Virus record (IMG/VR): IMGVR_UViG_3300050120_000230
Location: 124,001 to 188,000 of that record
Length of the DNA stretch: 64,000 nucleotides
Reading direction: 5' to 3' (one strand)
Shown here: piece after piece, positions 1-64,000 of the stretch
How the letters are laid out: every line of letters begins with the position of its first letter
Position numbering within the stretch: position 1 is the stretch's first letter
Translations under genes and position numbers: made by a program
Notes under the pieces: generated by a model
Told to the model about the DNA's origin: nothing
Seen by the model: only the letters and a program-made list of their open reading frames with translations
Database searches by the model: none

Positions 1-2
1 AC

Positions 3-1208
3 GAAGTCAACCAATATAACAAGAAACGCTGGATCACTACCGGCTTCAAGCTGCAACCCATGCGGATCGTTCTCTACGATACCGCAGACAGCTTGGTCAT
101 GCGGATGTGGGATGAGTATTCTCGTTGGTATTTCGGCGACTTCAACCAAGACGATGAAACTCAATTTCGATATGACGTGACGACCGCTGATTTCCTCGGT
201 GATGACATCGGCTTTGGTTTCGTGCCTCGTCCATCGGCGGCGTCAACTGATGGTAAGGACTCTTCACTCGATCTGAACTCACAATTCTTCTTCGATGCTA
301 TCGAAGTCTATCAAGTCTTCGGTGGTGAGTTCACGCAGTTCGATCTCATCAATCCCAAAATCGGCACGTTTGACCCGGACGAACTCGATTACTCGGCTTC
401 CGAGCCCGCGACGATTTCGATGACGCTCAATTTTGAAGCGATCATCTATCGCAACGGTGGTGCACCGACACCGATCAGCAGTAATTCCGACATCGCTGCC
501 GTGTTCGATGAAGACTTCGACGGTGACACCTTCGATGTGACCGGCGCGGCCGTGCGACACAATCTCTCGACGATGTCACCTTCGTTGATCCCGTTCGGCG
601 TCGATGACTTTCGCCGCGATCCGATCTCGGAAGCTACCGGGCTTTTGGACAATTCGGGTAACACCATCGGCGGCGGCGCCCTTGGGCAATTCGGTAATCT
701 GGATTTTGGATCACTGCGCGCAGCCGTGCGAGCAGGGAAGGGCATCGCGGGAGATGTCTCCTACTTGGCCAGTGGCAACATCGGCCTATCCACTCTCTTG
801 AACTTGCCGGTTGGAGGATCGTCCTCAACGATTAACGATCTACAATCGCGCCTTGGCCTGCCGCAACAGTCCCCGCGCGCGATCCTCGGTTCCACACTTG
901 ACGCTGCCACGGGCGCTCTTAAGGGGCGCGGCGGCGGTAGTGAGTTCGGAGACGACTACATCGACGATAATCTCGTTGGCGGTGTCGCGGCTAGTGCCTC
1001 CATCGACGACAGCAGTATCGGTGACCAATTGACACCAACTGGTCAGAGCGGATTGCTTCTGAACTCGCAGTCTTACGGCGTCATCAATGCACAACGTCCG
1101 AGTTACAGCCAAATTGGCTACAACGACAGCTATTCGACTTCATACAGCAGCAACAGTAGTGATGACAGTCTGTCAATTTCTACTGATTCGGACCCCATCG
1201 ATATCTAA
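3..1208 (+). CDS. Tail tube / baseplate-tube initiator-like virion protein (5' partial)
   Basis: Frame is open from the window edge. Segment FDLINPKI...ISMTLNFEAIIY resembles the T4 gp19/gp54 fold; lies directly upstream of the head completion gene. Confidence 0.55.
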   Translation, partial: EVNQYNKKRWITTGFKLQPMRIVLYDTADSLVMRMWDEYSRWYFGDFNQDDETQFRYDVTTADFLGDDIGFGFVPRPSAASTDGKDSSLDLNSQFFFDAIEVYQVFGGEFTQFDLINPKIGTFDPDELDYSASEPATISMTLNFEAIIYRNGGAPTPISSNSDIAAVFDEDFDGDTFDVTGAAVRHNLSTMSPSLIPFGVDDFRRDPISEATGLLDNSGNTIGGGALGQFGNLDFGSLRAAVRAGKGIAGDVSYLASGNIGLSTLLNLPVGGSSSTINDLQSRLGLPQQSPRAILGSTLDAATGALKGRGGGSEFGDDYIDDNLVGGVAASASIDDSSIGDQLTPTGQSGLLLNSQSYGVINAQRPSYSQIGYNDSYSTSYSSNSSDDSLSISTDSDPIDI

Positions 1209-1654
1209 TGGCAAAGTCTAAGTTCAGTCAGGGACAATATGCTCCCAATCATCCCGAAAAGATCATTGGCAAGACGCCAATTGTCTATAGGTCTAGTTGG
1301 GAAATGAGCTTGATGCGGGTATTCGATGAGAACCCCGCAGTCCTGCAATGGAGTTCCGAAAGCATTTCTATTCCGTATCAAAATCCGTTGACTGGTAAAT
1401 GGTCTTTGTATCTTCCCGACTTCTTCGTGATATATATGGATAAGAACAACGGAAAGCACGCAGAGATCATTGAGATCAAACCGTGGAAGGAAGACCCGAG
1501 AAACCCGGCCAAAGCCAGTGCTCGCACTAGACTGACACAGGCTATCAATCAAGCAAAGTGGACCGCTGCTATGGTCTACTGTCAGAAACGGAAATGGCAT
1601 TTCCGCATCATGACTGAGCGTGATCTGTTCGGCCTACCCGGTAAGAAGAAATAA
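1208..1654 (+). CDS. Head completion endonuclease (T4 gp4-like, PD-(D/E)xK)
   Basis: YRSSWE...F...WSSE...IPY...Y.PDF...EIKP motifs. Confidence 0.85.
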   Translation: MAKSKFSQGQYAPNHPEKIIGKTPIVYRSSWEMSLMRVFDENPAVLQWSSESISIPYQNPLTGKWSLYLPDFFVIYMDKNNGKHAEIIEIKPWKEDPRNPAKASARTRLTQAINQAKWTAAMVYCQKRKWHFRIMTERDLFGLPGKKK

Positions 1655-1657
1655 CCC

Positions 1658-2188
1658 ATGACCAAAATGATTGAACACACCTTGAATCTTCCGAGCATGG
1701 AAGACATTCTGAAGAGCACTGAGCCCACGGGCGATGCTGACGCAGAATTGGAACTGGAATTTGACAACGCGATCAACGAAGCCGCACTGAGTTCGGCTGT
1801 CGCACTCGCGGACGCGGCGGACAGGCATTTGGCGATCCAAGATGGAGACGGCCATTCGCAAGCGATGGACGAAATCCACAAAGAGACACTGAAGACGGCC
1901 CGTGACCTCGTCGATCTTGGTTTCAACGTCGATCAACGGTCGGCCGCCACCATCTTCGAAAAAGCCAACATGATGTATAAGACCGCACTCGATGCGAAGA
2001 GCACCAAGCGCGACATGCAGCTTAAGACGATGAAGTTGATGCTCGATCAACGAAAGATGGAATTGGAAGAGCGCAGGCTTCAACATGAAATGGGCGACGT
2101 GCCGGTGGATGCCGAAGCAACCATTGTGGAAGATCGCAACGAACTCATCAAGCGTATCCGAGATCAGGCAGCTTCCGACAAAGCCTAA
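1658..2188 (+). CDS. Hypothetical protein, structural operon
   Basis: 176-aa ORF abutting the gp4-like gene. Confidence 0.75.
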   Translation: MTKMIEHTLNLPSMEDILKSTEPTGDADAELELEFDNAINEAALSSAVALADAADRHLAIQDGDGHSQAMDEIHKETLKTARDLVDLGFNVDQRSAATIFEKANMMYKTALDAKSTKRDMQLKTMKLMLDQRKMELEERRLQHEMGDVPVDAEATIVEDRNELIKRIRDQAASDKA

Positions 2189-2820
2189 GTCACTCGTCCT
2201 TCGAGGATGACCAGACCGTTTCGCGGGTCACCAACGAGCCCCTCGTTCATGGCCAGCATCGGCCATTCTTCCGCGAAGAGCGTCACATCATAGGTCAAGT
2301 AGCCACCGCCACCGCCGCTTCCCGCATGAATAGCCGTGCCGTCGAGGATATCAGACGAGAAGTTCGAATATCCTTTGAGGTAGAAGCGGATAGAACCCTT
2401 CCAACCGGGATAGCCTTTGGGCAAATGATCTTTCCCAGCCCAATTCTGGGGTTTACCTGCGGGTGCGTTGTGACTGTTGCTGCAACAATCACTCCACCGC
2501 ATGTTTCGAAAGGTGAACTCCTTGAAGCAAAAGTCTTCTGGGATTTTCCCTTTGGATTTCTGAAGACGATACGAAGTTGAATTGTGGACGATTTGACGCT
2601 CGTAAAGTAGGCGTCCGTTCGCAACCAACCATTCTTCGATCTCATGGAAACTACCAAGGCGATAACGGTCGCGCATAACCTCGTCGGCTTTCGCCAGCCG
2701 CGCAATACGACTGCGTTTCACCCACCGCGCCGCAGACCGGCGGCACAGATGGCGTCGATAGTCGATGGTCTCTTCGAATAGAGAACCGGTCTTCCGGCAT
2801 TTCCAGACTTCGACTCGCAT
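2185..2820 (-). CDS. Hypothetical protein
   Basis: 211-aa ORF with TTGACG-N16-TAAGAC promoter immediately upstream. Confidence 0.75.
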   Translation of the reverse strand: MRVEVWKCRKTGSLFEETIDYRRHLCRRSAARWVKRSRIARLAKADEVMRDRYRLGSFHEIEEWLVANGRLLYERQIVHNSTSYRLQKSKGKIPEDFCFKEFTFRNMRWSDCCSNSHNAPAGKPQNWAGKDHLPKGYPGWKGSIRFYLKGYSNFSSDILDGTAIHAGSGGGGGYLTYDVTLFAEEWPMLAMNEGLVGDPRNGLVILEGRVT

Positions 2821-2864
2821 CTCATCGTCTTAGCAGAGTTTCCTATCTCGTCAACCAGATGCGG

Positions 2865-2871
2865 ATAAATA
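2865..2871 (+). promoter_or_regulatory. T4-like late promoter (A/C)TAAATA
   Basis: The same heptamer precedes late genes at 10815, 15341, 17526, 20648, 21230, 22676, 32199, 40167, 42584 and 48757 (+) and at 10762, 29491, 38114, 38441 and 45877 (-). Confidence 0.7.
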
Positions 2872-2899
2872 AGTAGAAACCGCCTTTTCGGGGATAATC

Positions 2900-3676
2900 A
2901 TGGACTTGAAACAGTATATCGCTGAGAGTGAGCGCACTTACACCTACCGGCTGAAGACTATCGTTCCGCTCGACGACTATGCTATGGATCGTATCGAGCG
3001 GGTCTGCATGAAGTATCAACCGCTTGACATCAGCAAGCCTCGCAAGACTCTGATGCAGAAAAACCCGCTCGATTTCACGAACATCGACGCTGCCGAAGTG
3101 TGGATCGTCGATCTGGAATTTGCACAACCCGCCAGCAGCTATGCTCTTGGACAAGAAGTCCGTCATGCTCTGGGTGTTCCTGAGAACAACGTCATCGTGC
3201 GTGGTTCAAACGATCCGACAGAAGTCGAAAGTGAGCGCCTCGTCGCCAGCGAAGAAATCGCGGCCGAAGCGAAGGAACAAGGTCTGACGCCTTCCGGCCT
3301 CTTGACCGATCCCACCTATTCCGAAGTGACACCCGGCGCCGATCTCTACGGCAAAGTGCACAACGAAAAGTTCCTCGACTATCTCCGCACCGTTCAGAAA
3401 GAACGCGAAGCGAAGAGCAGAGTGGACGCTCCCAATCCGCTGTTCCGCTGGATGGACATGCCCGAAGCGACCCCGGACGATGATGGCGCCTACAATGCCG
3501 ACATTCCCAATGCTCCGCGCATTGGTAAGGCCGGGAAAGACGCGAAGCCGGACGAGACCGTGAGCGACAAGGGTATCCTCACCGACCGCAAGCGCACCTA
3601 CAAGCGCCAATATGGCAAAGACGGCGAGCGCACGACGTTGAGCCGTTCGGTGGACACCACGAAAGACCCGAAATGA
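2900..3676 (+). CDS. Hypothetical virion-associated protein
   Basis: 258 aa, late promoter, N-terminus MDLKQYIAES. Confidence 0.8.
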   Translation: MDLKQYIAESERTYTYRLKTIVPLDDYAMDRIERVCMKYQPLDISKPRKTLMQKNPLDFTNIDAAEVWIVDLEFAQPASSYALGQEVRHALGVPENNVIVRGSNDPTEVESERLVASEEIAAEAKEQGLTPSGLLTDPTYSEVTPGADLYGKVHNEKFLDYLRTVQKEREAKSRVDAPNPLFRWMDMPEATPDDDGAYNADIPNAPRIGKAGKDAKPDETVSDKGILTDRKRTYKRQYGKDGERTTLSRSVDTTKDPK

Positions 3677-4329
3677 CCGACAGCCTCATTCTTGACCGGC
3701 TCCACACCGTGATGAATGATGCGGGGATCGATGACCACGAAATCATTGGCGGCGTCCGCCTCACGCCCGTTGGCTATCAGAAGCTTGCGGCGAAGATGAA
3801 GGTTGGTTTCAGGGACATCAACGGCATGATTAACGAACTCATCACGAAAGTGCGTGATGAGCAAAGTCTCGTTGCTGAAGCCTATAGCGATCTTCTCGAC
3901 GAAGATGATGAACGCTACAGCTTCGAAAAGGACTATCTCCGCAACGTTACCATCCACGACAAGGTGACGGGGCAAGACACATATCTTCAGGGCTCAGAAG
4001 CCAGCGAGATGCTCGGCCTGCTGGCATCTGGTATGACCGACAAACAGACGATTCTCGCACAGTATGCGGATGCTGAGCAGCCGATGAACGAGGATGCCGG
4101 AGATGTTAACGACACCTTCGAACCCGAACTCGAAATGGATCACGGTTCGTATAATTTTCCGTGGAAAGTCGGCAATCATCATGGCACCGCCACGGTGACG
4201 TATTCGGGGAAAGGCAACATCAAGCTTGTCTCGGTGCGCGACACTGAAGGGAACGAAATCCCCGACGTGGATCAAGCCGAATCCGATCTCATCACCCAGC
4301 AAGCCGTGGCGTTCATCGGAGACGCTTGA
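3673..4329 (+). CDS. Hypothetical protein
   Basis: 218 aa, ATGA overlap with the previous gene. Confidence 0.8.
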   Translation: MTDSLILDRLHTVMNDAGIDDHEIIGGVRLTPVGYQKLAAKMKVGFRDINGMINELITKVRDEQSLVAEAYSDLLDEDDERYSFEKDYLRNVTIHDKVTGQDTYLQGSEASEMLGLLASGMTDKQTILAQYADAEQPMNEDAGDVNDTFEPELEMDHGSYNFPWKVGNHHGTATVTYSGKGNIKLVSVRDTEGNEIPDVDQAESDLITQQAVAFIGDA

Positions 4330-4829
4330 TGAGAATCCACGACCTCTTCGAGGCCAGCGCCGACGCGGAGCATTTCGATGCACTCGACCGCACGGGGTTC
4401 TTCGGAGCGGCCGGAGCAGGCTGCGTGTTTCTAGCTCAAGACACGGGCCGTCTACTTCTCGCGCATCGTTCAGCAGATGTTGAACAGCCCCACACTTGGG
4501 GTGGCTGGGGCGGCGCCATCAATCGTGGCGAAAATCCCGAGGAAGCCGTTCGTCGCGAAGTGAGCGAAGAAGCCGGGTATCACGGAAACTACGAACTGCA
4601 ACCTCTGTTCGTATTCGCGTCCGGCAGCTTCCGCTATTACAATTTCCTCGTCATCGTCGATGAGGAGTTCAAGCCCCAACTGGATTGGGAAACGCAGGGT
4701 TTCGAATGGTGCGATTGGGGTCATTGGCCCACGCCGTTGCACTTCGGTCTGGTGTCGTTGTTTGGTGATCCCGCCAGCGCGAAGAAAATCCAAGCTGACA
4801 TCGCAGCCATCAAGCAGAATAAGACGTAA
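4329..4829 (+). CDS. Nudix hydrolase
   Basis: Nudix box GGAINRGENPEEAVRREVSEEAG. Confidence 0.9.
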   Translation: MRIHDLFEASADAEHFDALDRTGFFGAAGAGCVFLAQDTGRLLLAHRSADVEQPHTWGGWGGAINRGENPEEAVRREVSEEAGYHGNYELQPLFVFASGSFRYYNFLVIVDEEFKPQLDWETQGFEWCDWGHWPTPLHFGLVSLFGDPASAKKIQADIAAIKQNKT

Positions 4830-4888
4830 TTTCGTTTGCCAATTCCAATGCGCTGTGTAAGGTCGAGTGATCTTCACGGAGGCTACCT

Positions 4889-5317
4889 ATGGCATTTGAT
4901 TCTGAGGCCATCGACGGAACACGCGGTATGACCTTGCTGGGTCCTGACGGCGATCTTGAGATCGCGTGGGATTCCGAGAGCGAGGAAAAGGTCCGCGCGC
5001 TCATCGAAAAGAAAATGAGCGAAGGCGTGACCTTCTTCGTCATGCAGCCCATCGTCGGCGATGTGCTCCACATGCGTCGAAAAGTGACACGCGCCAGCCA
5101 ACTGGCCAAGGTCTCCAAGGTCACCATCAAGGACCCTGACATCGACGCGATGTTCTCGGCCGGTGAAATCGGTCTCTTCCGCGCAAATGGCGCCGAAGTG
5201 AACACCGGCGAAGCCGTTCGTGTTCGCGACGCCAAAGGCAAGCTCGATCACAGGGCGGCCAGCAAGGTGGCGGTGAAGCAACGCACCGTGGGCGTCCGAG
5301 CCCTCCAAGGGGGCTAA
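4889..5317 (+). CDS. Hypothetical protein
   Basis: 142 aa, GGAGG RBS. Confidence 0.8.
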   Translation: MAFDSEAIDGTRGMTLLGPDGDLEIAWDSESEEKVRALIEKKMSEGVTFFVMQPIVGDVLHMRRKVTRASQLAKVSKVTIKDPDIDAMFSAGEIGLFRANGAEVNTGEAVRVRDAKGKLDHRAASKVAVKQRTVGVRALQGG

Positions 5318-5320
5318 GCC

Positions 5321-6862
5321 GTGCCCGCCGCTGATGTGCAATACGTGCTCGATGGTTCGCTAGAAGCGGGCCACATCAGCGGTGACACGCATTTCTATCT
5401 CATGGAGATCGCCACCAACTCCAACGAGTTGATGGATGCCCATGAAGCCGAAGATCGTGATCGCCCGGCGGCCGAATCGCATTGGGCCAATCTCGCACGC
5501 ATGGGCCTCTACTTTGAGAGCCATTATGTGGATTGGCGGGCGAGTCATCCAGCCGAAGCTCGTATGGCCTCATTGCAGGGCCTCCGACACGTCCCCGAGA
5601 CGTTTCGCGAGTTCACCCAAGCCTGTTCACACAAAATGGCTGAACGGGGCCACAGGGCTCTTACACCCGCCGCGTTGGACATGCTGGACAAGGTCTTCGA
5701 GTTCAAGACGACGACGCGTGTCATGCGTCGAACTATGGCTCGGGCTGCTGCCGATTTCGCCGGGGCGTCACCAACTGAGCTAAGCGATGTTCGAACCCTG
5801 ATTGAAAATCGCTATGCAGACAATCGCCGCGCGCATGATGAGGCGATGCAGCGCCTTCAACAGAACATGCACACTCAGGTCAACAATTTCTGGGTGACCG
5901 TCACCAACGGCACCAATGCGACCACCAACAATTGGCGAGCGCATGTGAATGGCGTCTCACCGGAGAACTATCATCACAACGAGACCCAGTTCAAAAAGAC
6001 GCAGAAGATGTTGCGTGAACGGAAAGCTGACGAACGGCGAGTGCTGAAGCGCAGCATCAAGTTCTTCAGCAAGCTCGTTGGTTCTGACACTACGCGCGTG
6101 TTCATCGGCGGCGGCGGTATCCGCTTCGAGGGCAAACACGCGATCTACGAAATGAAGAAGATGTCGGGCATGATGAACTCGCATGGCGGGTTCCGAGCTT
6201 TGTCCGTCTATCACAAAGATCATCCCGATCTGATGCTCTGCAATCTGTGCATTGCCACGGACAAGGTTCCGTTGCTTGACCACGTCGCCAGCCTCATCAT
6301 GCACATCAAGTCGGGCAATGAGGAAGAAATCCTCAAGATCGGCAACGCTCGTGAAATTCACGAGACGGCCAGAGATTACGACTGGTTGGAGCCACATCTC
6401 CCCAAACCTTTCGACCGTGAAGGCCCACTGAACTGGGATCATCCTCGTCTGTTTGAACGCGATGAGTCACCCGGCTATCGTCGCAAACGGGAACGGATCG
6501 AAGCAGAAGCAATTCGGCTCCGGCCGATCATTGCCCGATACCTCTATGATGAAGTGCTCGCGGATTACATGCCACTCGTGCGCGCCGCAGGCTTGGCGAT
6601 CCGTAGTCCCGAATATCAATGGGCCACTGTGCAGACGGTCAACGCGACGGTCGGCACGAACGCGACGATGACAATCCCGTCGCCGTTCATGGGCCAAGCC
6701 GTTCCCACCCCGGTCGATCATCGTTTTTGCACACACGCCACGACGGTCGAACTTCTGAATCGTCCGTTGGTCGAACCGCTAGTTCCCGGTTTCGAAATGC
6801 AGATGGGGGCGGACTGGACTCCGCTTCCTGCCGCAGCCGAGACCGAATGGGTTGATGCCTAG
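5321..6862 (+). CDS. Hypothetical protein (513 aa)
   Basis: Long ORF, GTG start 3 nt after the previous stop; no family recognised. Confidence 0.8.
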   Translation: MPAADVQYVLDGSLEAGHISGDTHFYLMEIATNSNELMDAHEAEDRDRPAAESHWANLARMGLYFESHYVDWRASHPAEARMASLQGLRHVPETFREFTQACSHKMAERGHRALTPAALDMLDKVFEFKTTTRVMRRTMARAAADFAGASPTELSDVRTLIENRYADNRRAHDEAMQRLQQNMHTQVNNFWVTVTNGTNATTNNWRAHVNGVSPENYHHNETQFKKTQKMLRERKADERRVLKRSIKFFSKLVGSDTTRVFIGGGGIRFEGKHAIYEMKKMSGMMNSHGGFRALSVYHKDHPDLMLCNLCIATDKVPLLDHVASLIMHIKSGNEEEILKIGNAREIHETARDYDWLEPHLPKPFDREGPLNWDHPRLFERDESPGYRRKRERIEAEAIRLRPIIARYLYDEVLADYMPLVRAAGLAIRSPEYQWATVQTVNATVGTNATMTIPSPFMGQAVPTPVDHRFCTHATTVELLNRPLVEPLVPGFEMQMGADWTPLPAAAETEWVDA

Positions 6863-6959
6863 TAGTATTTGATGCTGCGGCGTCAATAGTATTTGACGAG
6901 CCTCTTTCCATAATCTAAATAGAGATTCACATCGCGCTCGCTCTGCGACTGCCTGAGAC

Positions 6960-7397
6960 GTGAACTTACCGACTGTTCCTCTGGGATTTGGACCGCTGTC
7001 CACCCCGGAACAGAAGGAGAAGAACATGTTTTTTGGTGATTTCACGAGCAAGCAAGATGTCTGTAAAGAGTTTAGTATTTCCGATTTTGAAGGCACTGTC
7101 GTCTTCGCGGCCTATGAGTATGAAGATTACAGCGGCTCCGCTGAGGTGATCTTCGTCCATGACGGGAAGTTCTTCATGGTCCAAGGGGGGCACTGCTCCT
7201 GCAACGGCCTTGAAGATCAGTGGGAACCTATCGAGATGCCGATTGAGGGGCTTCGGCGAATCATCGGCGACGGATGTGGAATGCTTTCCAAGTTTCGAGA
7301 GGGCCTCTCCGAGGCGCTCGAAATGTTGGTGGTGTTGAACCTTGAAGGCGCGTCCCCGGATGTTGTCTACACGGCTCTGAAACTCGCTTATGGATGA
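6960..7397 (+). CDS. Hypothetical phage protein
   Basis: GGHCSCNGLE.QWEP motif; start may be the ATG at 7026; followed by a hairpin and T-run. Confidence 0.75.
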   Translation: MNLPTVPLGFGPLSTPEQKEKNMFFGDFTSKQDVCKEFSISDFEGTVVFAAYEYEDYSGSAEVIFVHDGKFFMVQGGHCSCNGLEDQWEPIEMPIEGLRRIIGDGCGMLSKFREGLSEALEMLVVLNLEGASPDVVYTALKLAYG

Positions 7398-7437
7398 GAC
7401 AACGAGGCTCGCAGGGGAAACCCGGCGGGCCTTTTGT

Positions 7438-8298
7438 TTAACTGACGATGAACGATCCCGAAGCGGTGAACGTGTGGATCGTGAAACCCCCGGACGTGGT
7501 AATCGTCCCACCGGTAGCGGTCAACGTGCCCGTCAAGTAGCGGACGATGACCACACCTGATCCGCCTGATCCTGATGTCGCTGTGTTTGCGGCGCCGCCG
7601 CCCCCGCCACCACGATTTGCGACTGCGCTCCCACCTGTGGTTGAAGCTCCACCATTACCCGCACCAGAACCACCACTGCCCGCACGGCTTGATCCACCGC
7701 CGGTGCCATAACCGCCGCCGCCCCCGGAACCATATACAACTGCTGTGCCGGTGATCGAACTTGTGAAACCTGCACCGCCGTCACCGTTTGGAGCGGAAGC
7801 AGAAGTTGAACCGAGATTGCCCGCTTGCGTAGCGCCGCCGCCACCACCGCCAGTCGGGCCGCCGCTCGTCCCACCACCGGCGTTGCCTTGCCCAACAACT
7901 CCGTTGCTGGTGGCCGTAGCCGAGTTACCATTTCCGCCGCCGCCAGAACCACCGTCGTTGCCGGGGCCGGGACTAGAATTGGAAGAACCAGCGCCACCAC
8001 CAATAGAGACAATACTAACTGCGTTACCGATTAACGAAGAGTTGGCGCCGTTGTTTCGTGAGCCATCGTTTGCGTGGCCTACACCACCCGCGCCGACAAT
8101 GACGGCATAGCTCCCGGCCGCCACAGTAGTGTTTCCGGCAAGGACCCCACCGCCGCCACCACCACCGCCGCCGTCTGTGTTTCCGCCACCGGCGGTTCCA
8201 CCGGAACCCCCACCGCCAACCACCAAGAATTCAAGCGGGCCAGAGGCAACCGCGTGAGTTTTGGAGATGACACCTCGCATTGATGGCAGGATGAGCAT
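7438..8298 (-). CDS. Glycine-rich virion/fibre-associated protein
   Basis: GGGG repeats, EFLVVGGGGSGG and GSGGSGVVIVRY motifs. Confidence 0.85.
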   Translation of the reverse strand: MLILPSMRGVISKTHAVASGPLEFLVVGGGGSGGTAGGGNTDGGGGGGGGGVLAGNTTVAAGSYAVIVGAGGVGHANDGSRNNGANSSLIGNAVSIVSIGGGAGSSNSSPGPGNDGGSGGGGNGNSATATSNGVVGQGNAGGGTSGGPTGGGGGGATQAGNLGSTSASAPNGDGGAGFTSSITGTAVVYGSGGGGGYGTGGGSSRAGSGGSGAGNGGASTTGGSAVANRGGGGGGAANTATSGSGGSGVVIVRYLTGTLTATGGTITTSGGFTIHTFTASGSFIVS

Positions 8299-8882
8299 TA
8301 GTAAAGCCCACCATGACCGCTAACGAGGCCGCCATTGAGAATGGTTGCACCGTAGGTTCGGAAGCCGCTCTGCGGCAGACTCATCAAGAAGATATTCGAT
8401 CCCGGTAGGACTGCTTCTCGAACCGTGGATGGTGTTCCACTGATTCGTTGCATGTAAAAAACACTGTTGGGTCGGTCTATGGCAATTCGATATGTGCCAG
8501 TTACCAAGGCTGATGAGTCACCAGCAGAAATCGTGGTAGCATCGCCAAACCAATTACCACTCCAATACCATGCTTTGTAATTCGCAGAAGTCGTGTAAGC
8601 AAACGATCCGACAGTATTGGACAAACCCAAAAACCCAACCGATGATGGTGAGGAATCTTGGCCAGATGCTAGAGTGATATCGATGTAATACTGGCCGCTA
8701 CTAGGAAGCACACCGCTGAATACACCGAAGGTATTTGTGTTGTTAGATGTGGTCGCCGAAAAGGTTGGACCCGGAGATGCCAAGGAGACAGTATCTCCCA
8801 ATGCCGTGATCCAATTCACCGACGACAGCAGGGTGAGCCCAGTAGGCTTCATTGCCCCGCGCATCGTCGGTAGAATAATCAA
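8298..8882 (-). CDS. Virion accessory beta-rich protein
   Basis: Shares the N-terminus M(L/I)ILP(S/T)MRG with its neighbour. Confidence 0.75.
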   Translation of the reverse strand: MIILPTMRGAMKPTGLTLLSSVNWITALGDTVSLASPGPTFSATTSNNTNTFGVFSGVLPSSGQYYIDITLASGQDSSPSSVGFLGLSNTVGSFAYTTSANYKAWYWSGNWFGDATTISAGDSSALVTGTYRIAIDRPNSVFYMQRISGTPSTVREAVLPGSNIFLMSLPQSGFRTYGATILNGGLVSGHGGLY

Positions 8883-10735
8883 CTCATGTCACCCGACAGG
8901 ACGTATTCGGCGACCGTTCCGTTGGCAGTACGAACCGTCACGGAGATTTCAGACCACTGCTTACGGCCTTTGGTGAAGCCGTCAGCCTGACGAATAGTCG
9001 TGCCGGTGTTGGCCACGAAAGTCGGAATGCCAGTTGCATTCGCCACGCGAACCAAGCAATTGAACCCGGCGAACAATGTGTTCGGCAGAATCAAAGAACC
9101 ATTGCCGCTGTTCCATTCAACGACTCGCCCGTGGTCAATAACGGTGAGCACACCATTTGCCGTGATGATCGTGTTGCTGATGATCGAAAGCGGGAACTGG
9201 TGAACGTGATCTTCACGCGATGCGACGTTCGCCACACCAACTGCGTTCGTCGTTCCCAAACCTAGTGGGCTGATGATCGAATAGACCGCATTGGCGCCAT
9301 TGACGCCCGCGTTGCCTTGCGGCCCCGTCGCTCCGGTCAGGCCGGTGTTGCCAATGGGACCTTGCAGACCAGTTGAACCCGTGTTGCCGGTCGCGCCAGT
9401 GGCACCTGTGTTGCCGATTGGACCCTGAGCACCGGTGTTGCCTTGTGGCCCCTGCGCTCCAACGAGGCTGGTGAGCCAGAATGTGACGTTGCCCGAAAAA
9501 CCTTGGGTGACTGCGACTTGATACGCGTTCGCTCCATCGACCCCTGCGTTACCTTGCGGGCCGGTTGATCCCGTAGCTCCGGTGTTGCCAATCGGGCCTT
9601 GGACGCCAGCGTTACCTTGGGCGCCTGTATTGCCGATGGGACCTTGAAGACCAGTCGAGCCGGTGTTGCCGATGGGACCTTGAATACCCGCATTGCCTTG
9701 AGCACCGGTGTTGCCAATGGGACCTTGGGGACCGGTGGCCCCCGCATTGCCTTGAGGACCGGGAACGGTAGAATCGGCGCCTTGCGGGCCAACCAGCGTC
9801 AACAGCCATGAAGTCGTATTGCCAACGAAACCGTCTTCGACCGCGATGACGTAAGCATTCGCGCCATCGACACCCGCATTGCCTTGCGAACCAGCAGGGC
9901 CAGTGTCGCCCGTAGTGCCAGTGTTTCCTTGAATGCCCGGTTCGCCTTGATCCCCTTGGGGACCGACGAGCGATGCGAGCCAAGTGGAAACGTTGCCAGA
10001 GAACGCCTCTTCGGTGACGGCGATGGTGTATGCGTTCGCGCCATCGACGCCTGCGTTACCTTGCGGTCCAACAGGGCCTAGATCGCCTTGCGGGCCGGGG
10101 ACCGTCGAGTCCGCGCCTTGCGGGCCTACGAGAGATGCCAGCCATGTTGAAACGTTGCCGGAGAAACTCTCTTCTTCGACCGCGATCACGTATGCGTTGG
10201 CGCCGTCTACGCCTGCGTTACCTTGTGGGCCGACATCGCCTTGAACGCCGGTGTTCCCCACGGGACCTTGCGAACCAGTCGTTCCTTGAACGCCCGGCGG
10301 ACCTTGGTCACCGGGCGGTCCTTGCGGCCCGGTGTTGCCCGTGATGCCTTGGCTACCGGTCTCGCCTTGAACGCCGGTGTTCCCAATGGGACCTTGCGGT
10401 CCTTGCGGACCATCCGGTCCCTGTGAACCGGTGTCACCCTTCGGACCAGTATTACCGGTCGGTCCACTGATGCCTTGCGGCCCGGCAGGAATAGTCCCGG
10501 CGATAATGCTCGTGTTGTCAGTGAGATGGAAAGTCAGCACACCCGTGTTGGCAGCCAGCACGATGCCGTCGATGCCAATGCCATGCGGGCCAAGCTCGCC
10601 TTGCGGACCCTGCGGACCAACGACCGTGGTCACGGTTTCGGCCGATGCAGATGCATTGGGTTCGATCAAAATGGCGTTGCTGACGAAGTAAACGTTTCCT
10701 TCAGCATCAATGCGGAGATCATCAATTGTAGGCAT
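8879..10735 (-). CDS. Collagen-like (Gly-X-Y) fibre protein
   Basis: Long GPQG/GNTG triplet runs with repeated GANAY...WL.SLVG cassettes; late promoter at 10762-10768. Confidence 0.9.
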   Translation of the reverse strand: MPTIDDLRIDAEGNVYFVSNAILIEPNASASAETVTTVVGPQGPQGELGPHGIGIDGIVLAANTGVLTFHLTDNTSIIAGTIPAGPQGISGPTGNTGPKGDTGSQGPDGPQGPQGPIGNTGVQGETGSQGITGNTGPQGPPGDQGPPGVQGTTGSQGPVGNTGVQGDVGPQGNAGVDGANAYVIAVEEESFSGNVSTWLASLVGPQGADSTVPGPQGDLGPVGPQGNAGVDGANAYTIAVTEEAFSGNVSTWLASLVGPQGDQGEPGIQGNTGTTGDTGPAGSQGNAGVDGANAYVIAVEDGFVGNTTSWLLTLVGPQGADSTVPGPQGNAGATGPQGPIGNTGAQGNAGIQGPIGNTGSTGLQGPIGNTGAQGNAGVQGPIGNTGATGSTGPQGNAGVDGANAYQVAVTQGFSGNVTFWLTSLVGAQGPQGNTGAQGPIGNTGATGATGNTGSTGLQGPIGNTGLTGATGPQGNAGVNGANAVYSIISPLGLGTTNAVGVANVASREDHVHQFPLSIISNTIITANGVLTVIDHGRVVEWNSGNGSLILPNTLFAGFNCLVRVANATGIPTFVANTGTTIRQADGFTKGRKQWSEISVTVRTANGTVAEYVLSGDMS

Positions 10736-10869
10736 TTCACACCGATCCAAGTAATATCGTGTATTTAGGGTCGGGTGCTATTTTGGTTGGTGGCTGTTTT
10801 TCCTCAATTTTTGGCTAAATACTCGACCATAACTCGGAAGCCGGTGGTTCCTATACTACCAAGCCATAA

Positions 10870-12465
<1,596 letters not shown>

Positions 12466-12575
12466 CCAACAACGTTCGTTTTTCGACTGAAAAATATTGC
12501 ATTTTTCTGCTCTTTTTCGTTGACCGAATCGCTATCCGTGGTATTTTCATAATACAGCAACGCGGGAGCCACCAC

Positions 12576-13274
12576 ATGTCCATGTTCGACAGCGCCAAGA
12601 CCCTGAAGACCGGTAAGGCCCCCAAGGCGACTTCGGTCAAGGAACAAATCACGATTGCTGGCATCGAAGTGGTCGCCGCTCTCGACGTGGTCATCAAGTC
12701 GCTGGTCGCGCTGAAGAAGACCAAGGACGCCGACGTGAAGGACGCCATGATCGGCTACTTCGCCGAAAAGGGCGTGGCCACCGGCGCCCGTCCCGTCAAT
12801 TTCCGTGGCGTCGAAGGCGCCGCCTCCGCTTCCTGCGAACTCCGCATCCGTTCGTCCGCCTCGGCGTTGACCCCCGATGAAATCGAACTGCTCGCCGCGA
12901 AGAACATCCCCATGGAAACCGTGGTGGACACCGTCGAGACGTTCGTCATCAACCCGGAATACCTGAACGACGCCGAAATCATGGGCAAGATCGAAGCCGC
13001 CCTGAAGAAGGTCAAGGGCATCCCCGAAGACCTTTTCCTGAAGCAGGAAGGCCGCTCGAAGACCATCGTCGGCGAAGGCGCTTTCGACGCGCTGTTCTCC
13101 AACAAGGACATGAACGAAGAGGAAGCCATCGATCTGCTTCCCCTGATCTCGGTCCCGGCCATCAAGCCGACGCTGGACAACGACGATCTTTCCAGCGCCT
13201 TCGAGATCGCCCGCAAGATGCTGGTGCCGTCGAAGCCCGCCAAGGCCGCCAAGGGTGCGAAGGCCGCCGCGTAA
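12576..13274 (+). CDS. Hypothetical protein
   Basis: 232 aa, strong codon bias, upstream TTGACC promoter. Confidence 0.85.
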   Translation: MSMFDSAKTLKTGKAPKATSVKEQITIAGIEVVAALDVVIKSLVALKKTKDADVKDAMIGYFAEKGVATGARPVNFRGVEGAASASCELRIRSSASALTPDEIELLAAKNIPMETVVDTVETFVINPEYLNDAEIMGKIEAALKKVKGIPEDLFLKQEGRSKTIVGEGAFDALFSNKDMNEEEAIDLLPLISVPAIKPTLDNDDLSSAFEIARKMLVPSKPAKAAKGAKAAA

Positions 13275-13277
13275 GCG

Positions 13278-13577
13278 GTGCTCTACACCAGTCCAAGTTC
13301 TATCATCCCCACTGGGGTAACGGCCGGTGATATGTGGCACGCCACAGACACCGGTCGCCTTCATATCTGGACCGGAAGTTATTGGAAACCGGCTTGGGCC
13401 GTCGATCATCCGAATGTTCTTGAATGGACCGAACAGCGCCGCGCTGATTGGTCGAACTACAGAGACCGCATTCTCATCAAAGTGGTCGAACTTGTCATAA
13501 CGATTTTCATGCTTTCTCTGGTTGGTTTTTCGCTCTGGAATTGGCACATAAAAGTCGTGCTCCACATGCGGTCGTGA
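13278..13577 (+). CDS. Small hypothetical membrane protein
   Basis: C-terminal hydrophobic stretch. Confidence 0.55.
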   Translation: MLYTSPSSIIPTGVTAGDMWHATDTGRLHIWTGSYWKPAWAVDHPNVLEWTEQRRADWSNYRDRILIKVVELVITIFMLSLVGFSLWNWHIKVVLHMRS

Positions 13578-13608
13578 TACACAATTCAGATCAGCACTGG
13601 GTAAGAAC

Positions 13609-13839
13609 ATGACGCAAGAATTGCACGTCGTCCTCGGGGGCGAACTGGTTGATCTGGACGGAACGGAGTTCCGAGACCCTTCGAAAATCCACTACGTGGG
13701 GGTGTTCCCGAACCGCCCGGCCGCCGTGGCAGCATGGCGCGGCAACGCTCAGCAGACGGTGGACAACGCTCTGATGCGGTATTTCGTGCTCCCTCTGCAT
13801 GAACTTCTCGAACATCTGCATCCGATGGAACATCACTGA
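13609..13839 (+). CDS. DUF4170-like protein
   Basis: LHVVLGGEL.D....EF.D......VG.FP....A..AWRG.AQ.TVDNA.MRYF pattern, typical of Alphaproteobacteria. Confidence 0.75.
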   Translation: MTQELHVVLGGELVDLDGTEFRDPSKIHYVGVFPNRPAAVAAWRGNAQQTVDNALMRYFVLPLHELLEHLHPMEHH

Positions 13840-13851
13840 ACTCGCATTTGC

Positions 13852-13879
13852 TTGACGGTCCTCAGTATTGAGATAGATT
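13852..13879 (+). promoter_or_regulatory. Sigma70-type early promoter TTGAC-N16-TAGATT
   Basis: The same geometry occurs at 26807-26834 (+), 48172-48199 (+), 34694-34721 (-), 54647-54674 (-) and 2827-2854 (-). Confidence 0.65.
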
Positions 13880-13906
13880 GGTCTCAGGATTTGCAGGAGA
13901 CTTTTC

Positions 13907-14551
13907 ATGCGATTTGACGAATGGCGCTATCTCTGGCCACCCCGTCCGGGTTCGGAAAACGCCATCGCCAAGAGTCTGCTTCCCCACTTCGAAGAGCAGG
14001 GTTGGATCGCGCAGACGAAGATGAACGGAACGTGCAACGTCATGGGCGTGGCACCGGATCGGAAGACCATCCGCGCCATGTCTCGTCATAACGACGAACA
14101 CAAACTCTGGTCGCCGAGCGTCCACACGACCGCCCCGTTCAAGAAACTACCGGGAGTGGGCTGGTATGTGTTCGTGGCCGAACTCATGCACTCCAAGGTC
14201 ACTGGCGGGCCGCGAGACACCAACTACATCCACGACATCCTCGTGGCCGATGGTGAGTATCTCGTCGGTGTGACGTTCGCGGAGCGGCAAGCTCTCCTGC
14301 ACAAGGTGCTTGGAATCACCCCGGCGACGAAGAAAACCAAGACCCACTACATTCTGGACGATCACACTTGGGTGGCAGTGAACCATACTACCGGTTTCCC
14401 GGCGCTCTTTGAGACCCTCGTCAAGACGGTCGAGCACGAAGGCGTGGTGGTCAAGAACCCGAACGCCAAGCTCGGCATGTGCTCGCGGGAGAAATCGAAC
14501 AGCGCGTGGCAAGTCAAATGCCGCAGGGGTGGCAAGAACTACACGTCGTGA
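13907..14551 (+). CDS. Stand-alone ATP-dependent ligase-type nucleotidyltransferase domain
   Basis: KMNG (motif I), FVAEL, IHDIL, HEGVVVK and WQVK motifs; no OB domain. Confidence 0.65.
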   Translation: MRFDEWRYLWPPRPGSENAIAKSLLPHFEEQGWIAQTKMNGTCNVMGVAPDRKTIRAMSRHNDEHKLWSPSVHTTAPFKKLPGVGWYVFVAELMHSKVTGGPRDTNYIHDILVADGEYLVGVTFAERQALLHKVLGITPATKKTKTHYILDDHTWVAVNHTTGFPALFETLVKTVEHEGVVVKNPNAKLGMCSREKSNSAWQVKCRRGGKNYTS

Positions 14552-14562
14552 TATGGTGGCTT

Positions 14563-14820
14563 ATGGAAGCCTCACGCACTCGCCTCACCTTGGACCTGTC
14601 CGCCCGCCTGACGCGAAGCGTCGAGCGCATCACGGAGCAGCAGGGTATCAGTAAGGCCGACGTGTTTCGTAATGCTCTTGCCTTGCTTTTCGCGTTCGAT
14701 GACGCAGCGAAAGACGGGTTCGCCGTTGGCGCCTTTGATTCACGGCAGGGCATCTATCGTGAATTTGTTGGACGGGGTGTGCCTCACCGCGACGAGCACG
14801 TCATCGCCAGTGTAGCTTGA
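14563..14820 (+). CDS. Ribbon-helix-helix DNA-binding protein
   Basis: TRLTLDL...VERI....GISKADVFRNAL. Confidence 0.65.
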   Translation: MEASRTRLTLDLSARLTRSVERITEQQGISKADVFRNALALLFAFDDAAKDGFAVGAFDSRQGIYREFVGRGVPHRDEHVIASVA

Positions 14821-15310
14821 ACATCGCCGCCGTCTTCACGTCGGAGAACATGTAAACGGCGTCCTCCCTGTCTTGCACCATGCTCCATTTTTCGACGACG
14901 TTTTGATCGCACCATGCGTCTGCATCGGCAGACCACTTAACGCGCACTGCGGTGGGTGATGTCTCTAGTCCAGCCGCGAGTGCCTGTGCCGCATGATGCT
15001 GACTGGTCGTCTCAGCCAGTTCTTTTTTCAAATGATTGGCCATCATGAAGGCTGATTCGAGCGAGCGCACCGCCTCGATGGCCAACGTCGCCTCGCCGGA
15101 GCGCCGATTGTAATCTGGATCGTCCATTTTGCGATGAGAGATTCGCTCAGCATGATGCTGAAGAACTCCTCTTGCATATTCGAGAATTTCACCCCTCGAA
15201 GGCTGACGCCCGCGCTCGAACCGGGTCTCGTATTGATCCCGATACGACAAGGATGATCGGTTTTTTTGCTCGCGCAGAAGGTCAAATATTTTCGACTTAG
15301 CAGGGGGCAT
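14801..15310 (-). CDS. Hypothetical protein, FxxxxDAxxFKLxW family
   Basis: C-terminus FSDVKTAAMFKLHWR. Confidence 0.7.
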   Translation of the reverse strand: MPPAKSKIFDLLREQKNRSSLSYRDQYETRFERGRQPSRGEILEYARGVLQHHAERISHRKMDDPDYNRRSGEATLAIEAVRSLESAFMMANHLKKELAETTSQHHAAQALAAGLETSPTAVRVKWSADADAWCDQNVVEKWSMVQDREDAVYMFSDVKTAAMFKLHWR

Positions 15311-15375
15311 CGAGCAAATCCCAAAAGGCCGAGAGGGCGGATAAATACGATACTACAGGATTTTGGGAGCACCAA

Positions 15376-17331
15376 TTGATTTCGCTCGACACCGCAGCCA
15401 CCGAGGTCTTCCAGATTCTCCGCTCATATGATTATGCGGTGATGATGTATGACGACGACGGCAATCAGGTCTACAAGCCGGAAGAAACGCGTCGCTTCTT
15501 CGCAAAGCCCGAAAACCTGCTCGTTTCCCTAGTCGAAGACGGGGACAACAGCAGCATTCGGCTCTATCTCGGCAAGTCCACGGACATCTCTGACGTGCTC
15601 AGCCTCGATCAGACCCTTCGTCGGACAGCTACTAAATACAACATGATTTTCAACGTCAAACGCTACGGGCGTGACCTTCAACCGGCGGACTTCGCCACGA
15701 AGGCGTCTGTGACGGAGGACAAGAAAGAGGAAACTATGAACATTCTTGAAGGCATGTATGGAACGACACGCAGTTCCTACCTCAAGCTTGAAAACGCCCG
15801 CATGATCGTCCGCCACTCGAAGAAGATCGACGAAATGGTCATGGGCAGCCGTGGTCGTCACATCGACGCGATTTTCGTCGAAAACGCTGTAGGCGAACGT
15901 TTCCTGTTCCCCACTCGTCAACTGTCTCCGGCGCGCGCGATGACGCAGCACGTCAACCAAGGCGGCGGCTTTGCGGACATGGTCGGCCAACAGATTACTC
16001 GCATGGCGAATGACTATGCCAACCTCGGCGCCGCGTCTGGTCACATTGCAGCGAACTCGAACATGCTTGGCGAGTCGGCCCAAGCCGTCCGCCAGACGTG
16101 CCGGACTCAAATGCATGAGATGCGGAAGTGCTTTGAGCGCCTCGCCCGCGCCAACAATCCAGAAAAATGGGCCGCGTTCGCTGAAGCCGTAGAAGCAAAG
16201 TGCGACACCCTCAACGAGGGCGAAGAAGTCGCCATCGACATCACGGAAGTTCGCGACATGCTGACGGTCGAAGGCACGGAACTGGACGAGAGCGTGCTCA
16301 CCACTGTTGCAGAAGCCCTCAAGAGCGCCGAGATAGACGAAGGCGCGTCCAACGAGATCAAAGAACCGAAATGCCGCGAATGCGGCGGTAAGGGCCTCGT
16401 CAATGGTGACGCTGATGTCTGCCCGTCCTGCGCTGGTTCTGGTGTGGACTCCGTTGTCATCGTCGGCCGCCCGGTTTCCAAAGAAGCATGGGACGAACTG
16501 AAGAACGGTCATATCGAACTCTATCATCCCGTGGCCAACGACGACTCGGAACCGCGTTTCACCAGCCGAGCCGCCTATCTGGCGTTCAAGCTTGGCAAGA
16601 TCGTTCCTGAGATCAAGAGCGACAGCTTGGTCAATTTCCTCAGCTACGTTGCCGATCAACTCCAAAGCGGCCACAACGATCCGTCTCGTGCAAAGAGCCT
16701 CGAACGTATCGCCATGCACACCATCACCATCGCGACCCCGCGTGACGAAATGGCAGTGAAGAGTGAATCGGTAGAAGCTTATCGTGAGTTCACCGAATGG
16801 ATGGACTCCACGTCGCCGAGCCGTGTGCTCGCAGAGCATGACCCGGACGATCATGACTATGGCTACGAAGCCACGGATGACCAGATCGAAGGCGATGCAG
16901 AGCAAGTGGCCAATGATTTCGAACCCGAGGACTTCCTGAAGTCGTGTGGAGAAGATTTCCATTGGGGCACCGCTGAAGCGCCGGAAGAGAAGGAGTTCGA
17001 CAAGAGCTTCATCGTCGGCCTGCTGACCCGCTATCTGGACAAGAAAGTCGAAGAAGCGACCGGTCGCGAAGGCGATGTCTATGACATGAGCGAGTTCGCT
17101 GAGAGCCTGTTCGACCGTGTCGAGCCCATGCTGTCGGAAGCTGGCTATAAGCTGTCCGAAGGTGAACTGAGCCGCGAAGATATGGTCATCCCGACCAACC
17201 AAGGCGAAGACCTGAAGCGTGAAGTCACGAAATCCACGTCAACTGACCCGGTTACCGGTGAACAGATTCCGGCCGACACCGACTATATTGGCCGTATCCG
17301 CACGCTCGCGGGTATGCCGTGGAATCGTTAA
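15376..17331 (+). CDS. Conserved hypothetical protein upstream of SSB, with CxxCxGxG zinc-finger insert
   Basis: 651 aa, late promoter at 15341, CRECGGKG...CPSCAGSG. Confidence 0.85.
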   Translation: MISLDTAATEVFQILRSYDYAVMMYDDDGNQVYKPEETRRFFAKPENLLVSLVEDGDNSSIRLYLGKSTDISDVLSLDQTLRRTATKYNMIFNVKRYGRDLQPADFATKASVTEDKKEETMNILEGMYGTTRSSYLKLENARMIVRHSKKIDEMVMGSRGRHIDAIFVENAVGERFLFPTRQLSPARAMTQHVNQGGGFADMVGQQITRMANDYANLGAASGHIAANSNMLGESAQAVRQTCRTQMHEMRKCFERLARANNPEKWAAFAEAVEAKCDTLNEGEEVAIDITEVRDMLTVEGTELDESVLTTVAEALKSAEIDEGASNEIKEPKCRECGGKGLVNGDADVCPSCAGSGVDSVVIVGRPVSKEAWDELKNGHIELYHPVANDDSEPRFTSRAAYLAFKLGKIVPEIKSDSLVNFLSYVADQLQSGHNDPSRAKSLERIAMHTITIATPRDEMAVKSESVEAYREFTEWMDSTSPSRVLAEHDPDDHDYGYEATDDQIEGDAEQVANDFEPEDFLKSCGEDFHWGTAEAPEEKEFDKSFIVGLLTRYLDKKVEEATGREGDVYDMSEFAESLFDRVEPMLSEAGYKLSEGELSREDMVIPTNQGEDLKREVTKSTSTDPVTGEQIPADTDYIGRIRTLAGMPWNR

Positions 17332-17375
17332 GAGATTAATATTGACGTGCCGACGCGGCGCTCAGTATTCTGAGC

Positions 17376-17447
17376 ATGGATTGAGAAGTCCATGTGTGTA
17401 AGCCACTGACTTGGGGAGGAACTCATACGGGTTTCTCCCCTTTTTTT
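17376..17447 (+). ncRNA. Candidate small RNA
   Basis: TTGACG/TATTCT promoter, 5' hairpin ATGGA..TCCAT, intrinsic terminator GGGGAGGAAC..GTTTCTCCCC-T7, no ORF. Confidence 0.5.
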
Positions 17448-17617
17448 GGTTAACGATTAATATTGCGACCCGAAAAATAATCTGCGAGATTGAGGTTGTC
17501 AGGGAAAATTAGGTCTCTGACGAAGATAAATAGAAGTATCCGGCGACGATTGCAGTCATCCGGTTTTTTACAACTTGAAACATTTGTTCAGGCAAATTTG
17601 AAAGGCAACTGATTATC

Positions 17618-18601
17618 ATGGCTACTAAAGCTGAAATTATGGAAGCACTGAAGGCTCAAAAAGAAAAGAGCCAGCGTGGCAACAAGACCCAATCCAGCGG
17701 CGGCGACAATGCGTCCTACGCCTTCTGGAATATCGACGTTGGAGCAACGGCTACGATCCGTTTCCTGCCCGATAAGGACCCCAACAACACCTTCTTCTGG
17801 GTCAAGCGCGAAGTCATCAAGATGCCGTTCGACGGCGTCGAGGGTGGCGATTATCCCACCAACAAGCCCGTCACCGTCACTGTTCCCTGCGTGGAAATGT
17901 GGGGCGAATCCTGCCCGATCCTGACCGCCACTCGTCCGTGGTGGAAAGACCCCGCGAAGGAAGCTACCGCACGCACCTATTGGAAGAAGAAGTCTTTCAT
18001 CTTCCAAGGCTTCGTCGTGTCGTCGCCGTTCGAAGAGCAAAACCTGCCCGAGAACCCGATCCGTCGTTTCGTCATCAACCCGTCGATCTTCGAGATCATC
18101 GAGAAGAGCCTGATGGACCCGGAAATGGAAGACATGCCCACCGACTACGTCGGCGGCGTTGACTTCCGCATCGCGAAGACGAAGCAGGGAGAGTATTCGA
18201 ACTACAAGACTTCTTCGTGGTCCCGCAAGACTCGTTCGCTGAGCGAAGACGAACAGGCCGCTGTCCAACAGCACGGTCTCTTCAACCTCGCTGACTACCT
18301 CGGCCGCAAGCCGGACGCCGACGAAATGGCCGCGATCAAGGCGATGTTCGAAGACTCCGTTGCTGGTCGTCCGTTCGACGTGGCCTCCTTCGGGCAATAC
18401 TACCGCCCGTATGGCGACCGTGACTCGGATGCGGCTCCGGCTGCTCGCACGACCCCGGCCGCAACGGCTGTCCGTGAAACGGCTCCGGCCGCCGAGCGTG
18501 ACGAACCGGCCGCGACCACGACTCCGGCAGCACCGTCCTCTGCGACGGCCAACGCTCAAGAAATCCTTGAGCGCATCAAGAACCGGACGATGAAGGGCTA
18601 A
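17618..18601 (+). CDS. gp32: Single-stranded DNA-binding protein (T4 gp32-like)
   Basis: IRFLPD....FFW, VPCVEMWGE.CPIL, YWKKKS, F.I.KT..G.Y..Y..S. Confidence 0.92.
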   Translation: MATKAEIMEALKAQKEKSQRGNKTQSSGGDNASYAFWNIDVGATATIRFLPDKDPNNTFFWVKREVIKMPFDGVEGGDYPTNKPVTVTVPCVEMWGESCPILTATRPWWKDPAKEATARTYWKKKSFIFQGFVVSSPFEEQNLPENPIRRFVINPSIFEIIEKSLMDPEMEDMPTDYVGGVDFRIAKTKQGEYSNYKTSSWSRKTRSLSEDEQAAVQQHGLFNLADYLGRKPDADEMAAIKAMFEDSVAGRPFDVASFGQYYRPYGDRDSDAAPAARTTPAATAVRETAPAAERDEPAATTTPAAPSSATANAQEILERIKNRTMKG

Positions 18602-18609
18602 CGCCCATT

Positions 18610-18643
18610 GGGGGAGTGCCGCAGCGCGGCGCTCCCCTTTCTT
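18610..18643 (+). terminator. Intrinsic terminator after SSB
   Basis: GGGGAGTGCCGC..GCGGCGCTCCCC followed by a T-rich run. Confidence 0.7.
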
Positions 18644-18702
18644 CACCTACAATTTGAATAGCCCACTGTGGTGCGAACACCCATGTGCGGACGAAAGGAA
18701 AT

Positions 18703-19809
18703 ATGGTTCAACCCTTTGATCTAAGCAAACTCCGCAAGGGGATCGACAAGTCAATTCAGGGCTTGTCCTACGGGTTCAACGACCCGACGACTTGGCTCAA
18801 CACTGGTTGCTATGCCCTCAACTATCTGATCTGCGACCGATTCGACGGGGGTATTCCGCTCGAAGGCAAGTTCACGATGTTCGCGGGCGACAGCGGCAGC
18901 GGCAAGTCCTACATCGCCTCAGCCAATCTCATCAAGGACGCACAGGCCAAGGGGGTTTTCCCGATCCTCGTGGACACTGAAAACGCCCTCGACGAATCGT
19001 GGTTGAACGCACTGGATGTCGATACCGACCCGACCAAGATGATGAAGGTCTCCGGCGCCACCGTCGATGACGTTGCCGCTATGTTGGGCATGGTCATCGA
19101 TCTCTACCGCACGGAGAACGATCCGAAACCTTACGCTGATCGCGCCAAGGTTCTCATCATCATCGATTCCCTCGGAATGCTCATCACGCCGAACCAAGAA
19201 AAGCAGTTCATGGAAGGCGACATGAAGGGCGACATGGGCATCAAGGCCAAGCAAATCACGAGCATGTTGCGCGTGATGATGGCCAAGATCGCCTCGCAAC
19301 CCATCGGCCTCTTGGCCACCAACCACGTCTACGATAGTCAAGACCAATACAAGCCAGACACGATTCCGGGCGGCAAGATGTTGGAGTTCGCCTCGTCCGT
19401 CATCATTCAGATGAACAAGCTTCTTCTGAAGGAAGATGAAAACGGTGTGAAGCTGACGGACGGTGAAGTCGCGGGCATCAAGTCCTCGACCGTCGTTCGG
19501 AAGTCTCGCTACGCGAAGCCCTTCGAAAAGCTGAAGATCAACATTCCGTATGACAAGGGCATGGACCCTTATTCGGGCCTGTTCGATCTCTTCGAGAAGA
19601 AGGGTCTGATTACCAAGGACGGCGCGCGCTATGTCTACACTTCCCCGGTGACCGGCGAAGTGCTGAAGGACTATCGGAAACGTTTCAAGCCCGCAGGTTG
19701 GCTGGATCAGATCATGGCCGAGCAAGAAGCATGGGACAAAGAAAAGCCCGGTGTGGAAGGTTTCGACCACACGGAAGGCGCGAACTATATTGAGGGGGAA
19801 GACGACTAA
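18703..19809 (+). CDS. uvsX: RecA-like recombinase UvsX
   Basis: Walker A FAGDSGSGKS, IIIDSLGML, TNHVY, GG...FASS. Confidence 0.95.
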   Translation: MVQPFDLSKLRKGIDKSIQGLSYGFNDPTTWLNTGCYALNYLICDRFDGGIPLEGKFTMFAGDSGSGKSYIASANLIKDAQAKGVFPILVDTENALDESWLNALDVDTDPTKMMKVSGATVDDVAAMLGMVIDLYRTENDPKPYADRAKVLIIIDSLGMLITPNQEKQFMEGDMKGDMGIKAKQITSMLRVMMAKIASQPIGLLATNHVYDSQDQYKPDTIPGGKMLEFASSVIIQMNKLLLKEDENGVKLTDGEVAGIKSSTVVRKSRYAKPFEKLKINIPYDKGMDPYSGLFDLFEKKGLITKDGARYVYTSPVTGEVLKDYRKRFKPAGWLDQIMAEQEAWDKEKPGVEGFDHTEGANYIEGEDD

Positions 19810-19894
19810 CCCACTGAGATAAGTAGAAAATGCGCGAGCTTTGGAATAGTCTGAAGTTCGTGTGTTTTCATCCCCCAACTGTGAGTAGTGCGTT

Positions 19895-20131
19895 ATGAAT
19901 AGTGAGAGTAAAGTAGTAGCAGAACTTTGGGATTTGGTCCGAGATCATATCCCGAGTGCAAGGCGCCTAGAGATGGCCATTGGTTTTCTCAGAGCGTTCG
20001 AAGAATACGGTTTCGACTCTCGCGACATGCAAGACATCCTTGATGAGGATCGTTACCTCGCCCGTGCATATGCCGATCTCTACGATGTCGGTGAAGAAGG
20101 CGAAGAAGAAGACGAAGGTTACGGAGACTAA
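19895..20131 (+). CDS. Hypothetical protein
   Basis: 78 aa with acidic tail, between uvsX and uvsY. Confidence 0.8.
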   Translation: MNSESKVVAELWDLVRDHIPSARRLEMAIGFLRAFEEYGFDSRDMQDILDEDRYLARAYADLYDVGEEGEEEDEGYGD

Positions 20132-20137
20132 GCCAAT

Positions 20138-20614
20138 ATGGCTCGCTGGTATAGCAAGATCACTGCCGATCCGGTGAACTTCCACGAGGCGTTGGGAAAT
20201 GCACTCGAACATTTCCACAACGAGTACGAACTCGCACAGAAGGAGCTACGGCCAAAGCCGGGTAGTCGCATCATCGATCTGTCCACCAATCTGGCCGGGA
20301 TCGTTGAATATCGTTACGGGCAACTTCAGGAACTTGAGAGTATCCTGAAGTTTCTCGAAATCCAATATGACCGGGTTAAGGGTGAAAAGAAGCGCAACTT
20401 TTTCGAGCATTACAACCGCCAACTCTCCGAACGGTTGTCCGATCAATATGCCGAAATCGAGCCCGAAGTCATCTTGTTGCGAGAGTTCATCCAACAGGTC
20501 GCATTGATTCGAAACATGTTCCTCGGCATCAGCAAGGGCCTAGAAACTTTGCACTTCCAAATTGGTCATATTATTCAACTACGTAAGAATGGTATCGAGG
20601 ACGCCACTTTCTAA
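20138..20614 (+). CDS. uvsY: Recombination mediator UvsY-like
   Basis: Helical 158-aa protein with RN.FLGI.KGL...FQIG.I..LR..G.ED C-terminus; synteny with uvsX. Confidence 0.7.
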   Translation: MARWYSKITADPVNFHEALGNALEHFHNEYELAQKELRPKPGSRIIDLSTNLAGIVEYRYGQLQELESILKFLEIQYDRVKGEKKRNFFEHYNRQLSERLSDQYAEIEPEVILLREFIQQVALIRNMFLGISKGLETLHFQIGHIIQLRKNGIEDATF

Positions 20615-20690
20615 TAACGGCATTTTTTCAGGCGAGTTTTTCAGAAGCTAAATACTCGCATATATTAGCCGCCCGGAAAGAGTGTTGACG

Positions 20691-21200
20691 ATGCCTTCAC
20701 CTTCAGTCTTCAGCAATCATGCTGGAACCTTGTCCGACTCTTATGCCATCGGTAAACGAGGCATCAAACTGCTGCAAGGGACGAGTGATCCGGCTGGTGT
20801 AGATGCACCGATGGGCAGTCTCTACATTCTGCGCGGCCTAACTACGAACAAGGTCTACCAAATCGACGCCGATGGCGTCTGGACGGCATTGCTGTCCCCC
20901 GACGATATCATCTCGGCCAATGACAATCTCACTGTTGCCTTCGTAGATGGTAAGGTGACGATCACTGCACCGACCACCAAGCATCGCACGCAGTTTACCA
21001 CTTCTGATCTTTCGGCAGGCGTGTTGACCGTAACTCACAATCTCAGTGAGGACTATCCGATAGTTCAAATCTACGACAACACACGAAAAGCAGTATTGCA
21101 AGACGTAATTACAACCGTTGATGCTAATTCGCTCACGCTTGGGTTGTCTTCTTATGGTTCTTTTTCGGGAACATGGACGGTTACCATTATAGCGAGCTAA
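20691..21200 (+). CDS. Virion fibre-associated protein
   Basis: Late promoter; LTVTHNL...GTWTVT module shared with the next gene. Confidence 0.75.
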   Translation: MPSPSVFSNHAGTLSDSYAIGKRGIKLLQGTSDPAGVDAPMGSLYILRGLTTNKVYQIDADGVWTALLSPDDIISANDNLTVAFVDGKVTITAPTTKHRTQFTTSDLSAGVLTVTHNLSEDYPIVQIYDNTRKAVLQDVITTVDANSLTLGLSSYGSFSGTWTVTIIAS

Positions 21201-21272
21201 CGTCGTTCTGAACTATGTCGAGGTGTCACCTAAATACGGCGACACACAACTCTCGGCAGGGGAACATTCTAC

Positions 21273-22610
21273 ATGGACGTTGGCAATATTCTAGTTCACG
21301 GCTCTCTTAAGCAGACCGCGAATACTGCAATTCAAATCGCAGTTGGCACGACGGCAAACCGCCCGGCCAACCAAGCTGGTCTGGTTCGCTACAATAGCGA
21401 CCTATCTCGTTACGAAACCAATAACGGCACCGCATGGTCGAACATTGGCGCGGGCGACGGCACCGTCACCAGCATTTCGCTCACGGGCGTCGCAAACGCA
21501 ATCACCGTCTCCGGTTCTCCGATCACGGGCGCCGGTACGCTGACGCTGGCACTGGCTGGTGAACTTGCCGGTCTGAGCGCAATCTCGACGAACGGTCTGG
21601 TCGCTCGCACTGCTGCTGGCACCTACACCCCGCGCACCATGGCTGCTTCGGCCGTCGCTGGCGCTCAAGGCATCACGATCACGAACGGCGACGGCGTTGC
21701 TGGCGCCCCGGTTATCGGCTTCACGATCACTGGCCTGACCGCCGAAGCTGGTGCAATCGCTGGCACCAACACTCTGGCCATGAACGATGGCACGAACAAC
21801 CTGAAGGCCACGTTCACGCAAGTGGCGACCTTCATGGACACTCTGTTCGTGAACCAAGGCGGCGACACGATGACCGGTGCTCTGGTCCTCGCCGCCGATC
21901 CCGCGTCGGCCCTGCAAGCTGCTACGAAGTCCTACGTTGACAACGCAGCCGTTACCGCAACCACCAACGCACAGTCGAACTCGGTCCTGAAGGCTGGCAG
22001 CACCATGACCGGTCTGCTGGTCCTCAGCGCCGACCCGACTGCACCGCTTGGCGCTTCCACCAAGTCTTACGTTGACAACTCCATTGCCACTGCCATCTCC
22101 ACAGACACCTACACCGCTTCTGCGGCCGGTGGTCTGCTGCTGACTGGTAAGGCGTTCAGCGCCAACACCACCAGCGCATCGACCGGTCTGGTCGGCGGCA
22201 ACATCGCTGTTCGCTCGACCGCTCTGACTGGTCAAGTTCTGCGCTCGACCGGCACGGCTGGCGCTGAAGCAACTTGGGGTGCTCTCGATCTCACCAATGC
22301 CAACGCAGTCACCGGCGCTCTCGCCGTGGCGAACGGCGGCACCGGCGGTGCGACCGCAGCAATTGCTCGCACGAACCTCGTCGTCCCGAGCATTTTCCGC
22401 GCGTCTTTCACCAACGCCACTCTGGTCTCGAACGCACTGACTGTCACGCACAACCTGTCGCAACAGTTCGTCCATGTCACGGTCACCGACAACAACAACA
22501 AGATCATCCAACCGGATGACATCACTATGACCAGCACTTCGGCCAGCACGGTCGATCTCACGTCCTATGGTGCGCTTACGGGCACTTGGAACGTCACGGT
22601 TATCGGTTAA
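21273..22610 (+). CDS. Tail-fibre-like virion protein
   Basis: A/T/G-rich, GGDTMTG.L.L.ADP...AATKSYVDN repeats, GTTANRP module. Confidence 0.85.
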   Translation: MDVGNILVHGSLKQTANTAIQIAVGTTANRPANQAGLVRYNSDLSRYETNNGTAWSNIGAGDGTVTSISLTGVANAITVSGSPITGAGTLTLALAGELAGLSAISTNGLVARTAAGTYTPRTMAASAVAGAQGITITNGDGVAGAPVIGFTITGLTAEAGAIAGTNTLAMNDGTNNLKATFTQVATFMDTLFVNQGGDTMTGALVLAADPASALQAATKSYVDNAAVTATTNAQSNSVLKAGSTMTGLLVLSADPTAPLGASTKSYVDNSIATAISTDTYTASAAGGLLLTGKAFSANTTSASTGLVGGNIAVRSTALTGQVLRSTGTAGAEATWGALDLTNANAVTGALAVANGGTGGATAAIARTNLVVPSIFRASFTNATLVSNALTVTHNLSQQFVHVTVTDNNNKIIQPDDITMTSTSASTVDLTSYGALTGTWNVTVIG

Positions 22611-22630
22611 TTCCACATCACTACCATTGA

Positions 22631-22667
22631 GAGCCCGAAGGATATTTTCGTTCTTCGGGCTCTTTCT
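22631..22667 (+). terminator. Intrinsic terminator
   Basis: GAGCCCGAAG..CTTCGGGCTC followed by TTTCT. Confidence 0.6.
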
Positions 22668-22687
22668 GTATAGGACTAAATAAGGCC

Positions 22688-23785
22688 ATGAGAGAAGGCA
22701 ACGAGCAAACCGGTAATATCCAGCAACTTTCGACTGGATATCTTCAGTTGGCCAGCGGCACAACTGCTCAGCGACCTACCGCCAACAACGGTATGATGCG
22801 CTACAATACTGATTTTGCTCAGTTTGAGTTCTTTGCCGCTAATGCATGGTCGAATGCGGTTACAGCGACAAGTGTCGCGGCCACCTACCTTCCTCTCGCC
22901 GGTGGCAACGTCACTGGCAACCTTGGCGTCGCGGGCAACCTGTCGATGAGCGCCGGTAGCTTGAGTCTCACGGTCGGCAACGTCACGATGACTTCCGGCA
23001 ATGTCATTTTGACTTCTGGTAAGGTCGAACTCGCCACAGGCAACGCAACAGCGCCGTCTCTTACGTTCGGCAGCAACTTGAAAGCGGGTGCGTATTACAC
23101 CACAAATGCGGTGTCGATAACCGCAGATGGTTCAAACACGTTCGTTGTTCAATCGAATGTGGCCACACCAAGTTTCTTGTTCAATTCTATTGATGGTATC
23201 GCACTGCCATCCGGCACCACTGCGGATCGCCCAGTGACCGTCACCGCCGGTATTCATCGTTGGAACACGACACTCGGTGGTTTCGATTCCTACGACGGCG
23301 TGAATTGGGACACTCACTCCACTGCTTCGTTGACCGGCGCCGACAGCATCGCAAGTGAGCCCATCAACTTTGTGTATGACACGACGCGCTCGAAGTATCT
23401 GAGTCAAGCAACCATGTCGCAATACTACATCGCGACGACTGTGGCCACGAATGACTTCATCACATGGGATAGCATCTTTTCGTCGGATGTGGGTCTCATC
23501 ATGCCGTACAACGGCTGTATTACAGGTTGGGGCGTTTATATTACGAACATCAATACCTGTGCTCGTAATGTTTCCGTCTATGTAGGCGCCACAGAAAACA
23601 CCGGGCAATTTTTGATCGGCGGGACCGGCACAAACACCGGCGCCTATTCGCTGACCAAGACGAATGCCAATTTGAATTTCTCTGCTGGCAACAACATCCG
23701 AGTTCAAATGCGTTTCGCCGCAGGAACTACCGGCCATGGTTGGACCAATATGAACCTCATCATGTATTACAAGTGGAGGATTTAA
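22688..23785 (+). CDS. Tail-fibre-like virion protein
   Basis: Two SGTTA.RP...G..R.NT modules, late promoter. Confidence 0.8.
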   Translation: MREGNEQTGNIQQLSTGYLQLASGTTAQRPTANNGMMRYNTDFAQFEFFAANAWSNAVTATSVAATYLPLAGGNVTGNLGVAGNLSMSAGSLSLTVGNVTMTSGNVILTSGKVELATGNATAPSLTFGSNLKAGAYYTTNAVSITADGSNTFVVQSNVATPSFLFNSIDGIALPSGTTADRPVTVTAGIHRWNTTLGGFDSYDGVNWDTHSTASLTGADSIASEPINFVYDTTRSKYLSQATMSQYYIATTVATNDFITWDSIFSSDVGLIMPYNGCITGWGVYITNINTCARNVSVYVGATENTGQFLIGGTGTNTGAYSLTKTNANLNFSAGNNIRVQMRFAAGTTGHGWTNMNLIMYYKWRI

Positions 23786-23786
23786 G

Positions 23787-24557
23787 ATGCCTCTAATCGT
23801 TCAAAACACAACTGGCGATGACATCGAGATCGTGCAACTGGGTCTCACTGTCCCGGCATCTGATATCTATGATTTGTCGCTCCGTCAGCAAACGATCATC
23901 GCGGCCAGCGATGAACTCGCCGGGCACATTGCATCCGGTAATCTGACGGTTACGGCCGACACCCTAAACACCCTCGCCAATGCGACTGGCTATTTCCAGA
24001 TCGTCAGTGGCGAACCCGAAGACCGTCCGGCCTCGCCGCCGACCGGCACCATGCGTCACAACGCAAACACCAACGTGGTCGAGATTTATCAGTCCGGTGC
24101 TTGGCAGAGTATGCCGAACATGCAGAGCACGATTTTCGCCATCGACTCGGTTACCGGTGTGCTCTGCTCGTTTAATGAGGCTCGCGCAAAATACCTGAGC
24201 GTTGCTATCATCCCCGTCACGTATACGAACGCCAATGCGGCCGACCAATCGTGGCTCTACATAGATTCAAATATCAACCACTCTCAATCTGGATACGTGT
24301 CTCCCGTCTACGGAGTCATCACGAACATCAGTGTCTACACTGACATGATGATCGACAAGGATGTTTCGGTCTATGTGAACGATACGCTATACGCGAATGT
24401 CGTTACGTTCGCCGGGGAGCAAAAGGCAAACTCAGTCACCACATATATCAATTTTGATCCGGGCGATACTGTTCGTATTCGAGTCAATTCCACCAACAGT
24501 GGAGTTCTTGGAGCCATGTATGCCACGGTCTTCGTGAGCCTGCGAGGAACCGTCTGA
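23787..24557 (+). CDS. Virion fibre-associated protein
   Basis: RP.SP..G.MRHN.NT...EIY..G.W module. Confidence 0.75.
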   Translation: MPLIVQNTTGDDIEIVQLGLTVPASDIYDLSLRQQTIIAASDELAGHIASGNLTVTADTLNTLANATGYFQIVSGEPEDRPASPPTGTMRHNANTNVVEIYQSGAWQSMPNMQSTIFAIDSVTGVLCSFNEARAKYLSVAIIPVTYTNANAADQSWLYIDSNINHSQSGYVSPVYGVITNISVYTDMMIDKDVSVYVNDTLYANVVTFAGEQKANSVTTYINFDPGDTVRIRVNSTNSGVLGAMYATVFVSLRGTV

Positions 24558-25333
24558 TGACCGTCCTTTTCAACACGAGCAACGCTGCAATCGATCTCGA
24601 TGATTTCGGGATGACTATTCCCGCCTTGGGAACGGCCGACATCAGCCACATTCGCGCGCAGATCATCGCCAACTGTGCGGTTTTGATCGAGAACGTCACG
24701 AATGCCGTCATTGCCGTCGTGAACCAACAAGCGGACCCCACTTCATATTGGTCAATTGATGACGGTCTCGCGATCATTGAACTTGGTGTCAACGGCGCCC
24801 AAGTTGGCATCTCCAAGCCAACTCGTCCCGGTATCATTGAGGGGAATTACTACGGCCCGACCACCGACGCACCGTTGATCGACGATACGGTCCCGGCAAA
24901 TCACCTGAACGCCATTCCGGTGAACTATCTCGGTGAGCAATTCAACCGAATTGGCGTCTCGATCACGACACCCGGAGTTGCCAATTCTTTCTGCCGCCTC
25001 GGTGTCTACGAAAACAATGATGGTTTTCCCGGCAAACTCCTCTTGGACGCGGGTGTTGTTCCCTGCGACACCACCGGAAACAAGGAAATCATCATCGATT
25101 TCCAGACACCCTCTGATTGGTGTTTCCTGAGCACGCTAACCAGCGATCTCACCAATGCTCTTTCCGTGGCCTCTCAGCTTAGCGTTTGCGGCAACACCGG
25201 GAACAATGTCACCGATGTGACTCGACATATTCACACTGACTACACGGCGACTGACGGTTTCCCCGACATGTTTCCGAACACGGCCGTCGCTTCGACCAAC
25301 TATCCCCCGTTCGTCTGGTTCAGAAAGGTCTAA
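24557..25333 (+). CDS. Virion fibre-associated protein
   Basis: 258 aa, translationally coupled; CRLGVY.N....PG.LLLDAG motif. Confidence 0.75.
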   Translation: MTVLFNTSNAAIDLDDFGMTIPALGTADISHIRAQIIANCAVLIENVTNAVIAVVNQQADPTSYWSIDDGLAIIELGVNGAQVGISKPTRPGIIEGNYYGPTTDAPLIDDTVPANHLNAIPVNYLGEQFNRIGVSITTPGVANSFCRLGVYENNDGFPGKLLLDAGVVPCDTTGNKEIIIDFQTPSDWCFLSTLTSDLTNALSVASQLSVCGNTGNNVTDVTRHIHTDYTATDGFPDMFPNTAVASTNYPPFVWFRKV

Positions 25334-25336
25334 ACC

Positions 25337-25801
25337 ATGAGCACCATGGATCGCACAGAGACCTATCACAGCAACGGCGCCCTCATGAGCGTCGTGGACA
25401 ACCGCAATTTGGATGACATGAAAGCCAAGAAATGGGACGAAATCAACGCGTATCGTGAAGTCATTCTCGACCGTGGACTTTGGTATATGGGCTACCTCTG
25501 GGGTAGTGACGAACGCAGCCGTGCCAACATTACCGGTGTAACCGCTGGTATCGCTACGGGTATTCCTCTACCGACCGGCTTCACATGGCGCGACAACAAC
25601 AACAACAACGTGTCTTTCACCGCCACGAATATTGTGACGCTGGGTGCATACATGCTAGGCTACGTGAATGAAGTCTACAACGCAAGTTGGACTATGAAAA
25701 CCACGGTTGACGCATTGACTACTCTGGATGCAGTCGATGCCTTCATCATCGCCAATCAAACTTGGCCCGATGGTAATATGGACGGAACTAAGCCCGCTTA
25801 A
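25337..25801 (+). CDS. DUF4376-like tail fibre assembly protein
   Basis: K.KKWDEINAYR, SDE.SR.NI.G and W.D.NN patterns. Confidence 0.65.
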   Translation: MSTMDRTETYHSNGALMSVVDNRNLDDMKAKKWDEINAYREVILDRGLWYMGYLWGSDERSRANITGVTAGIATGIPLPTGFTWRDNNNNNVSFTATNIVTLGAYMLGYVNEVYNASWTMKTTVDALTTLDAVDAFIIANQTWPDGNMDGTKPA

Positions 25802-26259
25802 GCTAGCGGCTTTCCGGTGCTCGGAGCTTGAGCAGAAGCACGGAGCATCCAGCGATGCTTTTGATGCATTTCGATCCTCGCTCCAAGATAGTTCACGATA
25901 CCTTGCTGGTCATTTTGCTCGGCCGCGTGCAACGTTTCTTTCATCAGAGCGATCAAGACTTCATGTGCCTGCACAAATTTTGCTAGCATTTCACGAGTTC
26001 CGGGTTGATATGCCGGAGCGCCCGGAATCCGACTCAGTTGGATAAAATGTTCCATGCTCTGCGGCGCGTAAGCATCCAGTGCGCGCAGATGCTCGGCGAT
26101 ATCGTCCAAAGATTCCCAAATGTCGCGATATTGCTCTTCAAGCATTTTGTGGAGTTGGTAGAAGTCGGGTCCTTCCACGTTCCAGTGTGCACCATGAGTA
26201 GCGACATACAACGAGAACGCCGTTCCCAATGTCGCTTTCATCAATTCAATTAGTTCCAT
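25798..26259 (-). CDS. dps: Dps / ferritin-like DNA protection protein
   Basis: HWNVEGPDFYQLHKMLEEQY...D.IAEHLR signature. Confidence 0.92.
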   Translation of the reverse strand: MELIELMKATLGTAFSLYVATHGAHWNVEGPDFYQLHKMLEEQYRDIWESLDDIAEHLRALDAYAPQSMEHFIQLSRIPGAPAYQPGTREMLAKFVQAHEVLIALMKETLHAAEQNDQQGIVNYLGARIEMHQKHRWMLRASAQAPSTGKPLA

Positions 26260-26789
26260 TTTGCTCCTTGGCCCACTTTCCCAGCAGGATCAATTCGTTG
26301 AGATTTGCATCATTCTTTATTCGGTTTGCGCGATAACTTATGATTTGAACATTACCCGGCACATATCCGATATTCGAATCGATTCTATCTAGTGAAGGTG
26401 CACTTTCTCGATCTTGATGCGTTGGTTTGACCAAAATAGAAATGTTCAAAATTGGACATGTTTTGGGGATTGGTGGCAAATTGGTTAACGTCAAATCAAA
26501 ATGCACGCCTGATTTTTTTTGCTCTTTGCTTCGCAGCAGAGAGCATCTTCGCCAGCACCATCTTTGGTGTCACGATCAGTGCTGCAACTCTTTCCCGAGC
26601 ACATTCACGATGGCATTCCACACAATTGTTGATCGAGGTGTATCTCACAGACACATGACCTCGTTTGCACGGAATGCCTGTGAAGAATAATTTCGACTTA
26701 CTTTTCGTCGCTGCATCTCGATTTGCTGGAAGAGATAGCACATCGAGATCAATGTGTTTCAGCTTCGACGGCCCGCGTTTCATATGCAT
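26246..26789 (-). pseudogene. HNH-like endonuclease split by a frameshift at an A8 run
   Basis: ORF 26496-26789 (FFTG.PCKRGH...CVEC) and ORF 26246-26506 (CPIL...SLDRID...GY..GNVQIIS.RAN..K) join if one A is removed from the run at 26513-26520. Confidence 0.7.
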
Positions 26790-26863
26790 ATTTAGCGTGA
26801 ATCTGCTTGACCAAACTTTCTAGGGTGGTAAGTTGATTTTCCAGTCAATCGAGGAGAACATCT

Positions 26864-27298
26864 ATGGGCGCGCGCACCACCACCACCCTCGGCGATTTCG
26901 GCCGCAGCATCCGCAACGAACCGGCCTACGGCATCTACAAGCATCGTTTCTATCTCGCGAAGGACACCGTCCCCGCCGCCGAAGTGGAAGCGTGGCTTCG
27001 CAAGGCATATGTCGAGGCCCGCTCCGGCCGCCTCTATCGCGTCGTGAAGTATCGTCACGCGGACGGCAATCACTACGTCGATTACATCTGGATGCAGAAG
27101 TGCACGGACAACGACGAGATGTTCATCAAGATGAACTGGGGCTTCGAGAAGCACAAAATCGCTCGCGGCGAACGCGTCGCCCGCCGGAAGCTGACCAAGG
27201 AACAGAAGTCCGAACTGGACGAACTGATCGCCTACCACCGTCGTCGGTTCTACGAGATCAACGACGAGGCTCTCGCCGCGAAGGAAGCGCAAGCCTAA
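26864..27298 (+). CDS. Hypothetical protein
   Basis: 144 aa, GAGGAG RBS, early promoter. Confidence 0.85.
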   Translation: MGARTTTTLGDFGRSIRNEPAYGIYKHRFYLAKDTVPAAEVEAWLRKAYVEARSGRLYRVVKYRHADGNHYVDYIWMQKCTDNDEMFIKMNWGFEKHKIARGERVARRKLTKEQKSELDELIAYHRRRFYEINDEALAAKEAQA

Positions 27299-27525
27299 TG
27301 CGGCTCCAATGGCAATTCAACGACGGCTTGGGGTGGCGCGGTGGCGCCACCCTTGAGTCGGTCACCGTCGCGGAAGTGGCTGAAGCTGCCAAGGAAGCCC
27401 ACTGGAGCCGGTGGCCGAACGATCATCTCCGTGTCATGAAGGAAATCGCCCCGCAGCAGTATCGCATGGTGTGGTGGCAAGACGGCCATGCGGCCGAAGA
27501 AAGGATGTCCGATGCCGGTATCTGA
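27298..27525 (+). CDS. Hypothetical protein
   Basis: TAATG coupling to the previous gene. Confidence 0.6.
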   Translation: MRLQWQFNDGLGWRGGATLESVTVAEVAEAAKEAHWSRWPNDHLRVMKEIAPQQYRMVWWQDGHAAEERMSDAGI

Positions 27526-27676
27526 TGTCAGGGAAGCGCAAGATCAGATCAAGGCCGTCGTGGCGAAGCTGAAGAAATCGGCCGACGATTTCGAACCAGT
27601 GACGCTCGAACCCAACGAGGCGATGTGGGCGTTCCGCATCATCACCGAAGGGTTTCCGGGGCTCGCCCCGAAGTGA
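27512..27676 (+). CDS. Hypothetical protein
   Basis: Small coupled ORF with AGGA RBS. Confidence 0.55.
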   Translation: MPVSDVREAQDQIKAVVAKLKKSADDFEPVTLEPNEAMWAFRIITEGFPGLAPK

Positions 27677-28416
27677 TCCTGAACGATGATGCCAGCCCCG
27701 AGGAAAAGCAAGCGGTCCTGATGGACATGTTTGCTCCCGAGCCACTCAACGAGGAACTCGTGCCGTTCCTCGCGCAAGGGCGGCTGGGCCAAGGCATCTA
27801 TCATCCGCTGATCCACGACCCATTTTACCAAGAGGCAATGAACAAGCGGATCAACGCGATGTTCAAGCACAAGACTGAAGCGGTGGCGAAAGCTATCGAA
27901 GAGGGACGCTGGGCCTCAATGCTGTTTCTGCATGAGCGCCCCTATCGTCTCGAAGCGTTGGAGGAAATCCTCTACACGCACGAGATCGACGATCCCGAGA
28001 TCGTCTGGCCGCTGATCGCCAGCGTGTGGACCGACAGCGAGAACATCAATCAGAACTTGGATCAGTGGCTCGAAGTGTGGGATTCCTCGATCCCGCGCCG
28101 GTTCGAACTGGTCATGGACGAAGAAGAACGCGCGGCGCTCGCCGCTCTTCCCGAGACCTTCGAAATCTATCGCGGCATGGGCGCCGAAGAGGCCGCCGAT
28201 GGGATGTCGTGGACGACCGACAAGGTCAAGGCGACATGGTTCGCCCATCGGTTCTCCGGGCTCACCGAGCACATGCCCTATCTGGCTACGGCGACCGTAG
28301 CCAAAGCCAATGTGCTGGCCCACTTCCTCGGCCGCAACGAAAGCGAGATCGTCGTGTTGCCGGAGAACGTGGAAGGTATGGTGGTCAAGCGCCTTCGCAA
28401 AAAGGTGCGAAAGTGA
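27673..28416 (+). CDS. Hypothetical protein, possibly ADP-ribosyltransferase-like
   Basis: IYRG...SWTTD...A.WFA...ESEIVV pattern. Confidence 0.65.
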   Translation: MILNDDASPEEKQAVLMDMFAPEPLNEELVPFLAQGRLGQGIYHPLIHDPFYQEAMNKRINAMFKHKTEAVAKAIEEGRWASMLFLHERPYRLEALEEILYTHEIDDPEIVWPLIASVWTDSENINQNLDQWLEVWDSSIPRRFELVMDEEERAALAALPETFEIYRGMGAEEAADGMSWTTDKVKATWFAHRFSGLTEHMPYLATATVAKANVLAHFLGRNESEIVVLPENVEGMVVKRLRKKVRK

Positions 28417-28727
28417 GTTTCGATGAAGCCCGCCGTTTCCGCGACCAGCCAAGCCCGTCCTTGGAATTTTCCGCCTTGGATGTTTACAAGCGACGTACCG
28501 AGATCACCGACAGCATCGACGTGTGGTTCACCGATACGGGCCAATGGCGCTATCTTGCCATGCAAAACGGGAAAATCAGTGACGAAGTGCGCGAGTGGTG
28601 TGAAGCCAATTTCAAATCAGCATTCACCTTCAGCAAAATGACTGTCGCGGCTATCACAGCCGAGAACCTGCATCTTCACGTCACCTCAGATACAGACGCG
28701 CTCAATTTCATCATGCGGTGGTTCTAG
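28413..28727 (+). CDS. Hypothetical protein, FxxxxDAxxFKLxW family
   Basis: VREWCEANF...SDTDALNFIMRWF. Confidence 0.7.
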   Translation: MSFDEARRFRDQPSPSLEFSALDVYKRRTEITDSIDVWFTDTGQWRYLAMQNGKISDEVREWCEANFKSAFTFSKMTVAAITAENLHLHVTSDTDALNFIMRWF

Positions 28728-29485
28728 ACGATGGCGTGAACGAGGCGTTTGACCTCGTCAGTGGCGTGCAGAGGAACGTGATTATAGATCATCTCCGGCG
28801 GACCATCGTCCTCGACGCGAACGATCCCCACGATCCGGGTAGACCCGTCGAAACCGACGACGTTCGGAATGCGAACGGAGTGCCGTGATTTCAGTTCCGG
28901 GTGTTCCATTCGAGAGAAAATTCGGACGAGCTTTTCTTTGGTATCTCCCCAAGTGAACTCGGCTTCTCCATCGACACCGAGTTTCATTTCAAGCCACGCC
29001 TCTGCGGCTTCGTGGATCAAACCTTCGGGAAGGTCACCGTGTTGATCTCCTGCGAGTTCGGAGAAACCAACCGCCAACCGCTCGACATAGTTTTCGAAAC
29101 TTTCGTCGCCCGGATACATGTCTTCGATCTCGGGACTACGAAGCTGATAGCCATCGGCTTGCAGCATGGACTTCAACACATGGTCGAAGATGATGTCGAT
29201 GGTGTCCTCGTCCGGCAAGGCTTTCTTCATATCGACTTCGATGACGATCAGCAAATAGTCAGCGATCTCGTGCGCGTTGAGATAGTCTCGCAACTGGATG
29301 GCATACCGAGACGCGTAGACGCCCTCTAGGCTGGCCCAACGCATGTCATCGTAGTTGCCGCCATTATGGTTCGGCACGAGCCCGTGGGCTTGAATAGAAA
29401 CCAGATTCGTCAGACGCGTGACATGCAGGTAGAATGACCGAACGTCCGTCAACTGCCTCTCGACCAAATTAATCCATTCGCGCAT
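28724..29485 (-). CDS. Late protein with possible ART-like fold
   Basis: MREWINLVE N-terminus, YLHVT...SI..HGL.P...GVY motif, late promoter at 29491. Confidence 0.7.
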   Translation of the reverse strand: MREWINLVERQLTDVRSFYLHVTRLTNLVSIQAHGLVPNHNGGNYDDMRWASLEGVYASRYAIQLRDYLNAHEIADYLLIVIEVDMKKALPDEDTIDIIFDHVLKSMLQADGYQLRSPEIEDMYPGDESFENYVERLAVGFSELAGDQHGDLPEGLIHEAAEAWLEMKLGVDGEAEFTWGDTKEKLVRIFSRMEHPELKSRHSVRIPNVVGFDGSTRIVGIVRVEDDGPPEMIYNHVPLHATDEVKRLVHAIV

Positions 29486-29531
29486 TCCCATATTTATCGA
29501 CGGCACATTTGGTTTGCGATAATTTGAAAAT

Positions 29532-30110
29532 GTGCACCATCCTTTCACTCTCGCGTCGGTCAAGAAGGGCTCCCTCAAACTTGAGGGCACCGGGCGCGTG
29601 TTTCCTATGCAGCTTCTTCCGGTCTTTGCGTCGGCAGAAGAAGCTCATCAGTGCATGGGGTTCCATTTTTCCATGTGGCTCGAAGCCAACCCCGACGTGA
29701 CGGACTATCGCTTGGCGTTGGATATGGAAGTTTGCGACTCGCCAATTACCGTGCATCGTCAAGCGCCGGTGTGGATTTTCTTCGGGAAACTGAAAGACAA
29801 AAATGCGTTCCAAAGATGGATTGCACGTTACAGGGAGTGGTTCGGCGGAAACGATATCGACCGCGCCTATTTTCCAGTATTGCCGATCAGCGGCCGTCAC
29901 ACACTGACTTTTCTGACTATTCCTTCTGGGATGAAACTCGATCCTAGAATGATGGACATGACTTTCCCTGATGGCAGCGTCGAACGTTGGGCGTGGGTAT
30001 TGAGTAATTGTCGCAACCCAGTCTATGTGACCCCTAACGGGCTTGCATTCACGTCTGCGAAAGAAGCTCTCCATTTCAAACTGCGATGGTCCGAGGCCCA
30101 AAATGTCTGA
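29532..30110 (+). CDS. Hypothetical protein, FxxxxDAxxFKLxW family
   Basis: C-terminus FTSAKEALHFKLRWS. Confidence 0.7.
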   Translation: MHHPFTLASVKKGSLKLEGTGRVFPMQLLPVFASAEEAHQCMGFHFSMWLEANPDVTDYRLALDMEVCDSPITVHRQAPVWIFFGKLKDKNAFQRWIARYREWFGGNDIDRAYFPVLPISGRHTLTFLTIPSGMKLDPRMMDMTFPDGSVERWAWVLSNCRNPVYVTPNGLAFTSAKEALHFKLRWSEAQNV

Positions 30111-30531
30111 GAAACCCAACGACCCATGGACTACGGCAAGTGGCTCACGCATCAAAGCGTGGTTTGTGATGCGTCTCGATCTGCCTATGTCGCAGGGCAA
30201 GTTCGGTATCCAAATTGGGCACGGCACCGATTTCATTCACATGGTCGGCGCCCAGAATCCATTCTACGAAACGTGGCTTGATCCGCACGGCGGAAACCGC
30301 CGTAAGATTGCCCTACGCGCCAAGACTCTCGCCGATCTCGAAGTCGTAAAATCTGAATGCGACAAGGCTGGCATGATTACGAAGCTCATCATGGATGCGG
30401 GTCTGACCGAGTTCGGCCAACCGACCATCACCGGATTGGTGATTCTCCCGCACGATGACGGCACAATCCCGAGCGTTTTGAAGCGGGCTCAAGCATGGCG
30501 GCCGACCGATGGCACAGCCCCGACCAGCTAA
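30103..30531 (+). CDS. Peptidyl-tRNA hydrolase type 2 (Pth2)-like protein
   Basis: MRLDL.MS.GK...Q.GH, KIAL, I.DAG.TEF..PT.T motifs. Confidence 0.85.
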   Translation: MSEKPNDPWTTASGSRIKAWFVMRLDLPMSQGKFGIQIGHGTDFIHMVGAQNPFYETWLDPHGGNRRKIALRAKTLADLEVVKSECDKAGMITKLIMDAGLTEFGQPTITGLVILPHDDGTIPSVLKRAQAWRPTDGTAPTS

Positions 30532-30952
30532 CGGACCTCGCGGCTATACCGGTCCACCCGGCTGCGTTGGTCCACCGGGTGTCACACGTCCGTATGGCAC
30601 CCATGTGACTTCCTTGCCGGGAGTCTCTCCGTATTTGATGGCCCAATTCAGAGATCAATTTTACCACATGCAACATCGCAAGGGACGTAACGACAATCGA
30701 ATTTGGCTGCTTGTCAAACTCTTAAAATGGACAAAGGTCGATCTGCCCATCGAAACCATCAGTCTGGCCGGAGGCCAACGTGATTCTTCTACAGACATGG
30801 GTCTGGTGTTTGCCAATTGTGACAGGGGTGTCCAGAACATTAAAGATTGGTGCGATAGCCAGTGCCGAAAGCCGTGGCGTTATGAACCGTCCGGCACATT
30901 TCTTTTTCGTTCAATGAACGATGCAGCCATTTTCAAACTTAGGTGGTTCTGA
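30509..30952 (+). CDS. Hypothetical protein, FxxxxDAxxFKLxW family
   Basis: IKDWC...FRSMNDAAIFKLRWF. Confidence 0.7.
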   Translation: MAQPRPANGPRGYTGPPGCVGPPGVTRPYGTHVTSLPGVSPYLMAQFRDQFYHMQHRKGRNDNRIWLLVKLLKWTKVDLPIETISLAGGQRDSSTDMGLVFANCDRGVQNIKDWCDSQCRKPWRYEPSGTFLFRSMNDAAIFKLRWF

Positions 30953-31161
30953 TGCCCGAACCGGTCGTTGAATATTGCGTTGAGGAAGCTGACACTGACG
31001 GGAAGGGCACCGAGATCGGCTGGGGCGGGTGGAGCACTCACTCGACCGAAAAAGAGGCCGAAGACGCGATGTGGGCGATGCCCAAAACTGAAGGCCGCCT
31101 GCGCGTCGCTAGGGTGACCACTGAGACACTTTGTGTGCGAGACTGTCCCAGTGAGCGGTAA
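30952..31161 (+). CDS. Hypothetical protein
   Basis: TGATG coupling. Confidence 0.6.
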   Translation: MPEPVVEYCVEEADTDGKGTEIGWGGWSTHSTEKEAEDAMWAMPKTEGRLRVARVTTETLCVRDCPSER

Positions 31162-31468
31162 TTCTCCTGAGCCCCTCAGAGAGGCTCTGTGGGCCGTTTT
31201 GGAGGGCATCCATTGCCGGATACCCGACAATGATGGCGATGGCTCTGAAACATCTTTCGAGAACCTGCGCTGGATGGTGGATCGCTGCTTGTCCGACGAG
31301 ACCATGCCGCTCGACAAGGTCAGTCGGTGGGTGGGCTTCATCCAAGGCGTTCTGGCAACCAAGGGCTTGCTCAGTGTCGCCGAAGAGCGAGATCGAACGA
31401 GGCCGATCTTTCACAAAGCCTATCGCGAAATGGGCATCACGCCCCCGGCAAGCACCAGCCGTGGTTGA
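31151..31468 (+). CDS. Hypothetical protein
   Basis: DKVSRWVGFIQGVL...E.RD.TRP.FH motif. Confidence 0.7.
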   Translation: MSGNSPEPLREALWAVLEGIHCRIPDNDGDGSETSFENLRWMVDRCLSDETMPLDKVSRWVGFIQGVLATKGLLSVAEERDRTRPIFHKAYREMGITPPASTSRG

Positions 31469-31682
31469 AAGAGTCTCTGACGTATTTGATCGCGAGTGGC
31501 CCTATCAAATCACGTTCTATACTCCCATTCTGTCGGACGGATCGCTCTATGAGATCAAGAAATGGTGTGTCGATAATCTCAAGGGCGATTGGAGCTATTT
31601 CAGTCGCGGCAGTTTTTTCGAGGTGTTCGTCTTTGATGACCACACCGACGTGATTTTCTTCAAAATGAATTTCGAATGTTGA
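31461..31682 (+). CDS. Hypothetical protein, FxxxxDAxxFKLxW family
   Basis: IKKWCVDNL...FDDHTDVIFFKM. Confidence 0.65.
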   Translation: MVERVSDVFDREWPYQITFYTPILSDGSLYEIKKWCVDNLKGDWSYFSRGSFFEVFVFDDHTDVIFFKMNFEC

Positions 31683-31930
31683 CCCGCGTCGTTCACTGCA
31701 AACGAGAGCCCTACGATGTCTACATCGGGCGGGGATCGAAATGGGGCAACCCGTTCGTAATCGGCAAGGACGGAGATCGGCCAACCGTGATCGCAAAATA
31801 TTGCGACTATATCGCCCAACGTCCCGACTTGCTGGCAGATGTCCATGAACTTCGTGGTAAGGTCATCGGCTGTTGGTGTGCCCCACAAGCGTGCCATGGC
31901 GATGTGCTCGCGGAACTGGCGGATTCATGA
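31676..31930 (+). CDS. DUF4326 protein
   Basis: YDVYIGRGSKWGNPF...L.CWCAP..CHGDVL. Confidence 0.88.
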   Translation: MLTRVVHCKREPYDVYIGRGSKWGNPFVIGKDGDRPTVIAKYCDYIAQRPDLLADVHELRGKVIGCWCAPQACHGDVLAELADS

Positions 31931-32202
31931 AAGTCTTTGTTTCGGATTCTATCATCAGAGATGGCCGCGATTTCTATGACTGGCTACGTCAGTCAAATTG
32001 GCGACTCGTGACTTCGCATTCCAAAACGGACGGGAAAGGCAAAGATGTCGGTGCGAGCGTCTACGAAACAGATGAACTTTCGGACGGCGAAATTCTTCTT
32101 TTGAAATTGCAGTGGCCCATCATTGGCGCGGTTGCGAATGATGGTTCGGTGCGATGGTCATCGGACGATTTCAGGTGGCTGGTAAAAGCTGGCTACGACT
32201 AA
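31927..32202 (+). CDS. Hypothetical protein
   Basis: ATGA overlap; ILLLKLQW motif. Confidence 0.6.
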   Translation: MKVFVSDSIIRDGRDFYDWLRQSNWRLVTSHSKTDGKGKDVGASVYETDELSDGEILLLKLQWPIIGAVANDGSVRWSSDDFRWLVKAGYD

Positions 32203-32210
32203 ATAATTCC

Positions 32211-32558
32211 ATGGAAAACATGGGCAAGACGACGATTGATCTGGCTGACGACAAGCAGATGGTCATCTCGAAAGATTTCGATGAAGATTTGGGACACCCG
32301 GTCTACACGGCCACGGTGCAAGGGGAGCCTAGCCCGGTCGCAAAAATTGTCGAAAGTGATATCGATAACTGGCTGAGCAATCAAACGCTCGCCAAGTCGT
32401 TGCAAGCACACGGCCTTACGAACCAAGCGGTCAACAATGCTCTAGAAGGTCTGGCTAATTTCCACGCCAGCTTCAAGACCGACGAAAACACCACGTTCGA
32501 TGTGAGCGTTGATCCCGTCCACGAATCGGTGGGCGTCGGAGTGACGATCAAGTTCTAA
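32211..32558 (+). CDS. Hypothetical late protein
   Basis: CTAAATA at 32199. Confidence 0.65.
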   Translation: MENMGKTTIDLADDKQMVISKDFDEDLGHPVYTATVQGEPSPVAKIVESDIDNWLSNQTLAKSLQAHGLTNQAVNNALEGLANFHASFKTDENTTFDVSVDPVHESVGVGVTIKF

Positions 32559-32815
32559 GGAACAAGTTTCTCGACCGTCCAGATGCCGAGTTCTTCGCCA
32601 TATGGATCGACACCGATTTCGCCACGACACAGCGATGTCCACGCCGTCCCAACCCATCCATTTTCGTATTCGGGCATCCCGGCGCCGCAGAGGCTCAACT
32701 GATAGCCGAGATGTTTTTCCAGAGCGTGGTCGAACGCTGCGGGATCATGCGTCGCATCGTCATCTTCGAACGTGAATTTCTGCTCGCCGTTCAAAAACAC
32801 AACATACGTCGTCAT
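32555..32815 (-). CDS. Hypothetical protein
   Basis: Coding-like 3' part of track ORF 32555-33061; start uncertain. Confidence 0.55.
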   Translation of the reverse strand: MTTYVVFLNGEQKFTFEDDDATHDPAAFDHALEKHLGYQLSLCGAGMPEYENGWVGTAWTSLCRGEIGVDPYGEELGIWTVEKLVP

Positions 32816-32944
32816 CGCAAACCCCATCTCGTGCAACGAATACATATCATCAACTGGTTTGGGTGGAAAGGCCGCGAGTGCACTCCGCACCGTTTCGGCA
32901 AATCCCGCTACGCATAGCGGGCAGACTAGCGGCCGGTCCCAGCC

Positions 32945-33611
32945 TTTCCCCCAAACCAATTGAGTGGTGAGTGTCGGACGACACAGTCCTGTCGGTCTGC
33001 ATCCAGATTCCCGAGTCGGGCATTGCTCCCGAATTCTCCGCGAGGGGGTTATGATACCCAAGCGGTGGTGCTGTTACCCTCGGCGACAACTCAGCGGCCA
33101 TCCCTCCACCCGTCATCCCTCGACCCGAAAGTTGCCGGGATGGCGAATTCGTGGCACCCACTTCGTTGCACAATCAACCCCGGTATGGACTGCCGGGATG
33201 TGCACTAAAGGAGGGGGCAAGGCGCCGCAAGCTGGTCCCCTCTTTTTCTACCGAACTTCAGATGTCCAATCCTACGTGCTCGGCGACAGTTCGAATATTC
33301 CGCTACTGGGGGTCCTTTTTCAGGAGGCAGTCTACCCCCTTACTAAAAGACCCTTTTCGCGAGGACATCCGCTCTCCCCGATCTGCGCTGCGGAGACTAA
33401 CCCGCCCGCTCTGACCGAAGTGCGCTACGCCCAAAACCCTTCGTGTGGTTACAAGAACCCCCGGCTCAATACGCTTAGGCTCAGCCCGCATTGGGCCTGC
33501 CCCAGCAACCTTCCGGCGTTGAAACCGGCGTTTACGCGTCTTCGCTTACCGCACCCCACCACGAGGTGTTTCGGCTAGAGATGGTGGCCCGGAGGCTCAT
33601 GTAACCACACG
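32945..33611 (-). ncRNA. Candidate large structured ncRNA A (GOLLD/ROOL-class-like)
   Basis: No credible ORF; 23-bp stem between 33589-33611 and 33442-33464; many hairpins; lies next to tRNA-like units. Confidence 0.6.
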
Positions 33612-33618
33612 CATACTG

Positions 33619-33718
33619 TGCGGGGACTAGGGCTCGAACCTAGTGTCTTCCCTACCTCACCGAGTGTGGCCACACCCTCGTATAGTAGGACTGCTCTAAC
33701 CCGCTGAGCTACCCAACA
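33619..33718 (-). ncRNA. Degenerate tRNA-like unit with a hairpin insert in the anticodon loop
   Basis: D-arm AGCTCAGCGGGTTAGAGC and T-arm CTAGGTTCGAGCCCTAG; poor acceptor stem. Confidence 0.55.
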
Positions 33719-33776
33719 AAACCTTTTCGGACTTACCGGTTCATCACCGCGCCGAGCGTGCCCCGAAGGGCGGAAT

Positions 33777-33881
33777 TGGCACCACGAGGAAGACTTGCAC
33801 TTCCATACCCTTGTCAACAGCAAGGCTCATCATATTCCCGCAGATCGTGGCCACGATCTCCGGCTTTTAGATCACCGTGGT
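33777..33881 (-). ncRNA. tRNA-Asn(GTT)-like unit with ~30-nt insert
   Basis: Acceptor ACCACGG/TCGTGGT-G-CCA, T-arm GGAAG-TGCAAGT-CTTCC, arm CCTTG-CTGTTGA-CAAGG. Confidence 0.55.
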
Positions 33882-33940
33882 ATCTCGTGCCCTCTCGGGC
33901 ATGTTCATGTTGGTAGCCGTTCCCCGCTAAGGGACAGTCT

Positions 33941-33997
33941 TATTCGTGGTGGGGATCGAACCCACGACCCAAGGCTCTACCGCTGAGCTACACGACC
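33941..33997 (-). ncRNA. Mini tRNA-like unit lacking the anticodon arm
   Basis: GGTCGTG-TAGCTCAGCGGTAGAGC-CTTGGGTC-GTGGGTTCGATCCCCAC-CACGAAT. Confidence 0.6.
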
Positions 33998-34014
33998 TAC
34001 ACTACCACACTTTC

Positions 34015-34688
34015 ACTCAGTTCGCGTGCACGCTCCCCGAGCTAAACCTAGATTGCGTGAACCTCTCAACGATAGAGCGGAAGGATCAGGCCGCTTCATT
34101 GCTTCCACGGCCCATACGATCCAATCACCACGCAACCAAACCTTCGTGCCCATTCGGGCGAAATCTCCAACCACGCCCTCGCTCTAAGCGAACGACAACG
34201 GATCGGCGAGGTGTCATCGCTGTCTAGCCCACGATGGTCCCCTTCGGATCGCTCACGCTATATTTCAAGACGCAGCGCCGCAACTTTTTGCCCATTCAGG
34301 CGAATTGGTGGAGGGACTTCCCTCTCCAACGAAGCGGCTCGCGCGGGGCCATCTCCAAAGTCGGAGTGTGAAGTTGGGCCTACCCCCTAAGCAATGGCAT
34401 TTCGGCCACTCAGGTTTATCCCACTTTTCCAGCCTAGTCTCGGGTCTAGAAATCCCTACCTTCAGCTTCTCTCGACACTGAGGGCCAGACACTTCCTCCT
34501 GAACCCTCGCGAGGGTTAGAGAATCTGCGCTGACACTTTTAGCTCGGAATGCTCACGCAATCCCGCCTCAGTAATTCGTGTTGCCTTCCCGAGATCAGAA
34601 CGCTGGTAAACCGCCGGGCCAAACCCTTTGGCTCTTCCAAGGACTTCTGGTTAGCTAATGCCGAACCAGCGCCCCGTTCTCAAGAACA
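34015..34688 (-). ncRNA. Candidate large structured ncRNA B (ROOL/GOLLD-class-like)
   Basis: Own promoter at 34694-34721; 12-bp long-range stem between 34551-34562 and 34051-34062; dense hairpins. Confidence 0.6.
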
Positions 34689-34791
34689 ACCTCAATCTAC
34701 ACCGCCCCCGAGAACGGTCAAGCAATTTCTTTTGGTTGACCAAAAATCTTTTCGTGGGAGTATTCAATCTATAGTCAGCCGGGAGAACCAT

Positions 34792-35262
34792 GTGCAATAC
34801 GAGACCCACATCTTCAGCAAGAATGAGCCGTGGGCCACCGAATGGCACATCCTCTACTTGACAGCCGCCGACGCGGAGAAGGTGTTTCTCAGCACAAATG
34901 AATCCGTGAAAGGCTACCGTCGCAACGGTGGCGAATGGGCGCGCGCCAGTCATGATAGCTATCGCTATCTCAGGCGTGAAGTTGATGAATGGGTCCGTGC
35001 CAATGCCGGACCCCAAGAAGGTGAAGTGTGGGAATGCGACCGCTACTACCACGCGGACGAGCCTCTCCCAGCATTGCCGCAACGCGCCGGTCGCCGAGCA
35101 TGGCTGGATGCCTTCAAATGCTGGCCAGAAGTCTACGGAAACTACCATCATCACCAGTGGGCGGCCGGATCGCACCTCGACACCGAAAAGAAAGGGATCA
35201 GAGCTTTCATTCGGTTCAGAAGCGAGACGACCGCTGTGCTGTTCAGGACGCTGTTCCTGTAA
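34792..35262 (+). CDS. Hypothetical protein, FxxxxDAxxFKLxW family
   Basis: GTG start after GGGAGA; VDEWVRANAG...FRSETTAVLFRTLF. Confidence 0.7.
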   Translation: MQYETHIFSKNEPWATEWHILYLTAADAEKVFLSTNESVKGYRRNGGEWARASHDSYRYLRREVDEWVRANAGPQEGEVWECDRYYHADEPLPALPQRAGRRAWLDAFKCWPEVYGNYHHHQWAAGSHLDTEKKGIRAFIRFRSETTAVLFRTLFL

Positions 35263-35264
35263 AT

Positions 35265-35338
35265 TGGCAGGGGTGGAGAGAATCGAACTCTCGTCTTGGG
35301 TTTTGGAGACCCCTACTCTACCATTGAGCTACACCCCT
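35265..35338 (-). tRNA. tRNA-Trp(CCA)
   Basis: Cloverleaf, loop CT-CCA-AA, CCA end. Confidence 0.93.
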
Positions 35339-35418
35339 ATTAGATAACTTGGGATACCACCGGTTGCAAATCAGGATATATACGTAATACTTACGTATTT
35401 CCGGGGGCTATCACGACA

Positions 35419-35688
35419 ATGACTACTCCATCTACGATCAACGGCGCCACTGTGACTATTGTCAGGATTGGCAAATCTCTCGTTTCCTTGCAGTCACAAA
35501 ATCTCGTCACACAACCCGCAAGCGCCGGGCAGATGTCCTTCCAGATCAATTGCGATTCGAAGCTGCTGATCGCGAACTCGAAGATCACGATTTTCTCTTC
35601 GACGTTCGGTGCGAAGATCGACAACGTCACCGTCCTCGCCGATCATTTCGGCGCGGGTAGTCACCAGATCACTGGCCACGTCATCTGA
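35419..35688 (+). CDS. Hypothetical protein
   Basis: 89-aa ORF inside the tRNA array, antisense to it. Confidence 0.6.
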   Translation: MTTPSTINGATVTIVRIGKSLVSLQSQNLVTQPASAGQMSFQINCDSKLLIANSKITIFSSTFGAKIDNVTVLADHFGAGSHQITGHVI

Positions 35689-35692
35689 ATTG

Positions 35693-35782
35693 AGAATCAG
35701 GTGGGACTCGAACCCACGGGGACAAGCTTCGCTTGTTACGGGGGTAAAAACCCCGCCCTCTCGCCGCTGAGGTGACTGATCC
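35693..35782 (-). tRNA. Atypical tRNA-Lys(TTT) with long variable arm
   Basis: Loop TT-TTT-AC, V-arm ACAAGC-GAA-GCTTGT, U73, no CCA. Confidence 0.7.
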
Positions 35783-35822
35783 ATTTATTGAACATTCGTA
35801 GAGATATCAATACTATTGGTTA

Positions 35823-36416
35823 ATGTTTTGTGAATTTTGTTCTGACTTGATTTCTTCTCGATATGGTTCTGGTCGTTTTTGTTCTTCCAAAAGTGCCAGA
35901 GGTTTCAGCACCAAAGCTAGGCGCGCAGAGATCAATTCCAAGGTCAGCAAGAAATTATCGAATAGACCGTCTGGTCGAACGCTCGATTGCGTGACCATTT
36001 CTTTTCTGGCTGACAAACGACGTGAAAAACTCATGGAACTGCCATGGGAATCAATTGGCCTATACGCCAAAAAATCTCGCGTTCTGGGTGAACAAAATCA
36101 CCGGTGCAATGGATGCAACCTTGATGAATGGCGGGGCCAGCCGTTGGTTTTGGAAATCGAACATAAAGATGGCAATAACCAAAACAACGCCCGAGAAAAT
36201 CTCGAAGGCTTGTGTCCGAATTGCCATAGCCAAACGCCAACATGGCGTGGTCGTAACAAGGGTCGATCTAAATCAATCTCAGATCAAGAATTCATCGAAC
36301 ATCTGCAAGCTGCTAGCAGCATTCATCGCGCGCTGTTGAGCTTAGGTCTCTCAGCGAAGGGAACGAATTATAACCGTGCGAGAACTCTCATCCAATCACA
36401 TGGCATTTCTATGTGA
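35823..36416 (+). CDS. HNH homing endonuclease
   Basis: CNGC...LEIEHKDGNNQNN..ENL..LCPNCHSQT. Confidence 0.92.
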   Translation: MFCEFCSDLISSRYGSGRFCSSKSARGFSTKARRAEINSKVSKKLSNRPSGRTLDCVTISFLADKRREKLMELPWESIGLYAKKSRVLGEQNHRCNGCNLDEWRGQPLVLEIEHKDGNNQNNARENLEGLCPNCHSQTPTWRGRNKGRSKSISDQEFIEHLQAASSIHRALLSLGLSAKGTNYNRARTLIQSHGISM

Positions 36417-36492
36417 TGGTGAACCCCCTCGGATTTGAACCGAGAATCTCCTCCTTAAAAGGGAGTTGCATTAACCGTTATGCTAGGGGTCC
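36417..36492 (-). tRNA. tRNA-Lys(TTT)
   Basis: Loop CT-TTT-AA, CCA end. Confidence 0.9.
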
Positions 36493-36493
36493 G

Positions 36494-36634
36494 TTAGAAA
36501 GTAGCATTCAGAGGTGAATTCATCTCGGGATATTCTGTCGCGAGAACAGACCCTTCATATGTTCCCCAGCCAACGAAAGCCAGAACTAAAGCAATGATTG
36601 TGGTGCCGAGCGCGATTTTGAATGTCTTTTGCAT
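36494..36634 (-). CDS. Small membrane protein inside the tRNA operon
   Basis: MQKTFKIALGTTIIALVLAFVGWG..., 46 aa, not in the ORF track. Confidence 0.5.
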   Translation of the reverse strand: MQKTFKIALGTTIIALVLAFVGWGTYEGSVLATEYPEMNSPLNATF

Positions 36635-36678
36635 AGCAACAATTTATCTCTCTGAGATGTTGCGATGCAATATATTTG

Positions 36679-36762
36679 AGGGCGCGGTGGGACTCGAACC
36701 CACGGTGTGCTTACGCAAAAAGATTAAGAGTCTTCCCCCTTCGCCGCTCGGGACACGCGCCC
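36679..36762 (-). tRNA. Atypical tRNA-Lys(CTT) with long variable arm
   Basis: Loop CT-CTT-AA, V-arm TGC-GTAA-GCA, U73, no CCA. Confidence 0.75.
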
Positions 36763-36766
36763 ATGT

Positions 36767-36841
36767 TGGTGGATCGGGAGAGATTCGAACTCTCGACCTT
36801 GGGCTTAAGAGGCCCCTGCACTACCGCTGTGCTACCAATCC
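36767..36841 (-). tRNA. tRNA-Lys(CTT)
   Basis: Canonical cloverleaf, CCA end. Confidence 0.93.
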
Positions 36842-36845
36842 ATTG

Positions 36846-36933
36846 TAGTCCTGCTTGGATTCGAACCAAGATCACGCCCCGATCTGGGACTACGGATTAT
36901 AAATCCGACGCTCTGCCGTTGAGCTACAGGACC
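36846..36933 (-). tRNA. tRNA-Ile(TAT) with long variable arm
   Basis: Loop TT-TAT-AA, V-arm GTCCC-AGATC-GGGGC. Confidence 0.8.
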
Positions 36934-36991
36934 AAAGGGTCTGCTGTAGCAGCGATATTCGTTTACTCATTTGGTCCTCCTCTTTTTGCTG

Positions 36992-37075
36992 TGCGCTCGG
37001 CTGGGCTCGAACCAGCAAGACCTTCCGGCCGCTCCGTTTTAAGTGGAGTGTGGCTACCAGTTTCACCACGAGCGC
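36992..37075 (-). tRNA. tRNA-Leu(TAA)
   Basis: Type II cloverleaf, loop CT-TAA-AA. Confidence 0.9.
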
Positions 37076-37080
37076 ATGAT

Positions 37081-37162
37081 TGGTGCCCCTCCTCGGATTC
37101 GAACCGAGATGCTTTCGCGCCAGATTTTGAATCTGGTGTGTCTACCGTTCCACCAGAGGGGC
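37081..37162 (-). tRNA. tRNA-Leu(CAA)
   Basis: Type II cloverleaf, CCA end. Confidence 0.93.
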
Positions 37163-37205
37163 ATAGAAACCTGAAGATCACATGGCGTGAACCTCAAGTC
37201 CATAT

Positions 37206-37287
37206 TGGTGCGGATGGAGGGAATCGAACCCCCACGCTTTCGCAACAGATTCTAAATCTGCCGTGGCTACCGTTACACCACATCCGC
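37206..37287 (-). tRNA. tRNA-Leu(TAG)
   Basis: Type II cloverleaf, CCA end. Confidence 0.93.
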
Positions 37288-37295
37288 ATTGTAGT

Positions 37296-37382
37296 TGGTG
37301 CGAATAGCAGGACTCGAACCTGCACGGCCTTTCGGCCACTGACTTCTGAAGCCAGCGCGTCTACCTATTCCGCCATACTCGC
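37296..37382 (-). tRNA. tRNA-Leu(CAG)
   Basis: Type II cloverleaf, CCA end. Confidence 0.93.
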
Positions 37383-37390
37383 ATTGTATT

Positions 37391-37472
37391 TGGTGCCCAG
37401 AACAGGACTCGAACCTGCACGCCGAAGCAACATCCTCTCAGAATGCCGTGTCTACCGTTTCACCATCTGGGC
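37391..37472 (-). tRNA. tRNA-Leu(GAG)
   Basis: Type II cloverleaf, CCA end. Confidence 0.9.
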
Positions 37473-37480
37473 ATTGTAGT

Positions 37481-37556
37481 TGGCACAACCGACTGGGCTC
37501 GAACCAGTGGCCTCATCCTTCGGAGGGATGCGCTCTTCCAACTGAGCTACGGCTGT
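37481..37556 (-). tRNA. tRNA-Arg(CCG)
   Basis: Loop CT-CCG-AA, CCA end. Confidence 0.93.
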
Positions 37557-37568
37557 AAATGATGTGCT

Positions 37569-37645
37569 TGGCAGAGACGACAGGGATCGAACCTGTGACC
37601 TCCTGATTCGTAGTCAGGCGCTCGTTCCGGCTGAGCTACGCCTCT
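37569..37645 (-). tRNA. tRNA-Arg(ACG)
   Basis: Loop CT-ACG-AA, CCA end. Confidence 0.93.
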
Positions 37646-37670
37646 GCAAAGCACATCATCGAAGTGTGTT

Positions 37671-37746
37671 TGGCTGGAACGGAGGGGATCGAACCCACGA
37701 CCTTCAATTCCGCAAACTGACGCTCTTCCAACTGAGCTACGTCCCA
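37671..37746 (-). tRNA. tRNA-Arg(GCG)
   Basis: Loop TT-GCG-GA, CCA end; this anticodon is uncommon in bacteria. Confidence 0.85.
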
Positions 37747-37840
37747 GCAAAACACACTTTATCAACGCCCCCGACCCATGGAAAAGCCGGGGGCGCCTAT
37801 TCATCAACCTCACCGGTGGCGACCGGCGAAGCCTTGGATT

Positions 37841-37855
37841 CAATTGTCAAAGATC
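37841..37855 (-). promoter_or_regulatory. rrn-like boxA antitermination site
   Basis: GATCTTTGACAATTG between the attenuator and the first tRNA. Confidence 0.6.
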
Positions 37856-37886
37856 GGTTAAGGTTGAAGGGAAGAAAGCGAACAAG

Positions 37887-37919
37887 AAAAAACCCCGGAG
37901 GCGGTGGCCCTCGGGGTTC
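37887..37919 (-). terminator. Attenuator terminator of the minus-strand tRNA operon
   Basis: GAACCCCGAG-ggccaccgc-CTCCGGGGTT followed by a T-run. Confidence 0.85.
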
Positions 37920-37948
37920 GTGTAGCTCTGAAGATTTTGGGAAGGCTT

Positions 37949-38050
37949 TTAGCCGTTACTCCCACCATCACCATGCACACGACTCCCCGAGCCCGCCAAC
38001 CACTTCAGTCGGAGGGTTTTCAGTCGGAGAGTGGCGAGGCGCCGGTTCAT
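37949..38050 (-). CDS. Leader peptide of the Arg/Leu/Lys/Trp tRNA operon (MNRRLATLRLKTLRLKWLAGSGSRVHGDGGSNG)
   Basis: AAGGA RBS, 33 codons, 13 of residues 3-18 are R/L/K/W; overlaps the antiterminator arm. Confidence 0.8.
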   Translation of the reverse strand: MNRRLATLRLKTLRLKWLAGSGSRVHGDGGSNG

Positions 38051-38113
38051 GGAAAGGTTCAGAGTCCTTGGTGTTGGGTTGCAAACGCAGCAGTTGCCAC
38101 GTCGTTCAGATTT

Positions 38114-38145
38114 TATTTATCACCGATGTGCTGACCATCTGTCAA
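38114..38145 (-). promoter_or_regulatory. Composite TTGACA / ATAAATA promoter of the minus-strand tRNA operon
   Basis: TTGACA at 38145-38140 and ATAAATA at 38120-38114. Confidence 0.7.
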
Positions 38146-38171
38146 CATTCTTTTTTGTGGTGAACCAAAAA

Positions 38172-38435
38172 TTATCTGATGGCGGCTTCCTTGCCGCCCA
38201 TTTTGGTGTAGAGCCGCTCGGCCGTCGCCAAGCTCTCGCGTCGGCTGATGGGCTGATAAGCCCAGTTGCCTTTGTGGTCTTTACTGAACACAACGTAGTA
38301 GGGCGACGGCTTTCCATTCCGAGACACATTTTCGGCGCGAGCCAGCGCATATCGCCCATCGCTCTTGAGAATAGTCCAGCTTGGGGTCGATTGCATCGTG
38401 CTTTCGACGAGGTTCATTAGGTCACGCATTCTCAT
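38172..38435 (-). CDS. Hypothetical late protein
   Basis: MRMRDLMNLVES start, CTAAATA at 38441. Confidence 0.65.
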   Translation of the reverse strand: MRMRDLMNLVESTMQSTPSWTILKSDGRYALARAENVSRNGKPSPYYVVFSKDHKGNWAYQPISRRESLATAERLYTKMGGKEAAIR

Positions 38436-38458
38436 GACGGTATTTAGCGGCTGACCGA

Positions 38459-38857
38459 TCATGACCACACGATCTTGAACAGCAGGCGATCTTCGTCTCG
38501 GCTGAAGCAGAAATAGGTCATCCAAATCGAATGTGATCCGATCAGAGGTGAATCTCTTTTTTTCCGGCGAGTGCAAGAGAAGGCGGCCCAAGGCCCGAAG
38601 GCCATCGTCGCCAACATGGGCATTTCATCCAAAAACCGTTCGTTTTGGAACGTCGGCGTGGCCCATCGATAGTTGAGTTTGTTGTCCCGCACGCATTCAA
38701 GCGCCGTTCTGAGATGAATGGGCGAAGAGTGTGAAACTTCGTAGTCGGTTCTGTTTTTCGCGTGCAGATCGATGTAACCGGAGGGGATCATGGAGAACTC
38801 TTGCTCTCCCCCGAAAGATTGTTGAACGACGCGCACCCAATTTCGTTTCCGCTTCAT
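38459..38857 (-). CDS. Hypothetical protein, FxxxxDAxxFKLxW family
   Basis: FSRDEDRLLFKIVWS. Confidence 0.65.
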   Translation of the reverse strand: MKRKRNWVRVVQQSFGGEQEFSMIPSGYIDLHAKNRTDYEVSHSSPIHLRTALECVRDNKLNYRWATPTFQNERFLDEMPMLATMAFGPWAAFSCTRRKKRDSPLIGSHSIWMTYFCFSRDEDRLLFKIVWS

Positions 38858-39075
38858 GAGGTGGGGTAGGCTTTGAGCAGTTCCTCGAACATGTAGCCGA
38901 AGCACGAATCCCACGTCTGACCAGACGGGCCGACTTCGTTACGAAGAGCTTGTCGAACTGCTCTATCGGCTTCCCAGACGGCGATGTGTGCGAGCGCCTT
39001 GGCAAGCGTCGGTTCTTTGCAGGCGATGGCGATCTGCTCTTGCAAGGGCGTAATGGTCATGACTTCGTCAGCCAT
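38854..39075 (-). CDS. Hypothetical protein
   Basis: Coupled small ORF. Confidence 0.6.
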   Translation of the reverse strand: MADEVMTITPLQEQIAIACKEPTLAKALAHIAVWEADRAVRQALRNEVGPSGQTWDSCFGYMFEELLKAYPTS

Positions 39076-39280
39076 TGATGATCCTCTGGATTTCTTCAGG
39101 ACTCTTATCCTGCCAAAAAGTCCCGGTCGGGTAGATATATTTTTTGAACATATCGGTAGCCCACGTCCCGCCGGGGTTCAGTAGGTCTTCGGACGTTGCG
39201 TTGATGACGCAGTCTGCTGTCGCCCAAGCTCTAGCCATTGCTTCTTCGTCGGCTGGATCGACGGCCGACACTTGGGTCAC
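39068..39280 (-). CDS. Hypothetical protein
   Basis: Coupled small ORF. Confidence 0.6.
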   Translation of the reverse strand: MTQVSAVDPADEEAMARAWATADCVINATSEDLLNPGGTWATDMFKKYIYPTGTFWQDKSPEEIQRIING

Positions 39281-40095
39281 AGCATGTCAGCCGTGATTTC
39301 GAGGGGAAGAAGCTTGGCGATGTAAGCTTTCTCAAGCTCCAAGGCGACCTGTCCGTGTTCGGTCTTCAACCAACTCGCGGCGCGATGTGCGGCCGAAATG
39401 TAGTGTGACACGCCGGGGTCGGCCTTGGCCTGTTGTTCCAAAAACTCCGGGTCAAGGTGGATGCGTTTGTCGGTGACGATGTTCACGGCCACGCGGTGTA
39501 GGCGCTTATCGAAGGTAGTCGTCCGTTTGATCTTGGTGGCCACGTTTTTGTCGGTGATGTCCCTGACCATATAGGTCGGCGTCGTCAACTCGGCGTTGAA
39601 GCCATGCCCGGCGGGGCGGGCGTCTTTATCGAAGATCGTCTTCCAGACTTCGCCACGATGTTTCCATTCTGCGCTCGGAACGGAACCGGGTCGTTCGTTG
39701 TCGTGCCACCAGAAGTGTTTCACGAGGCCAAGCCGCATGAACTTGTTGATCCACTCGTTGTGTTCGCAGCGAATGATGCCGTAGACGGCGCCGTCATAGG
39801 GGATGATGGAAACTTCGAAGTCGAAATCGTAGTCGGGGTTTCGGTATCCGGTTTTCTTGATCTCGCGTTGTGAATCCATCATCTCTTGATAGACGCCGGA
39901 CAGCACTCTGGTCGGCATGGGTTTTTCCCGTGCCAAGGCGTCGTCGATGTTTCTCTGACTGGTGTTCGCGTAGAGATCGAGAATCTTGGCGTGCGTGAGC
40001 GCCTTGAGAGTCTCGCGCCATTGGGCGAGCCCGCGTTCGATCTCGAATATGTTGGTGGTCGTGAACTTCACGCCCCGACCAATGTGCCAGCCCAT
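39277..40095 (-). CDS. Hypothetical protein
   Basis: Long ORF; start placed downstream of a TTGACG promoter near 40150. Confidence 0.75.
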   Translation of the reverse strand: MGWHIGRGVKFTTTNIFEIERGLAQWRETLKALTHAKILDLYANTSQRNIDDALAREKPMPTRVLSGVYQEMMDSQREIKKTGYRNPDYDFDFEVSIIPYDGAVYGIIRCEHNEWINKFMRLGLVKHFWWHDNERPGSVPSAEWKHRGEVWKTIFDKDARPAGHGFNAELTTPTYMVRDITDKNVATKIKRTTTFDKRLHRVAVNIVTDKRIHLDPEFLEQQAKADPGVSHYISAAHRAASWLKTEHGQVALELEKAYIAKLLPLEITADML

Positions 40096-40199
40096 CTGAT
40101 TCCACGCCCGCTTGTGATCGCGCGACCCTATAGGCCGTAATTTTTTCGTCAACCAGTTTGATCCGCATAAATATCGGACAGTCATTTGTCCGGTGAGTC

Positions 40200-41291
40200 A
40201 TGCCTCTTGTTAACAACGTCCGCACTACACCCGGCTCGGACGTAAAATTCTTCGCGAACACGACGCCCGATGCAAACTCGGTTGCTAAGGTCGATGCTGT
40301 CCCGACTGTTGCTGGACCTCCGGGTCCGCAAGGTGTTGGCATTCGTTCTATTACGATTTCCGACAGCGATGACCTTCTTTTCACTCTAACTGACAACACC
40401 ACTATTGACGCAGGTACTCTGCCGCCCGGTCCCACTGGTCCAACTGGACCTACTGGTGTCACTGGGCCGCCGGGTCCGATTGGTAATATCGGCCCACAGG
40501 GTATCAAGGGCGACAAAGGCGACACGGGTGCAACCGGCACGGCTGGTATTCCGGGTGTTCAAGGTCCGAAGGGCGACAAAGGCGACACTGGTCTGACGGG
40601 TTCCGTTGGCCCGGAAGGCGATCACGTCACCAACGCGGTCATCAACGGCTCGAATCACATCATCTTCACGCTGAGCGACAACAGCACTATCGACGCTGGT
40701 CTGTTGCCTCCCGGCCCGACCGGCAACGCAGGCCCCACGGGTCCGCAGGGTCCTCAAGGCGTGGACGTGGCGAACGCGACGATCAACGGTTCGAACCATC
40801 TCATCTTCACGCTGTCGAACTCGGCTGTTATCGATGCCGGTCCTTTGCCGCCCGGCCCCACGGGTGGCATTGGTCCGACTGGACCGGCTGGTCCCGCTGG
40901 TCCGCAAGGTAACGCTTCGACGGTGGCTGGCCCGGCCGGACCCGCAGGCCCGAACTTCGAAACGGTCGTCAATCTCAACACCGCCACCGGAACGGTCACG
41001 CTCGATCTTGGCTCGAACAGTTTCTACAATCTGACCCTCACCGGCAACGTCACCATCGCGTTCTCCAACACGGCGCTGACGACTCGTTCCTATACGGCCG
41101 TCGTTTCCATCAAACAGAATTCCAGCGGTGCGGGAACGTTCACGGTGACGTGGCCGGGAACCTGCAACACGCCGGGCAACGTCGTCTATTCGCAATCGAC
41201 GGGTCTGGGCGCCACTGACCTCTACACCGTGTTCACGATCAACGGCGGGGCGAGCTACTTCCTCAGCCAAATTGGGCAACTGTATTCCTAA
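40200..41291 (+). CDS. Collagen-like fibre protein
   Basis: GPxG triplets, repeated A.INGSNH.IFTLS..IDAG.LP module, late promoter at 40167. Confidence 0.88.
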   Translation: MPLVNNVRTTPGSDVKFFANTTPDANSVAKVDAVPTVAGPPGPQGVGIRSITISDSDDLLFTLTDNTTIDAGTLPPGPTGPTGPTGVTGPPGPIGNIGPQGIKGDKGDTGATGTAGIPGVQGPKGDKGDTGLTGSVGPEGDHVTNAVINGSNHIIFTLSDNSTIDAGLLPPGPTGNAGPTGPQGPQGVDVANATINGSNHLIFTLSNSAVIDAGPLPPGPTGGIGPTGPAGPAGPQGNASTVAGPAGPAGPNFETVVNLNTATGTVTLDLGSNSFYNLTLTGNVTIAFSNTALTTRSYTAVVSIKQNSSGAGTFTVTWPGTCNTPGNVVYSQSTGLGATDLYTVFTINGGASYFLSQIGQLYS

Positions 41292-42538
41292 TGCTCTACC
41301 GCTATCTTCGCCCTCTGCCGGTCCTCGCTACGCCCATTGGTTCGGTGCCTCTACCGTTGACGATGGATCGCGGAGCTTTGAGCACTATTTGGAAAGACGT
41401 TCCTACGCCAATCGCTATGCGTTCGGCTGATGGCACGAAAGTCGTGTTTGGCTCGACAGTGTCGGGAGCCCCGCCGAAGAGCTACATCCAAGGCTACGAT
41501 TTCACGAACGCTATGGGGACTGTCTTCTCTACGGCCGGGAACGGCGTGGGTATCCTGATGGACACGCCCGGTGTCACCAACTCAACTGGTTTCCAACCGA
41601 CCATTCGAAACATCGGCATTAGCCCGGACGCGCATTACGCGATTGGTATCGCTTCGACGAACGGCAAGATCGGCACCGGCAGCATCGCGGAATACACTTC
41701 GATTCAGTATTTCAAGCTGACCAGTGGTCAATACACGCTTGTCTTCCAGCGTCCGTCTACCAAGAACAAGGACCGGAACCAACTTCTCAATTTCTACGAT
41801 GCGACGAGCTACACGCAGAACTTGGAGTTCACGGACGGCACAACAAACGAGGCCCTGCAAAACCTCCTGTTGAGCGACACTGCCTCGCCGACTGTGGTCA
41901 ATCAGTTCACGACGGCCCTATTCATCAAGGTGCTCACCTCATTCACGGTCGGGGGCGATGTCGTTGTCGTCTACACGACCTTGCAGTCCGGCCCGCAGAA
42001 CACGGCCATCCTATACGATGTCTACCGGCCTGCCGCAGGCTCCGTCTTCACGGCTATCGTGCAAGGTGTTCAGTTCCCCGGCTACGACAACACCGTTTGC
42101 GCGGCATTGCCGCAGTTCGAAGCCATGCCCGGCAACAAGGTCGCCATGTCGTTGACTTGCACGACCATCTCTTTGAACCCGAGCCTGTTCCTCTATCAGT
42201 ATGATGGAGCCGGTGGTTTCACGGCTCTGCCCATCGACGTGCCGCTATCTGGTCCGGCACAAGGATCGACGTTCAACAATTACAACCAGAATACGGTCCA
42301 GATGTCTTATGGCGTCGGCGCCAGCAAAAACATTCTGGCGATCAACAATGCGAGTGGCCAATTCCTCTATCGCTACACGGGAACTGGTCTTCAAAAGGTC
42401 CCGCACGCTCAATTTTTGCCGAATCCGGCAGTCGTGACATATATTTGTGCAGACTACCTCGGCAGGCTTTTTGTCTATTGTAACAACCAGTTCGGCGGCA
42501 GCACCGCGACCGGACAACTCTTCGATCTCGGGGTCTAA
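41291..42538 (+). CDS. Putative receptor-binding/virion protein
   Basis: 415 aa, beta-rich, TAATG-coupled to the collagen gene. Confidence 0.75.
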   Translation: MLYRYLRPLPVLATPIGSVPLPLTMDRGALSTIWKDVPTPIAMRSADGTKVVFGSTVSGAPPKSYIQGYDFTNAMGTVFSTAGNGVGILMDTPGVTNSTGFQPTIRNIGISPDAHYAIGIASTNGKIGTGSIAEYTSIQYFKLTSGQYTLVFQRPSTKNKDRNQLLNFYDATSYTQNLEFTDGTTNEALQNLLLSDTASPTVVNQFTTALFIKVLTSFTVGGDVVVVYTTLQSGPQNTAILYDVYRPAAGSVFTAIVQGVQFPGYDNTVCAALPQFEAMPGNKVAMSLTCTTISLNPSLFLYQYDGAGGFTALPIDVPLSGPAQGSTFNNYNQNTVQMSYGVGASKNILAINNASGQFLYRYTGTGLQKVPHAQFLPNPAVVTYICADYLGRLFVYCNNQFGGSTATGQLFDLGV

Positions 42539-42559
42539 CTTTTTTCGGAACATTTTTTA

Positions 42560-42590
42560 TTGACGGGCTTTTGGTGCTCTGACATAAATA
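42560..42590 (+). promoter_or_regulatory. Composite TTGACG / ATAAATA promoter of the plus-strand tRNA operon
   Basis: TTGACG at 42560-42565 and ATAAATA at 42584-42590. Confidence 0.7.
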
Positions 42591-42642
42591 GGTTTCACAA
42601 ACGGGGTTCGCCCCGCCAATCGTTCTAGGAGACTGCTTTTCA

Positions 42643-42786
42643 ATGTCGCTCGTGGCCAACGCCATTTTCGCAACCATTACCACCGCGCCAATCGGCGTGG
42701 CGATGGCTGCTGGCGTTGTCGTGGCCGCCCCGATGTTCCAAAATCAGCCGGTTTTCCAACCCGTGACCGGAGGCCGTATGTCATAA
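42643..42786 (+). CDS. Leader peptide of the Ile/Val/Gln/Met/Pro/Asn/Ala/Thr/Phe tRNA operon (MSLVANAIFATITTAPIGVAMAAGVVVAAPMFQNQPVFQPVTGGRMS)
   Basis: AGGAGA RBS, 47 codons, 39 of them for amino acids whose tRNAs lie downstream. Confidence 0.85.
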   Translation: MSLVANAIFATITTAPIGVAMAAGVVVAAPMFQNQPVFQPVTGGRMS

Positions 42787-42814
42787 ACTGACCAAACTCA
42801 GTTTCAGACATGCG

Positions 42815-42848
42815 AAGCCTCCGAGGGGAAACCTCCGGGGGCTTTTTT
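42815..42848 (+). terminator. Attenuator terminator of the plus-strand tRNA operon
   Basis: AAGCCTCCGAGG-ggaaa-CCTCCGGGGGC followed by T6. Confidence 0.85.
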
Positions 42849-42891
42849 AATGCCCTGAAACCAAGCCAATACCACCGCACTGCGATTTTGT

Positions 42892-42966
42892 AGTCTCTTA
42901 GCTCAGCGGTAGAGCAGCGTCTTGATAAGGCGAAGGTCACTGGTTCAATCCCAGTAGGGACTACCA
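42892..42966 (+). tRNA. tRNA-Ile(GAT)
   Basis: Cloverleaf, CCA end. Confidence 0.93.
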
Positions 42967-42981
42967 AATCGCAGGACTTAC

Positions 42982-43056
42982 GGGCGAATAACTCAGCGGT
43001 AGAGTGCCTCTTTCACACGGAGGAAGCCGGGGGTTCGATCCCCTCTTCGCCCACCA
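42982..43056 (+). tRNA. tRNA-Val(CAC)
   Basis: Cloverleaf, CCA end. Confidence 0.93.
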
Positions 43057-43084
43057 CTACTCGATGAGTGACGTAGCTCATCAA

Positions 43085-43100
43085 GGTCTTTGACATCGTT
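43085..43100 (+). promoter_or_regulatory. rrn-like boxA antitermination site
   Basis: GGTCTTTGACATCGTT followed by a GC-rich hairpin. Confidence 0.6.
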
Positions 43101-43160
43101 GATAGCGTGAAATAACGGCCGCTCCCGTGATCGGGGGCGGCCGACTAAGAAGAGTTTTGC

Positions 43161-43233
43161 TGAGGATTAGTTCAGTTGGTAGAACGCCACACTCTGAATG
43201 TGGATGTCCGAGGTTCGAGTCCTTGATCCTCAG
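43161..43233 (+). tRNA. tRNA-Gln(CTG)
   Basis: Loop CT-CTG-AA; no CCA; acceptor stem extended by 13 bp. Confidence 0.88.
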
Positions 43234-43290
43234 CAAAACTCTTCTAGTTTTTTCACAAGCGTCCGTCGCAAGACGGCGCCTGTGAACTAA

Positions 43291-43375
43291 TGGGGAATGG
43301 TGTAATGGTAACATCCCTGACTTTGAATCAGGAGACGAGGAGTTTATGTAGGTTCGAGCCCTACTTCCCCAGCCA
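43291..43375 (+). tRNA. tRNA-Gln(TTG) with enlarged variable region
   Basis: Loop CT-TTG-AA, 15-nt variable region, CCA end. Confidence 0.85.
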
Positions 43376-43397
43376 TATTTTACGCGATGTGTTTTGG

Positions 43398-43475
43398 TGC
43401 GGGATGGTAGCAGTCTGGTAGCTCGTTAGCCTCATAAGCTAAAGGTCAGCGGTTCAAATCCGCTTCCCGCACCCA
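43398..43475 (+). tRNA. tRNA-Met(CAT), initiator-like body
   Basis: fMet-like D and T arms, but anticodon stem TTAGC/GCTAA lacks the three G-C pairs. Confidence 0.85.
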
Positions 43476-43495
43476 AACACATCGCGAACCTTTGA

Positions 43496-43573
43496 CGCGG
43501 GAAGGACAAGACAGTTAGTCACTAGCCTCATAAGCTAGACATCTGGCAGATGCGAGCACTGCTCCCGCACCCA
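43496..43573 (+). tRNA. Divergent tRNA-Met(CAT)-like gene
   Basis: C1xA72, loop CT-CAT-AA, non-canonical D and T loops, CCA end. Confidence 0.6.
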
Positions 43574-43648
43574 AACTTGGCACGGTGATGAACCGGTAAG
43601 TCCACAGAGTTATTGACTTGGTGCTACGAAAATCCGTAGCTGCAAGGT

Positions 43649-43981
43649 ATGAATGATCCACCCAAATTCGTCCGAGCCAGCCGCGAATATCGAGAGCATC
43701 TCATCGCTTTCGTTCAGCGGGCAGTTTGGGCGAGAGGACAGCCGGGTTTCGAGTTCGATGTGATGGGACGAACGTTCCTGATCGCGACCGAGACTGACTA
43801 CCTTCCGGGTTGGTCAGCCCGGCCTCTAACTCAACCGGACTTGATCTTCTTCAAAATGTTGTCGCGAGAACGCGATGACAACCACTGGGGCGCCTATTGG
43901 CGTCGCGGCAAGGGGATGAAGGTTTACGGAAACAGCACCGTATTCGAGCGGGACATGCTTTTCCTCAAGTTCGCAGAATAA
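43649..43981 (+). CDS. Hypothetical protein
   Basis: 110 aa, C-terminus FERDMLFLKF. Confidence 0.7.
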   Translation: MNDPPKFVRASREYREHLIAFVQRAVWARGQPGFEFDVMGRTFLIATETDYLPGWSARPLTQPDLIFFKMLSRERDDNHWGAYWRRGKGMKVYGNSTVFERDMLFLKFAE

Positions 43982-44146
43982 GCGAAATATCGTACAACAC
44001 GAAAAGCGATAAATCGTGCAAGGAATCATCGGGATCAGCGTCGGCAGTTCCTCCCCTCGGGGTGTGAAAACGGACCCCCGGTGACTTAGGCTAGAGGGTT
44101 GTAGGTGACCTGTATTTGACTGGGAACCTTCGTCCATGTGTTTTGT

Positions 44147-44223
44147 CAGGGTGTAGCTCAGTCTGGTAGAGTGGCGTCCTCGGATGGCGAGGGTCGCAGG
44201 TTCAAATCCTGCCACCCTGACCA
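44147..44223 (+). tRNA. tRNA-Pro(CGG)
   Basis: Loop CT-CGG-AT, CCA end. Confidence 0.9.
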
Positions 44224-44240
44224 AACACATGGTTCACCAA

Positions 44241-44393
44241 ATGGATGTGCTTTCCGAGAGGCATGTTGTGCATCGTCAAGAACAATCACCGTCCGTAGAG
44301 GGACGCCCGAGCGGGTTGCGGAGATTGTAGGAGACGATGTGCCAAGCGCGCGAACGGCTGCAAATCGGCATGTCTCGCGGTAAGCACATCCAT
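44241..44393 (+). ncRNA. Candidate ~150-nt rod-like ncRNA
   Basis: Ends pair (ATGGATGTGCTT..AAGCACATCCAT); internal stems GCATCGTC/GACGATGT and ACAATC/GATTGT. Confidence 0.5.
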
Positions 44394-44395
44394 GA

Positions 44396-44471
44396 TGGAT
44401 AGTAGCTCAGTTGGTAGAGCTTTCGGTTGTTACCCGAATGGTCGCAGGTTCGAGCCCTGCCTATCCAGCCA
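44396..44471 (+). tRNA. tRNA-Asn(GTT), variant loop
   Basis: Loop TT-GTT-AC, CCA end. Confidence 0.9.
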
Positions 44472-44490
44472 AAATGACCTTCGGGTCTGA

Positions 44491-44565
44491 TTGGACGTAG
44501 CACAATGGTAGTGCAACTCCCTGTTAAGGAGAAGGTTGTAGGTTCGAGTCCTACCGTCCGAGCCA
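44491..44565 (+). tRNA. tRNA-Asn(GTT)
   Basis: Loop CT-GTT-AA, CCA end. Confidence 0.92.
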
Positions 44566-44655
44566 TTTCTGGGTGGGCTGCAACCCCCAACTTCATCCAT
44601 CGGGTGAAGAGGTGAGACGCACAAAGCGCGTCTCTGACAAAGCGCAGCACATCAT

Positions 44656-44731
44656 GGGGCCATAGCTCAGTTGGTAGAGCGATTCCTCGGCAGGGAATAG
44701 GTCGCCGGTTCGACTCCGGCTGGCTCCACCA
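44656..44731 (+). tRNA. tRNA-Ala(GGC)
   Basis: G3:U70, loop TC-GGC-AG (C33), CCA end. Confidence 0.88.
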
Positions 44732-44837
44732 TTAAAGAAAGCCCCGCTGTTTCCAGCGAGGCTCCCTAGACCGAATCCACCACCGCACCGAAGCGCGGAC
44801 ATCAAAGGTGGACATCGTCACAAGGGATGTCAAGACC

Positions 44838-44887
44838 CGCTGTCCAAGGCTTGGACGGCACTCGCTGTCCAAGGCTTGGACAGCACT
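44838..44887. repeat. Tandem 25-bp hairpin repeat
   Basis: CGCTGTCCAAGGCTTGGAC(G/A)GCACT x2. Confidence 0.85.
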
Positions 44888-44984
44888 CCGCACGGTGATG
44901 AGCCGATAAGTCGGCAGATTTTGCCCACCAAAAAAGGCCCCGGCGAACCGGGGCCTTGATGGCACTGCACCGAAGTGCGGATGC

Positions 44985-45182
44985 TTAGGCGGTTTCGGCG
45001 TCCGAGCGGGTCGCGTATTCGGCCTTCAGGGATTCGAGGATCGACTGCTTGGCGGTGGCGTCGGTGACCGACGTTTCGCCGAGTTCGCGTTCGACCTTGG
45101 AAATGGCGTTCTTGATGTGCGGGGTTGCCATCTTCGACACCGGGGTTTCCGTGGTGCCGGACTTCCAGACTGCTTCAGCCAC
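44985..45182 (-). CDS. Hypothetical protein
   Basis: 65 aa, GGAGG RBS; M.T.HI.NAI motif; followed by a terminator. Confidence 0.7.
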   Translation of the reverse strand: MAEAVWKSGTTETPVSKMATPHIKNAISKVERELGETSVTDATAKQSILESLKAEYATRSDAETA

Positions 45183-45304
45183 AAGGGCCTCCTTGGTAGG
45201 TGGGTGGGAGTGCTAACCGGTTTGGTTAACGAAAACCATATATCCACCCCTGCGGCGTCATGTCAACAGCACAAAATCGTGCACTGCTCGTTGAGGGAAA
45301 ACAC

Positions 45305-45378
45305 GGGGTAATAGCTCAATGGTCGAGCACCGGCTTCGCAAGTCGGGGATCAGGGTTCGATTCCCTGTTACTCCACCA
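45305..45378 (+). tRNA. tRNA-Ala(CGC)
   Basis: G3:U70, CCA end. Confidence 0.92.
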
Positions 45379-45403
45379 AACATAAATAGTTTCAACTACA
45401 TAT

Positions 45404-45479
45404 GCTGTCTTAGCTCAGTTGGTAGAGCGCCGTATTGGTAATGCGGAGGTGGTGGGTTCGATCCCCGCAGTCAGCACCA
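45404..45479 (+). tRNA. tRNA-Thr(GGT)
   Basis: Cloverleaf, CCA end. Confidence 0.93.
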
Positions 45480-45482
45480 TTT

Positions 45483-45559
45483 CAGGGTATAGCGCAGCAT
45501 GGTAGCGCGTCACGTCGGGAACGTGAAGGTCGCAGGTTCAAATCCTGCTATCCTGACCA
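45483..45559 (+). tRNA. tRNA-Pro(GGG)
   Basis: Loop TC-GGG-AA (C33, A37), CCA end. Confidence 0.88.
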
Positions 45560-45565
45560 ATTAGG

Positions 45566-45871
45566 TCAATCCATACAGAACGGATTGGCGATGTTCGTCA
45601 GCGGCACAGTGTCCAAGATGATCGGGTTTTTGAAGAACTCGGACGTAAATTGATGCGAACCATTCGGGTTCATATATCGACGAGTTGCGGCCGTTTGGGC
45701 TCCCTTGACGGTTTTGAATACGCCGCTGAACCACATGATTTTATCAGCATCGCGTGGTGAGGTAACGCCGTACTGCCAAACGGTCATACCTTTCGGGTGT
45801 TCGATCCCTCTGGCATAGAACTTCTGCTCAATGGGAGCGTCATTCTCCGTGATGATTTCTCTCATACGCAT
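45566..45871 (-). CDS. Hypothetical late protein
   Basis: MRMREIITEND start, CTAAATA at 45877. Confidence 0.65.
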   Translation of the reverse strand: MRMREIITENDAPIEQKFYARGIEHPKGMTVWQYGVTSPRDADKIMWFSGVFKTVKGAQTAATRRYMNPNGSHQFTSEFFKNPIILDTVPLTNIANPFCMD

Positions 45872-45904
45872 ATGAATATTTAGGCCGCATGGCCAAACAG
45901 ACAT

Positions 45905-45981
45905 CGGGGTGTAGCTCAGCTTGATAGAGCATCCGGTTTGGGACCGGAGGGTCGGAGGTTTGAGTCCTCTCGCCCCGACCA
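45905..45981 (+). tRNA. tRNA-Pro(TGG)
   Basis: Loop TT-TGG-GA, CCA end. Confidence 0.92.
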
Positions 45982-46010
45982 ATTCAGAGACCTTCCCAAA
46001 GGGTCTCTAC

Positions 46011-46087
46011 GGTAATGTAGCTCAGTCAGGTAGAGCAGCGGGCTCATAACTCGCGTGTCGCTGGTTCGATCCCAGCCATTACCACCA
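46011..46087 (+). tRNA. tRNA(CAT), elongator Met or Ile2
   Basis: Loop CT-CAT-AA, A73, CCA end. Confidence 0.9.
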
Positions 46088-46088
46088 C

Positions 46089-46163
46089 GGACGATTAACT
46101 CAGCGGTAGAGTGCCTCTATGACATGGAGGAAGCCACTGGTTCGATCCCAGTATCGTCCACCA
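46089..46163 (+). tRNA. tRNA-Val(GAC)
   Basis: Loop AT-GAC-AT, CCA end. Confidence 0.9.
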
Positions 46164-46225
46164 ATTTACTTGACGAAACGCCCGTCCATGAGATCATATG
46201 TTGATCTTGCAAAGGGAGGGCATCC

Positions 46226-46501
46226 ATGACGACTGTGAAACTCTCCGAAGCGGAACACAACGCTCTCTCACTTCTGGTTCGCTCGGGCGGCTCGATCCTC
46301 ACGTCGGCCATTCCCGATAAGAACGAGAAGGACGTGTTTGACAACGTCGAGGCAGGCATCAAGGTCTACGTGAAACTTGAGACCCGTGGTCTGGTTGTCG
46401 TGACCGAGGAAGAGCCGTTCGAACTTGAAGACGGCACCGAGTTCCAGTTCACGAACGAAGTCTACATCACCGACGAAGGTCGGCACGCTATCAACCGCTA
46501 A
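46226..46501 (+). CDS. Hypothetical protein
   Basis: 91 aa, GGAGG RBS. Confidence 0.75.
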   Translation: MTTVKLSEAEHNALSLLVRSGGSILTSAIPDKNEKDVFDNVEAGIKVYVKLETRGLVVVTEEEPFELEDGTEFQFTNEVYITDEGRHAINR

Positions 46502-46564
46502 CAGGCCACATATGGCCTATTAGGCGCCGGAAACGGTTCTAATAGGCCAACTATGGCCTCTTAT

Positions 46565-46639
46565 GCTTGGGTAGCTCAGGGGTAGAGCAGTGGGCTGAAA
46601 ATCCGCGTGTCGTTGGTTCGATTCCAACTCCAAGCACCA
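46565..46639 (+). tRNA. tRNA-Phe(GAA)
   Basis: Loop CT-GAA-AA, CCA end. Confidence 0.93.
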
Positions 46640-46809
46640 TTTTGGTTATTTTGACCGCAAGGTAGATCATACCGCCCGGCCAAAGCAAACCGCCCCACAA
46701 AACTTGGCACAGAAATGTGCACAAGTCGAAGTGGTTGGATTTGATCTCTATGACCTGAAGAAGGCCCCAGAAGATCAATCCAATCAAAGAGTAAACAATC
46801 CATGGGCTC

Positions 46810-47940
46810 ATGCCCATATTTAGAGAGGAACGGTCCCTTGGAGTTTCACGGCTAAGCCCAGAGCGCCTTAATCGGTATCTGGCACTGCAAGATTTGACCG
46901 ACGCATCGTCGGGCGAACACGCAATCAACCTCGTGCTGGACAAGCTGGTAACGGCAATTGAGCAATGGTCGGGCCTCAAGGCAGACATCGTTCGGTCCAC
47001 TCCTATCGTTTCCGTTCGGGACAACTACGACCGGCTCTACTATGAGCCGGACGCGGTCGCACGCTCTGCGCGCTATTCCCACTACGTTGACGATGAGCAC
47101 ATTCTTCGCACCCACACGACGGCGGCCATTCCCGGCCTGCTGACGGAGACCACGGCCGACCGGCTGATGGTTCTACCGGGTCTTGTCTATCGCCGCGATG
47201 TGATGGATCGGATGCATGTGGGAGAACCGCACCAAGTCGATCTCTGGGTCGCTAGGCGGTCAAGGCTCCGTCGTGATGATCTGTTGAAGATGATCGGCGC
47301 GGTTCTCAACGCGATCCTGCCCGGCTGCGAATACCGCTGCAACGAGACAATCCATCCATACACAGTAAATGGCTTGGAGGTCGAGGTTCGTGTGGACGAC
47401 CGGTGGATAGAGGTGCTCGAATGTGGGGAAATCCATCCGTGGCTTTTGAACGACAACGGCTTGCCTAGTCAGGAGTGGTCGGGCTTGGCGATGGGGCTGG
47501 GCCTAGACCGCCTTGTAATGCTCCTGAAGGGCATGGACGACATTCGGCTGCTTCGCAGCACGGATGCTCGTATTGCCCGCCAGATGGCTTCCCTGAGCCC
47601 CTACGAGGCTGTTTCGAACCAACCTATGACCAAGCGGGATATGTCGCTCACGGTGAGTGATCCTGACATCGAATTGATCGGAGATCGCATCCGGGTGGCG
47701 CTCGGTGATCGGGCTGACTGGTTGGAAGAGATCGTGGTCGTTTCGGCATCGAGTTGGGATGAAGTCCCGGCCGTGGCGAGGGAGCGTCTTGGGATGGCGC
47801 CTGAGCACACGAACCTGTTGCTGCGGCTCATCATGCGCTCACCGTCCGAGAGCATTCCGAAAGAGATCGCCAACGAAATCTACGACATAGTCTATGGCGA
47901 GCTTCACGAAGGATCGGCGGGGTATCAGCGTGTATCATAA
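46810..47940 (+). CDS. Single-chain PheRS-alpha-related class II ligase with C-terminal FDX-ACB-like domain
   Basis: LRTHTTA, motif 2 GLVYRRD..DR.H...PHQ.D, HPYT, W.EVLECG..HP, motif 3 GLAMGLGLDRL.ML..G..DIRLL, then RDMS domain. Confidence 0.88.
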   Translation: MPIFREERSLGVSRLSPERLNRYLALQDLTDASSGEHAINLVLDKLVTAIEQWSGLKADIVRSTPIVSVRDNYDRLYYEPDAVARSARYSHYVDDEHILRTHTTAAIPGLLTETTADRLMVLPGLVYRRDVMDRMHVGEPHQVDLWVARRSRLRRDDLLKMIGAVLNAILPGCEYRCNETIHPYTVNGLEVEVRVDDRWIEVLECGEIHPWLLNDNGLPSQEWSGLAMGLGLDRLVMLLKGMDDIRLLRSTDARIARQMASLSPYEAVSNQPMTKRDMSLTVSDPDIELIGDRIRVALGDRADWLEEIVVVSASSWDEVPAVARERLGMAPEHTNLLLRLIMRSPSESIPKEIANEIYDIVYGELHEGSAGYQRVS

Positions 47941-47958
47941 ACAAGACGGGAAGGCCCT

Positions 47959-48088
47959 TAATGCATCGTTTATGATGCACTACGGTCGATTTCACAGTCT
48001 AGTGCATCAGTTTTGATGCATTACGCAATTCGCCAAAAATGACGAGTTATGAACAAAAATAGCCCTAACTCGTCAAAATTGGCGAATT
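47959..48088. repeat. Two nested-palindrome inverted repeats
   Basis: 47959-48023 and 48027-48088; each arm is itself a quasi-palindrome; a third copy of the design lies at 46503-46559. Confidence 0.75.
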
Positions 48089-48090
48089 AT

Positions 48091-48165
48091 GTCGATGTAG
48101 CTTAGTGGCTAAAGCATCCGGTTGAAACCCGGAGATCGGCGGTTCGAACCCGCCCATCGGCACCA
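48091..48165 (+). tRNA. tRNA-Phe(GAA), variant
   Basis: Loop TT-GAA-AC, divergent body, CCA end. Confidence 0.9.
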
Positions 48166-48224
48166 TTATACTTGACCAATAGTCAGACTGCGGTAGATTG
48201 AACTTAAGCAGAAGGAGTCGACCC

Positions 48225-48500
48225 ATGACTGTGCGCGGAAAGTTCAATATAACCCTCGGTGGCGCCATGACGTTCTTGGGTCGTGCGGTAATCGTCGGCG
48301 TGGTCATTGCCTCGATAGGTCTCGTGGTCCATTTGGTCTCATCCGAGATGCATCTGGAACTTCAGAACCGCGAGGCGCGCGGCGTCATGGAAGGTCAGTG
48401 CTCGCAAATGAAGTGGTCGCTGGACACGAACGCCTACAGCAAGGACAACATGCCGATCTACAAGCACGTCTACGCTGAAATCTGCAAGGACGTGAACTAA
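48225..48500 (+). CDS. Small membrane protein
   Basis: AAGGAG RBS, one hydrophobic helix. Confidence 0.7.
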   Translation: MTVRGKFNITLGGAMTFLGRAVIVGVVIASIGLVVHLVSSEMHLELQNREARGVMEGQCSQMKWSLDTNAYSKDNMPIYKHVYAEICKDVN

Positions 48501-48751
48501 AGCCAGAACGTCTTGAAGAGGACGGCATCGCGTTCGTCCTCGAAGCCGATCACCGGCGACGAGACATAGGGTAGGGCGCCATCCGGGTTGTCCGAAAACA
48601 CCTTCGTTTGCTCTTCCCACTCGCCTTTGACGTTGACGATCAGCCATTCACGGACGTGCGGCTGAACCCGGCCGCGACGGCATCGGTTGTTTCTCTCGTC
48701 CGTTTCGAAATTGTATTGCCCAGTCTCGGGCGTCAGTCTGAGCCAGATCAT
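48497..48751 (-). CDS. Hypothetical protein, FxxxxDAxxFKLxW family
   Basis: VREWL..NV...FEDERDAVLFKTFWL. Confidence 0.75.
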   Translation of the reverse strand: MIWLRLTPETGQYNFETDERNNRCRRGRVQPHVREWLIVNVKGEWEEQTKVFSDNPDGALPYVSSPVIGFEDERDAVLFKTFWL

Positions 48752-48768
48752 CTGACATAAATATCGGT

Positions 48769-49083
48769 ATGCGAGATTGGATCAAGCTTTTTGAAGATCA
48801 AGACGATGATGCTCAGGCGCTCTACGCTCGTGAGCATTACATCGAGCACATGATCGTGCACACTTGCGCTCAGGCTGGGATGGACTTGGTCTCTCAGCGG
48901 CCGATCCTCTACGATGAGCAGGACAATCGCACCGCGACCATTCGTGTCGCCGACTCGGTGACGTTGGAGCAACTCGCCAAGATCACGCATCTTGGGTCTG
49001 GTTGGACGATCCTTGGCGCCCCCAATGGGTACGGCGTGAGCGTCCAATTCATCGTCGATCCGAAGCTCGACCTAGGGAAATAA
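48769..49083 (+). CDS. Hypothetical late protein
   Basis: MRDWIKLFED start, ATAAATA at 48757. Confidence 0.7.
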   Translation: MRDWIKLFEDQDDDAQALYAREHYIEHMIVHTCAQAGMDLVSQRPILYDEQDNRTATIRVADSVTLEQLAKITHLGSGWTILGAPNGYGVSVQFIVDPKLDLGK

Positions 49084-49092
49084 CCGCAAGGG

Positions 49093-49295
49093 CTCAGCTA
49101 CTATTCCTGAGAGTCACGCAACCGGTGTAGCTGGTGCGATACTGGTCGGATTATTAACGACTATCACTTCCTGTTTTGGTCGGAAGAACCATGGTTCTCA
49201 GCTATTGTTCCTGAGAGTCACGCAACCCGTATAGTCGGTGCGATACTGGTCGGAATAGTAACAACCATCACTCCCTGTTTGGGTCGGGAGCACCA
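49093..49295 (+). repeat. Tandem 104-nt structured non-coding repeat (2 copies)
   Basis: 49093-49191 and 49197-49295; compensatory stem change CTTCC/GGAAG vs CTCCC/GGGAG. Confidence 0.85.
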
Positions 49296-49369
49296 AGACC
49301 TTTTAATAGCCGATCTAGGTATGTAGGTCAAACAATTTCGTTGACCGAATTTCAAATCACCATGAAACT

Positions 49370-49819
49370 GTGCGGATGGAAGTTTGTCTCATTCGCCCCG
49401 ACCATTTCGACGCCATGGATGACATCCTGAATGGTAATGGGATGCCGCTCGCTCGTGCGTTCCCGCCGACCTATTTCGTGGCGCTGGATAGAGGGGAAGT
49501 CATCGGTGGTGGGGGATACGCCAAGATCAACCCAAGTACGGGCTGGCTGGCGTCTGTGGCCGTCGCCAAGCACCGCAAGCGCACCGGGGTGGGTTCGGCT
49601 GTCGTTGCCGCCAATCTACGCTATGCGGCCGAACGTGGAATGGGGTCGATGTGGCTGGAAACGTATTTCTGGAACAGCCGGTTCTATGAGAGCCTTGGTT
49701 TCGAAGGCATCGCACCCGCCCTCGTCCCGGCTCGCATCAAGGAGTGGAGAACCAAGAAGCACTGCCGCTTCATGGCGAACACTCTATTGCCAGCGCATTT
49801 TGAAATGAAGCGCCTCTGA
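49370..49819 (+). CDS. GNAT acetyltransferase
   Basis: WLASVAV...HRKRTGVGS acetyl-CoA motif; FYESLGF. Confidence 0.88.
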   Translation: MRMEVCLIRPDHFDAMDDILNGNGMPLARAFPPTYFVALDRGEVIGGGGYAKINPSTGWLASVAVAKHRKRTGVGSAVVAANLRYAAERGMGSMWLETYFWNSRFYESLGFEGIAPALVPARIKEWRTKKHCRFMANTLLPAHFEMKRL

Positions 49820-50377
49820 TTCGTTCATGAATTTGAAGACTGCTTTGATCGGATCATCACCGCCGGGTCCGTAACGGCGATACGTCCACTTCGTATGCGG
49901 AGCATGGGCGATCAGCCAATCGCGAAGCTCCGGCGTCATGGTCCCAGTACCATTCGACAGTTCTTCGCGATCTTCGAGGATCACGACACAATCATTGTCG
50001 CCGAAGAAAGGATCAACCATGGTCATCGGTCCTTCGAAGTAAATGTTGCGATGGGAAAAAGAGTTCACCAGCGCATACGTGTTATCTACTGCTTTATAGT
50101 GTTCGATTATGCGATGTGCAAGTTTTGAAATGTCGCTTTCATCCCAAAAACTGATCTCGACTTGCCCCGCCCTAGAAAAATCAACGTCGTAGGCTTTGCG
50201 ATCCGTGTGACGTTTCAGAACATTGTCGTCGAGCCAATTGCGAACCTTGGCGTTCAAACAAAAGATGTGATGAGTTCGATCCTTATCATCGACTACCCAC
50301 CGCCAATGCCCCAATTCTGCTTGAAGCTGATGTGTGAGTTCGAAGACATATCTATGTGGACGATGGCGTCGTCTCAT
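49784..50377 (-). CDS. Hypothetical protein, FxxxxDAxxFKLxW family (two modules)
   Basis: VRNWLDDN / LRDWL..H...FMNESEALHFKMRW. Confidence 0.7.
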   Translation of the reverse strand: MRRRHRPHRYVFELTHQLQAELGHWRWVVDDKDRTHHIFCLNAKVRNWLDDNVLKRHTDRKAYDVDFSRAGQVEISFWDESDISKLAHRIIEHYKAVDNTYALVNSFSHRNIYFEGPMTMVDPFFGDNDCVVILEDREELSNGTGTMTPELRDWLIAHAPHTKWTYRRYGPGGDDPIKAVFKFMNESEALHFKMRWQ

Positions 50378-50715
50378 AGGAACATCAGTTTGAATAGCGC
50401 CGCGTCTTCCTGTCGGAAGAACTCGATAAACAGGTCTCGATTTGTCGTGTCTGCGTCGGACAACACCCCGTAGCGCGTTCTAAACGTCTCGGACGAGTGC
50501 GGTGCATTCCGGCTCTCTCGGCGCTCAGCCGGAACGTTGTCTTCGATCCAACGAAATGCTTTCTCGGCTCTGGGTTTGAACGTGTCATAGTTGCACCGAA
50601 GTCGGAAAACGTTTCCACTCTCGTGCGCTATGTCCGGCGGGGTGAACTCCATCAAAAGCGGAATGTACGGGCAGTAGTACCCGGCTATTTCTTCGTCTTC
50701 GATCTTGACTACCAT
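50374..50715 (-). CDS. Hypothetical protein, FxxxxDAxxFKLxW family
   Basis: FRWIEDNV...FFRQEDAALFKLMF. Confidence 0.65.
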   Translation of the reverse strand: MVVKIEDEEIAGYYCPYIPLLMEFTPPDIAHESGNVFRLRCNYDTFKPRAEKAFRWIEDNVPAERRESRNAPHSSETFRTRYGVLSDADTTNRDLFIEFFRQEDAALFKLMFL

Positions 50716-51650
50716 GTCGTGTTCTTGTCGTCCGCGCCGCACGCCTTCAGCCATTGGAAGAGGGGCACACTGCCATCGTAGAGCATGTTGATATGGTCCG
50801 GCCGATAGTTCGCCAGCGAGATCGGGGGACCAACGCGGCCCGGTTCGGGCGAGATGAGATAGGTCCCGCACATTTGCGGCGGAAGATATTTGTGCAAGCT
50901 GATTTGCGACTGCGGACCATTGCCGCAGCCACCACCGATGTTCATGATGTCTGCGATATGCCACGCCATGGGTTTGCCGAACGGCAACCGCGTGGTTCGA
51001 ATGTTTTCAAGAACGATCAGGTCTCGCGCCGTGATCGACATGTAACGCACACCGTGCATTCTTGCGACGATGCAGACGGAATCGAGCACGATGTTGTATT
51101 CGGTCTGCATCATGGCCCGATGCTCTTCCGAGTATTTGTCGATCAGCAATTGCATCAGGCCATCGGCGCGCTGCTCTCGCGAAAGCGAATCGTGCCATTT
51201 GGAAAAATCTTCACCTCTTTCGTCGATGCGATTCTTGGCGCCGACGAGACGGCCGATCTGAAAGTCCAAGGTCGTGGAAAGGTTGTGTGCGTCGCCGAGA
51301 GCATCATCCAGTTCTTCGAGGAACATGAAAAGTTTGGCGAGCGATTCACCGTTGGTCGCAAACAGTTCAAGGAACTGACGGTTGTGCGAACCTTTTTCGT
51401 GCCCCTCCGCATGAAGCAGGACGGTTTCTTTTCCGAAGTCCGCGCGGAAGGTGCGGGCCATTCGATCCATGCACCAAGGGAAGCCGTTCGTCCAACCGTA
51501 GAGCGGTCGGGGACTACCGTAGCGTTGGCGGTCATCCAGCCATTTGCTGATAATGTTCCACGATCCGTCCTCGCCCATCGCAAGTTTTTGCTGAAGGCTC
51601 AGGCGTTCGTTCAGTCCATATTCGTGGAGCTTTGTGAAGCCATCTCCCAC
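50709..51650 (-). CDS. Hypothetical protein
   Basis: 313-aa ORF in a minus-strand operon. Confidence 0.75.
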   Translation of the reverse strand: MGDGFTKLHEYGLNERLSLQQKLAMGEDGSWNIISKWLDDRQRYGSPRPLYGWTNGFPWCMDRMARTFRADFGKETVLLHAEGHEKGSHNRQFLELFATNGESLAKLFMFLEELDDALGDAHNLSTTLDFQIGRLVGAKNRIDERGEDFSKWHDSLSREQRADGLMQLLIDKYSEEHRAMMQTEYNIVLDSVCIVARMHGVRYMSITARDLIVLENIRTTRLPFGKPMAWHIADIMNIGGGCGNGPQSQISLHKYLPPQMCGTYLISPEPGRVGPPISLANYRPDHINMLYDGSVPLFQWLKACGADDKNTTW

Positions 51651-52102
51651 GAATTGTCTCCTTCAGCGTTGCCGGTAATCAGGTCGGTGAAGAGCATGAC
51701 CAGCGGGACGATATTCTGGTTGGAACAGCCGACCACGAATTGATGGTCCGCATATTCTTTCCCCTTTCTGTCAGTATAAACTTTGGGGACGAAAGCCGCA
51801 ATCAGGATGTCGTTCCCGAGTTTAATCTCGACCCAGCGAGCAAACCGGATGACGGCGAATCCGTTGCCCTTGAGACGCACCGGGCAGGAACCTCGCTCCC
51901 ATTGAATACCGCAAGAGGCGCCACTACCCTGCAAGTTGGTAGATGAAGTGAGGTGCAACAGAAGTCGTGTCCAACTTCCGGCTCGCTGCGTCAACGCATC
52001 TACGGACGTAAAGAGACTTGTCTCTGCATCATCGAGCACGAACACTTCTGGTAGAAATTGCAAAGCCTCAACCACGCGAGGCGGCTTCTTGAAATCCAGC
52101 AT
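51611..52102 (-). CDS. Hypothetical protein
   Basis: 163-aa ORF. Confidence 0.55.
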   Translation of the reverse strand: MLDFKKPPRVVEALQFLPEVFVLDDAETSLFTSVDALTQRAGSWTRLLLHLTSSTNLQGSGASCGIQWERGSCPVRLKGNGFAVIRFARWVEIKLGNDILIAAFVPKVYTDRKGKEYADHQFVVGCSNQNIVPLVMLFTDLITGNAEGDNSWEMASQSSTNMD

Positions 52103-52157
52103 TTGAAATCTTCAAAATATATTGGACAACCTCCGGCGAAATAGTCGGAGGCGTAGA

Positions 52158-52370
52158 TCAACGCGACTTGGTGTAGGTTCCGTCTCCGTGGCGCTCTACG
52201 AAACAGAGCCAGCGAACTTTGCCGTTCCGACAACGGCGAGGCATCCACGCAAATACGTGAAAGCCATAGCATTCAATCGGGCTGCGGATTTCATCATCAC
52301 ACCACGGCGTGCCGATCTTCACTCCGACCGAGTTGTGCTCATCGATGTCGAGCCAGATGAGGTCACTCAT
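52158..52370 (-). CDS. Hypothetical protein
   Basis: Coupled small ORF. Confidence 0.55.
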   Translation of the reverse strand: MSDLIWLDIDEHNSVGVKIGTPWCDDEIRSPIECYGFHVFAWMPRRCRNGKVRWLCFVERHGDGTYTKSR

Positions 52371-52783
52371 ATGGCTGTCTTCGCCAGCATTCGCAGAACG
52401 GCCGCGACGTGATCGGAAGACGCACGACACTTGAACTCGCTCATTCCACCGAGCTTACTCGGATGACTGGCGAGCACCAACGTCTCTCCCTCGTTTCGAG
52501 TGAGCGAAAGGATCAACAATTTCCCGTGGGATCGAGATTGCTCGTTGCCGAATGTGAACACCGTGTGTCGCACGTCGGCGTGCGTGCCGCTGATGTCCCA
52601 GCCCATCCAATTGAGTCGGTCATCCTCGTCGGGAGTGTCCCGCATATGGATGACCAAATTGTCCATGAAGCCGTCCCAGAGGCGCGGGCCTTTTACGGAG
52701 ACACGCTCATCGGTCAGGTCGATGGGAAGGCGTTCGACCGCCTCCATCGTCGTGTCCAGTTCGTCGAGCGTGAAAACTTTCAT
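52367..52783 (-). CDS. Hypothetical protein
   Basis: 138 aa. Confidence 0.7.
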   Translation of the reverse strand: MKVFTLDELDTTMEAVERLPIDLTDERVSVKGPRLWDGFMDNLVIHMRDTPDEDDRLNWMGWDISGTHADVRHTVFTFGNEQSRSHGKLLILSLTRNEGETLVLASHPSKLGGMSEFKCRASSDHVAAVLRMLAKTAI

Positions 52784-52821
52784 ATGGCCAGACTACACAT
52801 CTCGAACTGGTTCACCAAATA

Positions 52822-53049
52822 TTATGACCAGAACAGCTTGAAAAAGAGAGCGTCCTTTTCGAGCGCAAACATCACATCGGGTGGGGCGTCTTTGTTAGGA
52901 CGAAAATACACCGGACCCATGAGATTATCTCGACACCATGCAAGCAGTTCCGGTTTGAGGACAAACGCGTGCCCGCTGAAATATTCCACGCCTTGCTCTG
53001 GCACCACCACCGCCAGAGGATATTCGATATCGTTTTCCTTAAGAAACAT
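52822..53049 (-). CDS. Hypothetical protein, FxxxxDAxxFKLxW family
   Basis: LLAWCRDNL...FALEKDALFFKLFWS. Confidence 0.75.
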   Translation of the reverse strand: MFLKENDIEYPLAVVVPEQGVEYFSGHAFVLKPELLAWCRDNLMGPVYFRPNKDAPPDVMFALEKDALFFKLFWS

Positions 53050-53572
53050 GGCGGGCGAGGATGGGAGGACCGACGCGAGTGATGACCAACATAGTCACCA
53101 GAAGCCCGGCGGACATTAACAGGCACGCAAGAGCAAGATGAGGGTGCCCGGCGCGAACCATCAGAATGTAGTAGACACCGGCCATGAAGACATGCGCGTA
53201 GCGTGTGCGATAGCGAAGCAGCACTGATCGGACAGATCGATAGGCTTCGGCTTTCTTGGTCCCTTGCAATCGTCTGATGGCGAACGGGACCACGCCGAAA
53301 GCACAGATAATGTAGCCAAGACCGATGACCGCGACGACGAGATGAAACCAACATTGGATCGTCACCGGCCATGCGATCCATTTCAGATGCCAGCGTGTTT
53401 CATTGGCGCCGCCGAGCAGCAAGACCATCACGCCAATGCAGCCCCAGAAAAGATTCTGGACATGGGTCGCGCGATCTTTCTGCCGGGCTTCATCGAAACG
53501 TTCCCGCTGCATGTCTTCCGGCATAATTTGCTTGAGGATGCCAGCGAGATGAATGATCGATGCCCGCCTCAT
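53039..53572 (-). CDS. Multi-pass membrane protein
   Basis: About four hydrophobic segments. Confidence 0.7.
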   Translation of the reverse strand: MRRASIIHLAGILKQIMPEDMQRERFDEARQKDRATHVQNLFWGCIGVMVLLLGGANETRWHLKWIAWPVTIQCWFHLVVAVIGLGYIICAFGVVPFAIRRLQGTKKAEAYRSVRSVLLRYRTRYAHVFMAGVYYILMVRAGHPHLALACLLMSAGLLVTMLVITRVGPPILARHVS

Positions 53573-53946
53573 GCCGGGACCAGTGCTTCAACGAGTTCAC
53601 CGATGTGTCGAGCTTCATACGACGCGCACCGACACCGCGCCGCTCGCTCGCGGTCGTCCTGTTGCTCATACAATTCGACGCGAGCGCGTTGGGCGTGCAT
53701 CCGTTCCTTCGCGAGATCGACGATGATTGTCTTCAATTCGGCCGCCGTTTTGGCGCTGATCTTGGAGATCAATTCGACGATGGCGTCCGCCTCCAACGCG
53801 GCGCTCCATTCGGTCTCATAGGAGAACGTGCGGCCCTTGGCGAGGTATCGCAGGGCCTCAACCTCGCTCACGCGTTTTCGCTCGTTGGCGATGCCTAGGG
53901 CGGCCTCTTTGAGCCGTCGCATGTTCAAGGGTCGGCTGGTCGCCAT
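53569..53946 (-). CDS. Hypothetical protein
   Basis: Helical ORF. Confidence 0.6.
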   Translation of the reverse strand: MATSRPLNMRRLKEAALGIANERKRVSEVEALRYLAKGRTFSYETEWSAALEADAIVELISKISAKTAAELKTIIVDLAKERMHAQRARVELYEQQDDRERAARCRCASYEARHIGELVEALVPA

Positions 53947-53953
53947 CCGCGTG

Positions 53954-54640
53954 TTAGGGCCTCTGGTTATGCTGCCGCGTGGTGTATTGCTCGACCAGTT
54001 CGGCGACCATCGCATACAGAATGGGGTCACCATCCTTCAGCGCGGGCAGCAGATCGGCCTTCTCGCTCATCCACTTCCGAGCGAAGCCCGGATCATGTTC
54101 AATGATCGAGGGCGCGTTGGACAGGATGTCGGCCAGCTTGTCCGTTTTCACGTCGGCGTCTTGTTCGGCGGTGTGGACCAGATCGAGCGCCTTGCGTTCG
54201 GCACGATTGCCATCCCACGGCATACTCACGTCGGTCAGACCAGACGTGATCCGTCGAACTTCCAGACCGAACCTGTGCCCATCCACCAAGCCGCCGAATT
54301 CTTCGATCAGGTCCAACGTGATACCCTCGACCAGAATCAGTTTGGCTCCACTCTTCAGGAATTTCGCGGTATCTTTGACCCGAGTGCCGTGTTCGTCGGT
54401 GAAGTAGCGAGTATCTTCAACCAAATCGTGGAACATCATCGCCACTTGCTGGGCGACAGTGATCTTCGACCCGCGTGGCAGCCATTGCAGGATCGCGACG
54501 CACTCAGCCGGGTGAACGATGTAGGGCTCGCCAGAATATTTCCGCATCTGACCCACCGCAGCGTGACCCGCCATAGCGAAGAAGTAAGCCTTCTCCACAC
54601 GGTGGTCGCTCAGACTAGGGGTTTGGTTCCATTGGGTCAT
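53954..54640 (-). CDS. HD-domain (p)ppGpp hydrolase-like protein (SpoT/Mesh1 type)
   Basis: H..GQMRKYSGEPYIVHP...HDLVEDT...KLADILSN. Confidence 0.88.
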   Translation of the reverse strand: MTQWNQTPSLSDHRVEKAYFFAMAGHAAVGQMRKYSGEPYIVHPAECVAILQWLPRGSKITVAQQVAMMFHDLVEDTRYFTDEHGTRVKDTAKFLKSGAKLILVEGITLDLIEEFGGLVDGHRFGLEVRRITSGLTDVSMPWDGNRAERKALDLVHTAEQDADVKTDKLADILSNAPSIIEHDPGFARKWMSEKADLLPALKDGDPILYAMVAELVEQYTTRQHNQRP

Positions 54641-54670
54641 GTCCCAAATCTACCCTAAAAACGAGTTTGG

Positions 54671-54958
54671 TCAACGAAAATGGTCCCACTTCATGCGGAA
54701 TAGCATCTCGGCGCCGGGGTTCGGAAATTCCAACTCGACCTTTGTCGGCCGCGTCATCCAGCCGCCTTTGTTTCCCCAGCCGTTATGCGACCGTGCTTTC
54801 TTTTCATGATAGCTAATTTTGGTGCCAGCGATATTGTTCTGCATCCATTTTGCGAACTCGGGTTCGAAATACGGATGGTTGATGCACTGCCATGTAGAAG
54901 GTGCTTGGAAAAATCTCTCATCGTAGAAATCGGAAAGGAAAAGCGTCAATGGTGCCAT
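54671..54958 (-). CDS. Hypothetical protein, FxxxxDAxxFKLxW family
   Basis: FAKWMQNNI...FPNPGAEMLFRMKW. Confidence 0.7.
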   Translation of the reverse strand: MAPLTLFLSDFYDERFFQAPSTWQCINHPYFEPEFAKWMQNNIAGTKISYHEKKARSHNGWGNKGGWMTRPTKVELEFPNPGAEMLFRMKWDHFR

Positions 54959-55106
54959 AGGAAATGATCCACGATGGCGAACACTACGACGACAACGAGC
55001 AAGATCGTCGAAAGGATACTTGGGGCTCCATCTTCTCCGCGAGGGCCGCGCTCACCCTGCTCGCCACGAGGGCCTGTCGCCCCGGTTGCACCCGGCGGTC
55101 CCGATA

Positions 55107-55346
55107 TCATTTGACTCTCCGATTCGCGAAGTCACTGAACTCTTTCAAGCGACGTTCGACGGGTTCGGGATCACCGTTGGAGACCCTTATTAGGTCTTGA
55201 TAGATCGATGGCGACGCCACGGCGTCAAATTCTTCGAACCACCTACGCCGCTTCGCAGCCCACCAGTATGGGTTTTCGCTTCGAGTATAGCCGTAGCGTG
55301 CAGCCTCCCCACCGTCGCGCGGCGTCAGCGTGATGATGCTGGGCAT
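55107..55346 (-). CDS. Hypothetical protein
   Basis: Small ORF with NPY motif. Confidence 0.55.
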   Translation of the reverse strand: MPSIITLTPRDGGEAARYGYTRSENPYWWAAKRRRWFEEFDAVASPSIYQDLIRVSNGDPEPVERRLKEFSDFANRRVK

Positions 55347-55522
55347 TCGGGGATTTCTTTGATCGTATCGAGATCAGGATAGGGCTTCATCACATGCGGA
55401 TACATGTAATTGATCTGCTCGTGGATTGGCAGAGCAATGAGCTTGTCCCAGAGCCGTTCAGCTTTTTGCCCACCTTTGTTCAACGTTTTGATGCGGCGCT
55501 GAACGAGAGATTTCTTAGACAT
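55325..55522 (-). CDS. Hypothetical protein
   Basis: Small coupled ORF. Confidence 0.55.
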   Translation of the reverse strand: MSKKSLVQRRIKTLNKGGQKAERLWDKLIALPIHEQINYMYPHVMKPYPDLDTIKEIPECPASSR

Positions 55523-55841
55523 AGAGCACCACGATCCGGCCGACGCTGGCGAACTGGTTGTAGTTCAATTCATGTTTCTCGCAAACGACTTCTCGCACAC
55601 GTTTGCGTTTGGCCATGCCCTTCAACACCAGCCGGGCCATAGCGAGACGATCTTCATCCCGCTCTGGCACCATGGCGTAGACAGCGGCCTTCCGAGGGAT
55701 CACCCGAACGCGCCCGGCGTATGGGTTTTCTTCGCCATCCTTGTAGTAGTCAGGCACGTCCATGCGTGTGTGCTCGGCGTAGAGGGTCTCCACGCTCTCG
55801 ACGGTCACGCCTTCCAGACCTGTTTGAATGATCGCGGTCAT
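55515..55841 (-). CDS. Hypothetical protein
   Basis: Coupled ORF. Confidence 0.7.
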   Translation of the reverse strand: MTAIIQTGLEGVTVESVETLYAEHTRMDVPDYYKDGEENPYAGRVRVIPRKAAVYAMVPERDEDRLAMARLVLKGMAKRKRVREVVCEKHELNYNQFASVGRIVVLYV

Positions 55842-56194
55842 TTGCCAGCCAATAGGTCCATGAACCCTATGAAACTGGCAGCATCAGCCTTGGCCTCTGC
55901 TTCGGTTCTCAACGGGGGATAGGGAACCTCACCGTCAATCACCTTGAAGTCCGTGCCTTCGCGAACTCCCGTCTTCAGGGTGCGGAAGTTCCACGCACCG
56001 GTCGCCTTGCCCAGTGAGAGGGAGGTATCGTCATCGGGATACGGTTCTTGACGCACAAGGCATTGGTCGCCCTTGCGAATCTTCATGAGACTCCCACGCC
56101 GCCATTCAACCTCAACGTCGATCAGCGAGATGACGCGAAGGTTTTGCTGAAGGTGAACAACGATGCCGTTGCTCATCGTCGTCGATGTCCACAT
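55838..56194 (-). CDS. Hypothetical protein
   Basis: Coupled ORF. Confidence 0.7.
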   Translation of the reverse strand: MWTSTTMSNGIVVHLQQNLRVISLIDVEVEWRRGSLMKIRKGDQCLVRQEPYPDDDTSLSLGKATGAWNFRTLKTGVREGTDFKVIDGEVPYPPLRTEAEAKADAASFIGFMDLLAGK

Positions 56195-56202
56195 GTCGTC
56201 CT

Positions 56203-56574
56203 CTACGAACAGTTCGAGATGATGTGCAGTTTCACCGGCGATGTTATCTGAAACCGTTCGAGCAGGATAGAGGACACTTCGGCGATTTCTTGAGTCAACC
56301 GCTCAACATCGAAGGCTTCGAAGAACGTTGAACCGTCTGACCACTTGCCTTTGTCGCACGCGATTACCCGGCCGATATAGCGATAGTGGGCGCTGTCCAT
56401 GTCAGTGAACGTCACCAGATCGCCGGGCTTTGGCTCGTAGATCACCAGATCGCCGTAGCGGTCGGACCAGTCGTCATAGGCGTGTTGGCCATTTTGCCCA
56501 TCGGTCGGAAGTTTGCCCCACTGCGGACCAACGTCGGTTCCGATTAGAACATAGGTGTCAACGTTCGTGCCCAT
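56203..56574 (-). CDS. Hypothetical protein
   Basis: 123 aa. Confidence 0.75.
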   Translation of the reverse strand: MGTNVDTYVLIGTDVGPQWGKLPTDGQNGQHAYDDWSDRYGDLVIYEPKPGDLVTFTDMDSAHYRYIGRVIACDKGKWSDGSTFFEAFDVERLTQEIAEVSSILLERFQITSPVKLHIISNCS

Positions 56575-56577
56575 GTT

Positions 56578-57063
56578 CTAGCTCACGTAGTTGATGAGAT
56601 GCAGACCGAAATTGGTGTCTGCGATGCTGGGCGGGGGTTCGATTCCTTGCGCGACGAGATAAGCGAAAGCCGCTTTCTCCCATGTCGCGATTTCGGACTT
56701 CAGGTCCGTGGTCGGGATTGGATAAGAAGCGAAGCACTGGCGACCGTATCCGCCCGCCTCGCCGCCGTAACCGATGAAGATGCCATTGTTGCGGTGGGCA
56801 TCGCCACGATTCCAGTCATAGTAGACGGTCTCTGCGATGAACAACTTCTTGTTCGGGTTGGTTTTTTGGAAAGCTTCCACGAAACAATCGCGGGTGCCTT
56901 GCTCTTCGACGATTATTTCCACCTTCTTGCCACAGGCTGGACAGAAGGTGTTGTCCACCCGCTCGGGATGATCGCAGCTTGGCGTAGAGGTTGACGGCCA
57001 CTTAATGTCGTTCGTCCAGAGTAGGACACCGATACCGCCATAGGCGCGTGTTGTGATGCTCAT
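56578..57063 (-). CDS. Hypothetical protein with zinc ribbon
   Basis: CDH...FCPACG. Confidence 0.7.
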   Translation of the reverse strand: MSITTRAYGGIGVLLWTNDIKWPSTSTPSCDHPERVDNTFCPACGKKVEIIVEEQGTRDCFVEAFQKTNPNKKLFIAETVYYDWNRGDAHRNNGIFIGYGGEAGGYGRQCFASYPIPTTDLKSEIATWEKAAFAYLVAQGIEPPPSIADTNFGLHLINYVS

Positions 57064-57413
57064 TTTGCATCCCATTCTTTTTTGCACTCAGGGCACTCGC
57101 CCACGTCGAAGCGGGTTACGCCGTGAAAGCATCGCCAGAATTGACCGCTCGTGACCATGGTCCTGAACGGTGGTTCGTAGAAATTGCGTGGCCGCCCTTC
57201 GAACTCGATCTCGCGCATCACGATGGTGCTGCATCGATTGACTTCGGCCGCCAGTTTGTGCGGTGTTGCCATGAAGACGGGCATGTCGCCCTCGTCGTCC
57301 CAACCACAAAAATAATGACCGGTTTTGCCACCCATCGTGCAGTTGCAGCGTTCGAGATCATCGCCCTCTGGCATGATCCCCGTCGCGGAGAGGAACATCG
57401 TCGCGGTAATCAC
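57060..57413 (-). CDS. Hypothetical Cys/His-containing protein
   Basis: DDLERCNC..GK.GHYFCG. Confidence 0.7.
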   Translation of the reverse strand: MITATMFLSATGIMPEGDDLERCNCTMGGKTGHYFCGWDDEGDMPVFMATPHKLAAEVNRCSTIVMREIEFEGRPRNFYEPPFRTMVTSGQFWRCFHGVTRFDVGECPECKKEWDAK

Positions 57414-57874
57414 AGGGCTTCCAGCGCAGCCTTGGCTTCGGAGATAGCGAGGTGCATGTCTTCGATATCTTGGAAAGACATCTGAGCGGCGCCATTGAGA
57501 GCTACGTGCACGTTGATCCCGGCGGTCGAGTCCCGAGCGGCGTAACGGTCGATCTCGTCTTGCGTCATCGGATATCGAAAATCTGCGGGAGTTTTTCCTC
57601 CGTAGGTTTTCGATATGGCGAGGTAGTGCTTGTAGTTGTAGCCTTTGCCCAAATTGACGATGATCGTCATCTGAGCGCCCGCTGTGCTCTTTCGAATCTC
57701 GACTTGCGGAAACCCGAGTTTCACGCCGGTGAGTTTCGCCTTCCAGCGTTCCTCGTCATTCTTCGACATATTGGGAACGAAGCCACCCACGGGTCCACCA
57801 TCAAACCCGTGAGCGTCTTTCCATTCCTGAGTGGACTGCACCTTCTGCGGCTTGTCCCACATCAGGATGCCCAT
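57410..57874 (-). CDS. Hypothetical protein
   Basis: 154 aa, coupled. Confidence 0.75.
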   Translation of the reverse strand: MGILMWDKPQKVQSTQEWKDAHGFDGGPVGGFVPNMSKNDEERWKAKLTGVKLGFPQVEIRKSTAGAQMTIIVNLGKGYNYKHYLAISKTYGGKTPADFRYPMTQDEIDRYAARDSTAGINVHVALNGAAQMSFQDIEDMHLAISEAKAALEAL

Positions 57875-58719
57875 CAGTGTTTCCCCGTCGCGATGACGGC
57901 GGCAACCGGTTGTTCGGAATCCACCACCGTGACGTTGGCCGTGCCGTTCTCGGCCGCCTTGGCGACCGCTTGGGCGCGCATGACCTTGGTGTAGTCGGTG
58001 ACCGACCGATCCGAAGGAGCCTTCGTGCGAGCCGCATCCGCCTGCGCTTGCAGGGATGCGGTGACCAACTTCTCATTGGCATCCGCGATCTTTTCGGTGG
58101 GATACATGCCGCGCAATTGGACGAGACCGTAGCGAACGATTTTGTCCGACTGATCGCCAAAACCCTGAGCCTGATAGTAGGCAATGGTCTTCGCTTGAAT
58201 GCGGTTCGTGATGGCTTTTTCGACCGCGTCACGATCTCGGATCGAACCGTCCTTGAAGCCAAACCCAGCCATAGCGTCACGCACGGCAGAACGGACGATG
58301 GTGATCTCGCGGTCGGTGTAAGGTCCCGGCAGCCGAGACTTCACGTTCGTCAAATTACGCGGGTCGATGGCCCAACTGACGCTCACCGGCACTTCGATGC
58401 TGACGCCGTCGTTGGTGACAGACGTGATCGAAGTGTAGTCGGGATCGGCATTGGCGCCATCGGTCATGAAGTTCAGATCGCTGAACTCCATGGTGACTTT
58501 GTCGGCATGAGACAGCGGGACCACGTAGTGGAGGCCGGGACCAATAATGTTCGGCTGAACGACACCGAATCGAGTGGTGAACGCCACCTCATGGCTCTTC
58601 ACCGTCACCCACTGACCGGGGCCAATCAGAGTAAGGAACGAAACGATGGCGATGATCCAGATTGCGATCACGCCAGCCTTACGCATCGCCTTGTAGGAGA
58701 TGACAAATTCTTGGTCCAC
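57874..58719 (-). CDS. SPFH / band 7 (prohibitin-like) membrane protein
   Basis: N-terminal TM helix, TRFG.V....GPGLH...P, T.DG..I.V.VSV.W, RSAVRD. Confidence 0.85.
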   Translation of the reverse strand: MDQEFVISYKAMRKAGVIAIWIIAIVSFLTLIGPGQWVTVKSHEVAFTTRFGVVQPNIIGPGLHYVVPLSHADKVTMEFSDLNFMTDGANADPDYTSITSVTNDGVSIEVPVSVSWAIDPRNLTNVKSRLPGPYTDREITIVRSAVRDAMAGFGFKDGSIRDRDAVEKAITNRIQAKTIAYYQAQGFGDQSDKIVRYGLVQLRGMYPTEKIADANEKLVTASLQAQADAARTKAPSDRSVTDYTKVMRAQAVAKAAENGTANVTVVDSEQPVAAVIATGKH

Positions 58720-58769
58720 GGGTAGCCCCCAAAAGAGTGCCCTCGCCGAAGCGAGGGCTGACCGGTGCC

Positions 58770-59486
58770 TTACTTACGGACGCCGACGAATTGCAGCAGG
58801 AATTGGAACAGGTTGATGAAATCGAGGTAGAGGTTGAACGCTGACAGGTTGGCTCGAACGACCATATCGCCGCCATTCGCGTAATCGCTCTTCAGGCGTT
58901 GCGTATCGTAGGCGATGAAGCCTGAGAAAATCAGCACGCCGATGGCCGAGACGATGAAGTGCATACCGGGGATGAAGATCGAAGCGATCATCGCGACGAT
59001 CAGCCCGAAGAGAGCCGCGAACAGGAATCCACCAATGGGTCCAAGATCGCGCTTCGTTGTGTAGCCCCACAGGCTCAACGCACCGAACATCGCCGACGTT
59101 ATGACGAACGTCGAAGCCAGCGACATACCGGTGTAGATTTGGAACAACACGCCGCTGCTGATGCCGAACATCACGGAAGACGCGTAGAACAGGAAGGCGC
59201 TTCCCCCGCGTGTGGCCGTGTTCTTCAGCAGCCATCCCATGACGAGGATCAGCACGATGGGGCCGAAGCAGACGGCCATCCCGAGGATCGTGTAATCGAT
59301 CTTGCCGTTAGGCAGCGTGTGGAAAAAGGCGTTGCCGAATGCGGTGTTGCCGGTCAACCACGCAAGGGCGGCCGTAATCAGCAATCCCACCGCAAGGCGA
59401 TTGTAGACGCTGATGAGAAAGGCGCGAAGCCCGATGTCGTAGTCGGCGTCAGTGCGAACGCCGGAAACAGTTTGATCCAAGTCCAT
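58770..59486 (-). CDS. Bax inhibitor-1 / YccA family membrane protein
   Basis: GLRAFL..VY, GYTTKRDL, IF.GFIAYDTQRLK, LYLDFINLF. Confidence 0.93.
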   Translation of the reverse strand: MDLDQTVSGVRTDADYDIGLRAFLISVYNRLAVGLLITAALAWLTGNTAFGNAFFHTLPNGKIDYTILGMAVCFGPIVLILVMGWLLKNTATRGGSAFLFYASSVMFGISSGVLFQIYTGMSLASTFVITSAMFGALSLWGYTTKRDLGPIGGFLFAALFGLIVAMIASIFIPGMHFIVSAIGVLIFSGFIAYDTQRLKSDYANGGDMVVRANLSAFNLYLDFINLFQFLLQFVGVRK

Positions 59487-59495
59487 AGATTCCTC

Positions 59496-59684
59496 CTAGT
59501 TCCACCAGCCGAACCACAAACCCCAACCATCAATCGAGCCAAGCGGCGCGAGGAAGGCGAGGACGAACAGACGAATCCATTCGTGGTGCTGGAAGCAGTA
59601 TACTAAGTGGTGAACATAGCCCACGAGTGCGAGAATCCAAATAACAATCCACGCGATGCCCATTCCGGCAATGATACGCATCAT
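59496..59684 (-). CDS. Small membrane protein
   Basis: Hydrophobic, 62 aa. Confidence 0.6.
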   Translation of the reverse strand: MMRIIAGMGIAWIVIWILALVGYVHHLVYCFQHHEWIRLFVLAFLAPLGSIDGWGLWFGWWN

Positions 59685-59905
59685 GGTTTTTTCCTCAGCG
59701 GATTTTTTGAGTTCAGGAGACTGAACGGGTTCAGCATGTTGCGTTCGCTCACCAGCTTTCCCTTTCCAGCAAAATTTCAAGTTTGGTCGCCGCGCCTCTC
59801 AACCGCACGAGCGTCGTCCGTCCTTCGATGCGTTCGCGCACCTCTTGGAGGATCGCTTCTAGTTCGGCCGCAAGATCGTCGCGGTGCAGGACTTTGTCGT
59901 CGGCT

Positions 59906-60205
59906 TCAGTCATCGGCTCCGTATTTCCCGAACTCGGAGGCGGTCACGGTAAACGGTTCGCAGGCGGCCTCGATTTCCGCGATGAATGCCTCGGCGTGCT
60001 TCGAATCGACCATCATGATCCGATGGAGCATGGTGCCCGAGCATTTCGGGAAATCGATCATCAGTGGGCCGGATTGAACCGAGCGCGTGGCAATCCCATC
60101 GTTGATGGCTTTCATCTCGATGTCGAAAATCGCTTCTCGTGCTGCGGATGGAAAAGCGAAATCCAGATAGCGATAGTCCCAGTTCTCGCGGAAGCGAATG
60201 CTCAC
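59906..60205 (-). CDS. Hypothetical protein
   Basis: Coupled ORF. Confidence 0.65.
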   Translation of the reverse strand: MSIRFRENWDYRYLDFAFPSAAREAIFDIEMKAINDGIATRSVQSGPLMIDFPKCSGTMLHRIMMVDSKHAEAFIAEIEAACEPFTVTASEFGKYGADD

Positions 60206-60423
60206 AGACGGCCCTCGCGACGATCAATGCTGCGTTGTTCTTCGACGGTCACGCAAACGAACTCCCGCTTGCTTGCATAGCCACACGAGCGAGACATGCA
60301 GAACCACACGTCCTTTTGTTTCTCGACATCAATCGAGCCGCATTCCGGGCAGGAATACCGGGCGGTCAGCTTACCATCGGTATAGACCTTGCCGTAGATG
60401 AGTGTGACTTCGGGCGCTTCCAT
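60202..60423 (-). CDS. Small zinc-ribbon protein
   Basis: CPECGS...WFCMSRSCGY. Confidence 0.65.
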   Translation of the reverse strand: MEAPEVTLIYGKVYTDGKLTARYSCPECGSIDVEKQKDVWFCMSRSCGYASKREFVCVTVEEQRSIDRREGRL

Positions 60424-60749
60424 CAGCAGTCACCGAGGTTGTCATCGGCGGTGAGCCACCCCTGCCGCCACCAACCCCGTTCGCCATCGCGATGATAGGG
60501 GTTGCGATCAAGGGCCACCGTCCCGGTCACTCGGGCTGCGAAGCCCTCGTCGCGGATACGTTGGACGATGCCGGGCTCGTTGCGAATGATGTTGGCGACG
60601 TAGCCGAGCAGCGGATCATGCGGCATCGGTTCGGCGCCACGTTCCACCAGTTGGGCACTCATGCGACCTTCGGGATCGCCGCCCTCATTGCGCTTCATGA
60701 CACGAAGACCTTCACGCGCCGTAGCGATGTCGTTTTCGACCCAACTCAT
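60423..60749 (-). CDS. Hypothetical protein
   Basis: NPY...WWRQGW motif. Confidence 0.7.
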   Translation of the reverse strand: MSWVENDIATAREGLRVMKRNEGGDPEGRMSAQLVERGAEPMPHDPLLGYVANIIRNEPGIVQRIRDEGFAARVTGTVALDRNPYHRDGERGWWRQGWLTADDNLGDC

Positions 60750-61108
60750 GCCGCCACCTTCGGGATGACCTTGGAGACGTAGACCAAGTGGTCAACGAAG
60801 AACGCTTTCTCGACGGCGCCGCCGGGGACGCGGTTGAGAATGTCCCGGCCTTCGGCTTCGGTCGTTGCGGCTTTCACCAGCGGCCAGAAATGGGCGGCGA
60901 TCTCGGCCGCTGCGATGGTCTCTTCCTCACGGGCAGCGACATAGCGCGCCACGATCTTGGCTTCGGTATCCTTGGGCGGCGTGGCGGCGCGAAGCGTCGC
61001 AGTGGCCCTCACCAGATCATTGATCTCGGACTCTCCGGCCAGCCCGGCGCGGATCATCGCGACGACGTGTTCGAGGTTCGTGACCGCGTTTTCCATGGAT
61101 GAAGTCAT
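60746..61108 (-). CDS. Hypothetical protein
   Basis: GGAGG RBS, early promoter. Confidence 0.7.
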   Translation of the reverse strand: MTSSMENAVTNLEHVVAMIRAGLAGESEINDLVRATATLRAATPPKDTEAKIVARYVAAREEETIAAAEIAAHFWPLVKAATTEAEGRDILNRVPGGAVEKAFFVDHLVYVSKVIPKVAA

Positions 61109-61231
61109 GTTGGTCCCTCCCTCAAGTGGCGGCCAGATTCGCAGGTTTTTGCGTTTCGTCAACGAAATTCTAAGCGCGGGACGGCAGAGCCGCCCACACG
61201 ATCCCCGTGATGGTGAGAACGATTATCAACA

Positions 61232-61696
61232 TCAATAGCCCTCCAACATGCCCGAGAACTTCAGGGCTTGGCCCATGGCGGAAACGCCGTAGACATCTTC
61301 GTATTCGCGAATGCGCGCGTCGAGATCGTCTTCCTCGGCGGCCCACTTGGAGATGTCGGGGTCAAACCGGTCGCCGTCCACTTCATCTTCCTCGTCGTCG
61401 AGGAAGTCTTCCAGCGGCGGCACGTTGTCCATGAACGCCTTCATCGTGGCGTAGGAATATTCGCGCGGGCGGACGTTGTAGCGATCCTTGTAGAGATCGC
61501 TGTAGCTGTCGGCCATCCACGGATCGACCAGATGGCCGGGGGCCTCGGCGCCGTAGGCGGCCAGTAGGGCGGGTTGAAGAACGGTCTTGTATTCGGCGGT
61601 GCGAGCAGTTTGCTCAGCATCCGAGCACCGAAAAAAGCCTTCGGTCAGTTCGGAGATGCGGTCCACAACGATGGAAAGTTCGTTCATCTTGCCCAT
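61232..61696 (-). CDS. Hypothetical acidic protein
   Basis: AGGAGA RBS before MGKMNE. Confidence 0.75.
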   Translation of the reverse strand: MGKMNELSIVVDRISELTEGFFRCSDAEQTARTAEYKTVLQPALLAAYGAEAPGHLVDPWMADSYSDLYKDRYNVRPREYSYATMKAFMDNVPPLEDFLDDEEDEVDGDRFDPDISKWAAEEDDLDARIREYEDVYGVSAMGQALKFSGMLEGY

Positions 61697-61812
61697 GAAA
61701 GTATCTCCTGTGCCGTTGGCGTTTCGCCATTGATTAGAGTTTCGCACGGATATGAATCTGGTCAACCAAAATAAATTGACTTGGAGACCTCTCCTAACGC
61801 CTTCTGACACTC

Positions 61813-62499
61813 ATGTTCGTCGAAGACATCATCAACGATCTGGCTCACCGGATTGCCGCAGCAGATAAGGACCCCGTTGGGGCCGCTCTGCGCGAGGACC
61901 CGTGGACGCAAAAGTTCGTGGAAAGCCTGCAAGGCTCGGTGAAGTCTGGACGTGCTCTTTCGACAGAGCAAGGCCGAGTTTTCTTGAACGTGTTGCGGCG
62001 CCTGAAGCGCCAGTGCGGTGGCCCGGTAAGCGGCATGTCTGCCGAACTGCTCGATCAGTTTCTATTGGCGCCTCGCTTTCGAAACCCACCGTATCAATCC
62101 ACGCCGGTGAAGAAAGAGGTTCGCTACCTCGGGGACAATAAGCTGGGATTTCGTTGCAAACGATCCGATGAGATCATGCACGACATCAAAGCCATGTCTA
62201 ATCGTGGCCGCGATAGCACTTGGAAAGAACAACACCGCCCATACTTCAATCGGCAGCACAAGTTGTGGGTGATCTCCATCACCGCTGACACCTACCAAAG
62301 CGTGGTCAAACTGATCGGCAGTCATGGCTTCGACGCTGACGACGCGGTGATCGAATATCTCGCATTGGCAGACAGCAGTCGAGGCCAAGCCAGCACCTTT
62401 GTTCTCGATGATACGACGGGCTCCATTGTCGTCAACATCTGTGACAATCCTGTGCTCGAAAGCTGGGTCAAGCGCGTGATCTTTGGGGAAATCCTGTGA
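61813..62499 (+). CDS. Conserved hypothetical protein upstream of the helicase
   Basis: 228 aa; LSTEQG and V.YLGDN motifs. Confidence 0.8.
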   Translation: MFVEDIINDLAHRIAAADKDPVGAALREDPWTQKFVESLQGSVKSGRALSTEQGRVFLNVLRRLKRQCGGPVSGMSAELLDQFLLAPRFRNPPYQSTPVKKEVRYLGDNKLGFRCKRSDEIMHDIKAMSNRGRDSTWKEQHRPYFNRQHKLWVISITADTYQSVVKLIGSHGFDADDAVIEYLALADSSRGQASTFVLDDTTGSIVVNICDNPVLESWVKRVIFGEIL

Positions 62500-63284
62500 A
62501 CCAAGATTTTCTCATCTCTGGTTCACCGGGCATGGCACGCCGTCTTGTGCAATTGGCTTCCGTTTGCACAATCAATCTCGATCCTGCGGTCGTCGCTCTG
62601 GCTGGCACTGGCTTCCTGACTGACGAAGATTTCGCGCCATATCCGAAGCTTTCGCTGACCGAACGCTCAGCCGTTCAGCGCATCATCGACTTCGAATTCC
62701 GTTGTGTGTTCCCGGCCCAAGGAACAGTCGGTGGCATGGTGCTATTGGCGGCAGCGAAACTCGCCAAGATCGAACCGATCTTCGTGCTCACGCGCCGTGA
62801 ACGCTACTGGCAATCCTTCGCCGAAGAGATGAAAATCCCGCCCGAGAATCTCGTGATGATGACGCGCATTGATCGTCGCAAAGGGCCGGACCCCGACCTG
62901 ATCCGTGACCGTCGCCATGGTCTATTGATCGTGGACGAGATGATGGACTCACTGGAATCCTCGATCCTCGCCATGGATTTCCAGAAGACGGTTATTCTCT
63001 CCAATCGACGACTCATCACCGATCTCACACAGGCGATCACCGTGCTCTCGCCGGACTCACCGACCGACCTTCTCACCAACATCAATCCGTATTTCAAGAA
63101 AGACTTGGCGGCGGCTGGCTTCAAGACGACACGCCGCGAAGATTTGGCGTTCATGCTGGGTGTCGTCACCGATCTCATGGTGTTCACCTCCGAGCCTGAT
63201 CCCGAAGACATCGAGATCGACCCCGAACTGTTTGCCCGGTTGGAGCGCAATGTGGCGCTCGGCCACCTCCGTTTGGACGGCTGA
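62496..63284 (+). CDS. Hypothetical protein
   Basis: 262 aa, GTGA overlap. Confidence 0.75.
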   Translation: MNQDFLISGSPGMARRLVQLASVCTINLDPAVVALAGTGFLTDEDFAPYPKLSLTERSAVQRIIDFEFRCVFPAQGTVGGMVLLAAAKLAKIEPIFVLTRRERYWQSFAEEMKIPPENLVMMTRIDRRKGPDPDLIRDRRHGLLIVDEMMDSLESSILAMDFQKTVILSNRRLITDLTQAITVLSPDSPTDLLTNINPYFKKDLAAAGFKTTRREDLAFMLGVVTDLMVFTSEPDPEDIEIDPELFARLERNVALGHLRLDG

Positions 63285-63424
63285 TCTTCATAAATAAGTA
63301 TATGTAAAAGCTCGATATTTTCGAGCAAAGGTCTAGCTAGTATTTCTGACTAGACAGAAGATATTGCATTTCAAGTTCCTCAGCAATTACGCTGAGGCTA
63401 TTCATTTTTACTGGTATATTTTAA

Positions 63425-64000
63425 GTGAAAACTGCTGTTCTCAAGATCAGCGACCAAGTCAACTGCAAGCTAGAGGGCCTAGAGCCTGAAGTTCGCCGCA
63501 AGATTTCGGACGCCTGCAAATATTTCGTGCCCTACGCTCGCCATATGCCCGCTTTCAAGCTCGGGCGGTGGGACGGGAAGATTGCGTTCGCGTCCATCGG
63601 CGGCAGCACGTTCATCAATATGCTTGATCGCATCCTGCCGTTGGTGATCGAAGCGGGTTACGACATTCAGGTTGATGATCGTCGTCCGAGCTACAGTTTT
63701 GAGTTCCCTGAGATCACGGAAGACATGCTGGCCGAAAAGGTCTGGCCGGAAGGTCACCCTATTGCTGGGCAGTCGATCATGCTGCGCGACTATCAGGTGC
63801 AGGCGATCAAGACCTATCTCGACAACCTGCAATCCATTCAGTCGATCTCTACCGGCGCCGGTAAGACGCTGCTGACGGCCACGCTGTCGTCGCTGATTGA
63901 GCCCTACGGCCGCTCCATTGTCATTGTGCCGAACAAGAGCCTCGTCGAGCAAACCGAGGAAGATTACCTGAACCTTGGCCTCGACGTGGGCGTGTTCTAC
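63425..64000 (+). CDS. uvsW: UvsW-like SF2 DNA helicase (3' partial)
   Basis: GTG start; P.FKLGRWDG, LRDYQ and Walker A STGAGKT; runs off the window. Confidence 0.9.
   Translation, partial: MKTAVLKISDQVNCKLEGLEPEVRRKISDACKYFVPYARHMPAFKLGRWDGKIAFASIGGSTFINMLDRILPLVIEAGYDIQVDDRRPSYSFEFPEITEDMLAEKVWPEGHPIAGQSIMLRDYQVQAIKTYLDNLQSIQSISTGAGKTLLTATLSSLIEPYGRSIVIVPNKSLVEQTEEDYLNLGLDVGVFY

What the first reader, a model, noticed from the sequence alone, without database searches (positions are those of the whole stretch)
33619..33997. Three differently broken tRNA-like units between the two large RNAs
Seen: (a) 33941-33997 has acceptor, D and T arms but no anticodon arm; (b) 33777-33881 has an Asn(GTT) arm, G73 and CCA plus a ~30-nt insert; (c) 33619-33718 has a hairpin in its anticodon loop. 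Both inserts carry the same self-complementary core GTGGCCAC (GGCC loop). Inference: RNase P/3'-processing punctuation that releases the large RNAs, tRNA decoys for anticodon nucleases, or kissing-loop dimerisers.
Basis: partly seen in the sequence, partly recalled or inferred. Interest (0 to 1): 0.6.

Follow-up and report, generated by a model that had tools for sequence, protein, structure and literature searches.

The report
Conserved tRNA-shaped modules in phage RNA locus
Three tRNA-shaped pieces that cannot decode sit in a 1.9-kb non-coding RNA region of a huge peat phage; two are kept by selection in related phages, and one belongs to a widespread, phage-enriched class of tRNA look-alikes without an anticodon arm that I could not find described.

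Summary
All three units lie on the minus strand of a ~1.9-kb non-coding locus in a 415-kb huge-phage record.

- **Unit (a), 33997-33941:** it scores as tRNA (37.3 bits) with the anticodon arm replaced by 3 nt. Homologues in five other places keep acceptor, D and T stems with compensatory changes. They carry only a variable mini-hairpin, or nothing, where the anticodon arm should be. A pattern scan found at least 42 similar armless tRNA-likes on other viral contigs, against 16 in 185,579 prokaryote genomes.
- **Unit (c), 33717-33619:** it is conserved in two relatives. The anticodon stem and the inserted hairpin covary, and the GUGUGGCCACAC tip is invariant.
- **Unit (b), 33881-33777:** it is a window-specific ~130-nt insertion. 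It has an Asn-type loop, G73-CCA, and an extended D-arm capped by an 18-nt GGCC palindrome.

The flanking large RNAs are structured and covarying, and match no Rfam family.

So these are selected tRNA-derived scaffolds, not randomly decaying pseudogenes. The most likely role is as handles for tRNA end-processing enzymes and as stabilising scaffolds that present a self-complementary hairpin. That mechanism is inferred; no RNA data exist. New variant of a known kind; interest 0.62.

The parts
34694..34721 (-). Sigma-70-type promoter-like site (TTGACC, 16 nt, TAGATT) at the head of the non-coding locus
   Evidence: Scan hit. The same two hexamers and spacing are kept in L091 and L093 while the spacer sequence differs.
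34000..34690 (-). Upstream large structured RNA ('RNA1'), with a conserved core at 34278-34476
   Evidence: No coding signal. The core is 84% identical to L093 and L091. The consensus fold has 51 pairs, 3 of them compensatory. No Rfam family matches.
33941..33997 (-). Unit (a): 57-nt tRNA-like with acceptor, D and T arms and no anticodon arm
   Evidence: Rfam tRNA 37.3 bits. Across six homologous units 94.7% of cells are paired and 7 pairs have changes on both sides; 0 of 500 shuffles reach this. It is a member of a phage-wide armless class.
33886..33935 (-). Two small hairpins after (a); the second (tetraloop GAGA) marks the left edge of the (b) insertion
   Evidence: Sequence. Hairpins in this position exist in L093 and L091 with different sequences.
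33759..33887 (-). Window-specific insertion carrying unit (b) and a second copy of the GCCC-NNNN-GGGC hairpin (UUCG loop)
   Evidence: No match in L093 or L091, while both flanks match (sequences). A contig from soil run X2 that matches 33891-34022 with 2 mismatches (about 98% identity) stops matching at 33891.
33777..33881 (-). Unit (b): tRNA-Asn-like cloverleaf. Anticodon GUU at 33818-33816, G73 at 33780, CCA at 33779-33777, and an extended D-arm
   Evidence: ARAGORN at 95% threshold. MFE cloverleaf z -2.1. Rfam tRNA does not match.
33842..33859 (.). Perfect 18-nt palindrome AGATCGTGGCCACGATCT at the tip of the extended arm of (b)
   Evidence: It is the longest GGCC-centred palindrome in the 415-kb record.
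33725..33752 (-). Conserved hairpin motif with 7-nt loop UGAUGAA, followed by GUAAGUCC, just upstream of (c)
   Evidence: There are three copies in the genome (33749-, 43583+, 44893+). It is kept in L091 and L093 and occurs in G003. G001 has the flipped form with the stem flipped CGG/CCG to CCG/CGG.
33619..33717 (-). Unit (c): tRNA-shaped scaffold with D and T arms. The anticodon arm is lengthened by an internal loop and a hairpin
   Evidence: In the three-genome alignment 100% of cells are paired and 4 pairs change on both sides. The homologues fold as cloverleaves with z -3.0 and -3.3.
33664..33675 (.). Invariant 12-nt palindrome GTGTGGCCACAC at the tip of the (c) hairpin
   Evidence: Identical in the window, L091 and L093. 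The base pair below it is G.U or A-U in the window, C-G in L093 and U-A in L091.
33442..33611 (-). Domain closed by a 23-bp long-range helix; first part of the downstream large RNA ('RNA2', which runs to about 32860)
   Evidence: Inverted repeat. The consensus fold has 46 pairs, 9 compensatory. In L091 this domain lies before (c) instead of after it.

Best explanation
The three units are tRNA-derived structural modules of one ~1.9-kb non-coding RNA locus. The locus is transcribed on the minus strand from a conserved host-type promoter, beside the phage's tRNA array. They keep the parts of a tRNA that end-processing and elbow-binding enzymes recognise (acceptor stem, T arm, D arm). They have lost or rebuilt the part that decodes.

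Proposed working, all of it inferred:
1. Host RNase P cuts at the 5' side of each module that has a full acceptor/T-arm stack, above all (a).
2. RNase E/Z and exonucleases trim the 3' side.
3. The long transcript is thereby cut into separate stable pieces, with defined ends for the large RNAs.
4. In (b) and (c) the tRNA body also acts as a stabilising scaffold. It presents a hairpin with the self-complementary tip (U)GGCC(A), which pairs with another copy or binds a dimeric protein.

Shown: the structures, their conservation and covariation, the insertion status of (b), and the wide distribution of the (a) type in phages. Inferred: transcription, cleavage, and what the hairpin binds.
For: Structure and selection:
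- (a) matches tRNA except for the anticodon arm.
- Six homologous units in five places keep acceptor, D and T helices. 94.7% of cells are paired, 7 pairs change on both sides, and 0 of 500 shuffles are as good.
- The arm position holds five different mini-hairpins or nothing.
- (c) is 100% paired in three genomes, with compensatory changes in the anticodon stem and in the hairpin.

This is not the fringe of a tRNA array:
- In G001 the syntenic locus (TerL +21.7 kb) holds several mini-arm units and no normal tRNA within 15 kb.
- In G002 an (a)-type unit sits in its own small gene, with a TTGACA/TAGTTT promoter, a ~130-nt leader and an intrinsic terminator.

Wider class: at least 42 armless units (33 distinct) lie on other viral contigs. 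Most have 6-7 of 7 acceptor pairs and point the same way as nearby tRNAs.

Locus features: the promoter hexamers are conserved, and the flanking RNAs are structured.

Precedent from established knowledge:
- MALAT1-mascRNA.
- Plant mitochondrial t-elements (PMC1920247).
- MHV68 tRNA-miRNA units.
- RNase P processing of the P1/P7 C4 RNA.
- The engineered tRNA scaffold for RNA expression (PMC3753655).
Against: - No RNA evidence exists. No RNA run holds the locus and only contigs could be laid.
- (c) has only 3-6 acceptor pairs and (a) has a conserved G2xA71 mismatch, so RNase P cleavage is not assured.
- Many armless units elsewhere stand alone, with no neighbouring RNA to release. This points to a function of the unit itself.
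- The D-arm is invariant. Simple punctuation would not need that.
- A 4-nt GGCC loop is small for a kissing contact unless the closing U-A pair opens.
Confidence: 0.45

Rival explanations
1. The units are built-in architectural parts of one very large ornate RNA, in the way GOLLD and ROOL are large phage RNAs near tRNA islands. They are not cut out. The tRNA elbows act as tertiary docking points, and the GGCC tips are self-interacting loops that join copies into a multimer.
For: - About 1.9 kb is without coding signal.
- Both flanks covary.
- Modules are shuffled between genomes but retained.
- The palindromic tips are conserved.
- GOLLD and ROOL are phage RNAs 'often near tRNA islands', and GOLLD half-shells are joined by self-interacting kissing loops (10.1101/2024.12.08.627333).
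Against: - No Rfam GOLLD or ROOL match even at E<=10.
- Module order differs between close relatives, and (b) can be present or absent. That is hard to reconcile with one tightly packed fold.
- (a)-type units also occur alone elsewhere.
Confidence: 0.2
2. The units are decoys or sponges for proteins that bind tRNA. (a) would serve for factors that act on the acceptor end or the elbow, for example abortive-infection toxins of the MenT/AbiEii or HEPN type that modify or clip tRNA 3' ends. (b) would serve for enzymes that read a GUU (Asn) anticodon loop.
For: - The armless type is strongly enriched in viral contigs over cellular genomes. It often stands alone.
- Acceptor, D and T arms are all under selection.
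- (b) and an independent unit in G001 both carry a canonical U33-GUU-A/G37 loop.
- From established knowledge, phage tRNAs are known to counter tRNA-targeting defences.
Against: - No CCA is encoded in (a) or (c), and no CCA-adding enzyme was found in the record.
- No defence or counter-defence gene is linked.
- There is no direct evidence of any binding partner.
Confidence: 0.2
3. The units are decaying tRNA pseudogenes at the edge of the tRNA array and have no function.
For: - They lie 1.3 kb from a 14-gene tRNA array.
- (b) is missing in close relatives and has a non-canonical T-loop.
- The window's (a) has lost even the mini-hairpin.
Against: - Compensatory substitutions occur in (a) and (c).
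- None is a recent copy of a tRNA in the genome.
- G001 has such units without any tRNA array nearby.
- All stems of (b) are perfect, as is its 18-nt palindrome.
Confidence: 0.07
4. (c), and perhaps (b), are working tRNA genes interrupted by short introns that are spliced out to give decoding tRNAs.
For: - ARAGORN in intron mode predicts the same 23-24-nt 'intron' at position 34/35 in all three genomes.
- Other tRNAs of this genome carry 35-88-nt inserts in the anticodon loop.
Against: - After removal the loop would read CUUGAGG (anticodon UGA, Ser), on a body without the long variable arm that bacterial Ser tRNAs have.
- The acceptor is degenerate in two of three genomes.
- The two loop sides face each other, not staggered as in a bulge-helix-bulge motif (sequence).
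- No RtcB ligase is present in the record.
- The insert is far too short for a group I intron, and no intron family matches.
Confidence: 0.04

Closest known systems
mascRNA at the 3' end of MALAT1, and plant mitochondrial t-elements (tRNA-like processing signals)
   Same: These are small tRNA-like folds with an intact acceptor/T-arm and a reduced or non-conserved anticodon arm. They lie next to a long non-coding or messenger RNA. RNase P and RNase Z cut at them and so define the neighbour's ends (PMC1920247 for t-elements; mascRNA from established knowledge).
   Different: Those are eukaryotic or organellar. Here the setting is a phage, several different modules lie in one locus, the D-arm is invariant, and cleavage has not been shown.
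GOLLD and ROOL large ornate phage RNAs
   Same: They are long structured non-coding RNAs of phages and prophages, often beside tRNA islands. Self-interacting kissing loops build RNA-only multimers.
   Different: The Rfam models for these families give no match. The locus here is modular and rearranged between relatives. tRNA-shaped units are part of it.
YrlA bacterial and phage Y RNAs (tRNA-mimicking module bound to Ro/Rsr)
   Same: They have a tRNA-like module with T arm, D arm and acceptor-like stem that does not decode, and they are found in some phages.
   Different: In YrlA the chain enters through the anticodon-stem side and the acceptor is closed. Here the acceptor is open and the anticodon side is closed or absent. 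No YrlA match covers the units and there is no TROVE/Ro gene in the record.
Engineered tRNA scaffold for expressing RNAs in bacteria (Ponchon and Dardel; PMC3753655)
   Same: A foreign hairpin is grafted into the anticodon arm of a tRNA body, which gives processing and nuclease resistance. Unit (c) has exactly this layout.
   Different: That is a laboratory design. Here it is natural and conserved, and in (b) and in a G001 unit the same kind of hairpin sits on the D arm or the variable arm.
Stable RNAs of unknown function co-transcribed with the tRNA cluster of phage T4 (species 1 and 2)
   Same: They are small stable non-decoding RNAs made from a phage tRNA transcription unit and matured by tRNA-processing enzymes (established knowledge).
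   Different: No sequence relation was tested or is expected. T4's RNAs are not armless cloverleaves.

Membership tests
tRNA (Rfam RF00005), as a decoding tRNA | Score at or above the gathering threshold (29 bits) | tested here: inconclusive
   (a) 37.3 bits, met. (c) 19.4 bits, not met. (b) no match at E<=10, not met.
tRNA (Rfam RF00005), as a decoding tRNA | Anticodon arm with a 5-bp stem and a 7-nt loop | tested here: not met
   (a) has 3 nt in place of 18 model positions. (c) has a 24-nt hairpin in the loop. Only (b) has a canonical loop, CUGUUGA.
tRNA (Rfam RF00005), as a decoding tRNA | 7-bp acceptor stem and canonical D-loop/T-loop elbow | tested here: inconclusive
   (a) has 5 Watson-Crick pairs, G.U and a conserved G2xA71, with a canonical elbow. 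(b) has a perfect acceptor but T-loop UGCAAGU and no normal D arm. (c) has a canonical elbow and only 3-6 acceptor pairs.
tRNA-like processing signal (mascRNA / t-element type) | Acceptor/T-arm stack intact, anticodon arm reduced, placed next to a long RNA | tested here: met
tRNA-like processing signal (mascRNA / t-element type) | Cleavage by RNase P at the 5' side and by a 3' endonuclease, giving defined RNA ends | not testable with these tools
   No RNA run holds the locus. Only contigs of two DNA runs could be laid.
GOLLD / ROOL | Match to the family covariance models | tested here: not met
   No hit at E<=10 in the window locus or at E<=1 in relatives.
GOLLD / ROOL | Large structured phage RNA near a tRNA island | tested here: met
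   context statement.
YrlA / Y RNA | Match to RF02553 and a linked Ro (TROVE) gene | tested here: not met
   The only weak YrlA hits overlap ordinary tRNAs elsewhere. There is no TROVE domain in the 415-kb record, which is 72% complete.
Protein-spliced tRNA intron (bulge-helix-bulge type) | Two 3-nt bulges on opposite strands separated by 4 bp at the exon-intron junctions, with a ligase available | tested here: not met
   The loop sides AUA and GUGA face each other. No RtcB was found.
Anticodon-arm-less tRNA-like units of phages (class delimited here) | D arm joined to the T arm by about 8-14 nt, a complementary 7-nt acceptor, no CCA, on viral contigs | tested here: met
   (a) has an 11-nt joint. 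42 places and 33 distinct sequences share this layout. Only 16 occur in 596 Gb of cellular genomes, half of them without acceptor pairing.

The most novel reading that the evidence does not exclude
Phages widely encode a so far undescribed class of ~57-nt 'top-half' tRNAs (acceptor, D and T arms, no anticodon arm) that act on their own, for instance by occupying host tRNA-end enzymes or defence toxins. In one clade of 0.4-0.6-Mb phages these units, together with tRNA scaffolds carrying self-pairing GGCC hairpins, have been built into a new modular giant RNA that assembles into multimers.
Probability: 0.25. Interest if true: 0.85.

Novelty: new variant of a known kind. Interest (0 to 1): 0.62.

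Why it matters
tRNA genes of phages are usually read only as a way to adjust codon supply. This locus points to a second use for the tRNA fold.

- Selection keeps the half of the molecule that enzymes grip and discards the half that decodes.
- The same design recurs on many unrelated viral contigs but hardly at all in cellular genomes.

If the units are processing handles, they give a simple rule for finding the ends of large phage non-coding RNAs. If they act by themselves, they are a new kind of small phage RNA aimed at the host's tRNA machinery or at tRNA-directed defences.

Either way the class is easy to test. The RNAs are short, and RNase P assays, pull-downs and native gels are routine.

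Tried and rejected
- **DNA search of GenBank phages** with the locus (near and distant modes) gave no match.
- **Exact-pattern scans of IMG/VR** for the (a) junction, the (c) hairpin and a combined (a) pattern gave nothing outside the window's own record.
- **Metagenome scan with an RNA1-core pattern** returned the L093 contig and two false positives inside a protein gene.
- **BLAST of the locus against five TerL relatives** found only short tRNA-like words. The flanking proteins 28724-29590 and 41291-42538 are not conserved there.
- **Model R2 for (c)** found only ordinary tRNAs in G001-G005.
- **The small minus-strand ORF 32558-32827** has no relative.
- **The neighbour protein P0001/P0003** has no Pfam, PHROG or Atlas lead.
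- **A hunch that RNA2 resembles RNase P RNA** was not borne out by Rfam at lax filters.
- **A long-range pairing of GCGGGGA (33927-33921) with the 3' strand of (c)** appears in the MFE. It is only partly kept in L093 and absent in L091, so it was not adopted.
- **Read laying** gave only contigs: no RNA, no ends.
- **Whole-region MFE** is not better than shuffles (z -0.8). The support comes from covariation, not from folding energy.

Full report
**Setting**

The window is bases 124001-188000 of a 415,409-bp IMG/VR virus record, estimated 72% complete. GC content is about 55%.

- It encodes a T4-type large terminase at 10873-12465.
- It encodes RecA, and a PheRS alpha subunit that lies between two tRNA-Phe genes.
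- The window holds 31 tRNA genes and the whole record 56.
- The only sequencing runs that hold the locus are a peat metagenome, probably the source, and a soil metagenome. Neither is RNA.

**The observation**

All three units are on the minus strand.

Unit (a), 33997-33941:
- It aligns to the Rfam tRNA model end to end at 37.3 bits.
- Eighteen model positions, the anticodon arm, are replaced by three bases.

Unit (b), 33881-33777:
- It has a perfect 7-bp acceptor and a 5-bp anticodon stem with loop CUGUUGA.
- It has a T arm, G73 and CCA.
- ARAGORN calls it at 95% of its normal threshold. Random genomes of the same size and composition give only 3-5 such calls.
- The Rfam model does not see it. 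The T-loop is UGCAAGU, and the D arm is replaced by a long arm.
- The minimum-energy fold is a cloverleaf. Its D-side arm is 3 bp, an internal loop, and a 10-bp hairpin that ends in GGCC (z -2.1).
- In the alternative 75-nt reading the 5' acceptor strand is one half of the 18-nt palindrome, so the two structures would compete.

Unit (c), 33717-33619:
- It has canonical D and T arms.
- A 24-nt hairpin sits in what would be the anticodon loop.
- Its acceptor is weak.

Shared core:
- GTGGCCAC occurs six times in the window against about one expected.
- Only five GGCC-centred palindromes of 12 nt or more exist in the whole record.
- Two of them are the tips of (c) and (b), 178 nt apart.

**Surroundings**

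- A codon-usage scan shows no coding signal in any frame from about 32860 to 34750.
- The 237-codon ORF at 34549-35262 is real only in its last ~156 codons. Its homologues are 155-156 residues long.
- A sigma-70-like site (TTGACC, 16 nt, TAGATT) at 34721-34694 points into the locus on the minus strand.
- Downstream of (c) a 23-bp long-range helix closes a 170-nt domain.
- No Rfam family other than tRNA matches anywhere in the locus, even at E<=10 with lax filters.

**Relatives**

Terminase relatives include five near-complete genomes of 0.42-0.61 Mb, G001-G005. BLAST found nothing there but short words.

The homologues of the 156-residue neighbour gave two syntenic loci:
- L091, on a 569,661-bp NCBI contig. 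L092 is the same sequence.
- L093, on a 22-kb JGI contig from the metagenome that also holds a 91%-identical terminase.

Both show the same layout:
- the divergent neighbour gene;
- the same promoter hexamers;
- a 1.7-1.9-kb gene-free stretch;
- then the same tRNA array.

**Unit (a) in relatives**

- L093 8970-8905 and L091 9121-9053 score as tRNA at 40.9 and 43.8 bits.
- They carry a tiny hairpin where the anticodon arm should be: GCCC-AGA-GGGC in L093 and UCCCU-GAAG-AGGGA in L091. The window's copy has none.
- The acceptor changes from GGUCGUG/CACGAAU to GGUCGCA/UGCGAAU, which is two compensatory pairs.
- A covariance model built from these three found further short units. One is in G001 at the syntenic distance from the terminase. 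There is a second in G001 and one in G002.
- Across the six units 94.7% of cells in the acceptor, D and T helices are paired. Seven pairs change on both sides, and no shuffle of 500 does as well.
- G1.U72 and the G2xA71 mismatch are kept in five of six.

Two context facts argue against a simple array-edge origin:
- In G002 the unit lies in its own small gene. It has a TTGACA/TAGTTT promoter, a ~130-nt leader, and an intrinsic terminator 11 nt after the unit.
- In G001 the locus is over 3 kb of non-coding sequence with several such units and no ordinary tRNA within 15 kb.

**A wider class**

A pattern was scanned that fixes one common D-arm word and the start of the T-loop and allows 8-24 nt between them.

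In IMG/VR:
- Forty-two places have a joint of 9-14 nt, which means no anticodon arm at all. The rest mostly carry mini-hairpins.
- The 33 distinct armless sequences have very different acceptor strands. These are nevertheless complementary, 6-7 of 7 pairs in most.
- They lack CCA. Where tRNAs lie nearby, they point the same way in all but one case.

In cellular genomes:
- The armless form of the pattern hit only 16 places in one genome each of 185,579 prokaryote species (596 Gb).
- Half of those lack acceptor pairing.

So (a) belongs to a widespread, phage-enriched class. Five full-text searches found no description of it. That is not proof that none exists.

**Unit (c) in relatives**

- L093 8813-8716 and L091 8781-8684 are 84-89% identical to the window's (c).
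- All 24 proposed pairs are standard pairs in all three genomes. Four pairs change on both sides.
- The relatives' copies fold on their own into full cloverleaves with a long anticodon arm (z -3.0 and -3.3).

The arm has these parts:
- a 5-7-bp stem that covaries;
- an invariant internal loop, AUA opposite GUGA;
- three pairs, of which one is C-G or U-A in the relatives and G.U or A-U in the window;
- a bulged G;
- the invariant GUGUGGCCACAC.

If the hairpin were removed, the loop would read as anticodon UGA. The body has no long variable arm, and the acceptor is degenerate in two of three genomes.

The junctions do not form a bulge-helix-bulge, and no RtcB is present. A spliced decoding tRNA is therefore unlikely.

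The model for (c) found no further copies in G001-G005.

**Unit (b) in relatives**

- Window 33759-33887 has no counterpart in L093 or L091, while both flanks align.
- The insertion is bounded by two copies of a GCCC-NNNN-GGGC hairpin. The relatives have one.
- A contig from soil run X2 matches 33891-34022 with two differences and stops matching at 33891.
- So (b) is a recent, lineage-specific module. It is not a copy of any tRNA in the genome.
- G001 has an independent analogue. It is a tRNA-like unit with a canonical UUGUUAA (Asn) loop and a 66-nt insert in the variable arm that ends in GUCUGGCCAGAC. G001 also has a GGUGGCCACC hairpin just upstream of its (a) unit.

The same kind of GGCC-tipped hairpin thus sits on the anticodon arm in (c), the D arm in (b) and the variable arm in G001.

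**The large RNAs**

- The core of the upstream RNA (34278-34476) and the helix-closed domain downstream (33436-33616) are conserved. They give consensus folds of 51 and 46 pairs, with 3 and 9 compensatory pairs.
- Modules are rearranged. In L091 the closed domain precedes (c).
- A 65-nt module that lies in the plus-strand tRNA array of the window (about 44020-44090) lies inside the non-coding locus in L091 and L093.
- A 148-nt segment of the upstream RNA is absent in one soil contig. It is bounded by two copies of an AAUUCGCC-loop-GGGCA hairpin. That hairpin recurs about eight times in G001.

**Interpretation**

Random decay is excluded for (a) and (c). What is selected is the acceptor/T-arm stack and the D/T elbow. 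These are the parts read by RNase P, 3' processing enzymes, T- and D-loop modifiers and other elbow binders.

I therefore favour processing handles and stabilising scaffolds inside a multi-module precursor, with the GGCC hairpin as the displayed element (confidence 0.45).

The hairpins can pair with themselves. Extended duplexes are favoured by 19-21 kcal/mol in a two-strand fold, which is trivial for palindromes and shows only that pairing is possible.

Two rivals remain serious, at 0.2 each:
- The whole locus is one ornate, possibly multimeric RNA in the manner of GOLLD and ROOL.
- The units act alone as decoys or sponges for tRNA-binding proteins. The many stand-alone armless units elsewhere favour this one.

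No Ro gene, RtcB or CCA-adding enzyme was found in the record. That weighs against Y-RNA, splicing and phage-made CCA-end models. The caveat is that the record is incomplete.

**Verdict**

- The units are a new variant of the known theme of tRNA-like elements.
- The most valuable by-product is the phage-wide armless class.
- Every step that involves RNA ends, cleavage or binding is inference and needs the experiments listed under next steps.

Noticed in passing
whole record G000 (415,409 bp): Four 6-bp palindromes are completely absent: TGCGCA (49 expected), TCCGGA (104), AGGCCT (59) and GGGCCC (46). TGGCCA and CGGCCG are at expectation. This looks like avoidance of specific restriction sites.
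   Followed up: no
G000:C1:269172-269335, 373113-373220, 373269-373381 (outside the window): Three otherwise good tRNAs carry inserts of 86-88, 35 and 37 nt in the anticodon loop. These are too short for group I introns. The 88-nt insert shares a conserved stretch (..CCUUUGAAGG..GAGAGCCUAAAGCU..) with a tRNA insert in relative G003 (L246).
   Followed up: partly
window 35692-35782, 36678-36762, 36845-36933, 43291-43375: Lys(UUU), Lys(CUU), Ile(UAU) and Gln(UUG) tRNAs are 85-91 nt long because of extended variable regions. That is unusual for these amino acids. The long Lys tRNAs recur in L091 and L093.
   Followed up: no
G000:C1:373269-373472: tRNAs with anticodons UUA and CUA, which would read the stop codons UAA and UAG, lie side by side. 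TAG is the rarest stop among long ORFs (8 of 68). No recoding was tested.
   Followed up: no
window 33729-33749 (-), 43583-43603 (+), 44893-44913 (+): A hairpin motif with loop UGAUGAA followed by GUAAGUC occurs three times, always in tRNA-array spacers. It is conserved in L091 and L093 and occurs in G003; G001 has the flipped form with a flipped stem. It could be a promoter, a processing site or a protein-binding site.
   Followed up: partly
window about 44020-44090 (+): A ~65-nt module (UCAUCGGG...GAAAACGGACCCCCGGUGA, with an 8-bp closing helix that covaries in L093) lies in the plus-strand tRNA array here. In L091 and L093 it lies inside the non-coding locus.
   Followed up: no
window 34140-34165 and 34285-34305 (-): The hairpin motif (C)CAAUUYGCC-loop-GGGCA is repeated. 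The 148 nt between the copies is skipped in one soil contig, and the motif recurs about eight times in G001's locus.
   Followed up: partly
window 35823-36416 (+): An HNH endonuclease gene sits inside the minus-strand tRNA array, between two tRNA-Lys genes.
   Followed up: no
L114 5740-5990 (G002:C1:284740-284990, minus strand): A self-contained small RNA gene in a 608-kb relative. It has a promoter, a ~130-nt leader with a CCAAUUC-hairpin, a 68-nt mini-arm tRNA-like unit and an intrinsic terminator.
   Followed up: partly
window 34549-35262 (+): This ORF is over-long. Homologues are 155-156 residues, so the gene probably starts near 34795. In L091 and L093 it is preceded by a 62-63-residue gene that the window lacks.
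   Followed up: partly

What the first reader, a model, noticed from the sequence alone, without database searches (positions are those of the whole stretch)
34015..34721. Large ornate ncRNA candidate B with its own promoter
Seen: TTGACC-N16-TAGATT (34721-34694) fires into ~670 nt with no credible ORF on that strand. GATTGCGTGAGC (34562-34551) pairs with GTTCACGCAATC (34062-34051), and the adjacent GCATTCCGAGCT pairs with AGCTCGGGGAGC, enclosing ~490 nt of hairpins (e.g. AACCCTCGCGAGGGTT). With RNA A and the tRNA-like units it could form a single ~1.75-kb non-coding transcript.
Basis: partly seen in the sequence, partly recalled or inferred. Interest (0 to 1): 0.7.

Follow-up and report, generated by a model that had tools for sequence, protein, structure and literature searches.

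The report
Modular noncoding RNA array, huge phage

Summary
The window is part of a 415-kb IMG/VR huge-phage record. It heads about 1.9 kb (34690-32860) with no conserved ORF. "RNA B" is not an evolutionary unit. Only its middle (core, 34445-34285) is conserved, in five other phage-like contigs. There 49 pairs are 96.6% paired and 8 show compensatory changes (0 of 500 shuffles reach this). The 5' 240 nt and the 34284-34141 cassette are lineage-specific, and 34140-34048 is shared with one relative. Just downstream, a tRNA-like unit lacking the anticodon arm (33997-33941) sits inside a covarying leader-trailer helix. Modules close with a stem followed by a UUYGCYCG-loop-GRGCA hairpin, and their order differs between phages. 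Its 3' arm pairs locally in a module kept in a relative, and 26 of 60 shuffles contain equally long helices. ROOL, GOLLD and all other Rfam models give nothing. No RNA-seq run was listed. Best reading: a new modular structured-RNA array in a phage tRNA island, analogous to GOLLD/ROOL in setting but not a member. Its function is unknown and any mechanism is inferred.

The parts
34694..34721 (-). Sigma-70-type promoter: -35 TTGACC (34721-34716), 16-nt spacer, -10 TAGATT (34699-34694). Predicted start near 34687.
   Evidence: Hexamers conserved and spacer variable in L172, L233, L235 and L248. The start site is inferred, not mapped.
34730..34746 (.). Palindrome TTTTTGGTCAACCAAAA just upstream of the -35. 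It contains TTGACC on the plus strand, a possible -35 or operator for the divergent 156-aa gene.
   Evidence: Conserved in the four loci where the neighbouring gene is divergent (window, L172, L233, L235) and absent in L248, where the gene is in tandem. The role is inferred.
34446..34686 (-). Lineage-specific 5' domain of 'B'.
   Evidence: No homologue in any fetched locus except its last ~29 nt. z = -2.3 on the minus strand and -0.9 on the plus strand. Soil relatives diverge 5' of 34433.
34285..34445 (-). Conserved core RNA. P1 is 34430-34419 with 34313-34302. P2 hairpin is 34414-34386, P3 is 34385-34376, and the long P4 arm is 34373-34317. The terminal punctuation hairpin GCCU-GAAU-GGGC is 34301-34290.
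   Evidence: 77-85% identical in L248, L233, L172, L249 and G005/L093. Model R2 scores 189-236 bits. 49 pairs are 96.6% paired and 8 show changes on both sides, against 2.7+-1.4 in shuffles (0 of 500 as high); slid controls give 0-5.
34141..34284 (-). Lineage-specific cassette ('module 2') ending in a second punctuation hairpin UUUCGCCCGAAUGGGCA (34163-34147).
   Evidence: No homologue apart from the hairpin. In ~95% identical soil relatives, 34136-34283 is replaced by 107 other letters.
34048..34140 (-). Module Mc, closed by the local helix GGUUGCGUGG (34137-34128) with UCACGCAAUC (34060-34051).
   Evidence: MFE and partition function. 88% identical module in L248 6442-6534, with changed inner hairpin pairs.
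34011..34047 (-). L248 has a local two-tier hairpin here instead.
   Evidence: Helix b is thermodynamically favoured in the window but is not conserved and is at chance level.
33888..34010 (-). tRNA-like module. Leader strand 34010-34001 pairs with trailer 33917-33907 and encloses a tRNA-like unit (33997-33941). That unit has acceptor, D and T arms, with 3 nt in place of the anticodon arm. A hairpin (33934-33921) and an end hairpin (33901-33888) follow.
   Evidence: Rfam tRNA 37.3 bits (gathering 29), but not called by ARAGORN. Homologues in L248, L251, L172, L233 and L249 have the anticodon arm absent, stubby or full length. 34 predicted pairs, 10 with compensatory changes, including the leader-trailer helix and the acceptor stem.
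33727..33887 (-). Window-specific insert with a variant punctuation hairpin (33775-33759), then the recurrent element CUCGG-CG-hairpin-GUAAGU-CCGA (33756-33727).
   Evidence: The insert is absent from L172. The GUAAGUCC element recurs in L172, L233 (twice), L248, L249, L250, G005 (three times) and at window 43578-43606 on the plus strand.
33624..33714 (-). tRNA-like unit 2. It has D and T arms, and the anticodon loop is replaced by a 6-bp stem plus an inner hairpin.
   Evidence: Rfam tRNA 19.4 bits, below the gathering score. Conserved in L172 and L233, where the extended stem changes on both sides: UCCUAC/GUAGGG becomes CCUCGC/GCGGGG (read by eye).
33443..33610 (-). Helix-closed domain: GUGUGGUUACA (33610-33600) pairs with UGUAACCACAC (33453-33443).
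   Evidence: Present in L172, L233 and L248. Compensatory changes in L233 (UUGCA/UGCAA, and the end pair G-C to C-G) and L248 (GAUUACA/UGUAAUC) (read by eye). In L233 it lies before, not after, tRNA-like unit 2.
32860..33442 (-). Rest of 'RNA A': a window-specific insert (about 33419-33275) and 3' modules shared with L172. These include the end domain closed by 32949-32940 with 32874-32865.
   Evidence: 72% identity over 413 nt with L172. Alignment A3. The end-domain helix changes on both sides between the window and L172 (read by eye).
34792..35262 (+). Neighbouring 156-aa gene of unknown function (GTG start). It is divergent from the array here and adjacent to the array in 7 of the 8 loci found through it.
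   Evidence: The AlphaFold model has pLDDT 93.7, with no significant structural match in PDB or AFDB clusters.

Best explanation
The finding is the promoter-proximal part of a roughly 1.9-kb noncoding transcription unit (about 34690 to 32860, minus strand) at the edge of a huge phage's tRNA island. The unit is a string of separately folded RNA modules. Each module is closed by its own stem, and most are followed by a short tetraloop hairpin of the form UUYGCYCG-loop-GRGCA. In the window the order is: lineage-specific 5' domain, conserved core (34445-34285), swappable cassette, module Mc, a tRNA-like module without an anticodon arm, a GUAAGUCC element, a second aberrant tRNA-like unit, a helix-closed domain, and further modules. 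Shown here: the promoter hexamers are conserved; the core and the tRNA-like module are under selection for base pairing; the modules are gained, lost, swapped and reordered between related phages, with at least one breakpoint immediately after a punctuation hairpin. Inferred: the array is transcribed as one precursor from the conserved promoter and yields stable structured RNAs that act through their folds in trans. The tRNA-like domains keep the acceptor/T-arm and D/T elbow, the parts that tRNA-processing and tRNA-binding factors recognise, but cannot decode. They therefore most likely recruit or titrate such factors, or mark processing sites. The hairpins act as module punctuation or as protein or tertiary-contact sites.
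For: Context: a 415-kb virus record with 31 tRNAs in the window, a large terminase and a PheRS-like gene. Promoter conservation. Core: one homologue among 43 terminase-related IMG/VR records, one JGI contig, and three more found through the neighbouring gene. Core covariation. tRNA-like module covariation, including the leader-trailer helix and the graded loss of the anticodon arm. Mosaic conservation. Cassette replacement in soil relatives, with one breakpoint 3 nt after the hairpin. Module reordering. Punctuation hairpin: 2-3 copies in the window array and none elsewhere in the 415-kb genome under the strict pattern; 5 copies in G005 and at least 7 in G002, with stems varying GCCC/GGGC, GCUC/GAGC and GCCUG/CAGGC. 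Independent unit in G005 with its own promoter and terminator. No Rfam family matches. Strand: the minus strand folds better. The literature places GOLLD and ROOL in phages near tRNA islands, with tRNAs sometimes in the GOLLD linker (bioRxiv 10.1101/2024.12.08.627333).
Against: No transcript evidence: no RNA run was listed, so the start site, the ends, co-transcription and processing are all unshown. There are only six full core sequences, all from one phage clade, so the covariation statistics rest on few events. Per-module folding z-scores are weak (-0.4 to -2.3). Pairing of the tRNA-like unit's leader with its trailer argues against simple RNase P release and favours an integrated domain. 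No protein partner was identified, and the adjacent 156-aa protein has no recognisable fold. The window shows no terminator before the next ORF at 32815, so a very long leader is not excluded.
Confidence: 0.6

Rival explanations
1. One reading: B (34015-34721) is one large ornate RNA of the ROOL/GOLLD kind, closed by long-range helices around about 490 nt of hairpins. It may act as an RNA-only assembly.
For: It sits in a phage tRNA island and has its own promoter. It has a variable 5' part plus a conserved part, and a true tRNA is embedded in one homologue (tRNA-Leu in L172). All of this resembles what is reported for GOLLD. The whole-B z-score is about -3, and helix b has probability ~1 in the window.
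Against: There is no match to ROOL (RF03087) or GOLLD (RF02032) in the whole genome at E<=10, nor to any Rfam model in B. Only about 160 of 700 nt are conserved. In L233 the core is followed after about 60 nt by the tRNA-like module, so no enclosing helix exists there. Helix a is excluded, and the long helices are at chance level.
Confidence: 0.12
2. A long structured 5' leader that regulates the downstream minus-strand genes (86-aa ORF 32815-32555 and beyond) in cis.
For: No terminator-like site lies between the promoter and the ORF in the window.
Against: In G005 the homologous array ends in a strong intrinsic terminator, and the next gene has its own promoter-like site. The downstream genes are not conserved between loci. 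In L248 the array follows a gene rather than leading one. The module shuffling is hard to reconcile with a single regulatory leader.
Confidence: 0.1
3. Non-functional debris: decaying tRNA genes and spacer sequence in a tRNA island.
For: Two tRNA-like units have defective anticodon arms. Content varies strongly between relatives.
Against: There are compensatory changes in the core, in the acceptor stem and in the leader-trailer helix. The promoter is conserved. The core is shared at 78% identity with a phage whose terminase is only 65% identical and whose flanking genes are unrelated.
Confidence: 0.05
4. Protein-coding after all: the plus-strand ORF from 34549, or small minus-strand ORFs.
For: A public gene call exists for the 237-aa version (P0001). 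Another gene caller placed plus-strand ORFs over the L234 copy of the array.
Against: Homologues of the plus-strand protein start at the position of GTG 34792. Frames are broken by indels among the core homologues. No Pfam hit is on record for any called ORF in these gaps.
Confidence: 0.03

Closest known systems
GOLLD RNA (Rfam RF02032)
   Same: Large structured noncoding RNA of phages and prophages, encoded beside tRNA islands. It has a conserved part plus a variable part, and tRNAs are sometimes embedded in a linker. The window locus shares the setting, the variable/conserved mosaic and embedded tRNA or tRNA-like units.
   Different: No similarity to the GOLLD covariance model anywhere in the 415-kb genome. 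The conserved part here is a ~140-160-nt core rather than a ~400-nt 3' domain. Modules are reordered between relatives. Oligomeric cage formation is untested.
ROOL RNA (Rfam RF03087)
   Same: A phage-borne, tRNA-island-associated, ORF-free structured RNA of several hundred nt.
   Different: No match to the ROOL model at E<=10. There is no single conserved ~580-nt architecture, and the organisms and habitat differ (peat and soil huge phages).
tRNA mimics embedded in longer RNAs (tmRNA tRNA-like domain, bacterial YrlA Y RNAs, MALAT1-mascRNA processing signal)
   Same: Acceptor/T-arm and D/T elbow are kept, decoding is lost, and the unit is embedded in a larger RNA. Bacterial Y RNAs that mimic tRNA are described in PMC4201824 (listed).
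   Different: ARAGORN finds no tmRNA, and Rfam finds no tmRNA, YrlA-type or mascRNA-menRNA model. Here the anticodon arm is deleted or stubbed rather than replaced by a long helix, and the unit is clamped by a leader-trailer helix. Processing and aminoacylation are untested.
Phage tRNA gene arrays
   Same: Tandem, same-strand, promoter-driven strings of small structured RNA cassettes whose content and order vary between related phages.
   Different: Most cassettes here are not tRNAs. They share a closing stem plus a terminal hairpin rather than a cloverleaf.

Membership tests
ROOL (RF03087) | Scores against the ROOL covariance model (574 positions, gathering 99.1 bits) | tested here: not met
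   No match at E<=10 in the whole 415-kb genome, in 32500-35400 or in B alone. The tool's control genomes also gave nothing, so the sensitivity was not demonstrated. Searches are independent cmscan runs.
ROOL / GOLLD | Encoded in phages or prophages, often next to tRNA islands | tested here: met
   Virus record with terminase. tRNA arrays at 35265-37746 (minus) and 42892-48165 (plus). This is a typical context, not sufficient for membership.
GOLLD (RF02032) | Scores against the GOLLD covariance model (416 positions, gathering 150 bits), i.e. the universally conserved 3' domain | tested here: not met
   No match at E<=10 in the whole genome. None.
ROOL / GOLLD | RNA-only homo-oligomeric nanocage (8-mer or 14-mer) | not testable with these tools
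   Needs cryo-EM or native gels of the transcript (for the known cases).
tRNA (RF00005), for unit 33997-33941 | Cloverleaf with acceptor, D, anticodon and T arms | tested here: not met
   Scores 37.3 bits, above gathering 29. However, 18 model positions (the anticodon arm) are replaced by 3 nt, and ARAGORN does not call it. Homologues show a graded series from a full arm (L249) to none.
tmRNA | tRNA-like domain joined to a tag reading frame and pseudoknots | tested here: not met
   ARAGORN finds no tmRNA in the window or related loci. No Rfam tmRNA hit.
Sigma-70-type promoter | -35 and -10 hexamers at 16-18 nt spacing, conserved in position while the spacer drifts | tested here: met
   9 of 12 consensus matches with a 16-nt spacer. 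Hexamers invariant apart from -35 position 6 (TTGACC or TTGACG) in 5 loci with variable spacers. The start site is not mapped.
Structured RNA (core 34445-34285) | Base pairs maintained by compensatory substitutions beyond controls | tested here: met
   8 pairs changed on both sides against 2.7+-1.4 in shuffles (0 of 500 as high). 96.6% of cells paired against 42-50% when the partners are slid. Only 6 sequences were available.

The most novel reading that the evidence does not exclude
Huge phages of peat and soil carry a previously undescribed class of cassette-like structured-RNA arrays. Stem-closed modules, each tagged by a UUYGCYCG-loop-GRGCA hairpin, are exchanged and reordered between phages. 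They include a new four-helix core RNA and an anticodon-less tRNA mimic clamped by its own leader and trailer. The transcript or its pieces would act as an RNA scaffold or particle, or as a decoy for host tRNA-handling or defence factors, making it a functional cousin of GOLLD/ROOL built on a different, modular principle.
Probability: 0.35. Interest if true: 0.8.

Novelty: new variant of a known kind. Interest (0 to 1): 0.6.

Why it matters
Large structured RNAs in phage tRNA islands (GOLLD, ROOL) are abundant, form striking RNA-only cages, and still have no known function. This is a third, unrelated example in the same genomic niche. It is built from exchangeable modules and contains tRNA look-alikes that have shed their anticodon arm. 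That points to a general link between phage tRNA islands and non-decoding structured RNAs. It also offers small, separable domains (a ~140-nt core and a ~120-nt clamped tRNA mimic) that are easier to test biochemically than 600-800-nt RNAs. In addition, it corrects a public gene call (the 237-aa ORF) and shows that single-sequence long-range pairings in G+C-rich phage DNA should not be trusted without comparative support.

Tried and rejected
- **Rfam:** searched at gathering level on the whole window, and at E<=10 on 32500-35400, on B alone and on the L233 array. Only tRNA hits appeared, plus noise below threshold. RF01998 was searched by mistake; it is a group II intron model, not GOLLD.
- **Isolated phages:** blastn of the region against 50,697 phage records gave no match.
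- **Paralogues in the own genome:** blastn and nhmmer found none. A and B are not related to each other.
- **Flanking small proteins as probes in IMG/VR:** no relatives found.
- **Exact-pattern scans:** IMG/VR returned only G005 plus chance hits. The GTDB genome scan returned 10 chance hits and no model match.
- **Models R1 and R2 on terminase-related records** (43 with R1, 24 with R2): only G005 matched. G002 gave weak 12-bit matches that reflect shared hairpin and stem grammar, not a core.
- **RNase P RNA, tmRNA, SRP, T-box and K-turn sRNA ideas:** these were raised by short motifs (GAGGGAAGU, GGUGAUGA, GGUAAGUCC) and rejected for lack of any Rfam support. The best hit was an archaeal C/D sRNA at E = 0.69.
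- **Analogous closing helices in relatives:** MFE folding of L172, L233 and G005 found none conserved.
- **RNA-seq evidence:** no RNA run was listed.
- **Neighbouring 156-aa protein:** the model is confident, but no structural match reached E<=0.001 in PDB, and no AFDB cluster match had a TM-score above 0.4.

Full report
**Setting.** The window is bases 124001-188000 of a 415,409-bp IMG/VR virus record estimated 72% complete. A DNA run from a peat metagenome holds the whole stretch, and soil metagenomes hold close relatives. The window encodes a T4-type large terminase (10873-12465) and a class II aminoacyl-tRNA synthetase core (46810-47940). It has 31 tRNA genes in two opposed arrays. The finding lies between the minus-strand tRNA array (37746-35265) and a minus-strand 86-aa ORF (32815-32555). 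A plus-strand 156-aa gene (34792-35262, GTG start) separates it from tRNA-Trp. The stretch 34791-32816 has no convincing ORF.

**Checking the observation.** The promoter-like site TTGACC-N16-TAGATT is at 34721-34694 on the minus strand. Such matches are no more frequent here than in shuffles. What makes this one credible is conservation. In the homologous loci L172, L233, L235 and L248 both hexamers are kept at the head of the noncoding region, while the spacer and flanks drift.

The quoted 12-mers are complementary, but their order along the RNA is a, b ... a', b', so the two helices would cross.
- In the partition function, helix a has probability 0.0 at all 12 pairs, and helix b about 1.0.
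- The 3' arm of helix a pairs locally (34137-34128 with 34060-34051), inside a module that recurs at 88% identity in L248.
- In 60 dinucleotide shuffles of B, the longest contiguous long-range helix averaged 12.5 bp, and 26 shuffles reached the observed 13 bp.

The enclosing pairing is therefore present in the sequence but is not evidence of anything. Folding energy favours the minus strand moderately: z about -3.1 to -3.4 against -1.4 to -1.9.

The plus-strand ORF from ATG 34549 is an over-extension. All relatives of the protein are 155-176 aa and align from the GTG at 34792.

**Relatives.** There is no paralogue in the genome, and A and B are unrelated to each other. Nothing matches in 50,697 isolated-phage records. 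Among 43 IMG/VR records related by terminase, only G005 (561 kb, terminase 65% identical) has a match. The match covers 157 nt at 78% identity, corresponding to window 34444-34288. In G005 this sits in a 1.3-kb ORF-poor stretch with its own TTGACA...TAGAGT promoter and a strong intrinsic terminator.

A pattern scan of metagenome contigs gave one more locus, L172. Homologues of the neighbouring 156-aa protein led to L233 (a 570-kb contig in an NCBI assembly), L235, L248, L249, L250 and L251. Of these, L233, L248 and L249 carry the full core. L235 has it cut off by the contig end. L251 has only its first 48 nt.

**What is conserved.** Alignment of the whole region with L172 and segment-wise BLAST against all loci show a mosaic.

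| Conserved | Not conserved |
|---|---|
| Promoter | B's 5' domain 34686-34446 (no homologue) |
| Core 34445-34285 | Cassette 34284-34141 |
| Module 34140-34048 (L248 only) | 33887-33765 |
| tRNA-like module 34010-33888 | About 33419-33275 |
| GUAAGUCC element 33756-33727 | |
| tRNA-like unit 2 (33714-33624) | |
| Helix-closed domain 33610-33443 | |
| 3' part of A (L172 only) | |

Soil metagenome contigs about 95% identical to 33891-34135 and 34284-34433 replace 34136-34283 with 107 other letters, and they diverge 5' of 34433.

Module order also differs between loci.
- In L233 the helix-closed domain precedes tRNA-like unit 2.
- A module that lies 5' of the core in L172 lies far downstream in L233.
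- L172 has a true tRNA-Leu between the core and the tRNA-like module.
- In L249 a tRNA-like unit precedes the core.

'RNA B' is therefore not a unit of conservation.

**Structure by comparison.** For six cores, the RNAalifold structure is P1 closing a junction with hairpins P2 and P3 and a long arm P4, followed by a terminal hairpin. It has 49 pairs with 96.6% of cells paired. Eight pairs changed on both sides, against 2.7+-1.4 in column shuffles (0 of 500 as high) and 0-5 when the partners are slid.

For the tRNA-like module, RNAalifold predicts the acceptor, D and T arms, a following hairpin, and a 10-bp helix between the leader (34010-34001) and the trailer (33917-33907). Ten of its 34 pairs show compensatory changes. 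The anticodon arm is full length in L249, a 4-5-bp stub in L172 and L233, and absent in the window, L248 and L251. The G2-A mismatch of the acceptor stem is kept in all of them.

The recurring hairpin UUYGCYCG-loop-GRGCA occurs 2-3 times in the window's array and nowhere else in the 415-kb genome under the strict pattern. It occurs 5 times in G005 and at least 7 times in a 2-kb array in G002. Its stems vary as GCCC/GGGC, GCUC/GAGC and GCCUG/CAGGC. It follows the 3' strand of the closing stem of the core and of the tRNA-like module. One cassette breakpoint lies 3 nt after it.

**Comparison with known families.** Every Rfam 15 model was run at E<=10 over B alone, over 32500-35400 and over the L233 array. 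Only tRNA matches the tRNA-like units. ROOL (RF03087) and GOLLD (RF02032) find nothing in the whole genome. The resemblance to GOLLD and ROOL is one of setting and style: both are encoded in phages near tRNA islands, GOLLD combines a conserved and a variable part, and tRNAs sometimes occur in the GOLLD linker. Membership is not met.

**Mechanism.**
- *Shown:* a conserved promoter, selection on pairing in at least two modules, and modular exchange.
- *Inferred:* one precursor transcript, with stable structured products acting in trans.

The tRNA-like domains keep exactly the parts recognised by tRNA-processing and tRNA-binding factors while losing decoding. They therefore probably recruit or titrate such factors, or mark processing sites. 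The leader-trailer clamp makes an integrated mimic more likely than a simple RNase P release signal. The hairpins may be punctuation, protein sites or tertiary contacts.

No RNA-seq run could be listed. The adjacent 156-aa protein gives a confident model with no recognisable fold. The function therefore remains open.

**Verdict.** This is a real and apparently undescribed modular structured-RNA locus, of the same general kind as GOLLD and ROOL but not a member of either.

Noticed in passing
window 43476-44146 (+): The plus-strand tRNA island also holds small conserved RNA modules between tRNA-Met and tRNA-Pro. One is a ~110-nt element ending in GGCACGGUGAUGAACCGGUAAGUCC (about 43480-43606), which G005 also has between tRNA-Gln and tRNA-Pro. 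The other is a ~65-nt module at 44028-44090 that recurs in L172, L233 and L249 inside their arrays. A 110-aa ORF (43649-43981) lies between them.
   Followed up: partly
window 35692-35782 (-), 36678-36762 (-), 36845-36933 (-); L233, L235, L248: Several tRNAs come in pairs with the same anticodon, one of normal length and one of 85-94 nt (Lys-ttt 76/91 nt, Lys-ctt 75/85, Trp-cca 74/86-89 in relatives). ARAGORN draws the 91-nt tRNA-Lys(ttt) with a long, class-II-like variable arm, which is unusual for tRNA-Lys.
   Followed up: partly
G002:C1:456100-458000 (-) (loci L254, L256): The closest complete relative (578 kb, terminase 75% identical) lacks the core. It does have a ~2-kb array with at least 7 hairpins of the same type and a tRNA-like unit with a 2-nt 'anticodon'. 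The array architecture is therefore wider than the core family.
   Followed up: partly
window 34549-34791 (+): The public gene call for this genome (237 aa from ATG 34549) is over-extended by 81 codons into the promoter and 5' domain of the RNA array. Homologues support the GTG at 34792, which is preceded by GGGAG.
   Followed up: yes
window 34792-35262 (+) and homologues P0002-P0014: This Trp-rich 156-aa protein family is adjacent to the array in seven of eight loci found through it. It has a confident predicted fold (pLDDT 93.7) with no significant match in PDB or AFDB clusters. It is a candidate partner of the RNA, but nothing links them beyond adjacency.
   Followed up: partly
L251 1-979: One relative carries an IS1595-family DDE transposase gene about 2.5 kb from its truncated array.
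   Followed up: no

Follow-up and report, generated by a model that had tools for sequence, protein, structure and literature searches.

Phage lysine tRNAs with an additional variable arm form a conserved family in large phages

A giant phage carries, beside canonical lysine tRNAs, second tRNAs with the same two anticodons built on a long-variable-arm body, and the same design recurs in many large phages, where it may allow translation to continue when host defence enzymes cut normal tRNAs. The stretch of DNA analysed here (hereafter, the window) comprises 64,000 nucleotides, positions 124,001 to 188,000 of IMG/VR record IMGVR_UViG_3300050120_000230, a 415-kb phage record from peat with an estimated completeness of 72%. 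A first-pass annotation of the sequence had reported that both Lys anticodons occur twice, once in a canonical tRNA and once in a type II body with a paired variable arm, U73 and no encoded CCA, and that Ile(UAU) and Gln(UUG) also have enlarged variable regions. Our analysis confirmed this observation, with all coordinates agreeing to within 1 nt.

ARAGORN identified a tRNA-Lys(UUU) of 91 nt at 35692-35782(-) and a tRNA-Lys(CUU) of 85 nt at 36678-36762(-). The variable region of the former is 21 nt and contains a hairpin at 35722-35736(-) with a 6-bp stem and GAA loop, followed by a 4-nt CCCC spacer; that of the latter is 15 nt, with a 3-bp stem and GUAA tetraloop at 36708-36717(-), followed by a CACC spacer. 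Both genes have U73 followed by CA rather than CCA, and the 91-nt gene has a G2:U71 pair. Canonical twins were found at 36417-36492(-) (UUU, 76 nt) and 36767-36841(-) (CUU, 75 nt), both with A73 and CCA. An HNH homing-endonuclease-like ORF of 197 aa at 35823-36416(+) (PHROG 14736, E 3.5e-26; weak Pfam HNH_3 match) lies between the 91-nt Lys(UUU) and its canonical twin, and we regard it as context rather than as part of the tRNA design. tRNA-Ile(UAU) at 36845-36933(-) is 89 nt long and combines a canonical D arm with an inserted 5-bp variable arm (36876-36890), A73 and no CCA, whereas tRNA-Gln(UUG) at 43291-43375(+) is 85 nt long with an extended variable region of about 15 nt. A near-identical Gln body with an extended arm occurs in a 578-kb phage (labelled G004 here), and another in LR745206. 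The Rfam tRNA model scored both unusual Lys genes above its threshold (45 bits for the 91-nt gene and 47 bits for the 85-nt gene), although the 91-nt gene was missed in a window-wide run at the gathering threshold. RNAfold returned the five-arm cloverleaf as the minimum-energy fold of the 91-nt Lys, Ile(UAU) and Gln(UUG).

The window genes are not isolated cases. We collected 84 distinct V-extended Lys-anticodon tRNAs (53 UUU and 31 CUU), all within tRNA clusters, from about 80 IMG/VR contigs of 5-608 kb, from cultured phages of Caulobacter, Brevundimonas, Rhodobacter, Ruegeria, Mesorhizobium, Xanthomonas and Microcystis, and from three bacterial tRNA arrays. Lack of conservation in related phages had been named beforehand as grounds for rejecting the observation; instead, the design is widely conserved. 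In an alignment of 31 family members, 18 of 20 cloverleaf pairs show compensatory changes, which is far beyond chance, and the variable-arm stems covary under GNRA loops. The closest relative of the 91-nt Lys(UUU) (L007, 94 nt) keeps the arm stem through compensatory changes. A covariance model built from that alignment, which contains the Lys anticodon loop, scored members at 74 bits or more (77.5 bits for the 91-nt gene and 97.2 bits for the 85-nt gene, a typical family member), against 61 or less for Ser, Leu and canonical Lys tRNAs. One phage tRNA-Tyr reached 75.8 bits, so the cut-off does not cleanly exclude Tyr.

The anticodon loop C-U-Y-U-U-A-A, the T loop and G18-G19 are conserved across the family. 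The 85-nt gene has the loop CUCUUAA, whereas the 91-nt gene has UUUUUAC and therefore deviates at positions 32 and 38. In contrast to canonical bacterial tRNA-Lys, with its 4-5-nt variable loop, 4-bp D stem and A73, the window genes have a D arm of the class II type, and discriminator counts across the family were U 42, A 38, C 2 and G 1, compared with A73 in native alphaproteobacterial tRNA-Lys. The arm itself has its own layout of a 3-bp stem (19 of 26 Lys members), a GNRA loop and a 4-nt spacer on its 3′ side (21 of 26); the spacer is 1 nt in Ser (27 of 30, with stems mostly of 5-6 bp), 2 nt in Leu and 3 nt in Tyr. The C-A-Y-C spacer is conserved in 68 of 84 members, but the arm helix is not: 36 of 84 have an unpaired 11-12-nt A/C-rich loop.

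The same body also occurs with Asn, Thr and Cys anticodons. Asn(GUU) members have U1:A72 and G73, the Cys(GCA) member has U73, and Thr members have A73 or U73. With these anticodons the discriminator matches the anticodon's own synthetase, and in the Asn and Cys versions the discriminator and first pair switch to those of the cognate synthetase, which argues for cognate charging rather than mis-decoding. Extended arms were concentrated in tRNAs that read A-starting codons (Lys, Asn, Thr, Ile, Met). In six huge-phage genomes, 15 of 47 Lys, Asn and Thr tRNAs were 82 nt or longer, against 8 of 208 others (p=2e-7), and without Lys the comparison was 7 of 28 against 8 of 208 (p=5e-4). In 66 further loci, readers of A-starting codons other than Lys gave 17 of 166 against 5 of 330 (p=2e-5). 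The loci used for these statistics were found through Lys genes, and extended arms also occur in Gln(UUG), Trp, His and a CUA suppressor, which are not known nuclease targets. A canonical copy and a V-extended copy with the same anticodon recur in G000, G003 and G004 (our labels), Phosso and LR745206. In CcrRogue the two V-arm genes are the only Lys tRNAs in a cluster that holds the phage's whole tRNA set (PMC3556154).

We consider it somewhat more likely than not that the two unusual genes are working lysine tRNAs on a class II body resembling phage tRNA-Tyr and tRNA-Ser, belonging to a large family specific to phages and phage-like tRNA arrays. In this view, they would be transcribed within the tRNA cluster, processed and given CCA by the host enzyme; lysyl-tRNA synthetase would charge them with lysine because it reads mainly the anticodon U35-U36, which is what the family conserves; and they would decode AAA and AAG normally. 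As their D arm and variable region differ wholesale from host-type tRNA-Lys, host immune tRNases that dock on the tRNA body, such as PARIS AriB, PrrC and Schlafen-type nucleases, would cut them poorly, and the phage would keep a usable Lys decoder when canonical tRNA-Lys, whether host-encoded or its own twin, is destroyed. The anatomy, conservation, covariation, distribution and bias towards readers of A-starting codons are demonstrated by our analysis, whereas expression, lysine charging and escape from nucleases are inferred from sequence alone, the only sequencing run that holds the window being a DNA peat metagenome.

The isoacceptors with extended arms overlap published targets of anti-phage tRNases. 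AriB cuts tRNA-Lys(UUU), Thr(UGU), Asn(GUU) and Thr(CGU), all of which have versions on this body, and needs contacts in the D loop and elsewhere in the tRNA, and phage T5 escapes with its own Lys, Thr and Asn variants (PMC11464382, PMC12409363); RorSlfn5 cuts Lys(UUU) and Met(CAU), and PrrC cuts Lys (PMC13056530). As in T5, the tRNAs described here are phage-encoded, kept in clusters, and retain the anticodon of a target isoacceptor while differing from the host tRNA. However, the T5 variants keep the ordinary short-variable-loop body and escape through point changes at positions 16, 39 and 41, whereas here the whole body is of the long-arm class. Against this reading, half the family has U73, and the discriminator is a reported LysRS identity element (Ibba et al. 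1999, listed in PMC7590224). The AriB site U36-A-A-U-C is kept in the 85-nt Lys(CUU) and in many members, and comparison of positions 36-41 between V-arm and canonical twins showed no consistent pattern, the canonical twins also varying at positions 39-41, so that nothing assigns resistance to one body. The first-pass interpretation, which offered nuclease-resistant Lys tRNAs, decoys or deliberate mis-decoding of Lys codons, was partly supported: the first fits best, by inference from the overlap in targets, the second is not excluded and the third is disfavoured. Its premise that bacterial variable arms are normally limited to Leu, Ser, Tyr and Sec holds for cellular genomes (3 hits in 185,579 species, all in tRNA arrays), but not for large phages.

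Of the alternatives, the one that survives best, although we consider it unlikely, is that these are functional Lys tRNAs whose unusual body has no adaptive role: a Tyr- or Ser-like gene in a phage tRNA array was remoulded by anticodon mutation, is charged with Lys because LysRS reads the anticodon, and has simply spread through exchange of tRNA clusters. The GUA, GUU and YUU anticodons are each one substitution apart, the genes always sit in tRNA clusters, often next to homing endonucleases, and the arm helix is dispensable in many members. Similarity to bacterial tRNA-Tyr extends to a 3-bp arm stem, a G+C-rich 3-bp D stem with a long D loop, and 7/5 acceptor and T stems, but the anticodon is YUU rather than GUA, A73 is present in only about 45% of members (38 of 84), the spacer is longer and other phage tRNA-Tyr genes score only 35-60 bits with the family model. 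Scores of Tyr (35-76 bits) and Ser (53-61 bits; native Ser 60.9 bits) overlap, so the body could be assigned to neither. Against a neutral origin, both UUU and CUU versions are kept across very distant phages and hosts, the spacer is conserved, V-extended copies are repeatedly kept beside canonical copies with the same anticodon, and the strong bias to readers of A-starting codons is not expected from neutral drift.

Deliberate mis-decoding, in which SerRS (host, or the phage's own), TyrRS or LeuRS loads Ser, Tyr or Leu so that AAA and AAG are partly translated as another residue, is less likely still. In its favour, SerRS and LeuRS ignore the anticodon (PMC7609411), this phage encodes a SerRS with an extra stretch of about 85 aa at the C terminus, and some tRNA-Ser(CGA) genes in the same phages have U73, so U73 does not exclude serine charging and the near absence of G73 (1 of 84 members) is weak evidence in this setting. 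Precedents exist in allo-tRNAs (Mukai et al. 2017, reviewed in PMC7609411) and nematode nev-tRNAs (PMC3333845). Allo-tRNAs are likewise long-arm tRNAs with non-Ser, non-Leu anticodons, found in soil and peat metagenomes among other places, but they have 8/4 or 9/3 acceptor and T stems plus Ser or Ala identity elements and insert Ser or Ala whatever the anticodon, whereas ARAGORN and RNAalifold both gave a 7-bp acceptor stem and 5-bp T stem for the phage-borne family. Nev-tRNAs are class II tRNAs with anticodons of other amino acids, including Ile(UAU), conserved within one lineage, but they are eukaryotic, reported to be charged with leucine, unrelated in sequence and without a link to virus defence. 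Against mis-decoding, the arm geometry differs from Ser, Leu and Tyr, the 36 members without an arm helix lack what SerRS needs, A73, which LeuRS and TyrRS need, is missing in about half, identity elements track the anticodon in the Asn and Cys versions, and in phiCbK-type phages these are the only phage Lys tRNAs. Nothing suggests a changed genetic code: when stop-codon recoding linked to the CUA suppressor was examined, reading TAG as sense opened no more frame than reading TAA as sense, and TAG ends 83 long frames.

It is also unlikely that the molecules are non-translating decoys that occupy immune tRNases, or another tRNA-binding factor, through a Lys-type anticodon loop. Retention of the U36-A-A-U-C site in many members, and the combination here of U73 with a missing CCA, would be compatible with this role, but the acceptor and T stems, T loop and G18-G19 are kept in full with compensatory changes, as in translating tRNAs, about 9 in 10 of the members checked encode CCA (26 of the 31 aligned sequences), and they are the only Lys tRNAs in phiCbK-type sets. 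Pseudogenes or prediction artefacts, despite low Rfam scores, the one gene missed window-wide and the lack of encoded CCA, are refuted by conservation and covariation among 84 distinct homologues in cultured and uncultured phages and by the cloverleaf minimum-energy fold.

We also considered whether the arm is tolerated only by hosts with class I LysRS, as every cultured host was at first an alphaproteobacterium with LysRS1 (PMC1475646), and the Rhizobiaceae phages Atu_ph07 and Phosso, whose hosts have LysRS2, have only short Lys tRNAs. This was rejected because V-arm Lys tRNAs also occur in Xanthomonas phage XacN1 and Microcystis phage Mwe-JY26, and the same arm occurs on Asn and Thr tRNAs, which class II enzymes serve. 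A search for a phage-encoded partner enzyme found no LysRS of either class and no CCA-adding enzyme in the 415-kb record, although its incompleteness means that absence is not proven; SerRS, TrpRS, AspRS and GluRS are present.

All eight V-arm Ile(UAU) tRNAs, comprising the window gene and seven homologues in other phage contigs, show GAU in the arm loop (in the window, within the pentaloop AGAUC at 36881-36885), compared with 3 of 204 other V-arm tRNAs, and the stem covaries. A strict pattern search of IMG/VR for V-arm Ile(UAU) gave only chance hits, and the homologues were instead found inside the Lys loci. In an engineered system, a triplet displayed on the variable-arm loop mimics an anticodon and helps to recruit a synthetase, there fused to a second anticodon-binding domain (PMC7590224). 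A bolder and more doubtful possibility is that large phages keep a second, body-swapped set of tRNAs for A-starting codons in which the variable arm is a working module. In Lys, Thr and Asn it would make the tRNA unreadable to immune tRNases while leaving anticodon-based charging intact, a new anti-defence principle based on a change of structural class rather than point mutations. In Ile(UAU), the invariant GAU, the anticodon of the major tRNA-Ile, could act as a natural pseudo-anticodon that helps IleRS accept a tRNA whose real anticodon it reads poorly, although no evidence here shows that IleRS touches the arm.

Whereas textbook rules restrict bacterial long-arm tRNAs to Leu, Ser, Tyr and Sec, a conserved long-arm class in phages carries Lys anticodons, and also those of Asn, Thr, Cys and Ile. 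The genes are annotated in GenBank as tRNA-Lys, and in one record as tRNA-Ser, and literature searches for a prior description of V-arm Lys tRNAs in phages found none. Several of the phages can be grown in the laboratory, including phiCbK and CcrColossus on Caulobacter, XacN1 on Xanthomonas and, for Asn, a phiKZ-like phage on Pseudomonas. If the tRNAs are charged with lysine, they show how far LysRS tolerates a foreign body, and would offer ready-made orthogonal scaffolds. If they resist AriB, PrrC or Schlafen nucleases, they would explain why huge phages carry duplicate tRNAs with one anticodon, and would add a structural route of immune escape to the known route through point mutation.

The 415,409-bp IMG/VR virus record, of which the window covers bases 124001-188000, is estimated by CheckV to be 72% complete, and the only sequencing run found to hold the window was a peat metagenome. 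ARAGORN identified 31 tRNA genes in the window and 52 in the record, four of those in the window with Lys anticodons, all on the minus strand: a 91-nt tRNA-Lys(UUU) at 35692-35782, a 76-nt tRNA-Lys(UUU) at 36417-36492, an 85-nt tRNA-Lys(CUU) at 36678-36762 and a 75-nt tRNA-Lys(CUU) at 36767-36841. The 76-nt and 75-nt genes are ordinary, with a 5-nt variable loop, A73 and an encoded CCA. In contrast, the 91-nt and 85-nt genes have a class-II layout, with a G+C-rich 3-bp D stem, a long D loop and a paired variable arm, and both have U73 followed by CA rather than CCA. The arm of the 91-nt gene has 6 bp and a GAA loop (35722-35736), and that of the 85-nt gene has 3 bp and a GUAA loop (36708-36717). 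Ile(UAU) at 36845-36933 (89 nt) and Gln(UUG) at 43291-43375 (85 nt) also have extended variable regions. The first-pass annotation, which had reported long-arm Lys tRNAs beside canonical twins and enlarged variable regions in Ile and Gln tRNAs, was correct in both coordinates and description. The Rfam tRNA model scored the two unusual Lys genes at 47 and 45 bits, and RNAfold recovered the five-arm cloverleaf for the 91-nt Lys, Ile(UAU) and Gln(UUG). An ORF resembling an HNH homing endonuclease (35823-36416, plus strand; PHROG 14736, E 3.5e-26) is wedged between the 91-nt Lys(UUU) and its canonical twin on the opposite strand. A further 57-nt match to the Rfam tRNA model (33941-33997, minus strand; 37 bits) is too short for a full tRNA and was not called by ARAGORN.

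These genes belong to a family. BLAST searches against GenBank phages returned homologues that are mostly annotated as tRNA-Lys, although one record labels the gene tRNA-Ser and several leave it unannotated. Homologues occur in about 30 Caulobacter phages (the phiCbK group, CcrColossus and CcrPW), Brevundimonas phages, Rhodobacter phage RcXuper, Ruegeria and Roseobacter phages, Mesorhizobium phage Cp1R7A-A1, Xanthomonas phage XacN1, Microcystis phage Mwe-JY26 and the 635-kb uncultured phage LR745206. Two pattern scans of IMG/VR returned 15 and 77 contigs of 5 to 608 kb, and every locus held an ARAGORN-confirmed tRNA-Lys of 82-94 nt inside a tRNA cluster. The stricter pattern hit only 3 of 185,579 bacterial species genomes (a Methyloligellaceae MAG, Bradyrhizobium guangdongense and a Pseudomonadota MAG), in each case inside a phage-like tRNA array, and the native tRNA-Lys genes of the first two are canonical with A73. 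In total, 84 distinct sequences were collected, 53 with UUU and 31 with CUU anticodons.

In an alignment of 31 members, 18 of 20 cloverleaf pairs showed compensatory changes, as evidence of selection. A covariance model built from this alignment, for which E-values are only rough, scored members at 76 bits or more, and three independent members that were not in the alignment (from XacN1, the Microcystis phage and a Pseudomonas phiKZ-like phage, the last an Asn tRNA) scored 83, 77 and 75 bits. Ser, Leu and canonical Lys tRNAs scored 61 bits or less, but one phage tRNA-Tyr reached 75.8 bits. The 76-nt tRNA-Lys(UUU) of Sinorhizobium phage Phosso (positions 1501-1576 of the locus examined, L051) has the class-II-like D arm of the family but an ordinary 5-nt variable loop, and at 62 bits looks like an armless relative.

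The variable region of the family comes in two forms. In the hairpin form (48 of 84), one unpaired base is followed by a 3-bp stem and a loop that is mostly GNRA (GAAA in 14, GUAA in 6 and GCAA in 5), whereas the unpaired form (36 of 84) is an 11-12-nt A/C-rich loop with the consensus UAUACAAACAYC. Both forms end in C-A-Y-C in 68 of 84 members. Arm geometry, measured from ARAGORN structure strings on all tRNAs retrieved in this study, showed that the spacer between the arm and the T stem is 1 nt in Ser (27 of 30), 2 nt in Leu (23 of 38), 3 nt in Tyr (3 of 3) and 4 nt in the V-arm Lys tRNAs (21 of 26). The body therefore looks like a fourth geometry, nearest to Tyr. The discriminator is U in 42 members, A in 38, C in 2 and G in 1.

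The sequence evidence favours lysine as the attached amino acid. What the family conserves is the Lys-type anticodon loop and not the arm helix, on which SerRS depends. The geometry is unlike that of Ser and Leu, G73 is practically absent, and A73, which LeuRS and TyrRS need, is missing in half of the members. Furthermore, the same body occurs with other anticodons, and the acceptor end then switches to the cognate rule: Asn(GUU) versions in LR745206, the phiKZ-like phage phiHQ, the huge phages G003 (608 kb) and G004 (578 kb) and Phosso have U1:A72 and G73, a Cys(GCA) version has U73, and Thr(UGU) and Thr(CGU) versions have A73 or U73. In CcrRogue, the two V-arm genes are the only Lys tRNAs in an 11-kb cluster that holds the whole set of the phage; the phiCbK genome paper reports 23 tRNAs for Rogue without comment on their shape (PMC3556154). 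Mis-decoding, in which another amino acid is inserted at Lys codons, is unlikely but retains some support, and the identity rules for SerRS, LeuRS, TyrRS and LysRS applied here are those of model organisms rather than of these hosts. The phage encodes its own SerRS with a C-terminal extension, the discriminator is a LysRS identity element, and some phage tRNA-Ser(CGA) genes have U73. The latter include one of four clustered tRNA-Ser genes in this record (bases 380364-380730, outside the window), which have an unusual D arm with a G4/C4 stem, as well as Ser(CGA) genes of Caulobacter and Brevundimonas phages.

The large terminase (10873-12465, plus strand) is closest to those of Sinorhizobium phage Phosso (58%) and Agrobacterium phage Atu_ph07 (61%), and together with a collagen-repeat tail-fibre-like ORF (8879-10750, minus strand) and a second collagen-repeat ORF (40200-41291, plus strand) confirms that the window is phage DNA of the Rak2/Atu_ph07-like jumbo group. 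Outside the window, record bases 112426-113946, 329116-330180, 348451-351702 and 378802-379167 encode SerRS (506 aa, about 85 aa longer than the family model), TrpRS, adjacent AspRS and GluRS, and a HisRS-like fragment that lies between two tRNA-His genes of different identity types, one G-1/C73 and the other of the alphaproteobacterial type (G1:U72, A73). An alphaproteobacterial host is likely, on indirect evidence. Within the window, a 376-aa ORF (46810-47940, plus strand) between two tRNA-Phe(GAA) genes (46565-46639 and 48091-48165) matches NCBIfam NF051887, 'PheS-related mystery ligase SrmL' (E 6.6e-133), and matches true PheS only weakly. We initially considered that the extended arm is tolerated only where LysRS is of class I, which fitted all early data, but this was refuted by the Xanthomonas and Microcystis phages.

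To evaluate why a second body might be kept, three huge-phage genomes were surveyed completely (this record, G003 and G004) and three more in their tRNA-dense parts only (Phosso, Atu_ph07 and LR745206). Of 255 tRNAs outside Leu, Ser and Tyr, 23 were 82 nt or longer: 8 of 19 Lys, 4 of 12 Asn, 3 of 16 Thr, 3 of 18 Gln (all three Gln(UUG)), 2 of 7 CUA suppressors, and one each of Ile(UAU), Cys and Arg(UCU). Lys, Asn and Thr together gave 15 of 47 against 8 of 208 for the rest (Fisher p=2e-7). As some of these genomes were found through Lys genes, Lys has to be left out, and Asn and Thr alone still gave 7 of 28 against 8 of 208 (p=5e-4). In 66 further IMG/VR loci, themselves found through Lys genes and again leaving Lys out, readers of A-starting codons gave 17 of 166 against 5 of 330 (p=2e-5), led by Ile(UAU) with 6 of 8 and followed by Met(CAU), Thr(UGU) and Asn(GUU). 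Most V-extended copies sit in genomes that also hold a canonical-length copy with the same anticodon, and the twin arrangement seen in this window is therefore a general design. An 88-nt CUA suppressor on the same long-arm body lies (with G73 and 72 bits with the family model) in a cluster of odd tRNA-like genes outside the window (record bases 373038-373472), alongside two Rfam tRNA hits of 107-110 nt with inserts of about 35 nt in the anticodon loop, which the intron mode of ARAGORN reads as AUU and UUA; the record shows no sign of TAG recoding.

The Ile(UAU) gene differs in having a canonical body with an inserted 5-bp arm (36876-36890, minus strand) and a 5-nt spacer. Seven homologues of 90-94 nt were found in other phage contigs, and all eight tRNAs have GAU in the arm loop (AGAUC, AGAUU, AGAUA, AGAUG, UGAUA, UAGAUGU; 36881-36885 in the window), while the stem covaries. 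Only 3 of 204 other V-arm tRNAs have GAU at this position. GAU is the anticodon of the major tRNA-Ile, and an engineered pseudo-anticodon on the variable arm has been shown to aid charging (PMC7590224), suggesting that this loop may be a pseudo-anticodon, although any reading of it by IleRS or another factor is conjectural.

The bias in isoacceptors overlaps with published nuclease targets. The PARIS effector AriB cleaves E. coli tRNA-Lys(UUU), Thr(UGU), Asn(GUU) and Thr(CGU) between positions 40 and 41 and needs base-specific contacts in the D loop (U16-U17) and elsewhere in the body, and phage T5 needs its own Lys, Thr and Asn variants to escape (PMC12409363; PMC11464382). A bacterial Schlafen cuts tRNA-Lys(UUU) and Met(CAU), and PrrC cuts tRNA-Lys (PMC13056530). 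The record also encodes an Rnl2-type RNA ligase, which is common in phages that face anticodon nucleases. The anatomy, conservation and distribution of these tRNAs are shown by the sequences themselves, whereas expression, charging with lysine and any escape from nucleases are inferred. The 36-41 site varies in both bodies without a pattern, and extended arms also occur on tRNAs that are not known targets. Among these, V-extended Gln(UUG) recurs in three huge phages (43291-43375, plus strand, in the window; 516221 in G004; 407961 in LR745206), with nearly the same body in G004 as in the window; Gln(UUG) was an uncleaved control for AriB (PMC12409363), so another pressure may act on it. The interpretation in the first-pass annotation, which had proposed nuclease-resistant Lys tRNAs, decoys or deliberate mis-decoding, is partly supported.

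We found no paper that describes this family. It is not an allo-tRNA, as it has 7/5 stems rather than 8/4 or 9/3 and lacks G73; it is not a nev-tRNA, which is eukaryotic and Leu-charged; and it is not a regular tRNA-Tyr or tRNA-Ser. A wholesale change of the D arm and variable region, with the anticodon kept, is a plausible way to lose the contacts on which such nucleases depend. In this view, the family would work most like the T5 anti-PARIS tRNAs, but through a change of structural class instead of point changes.
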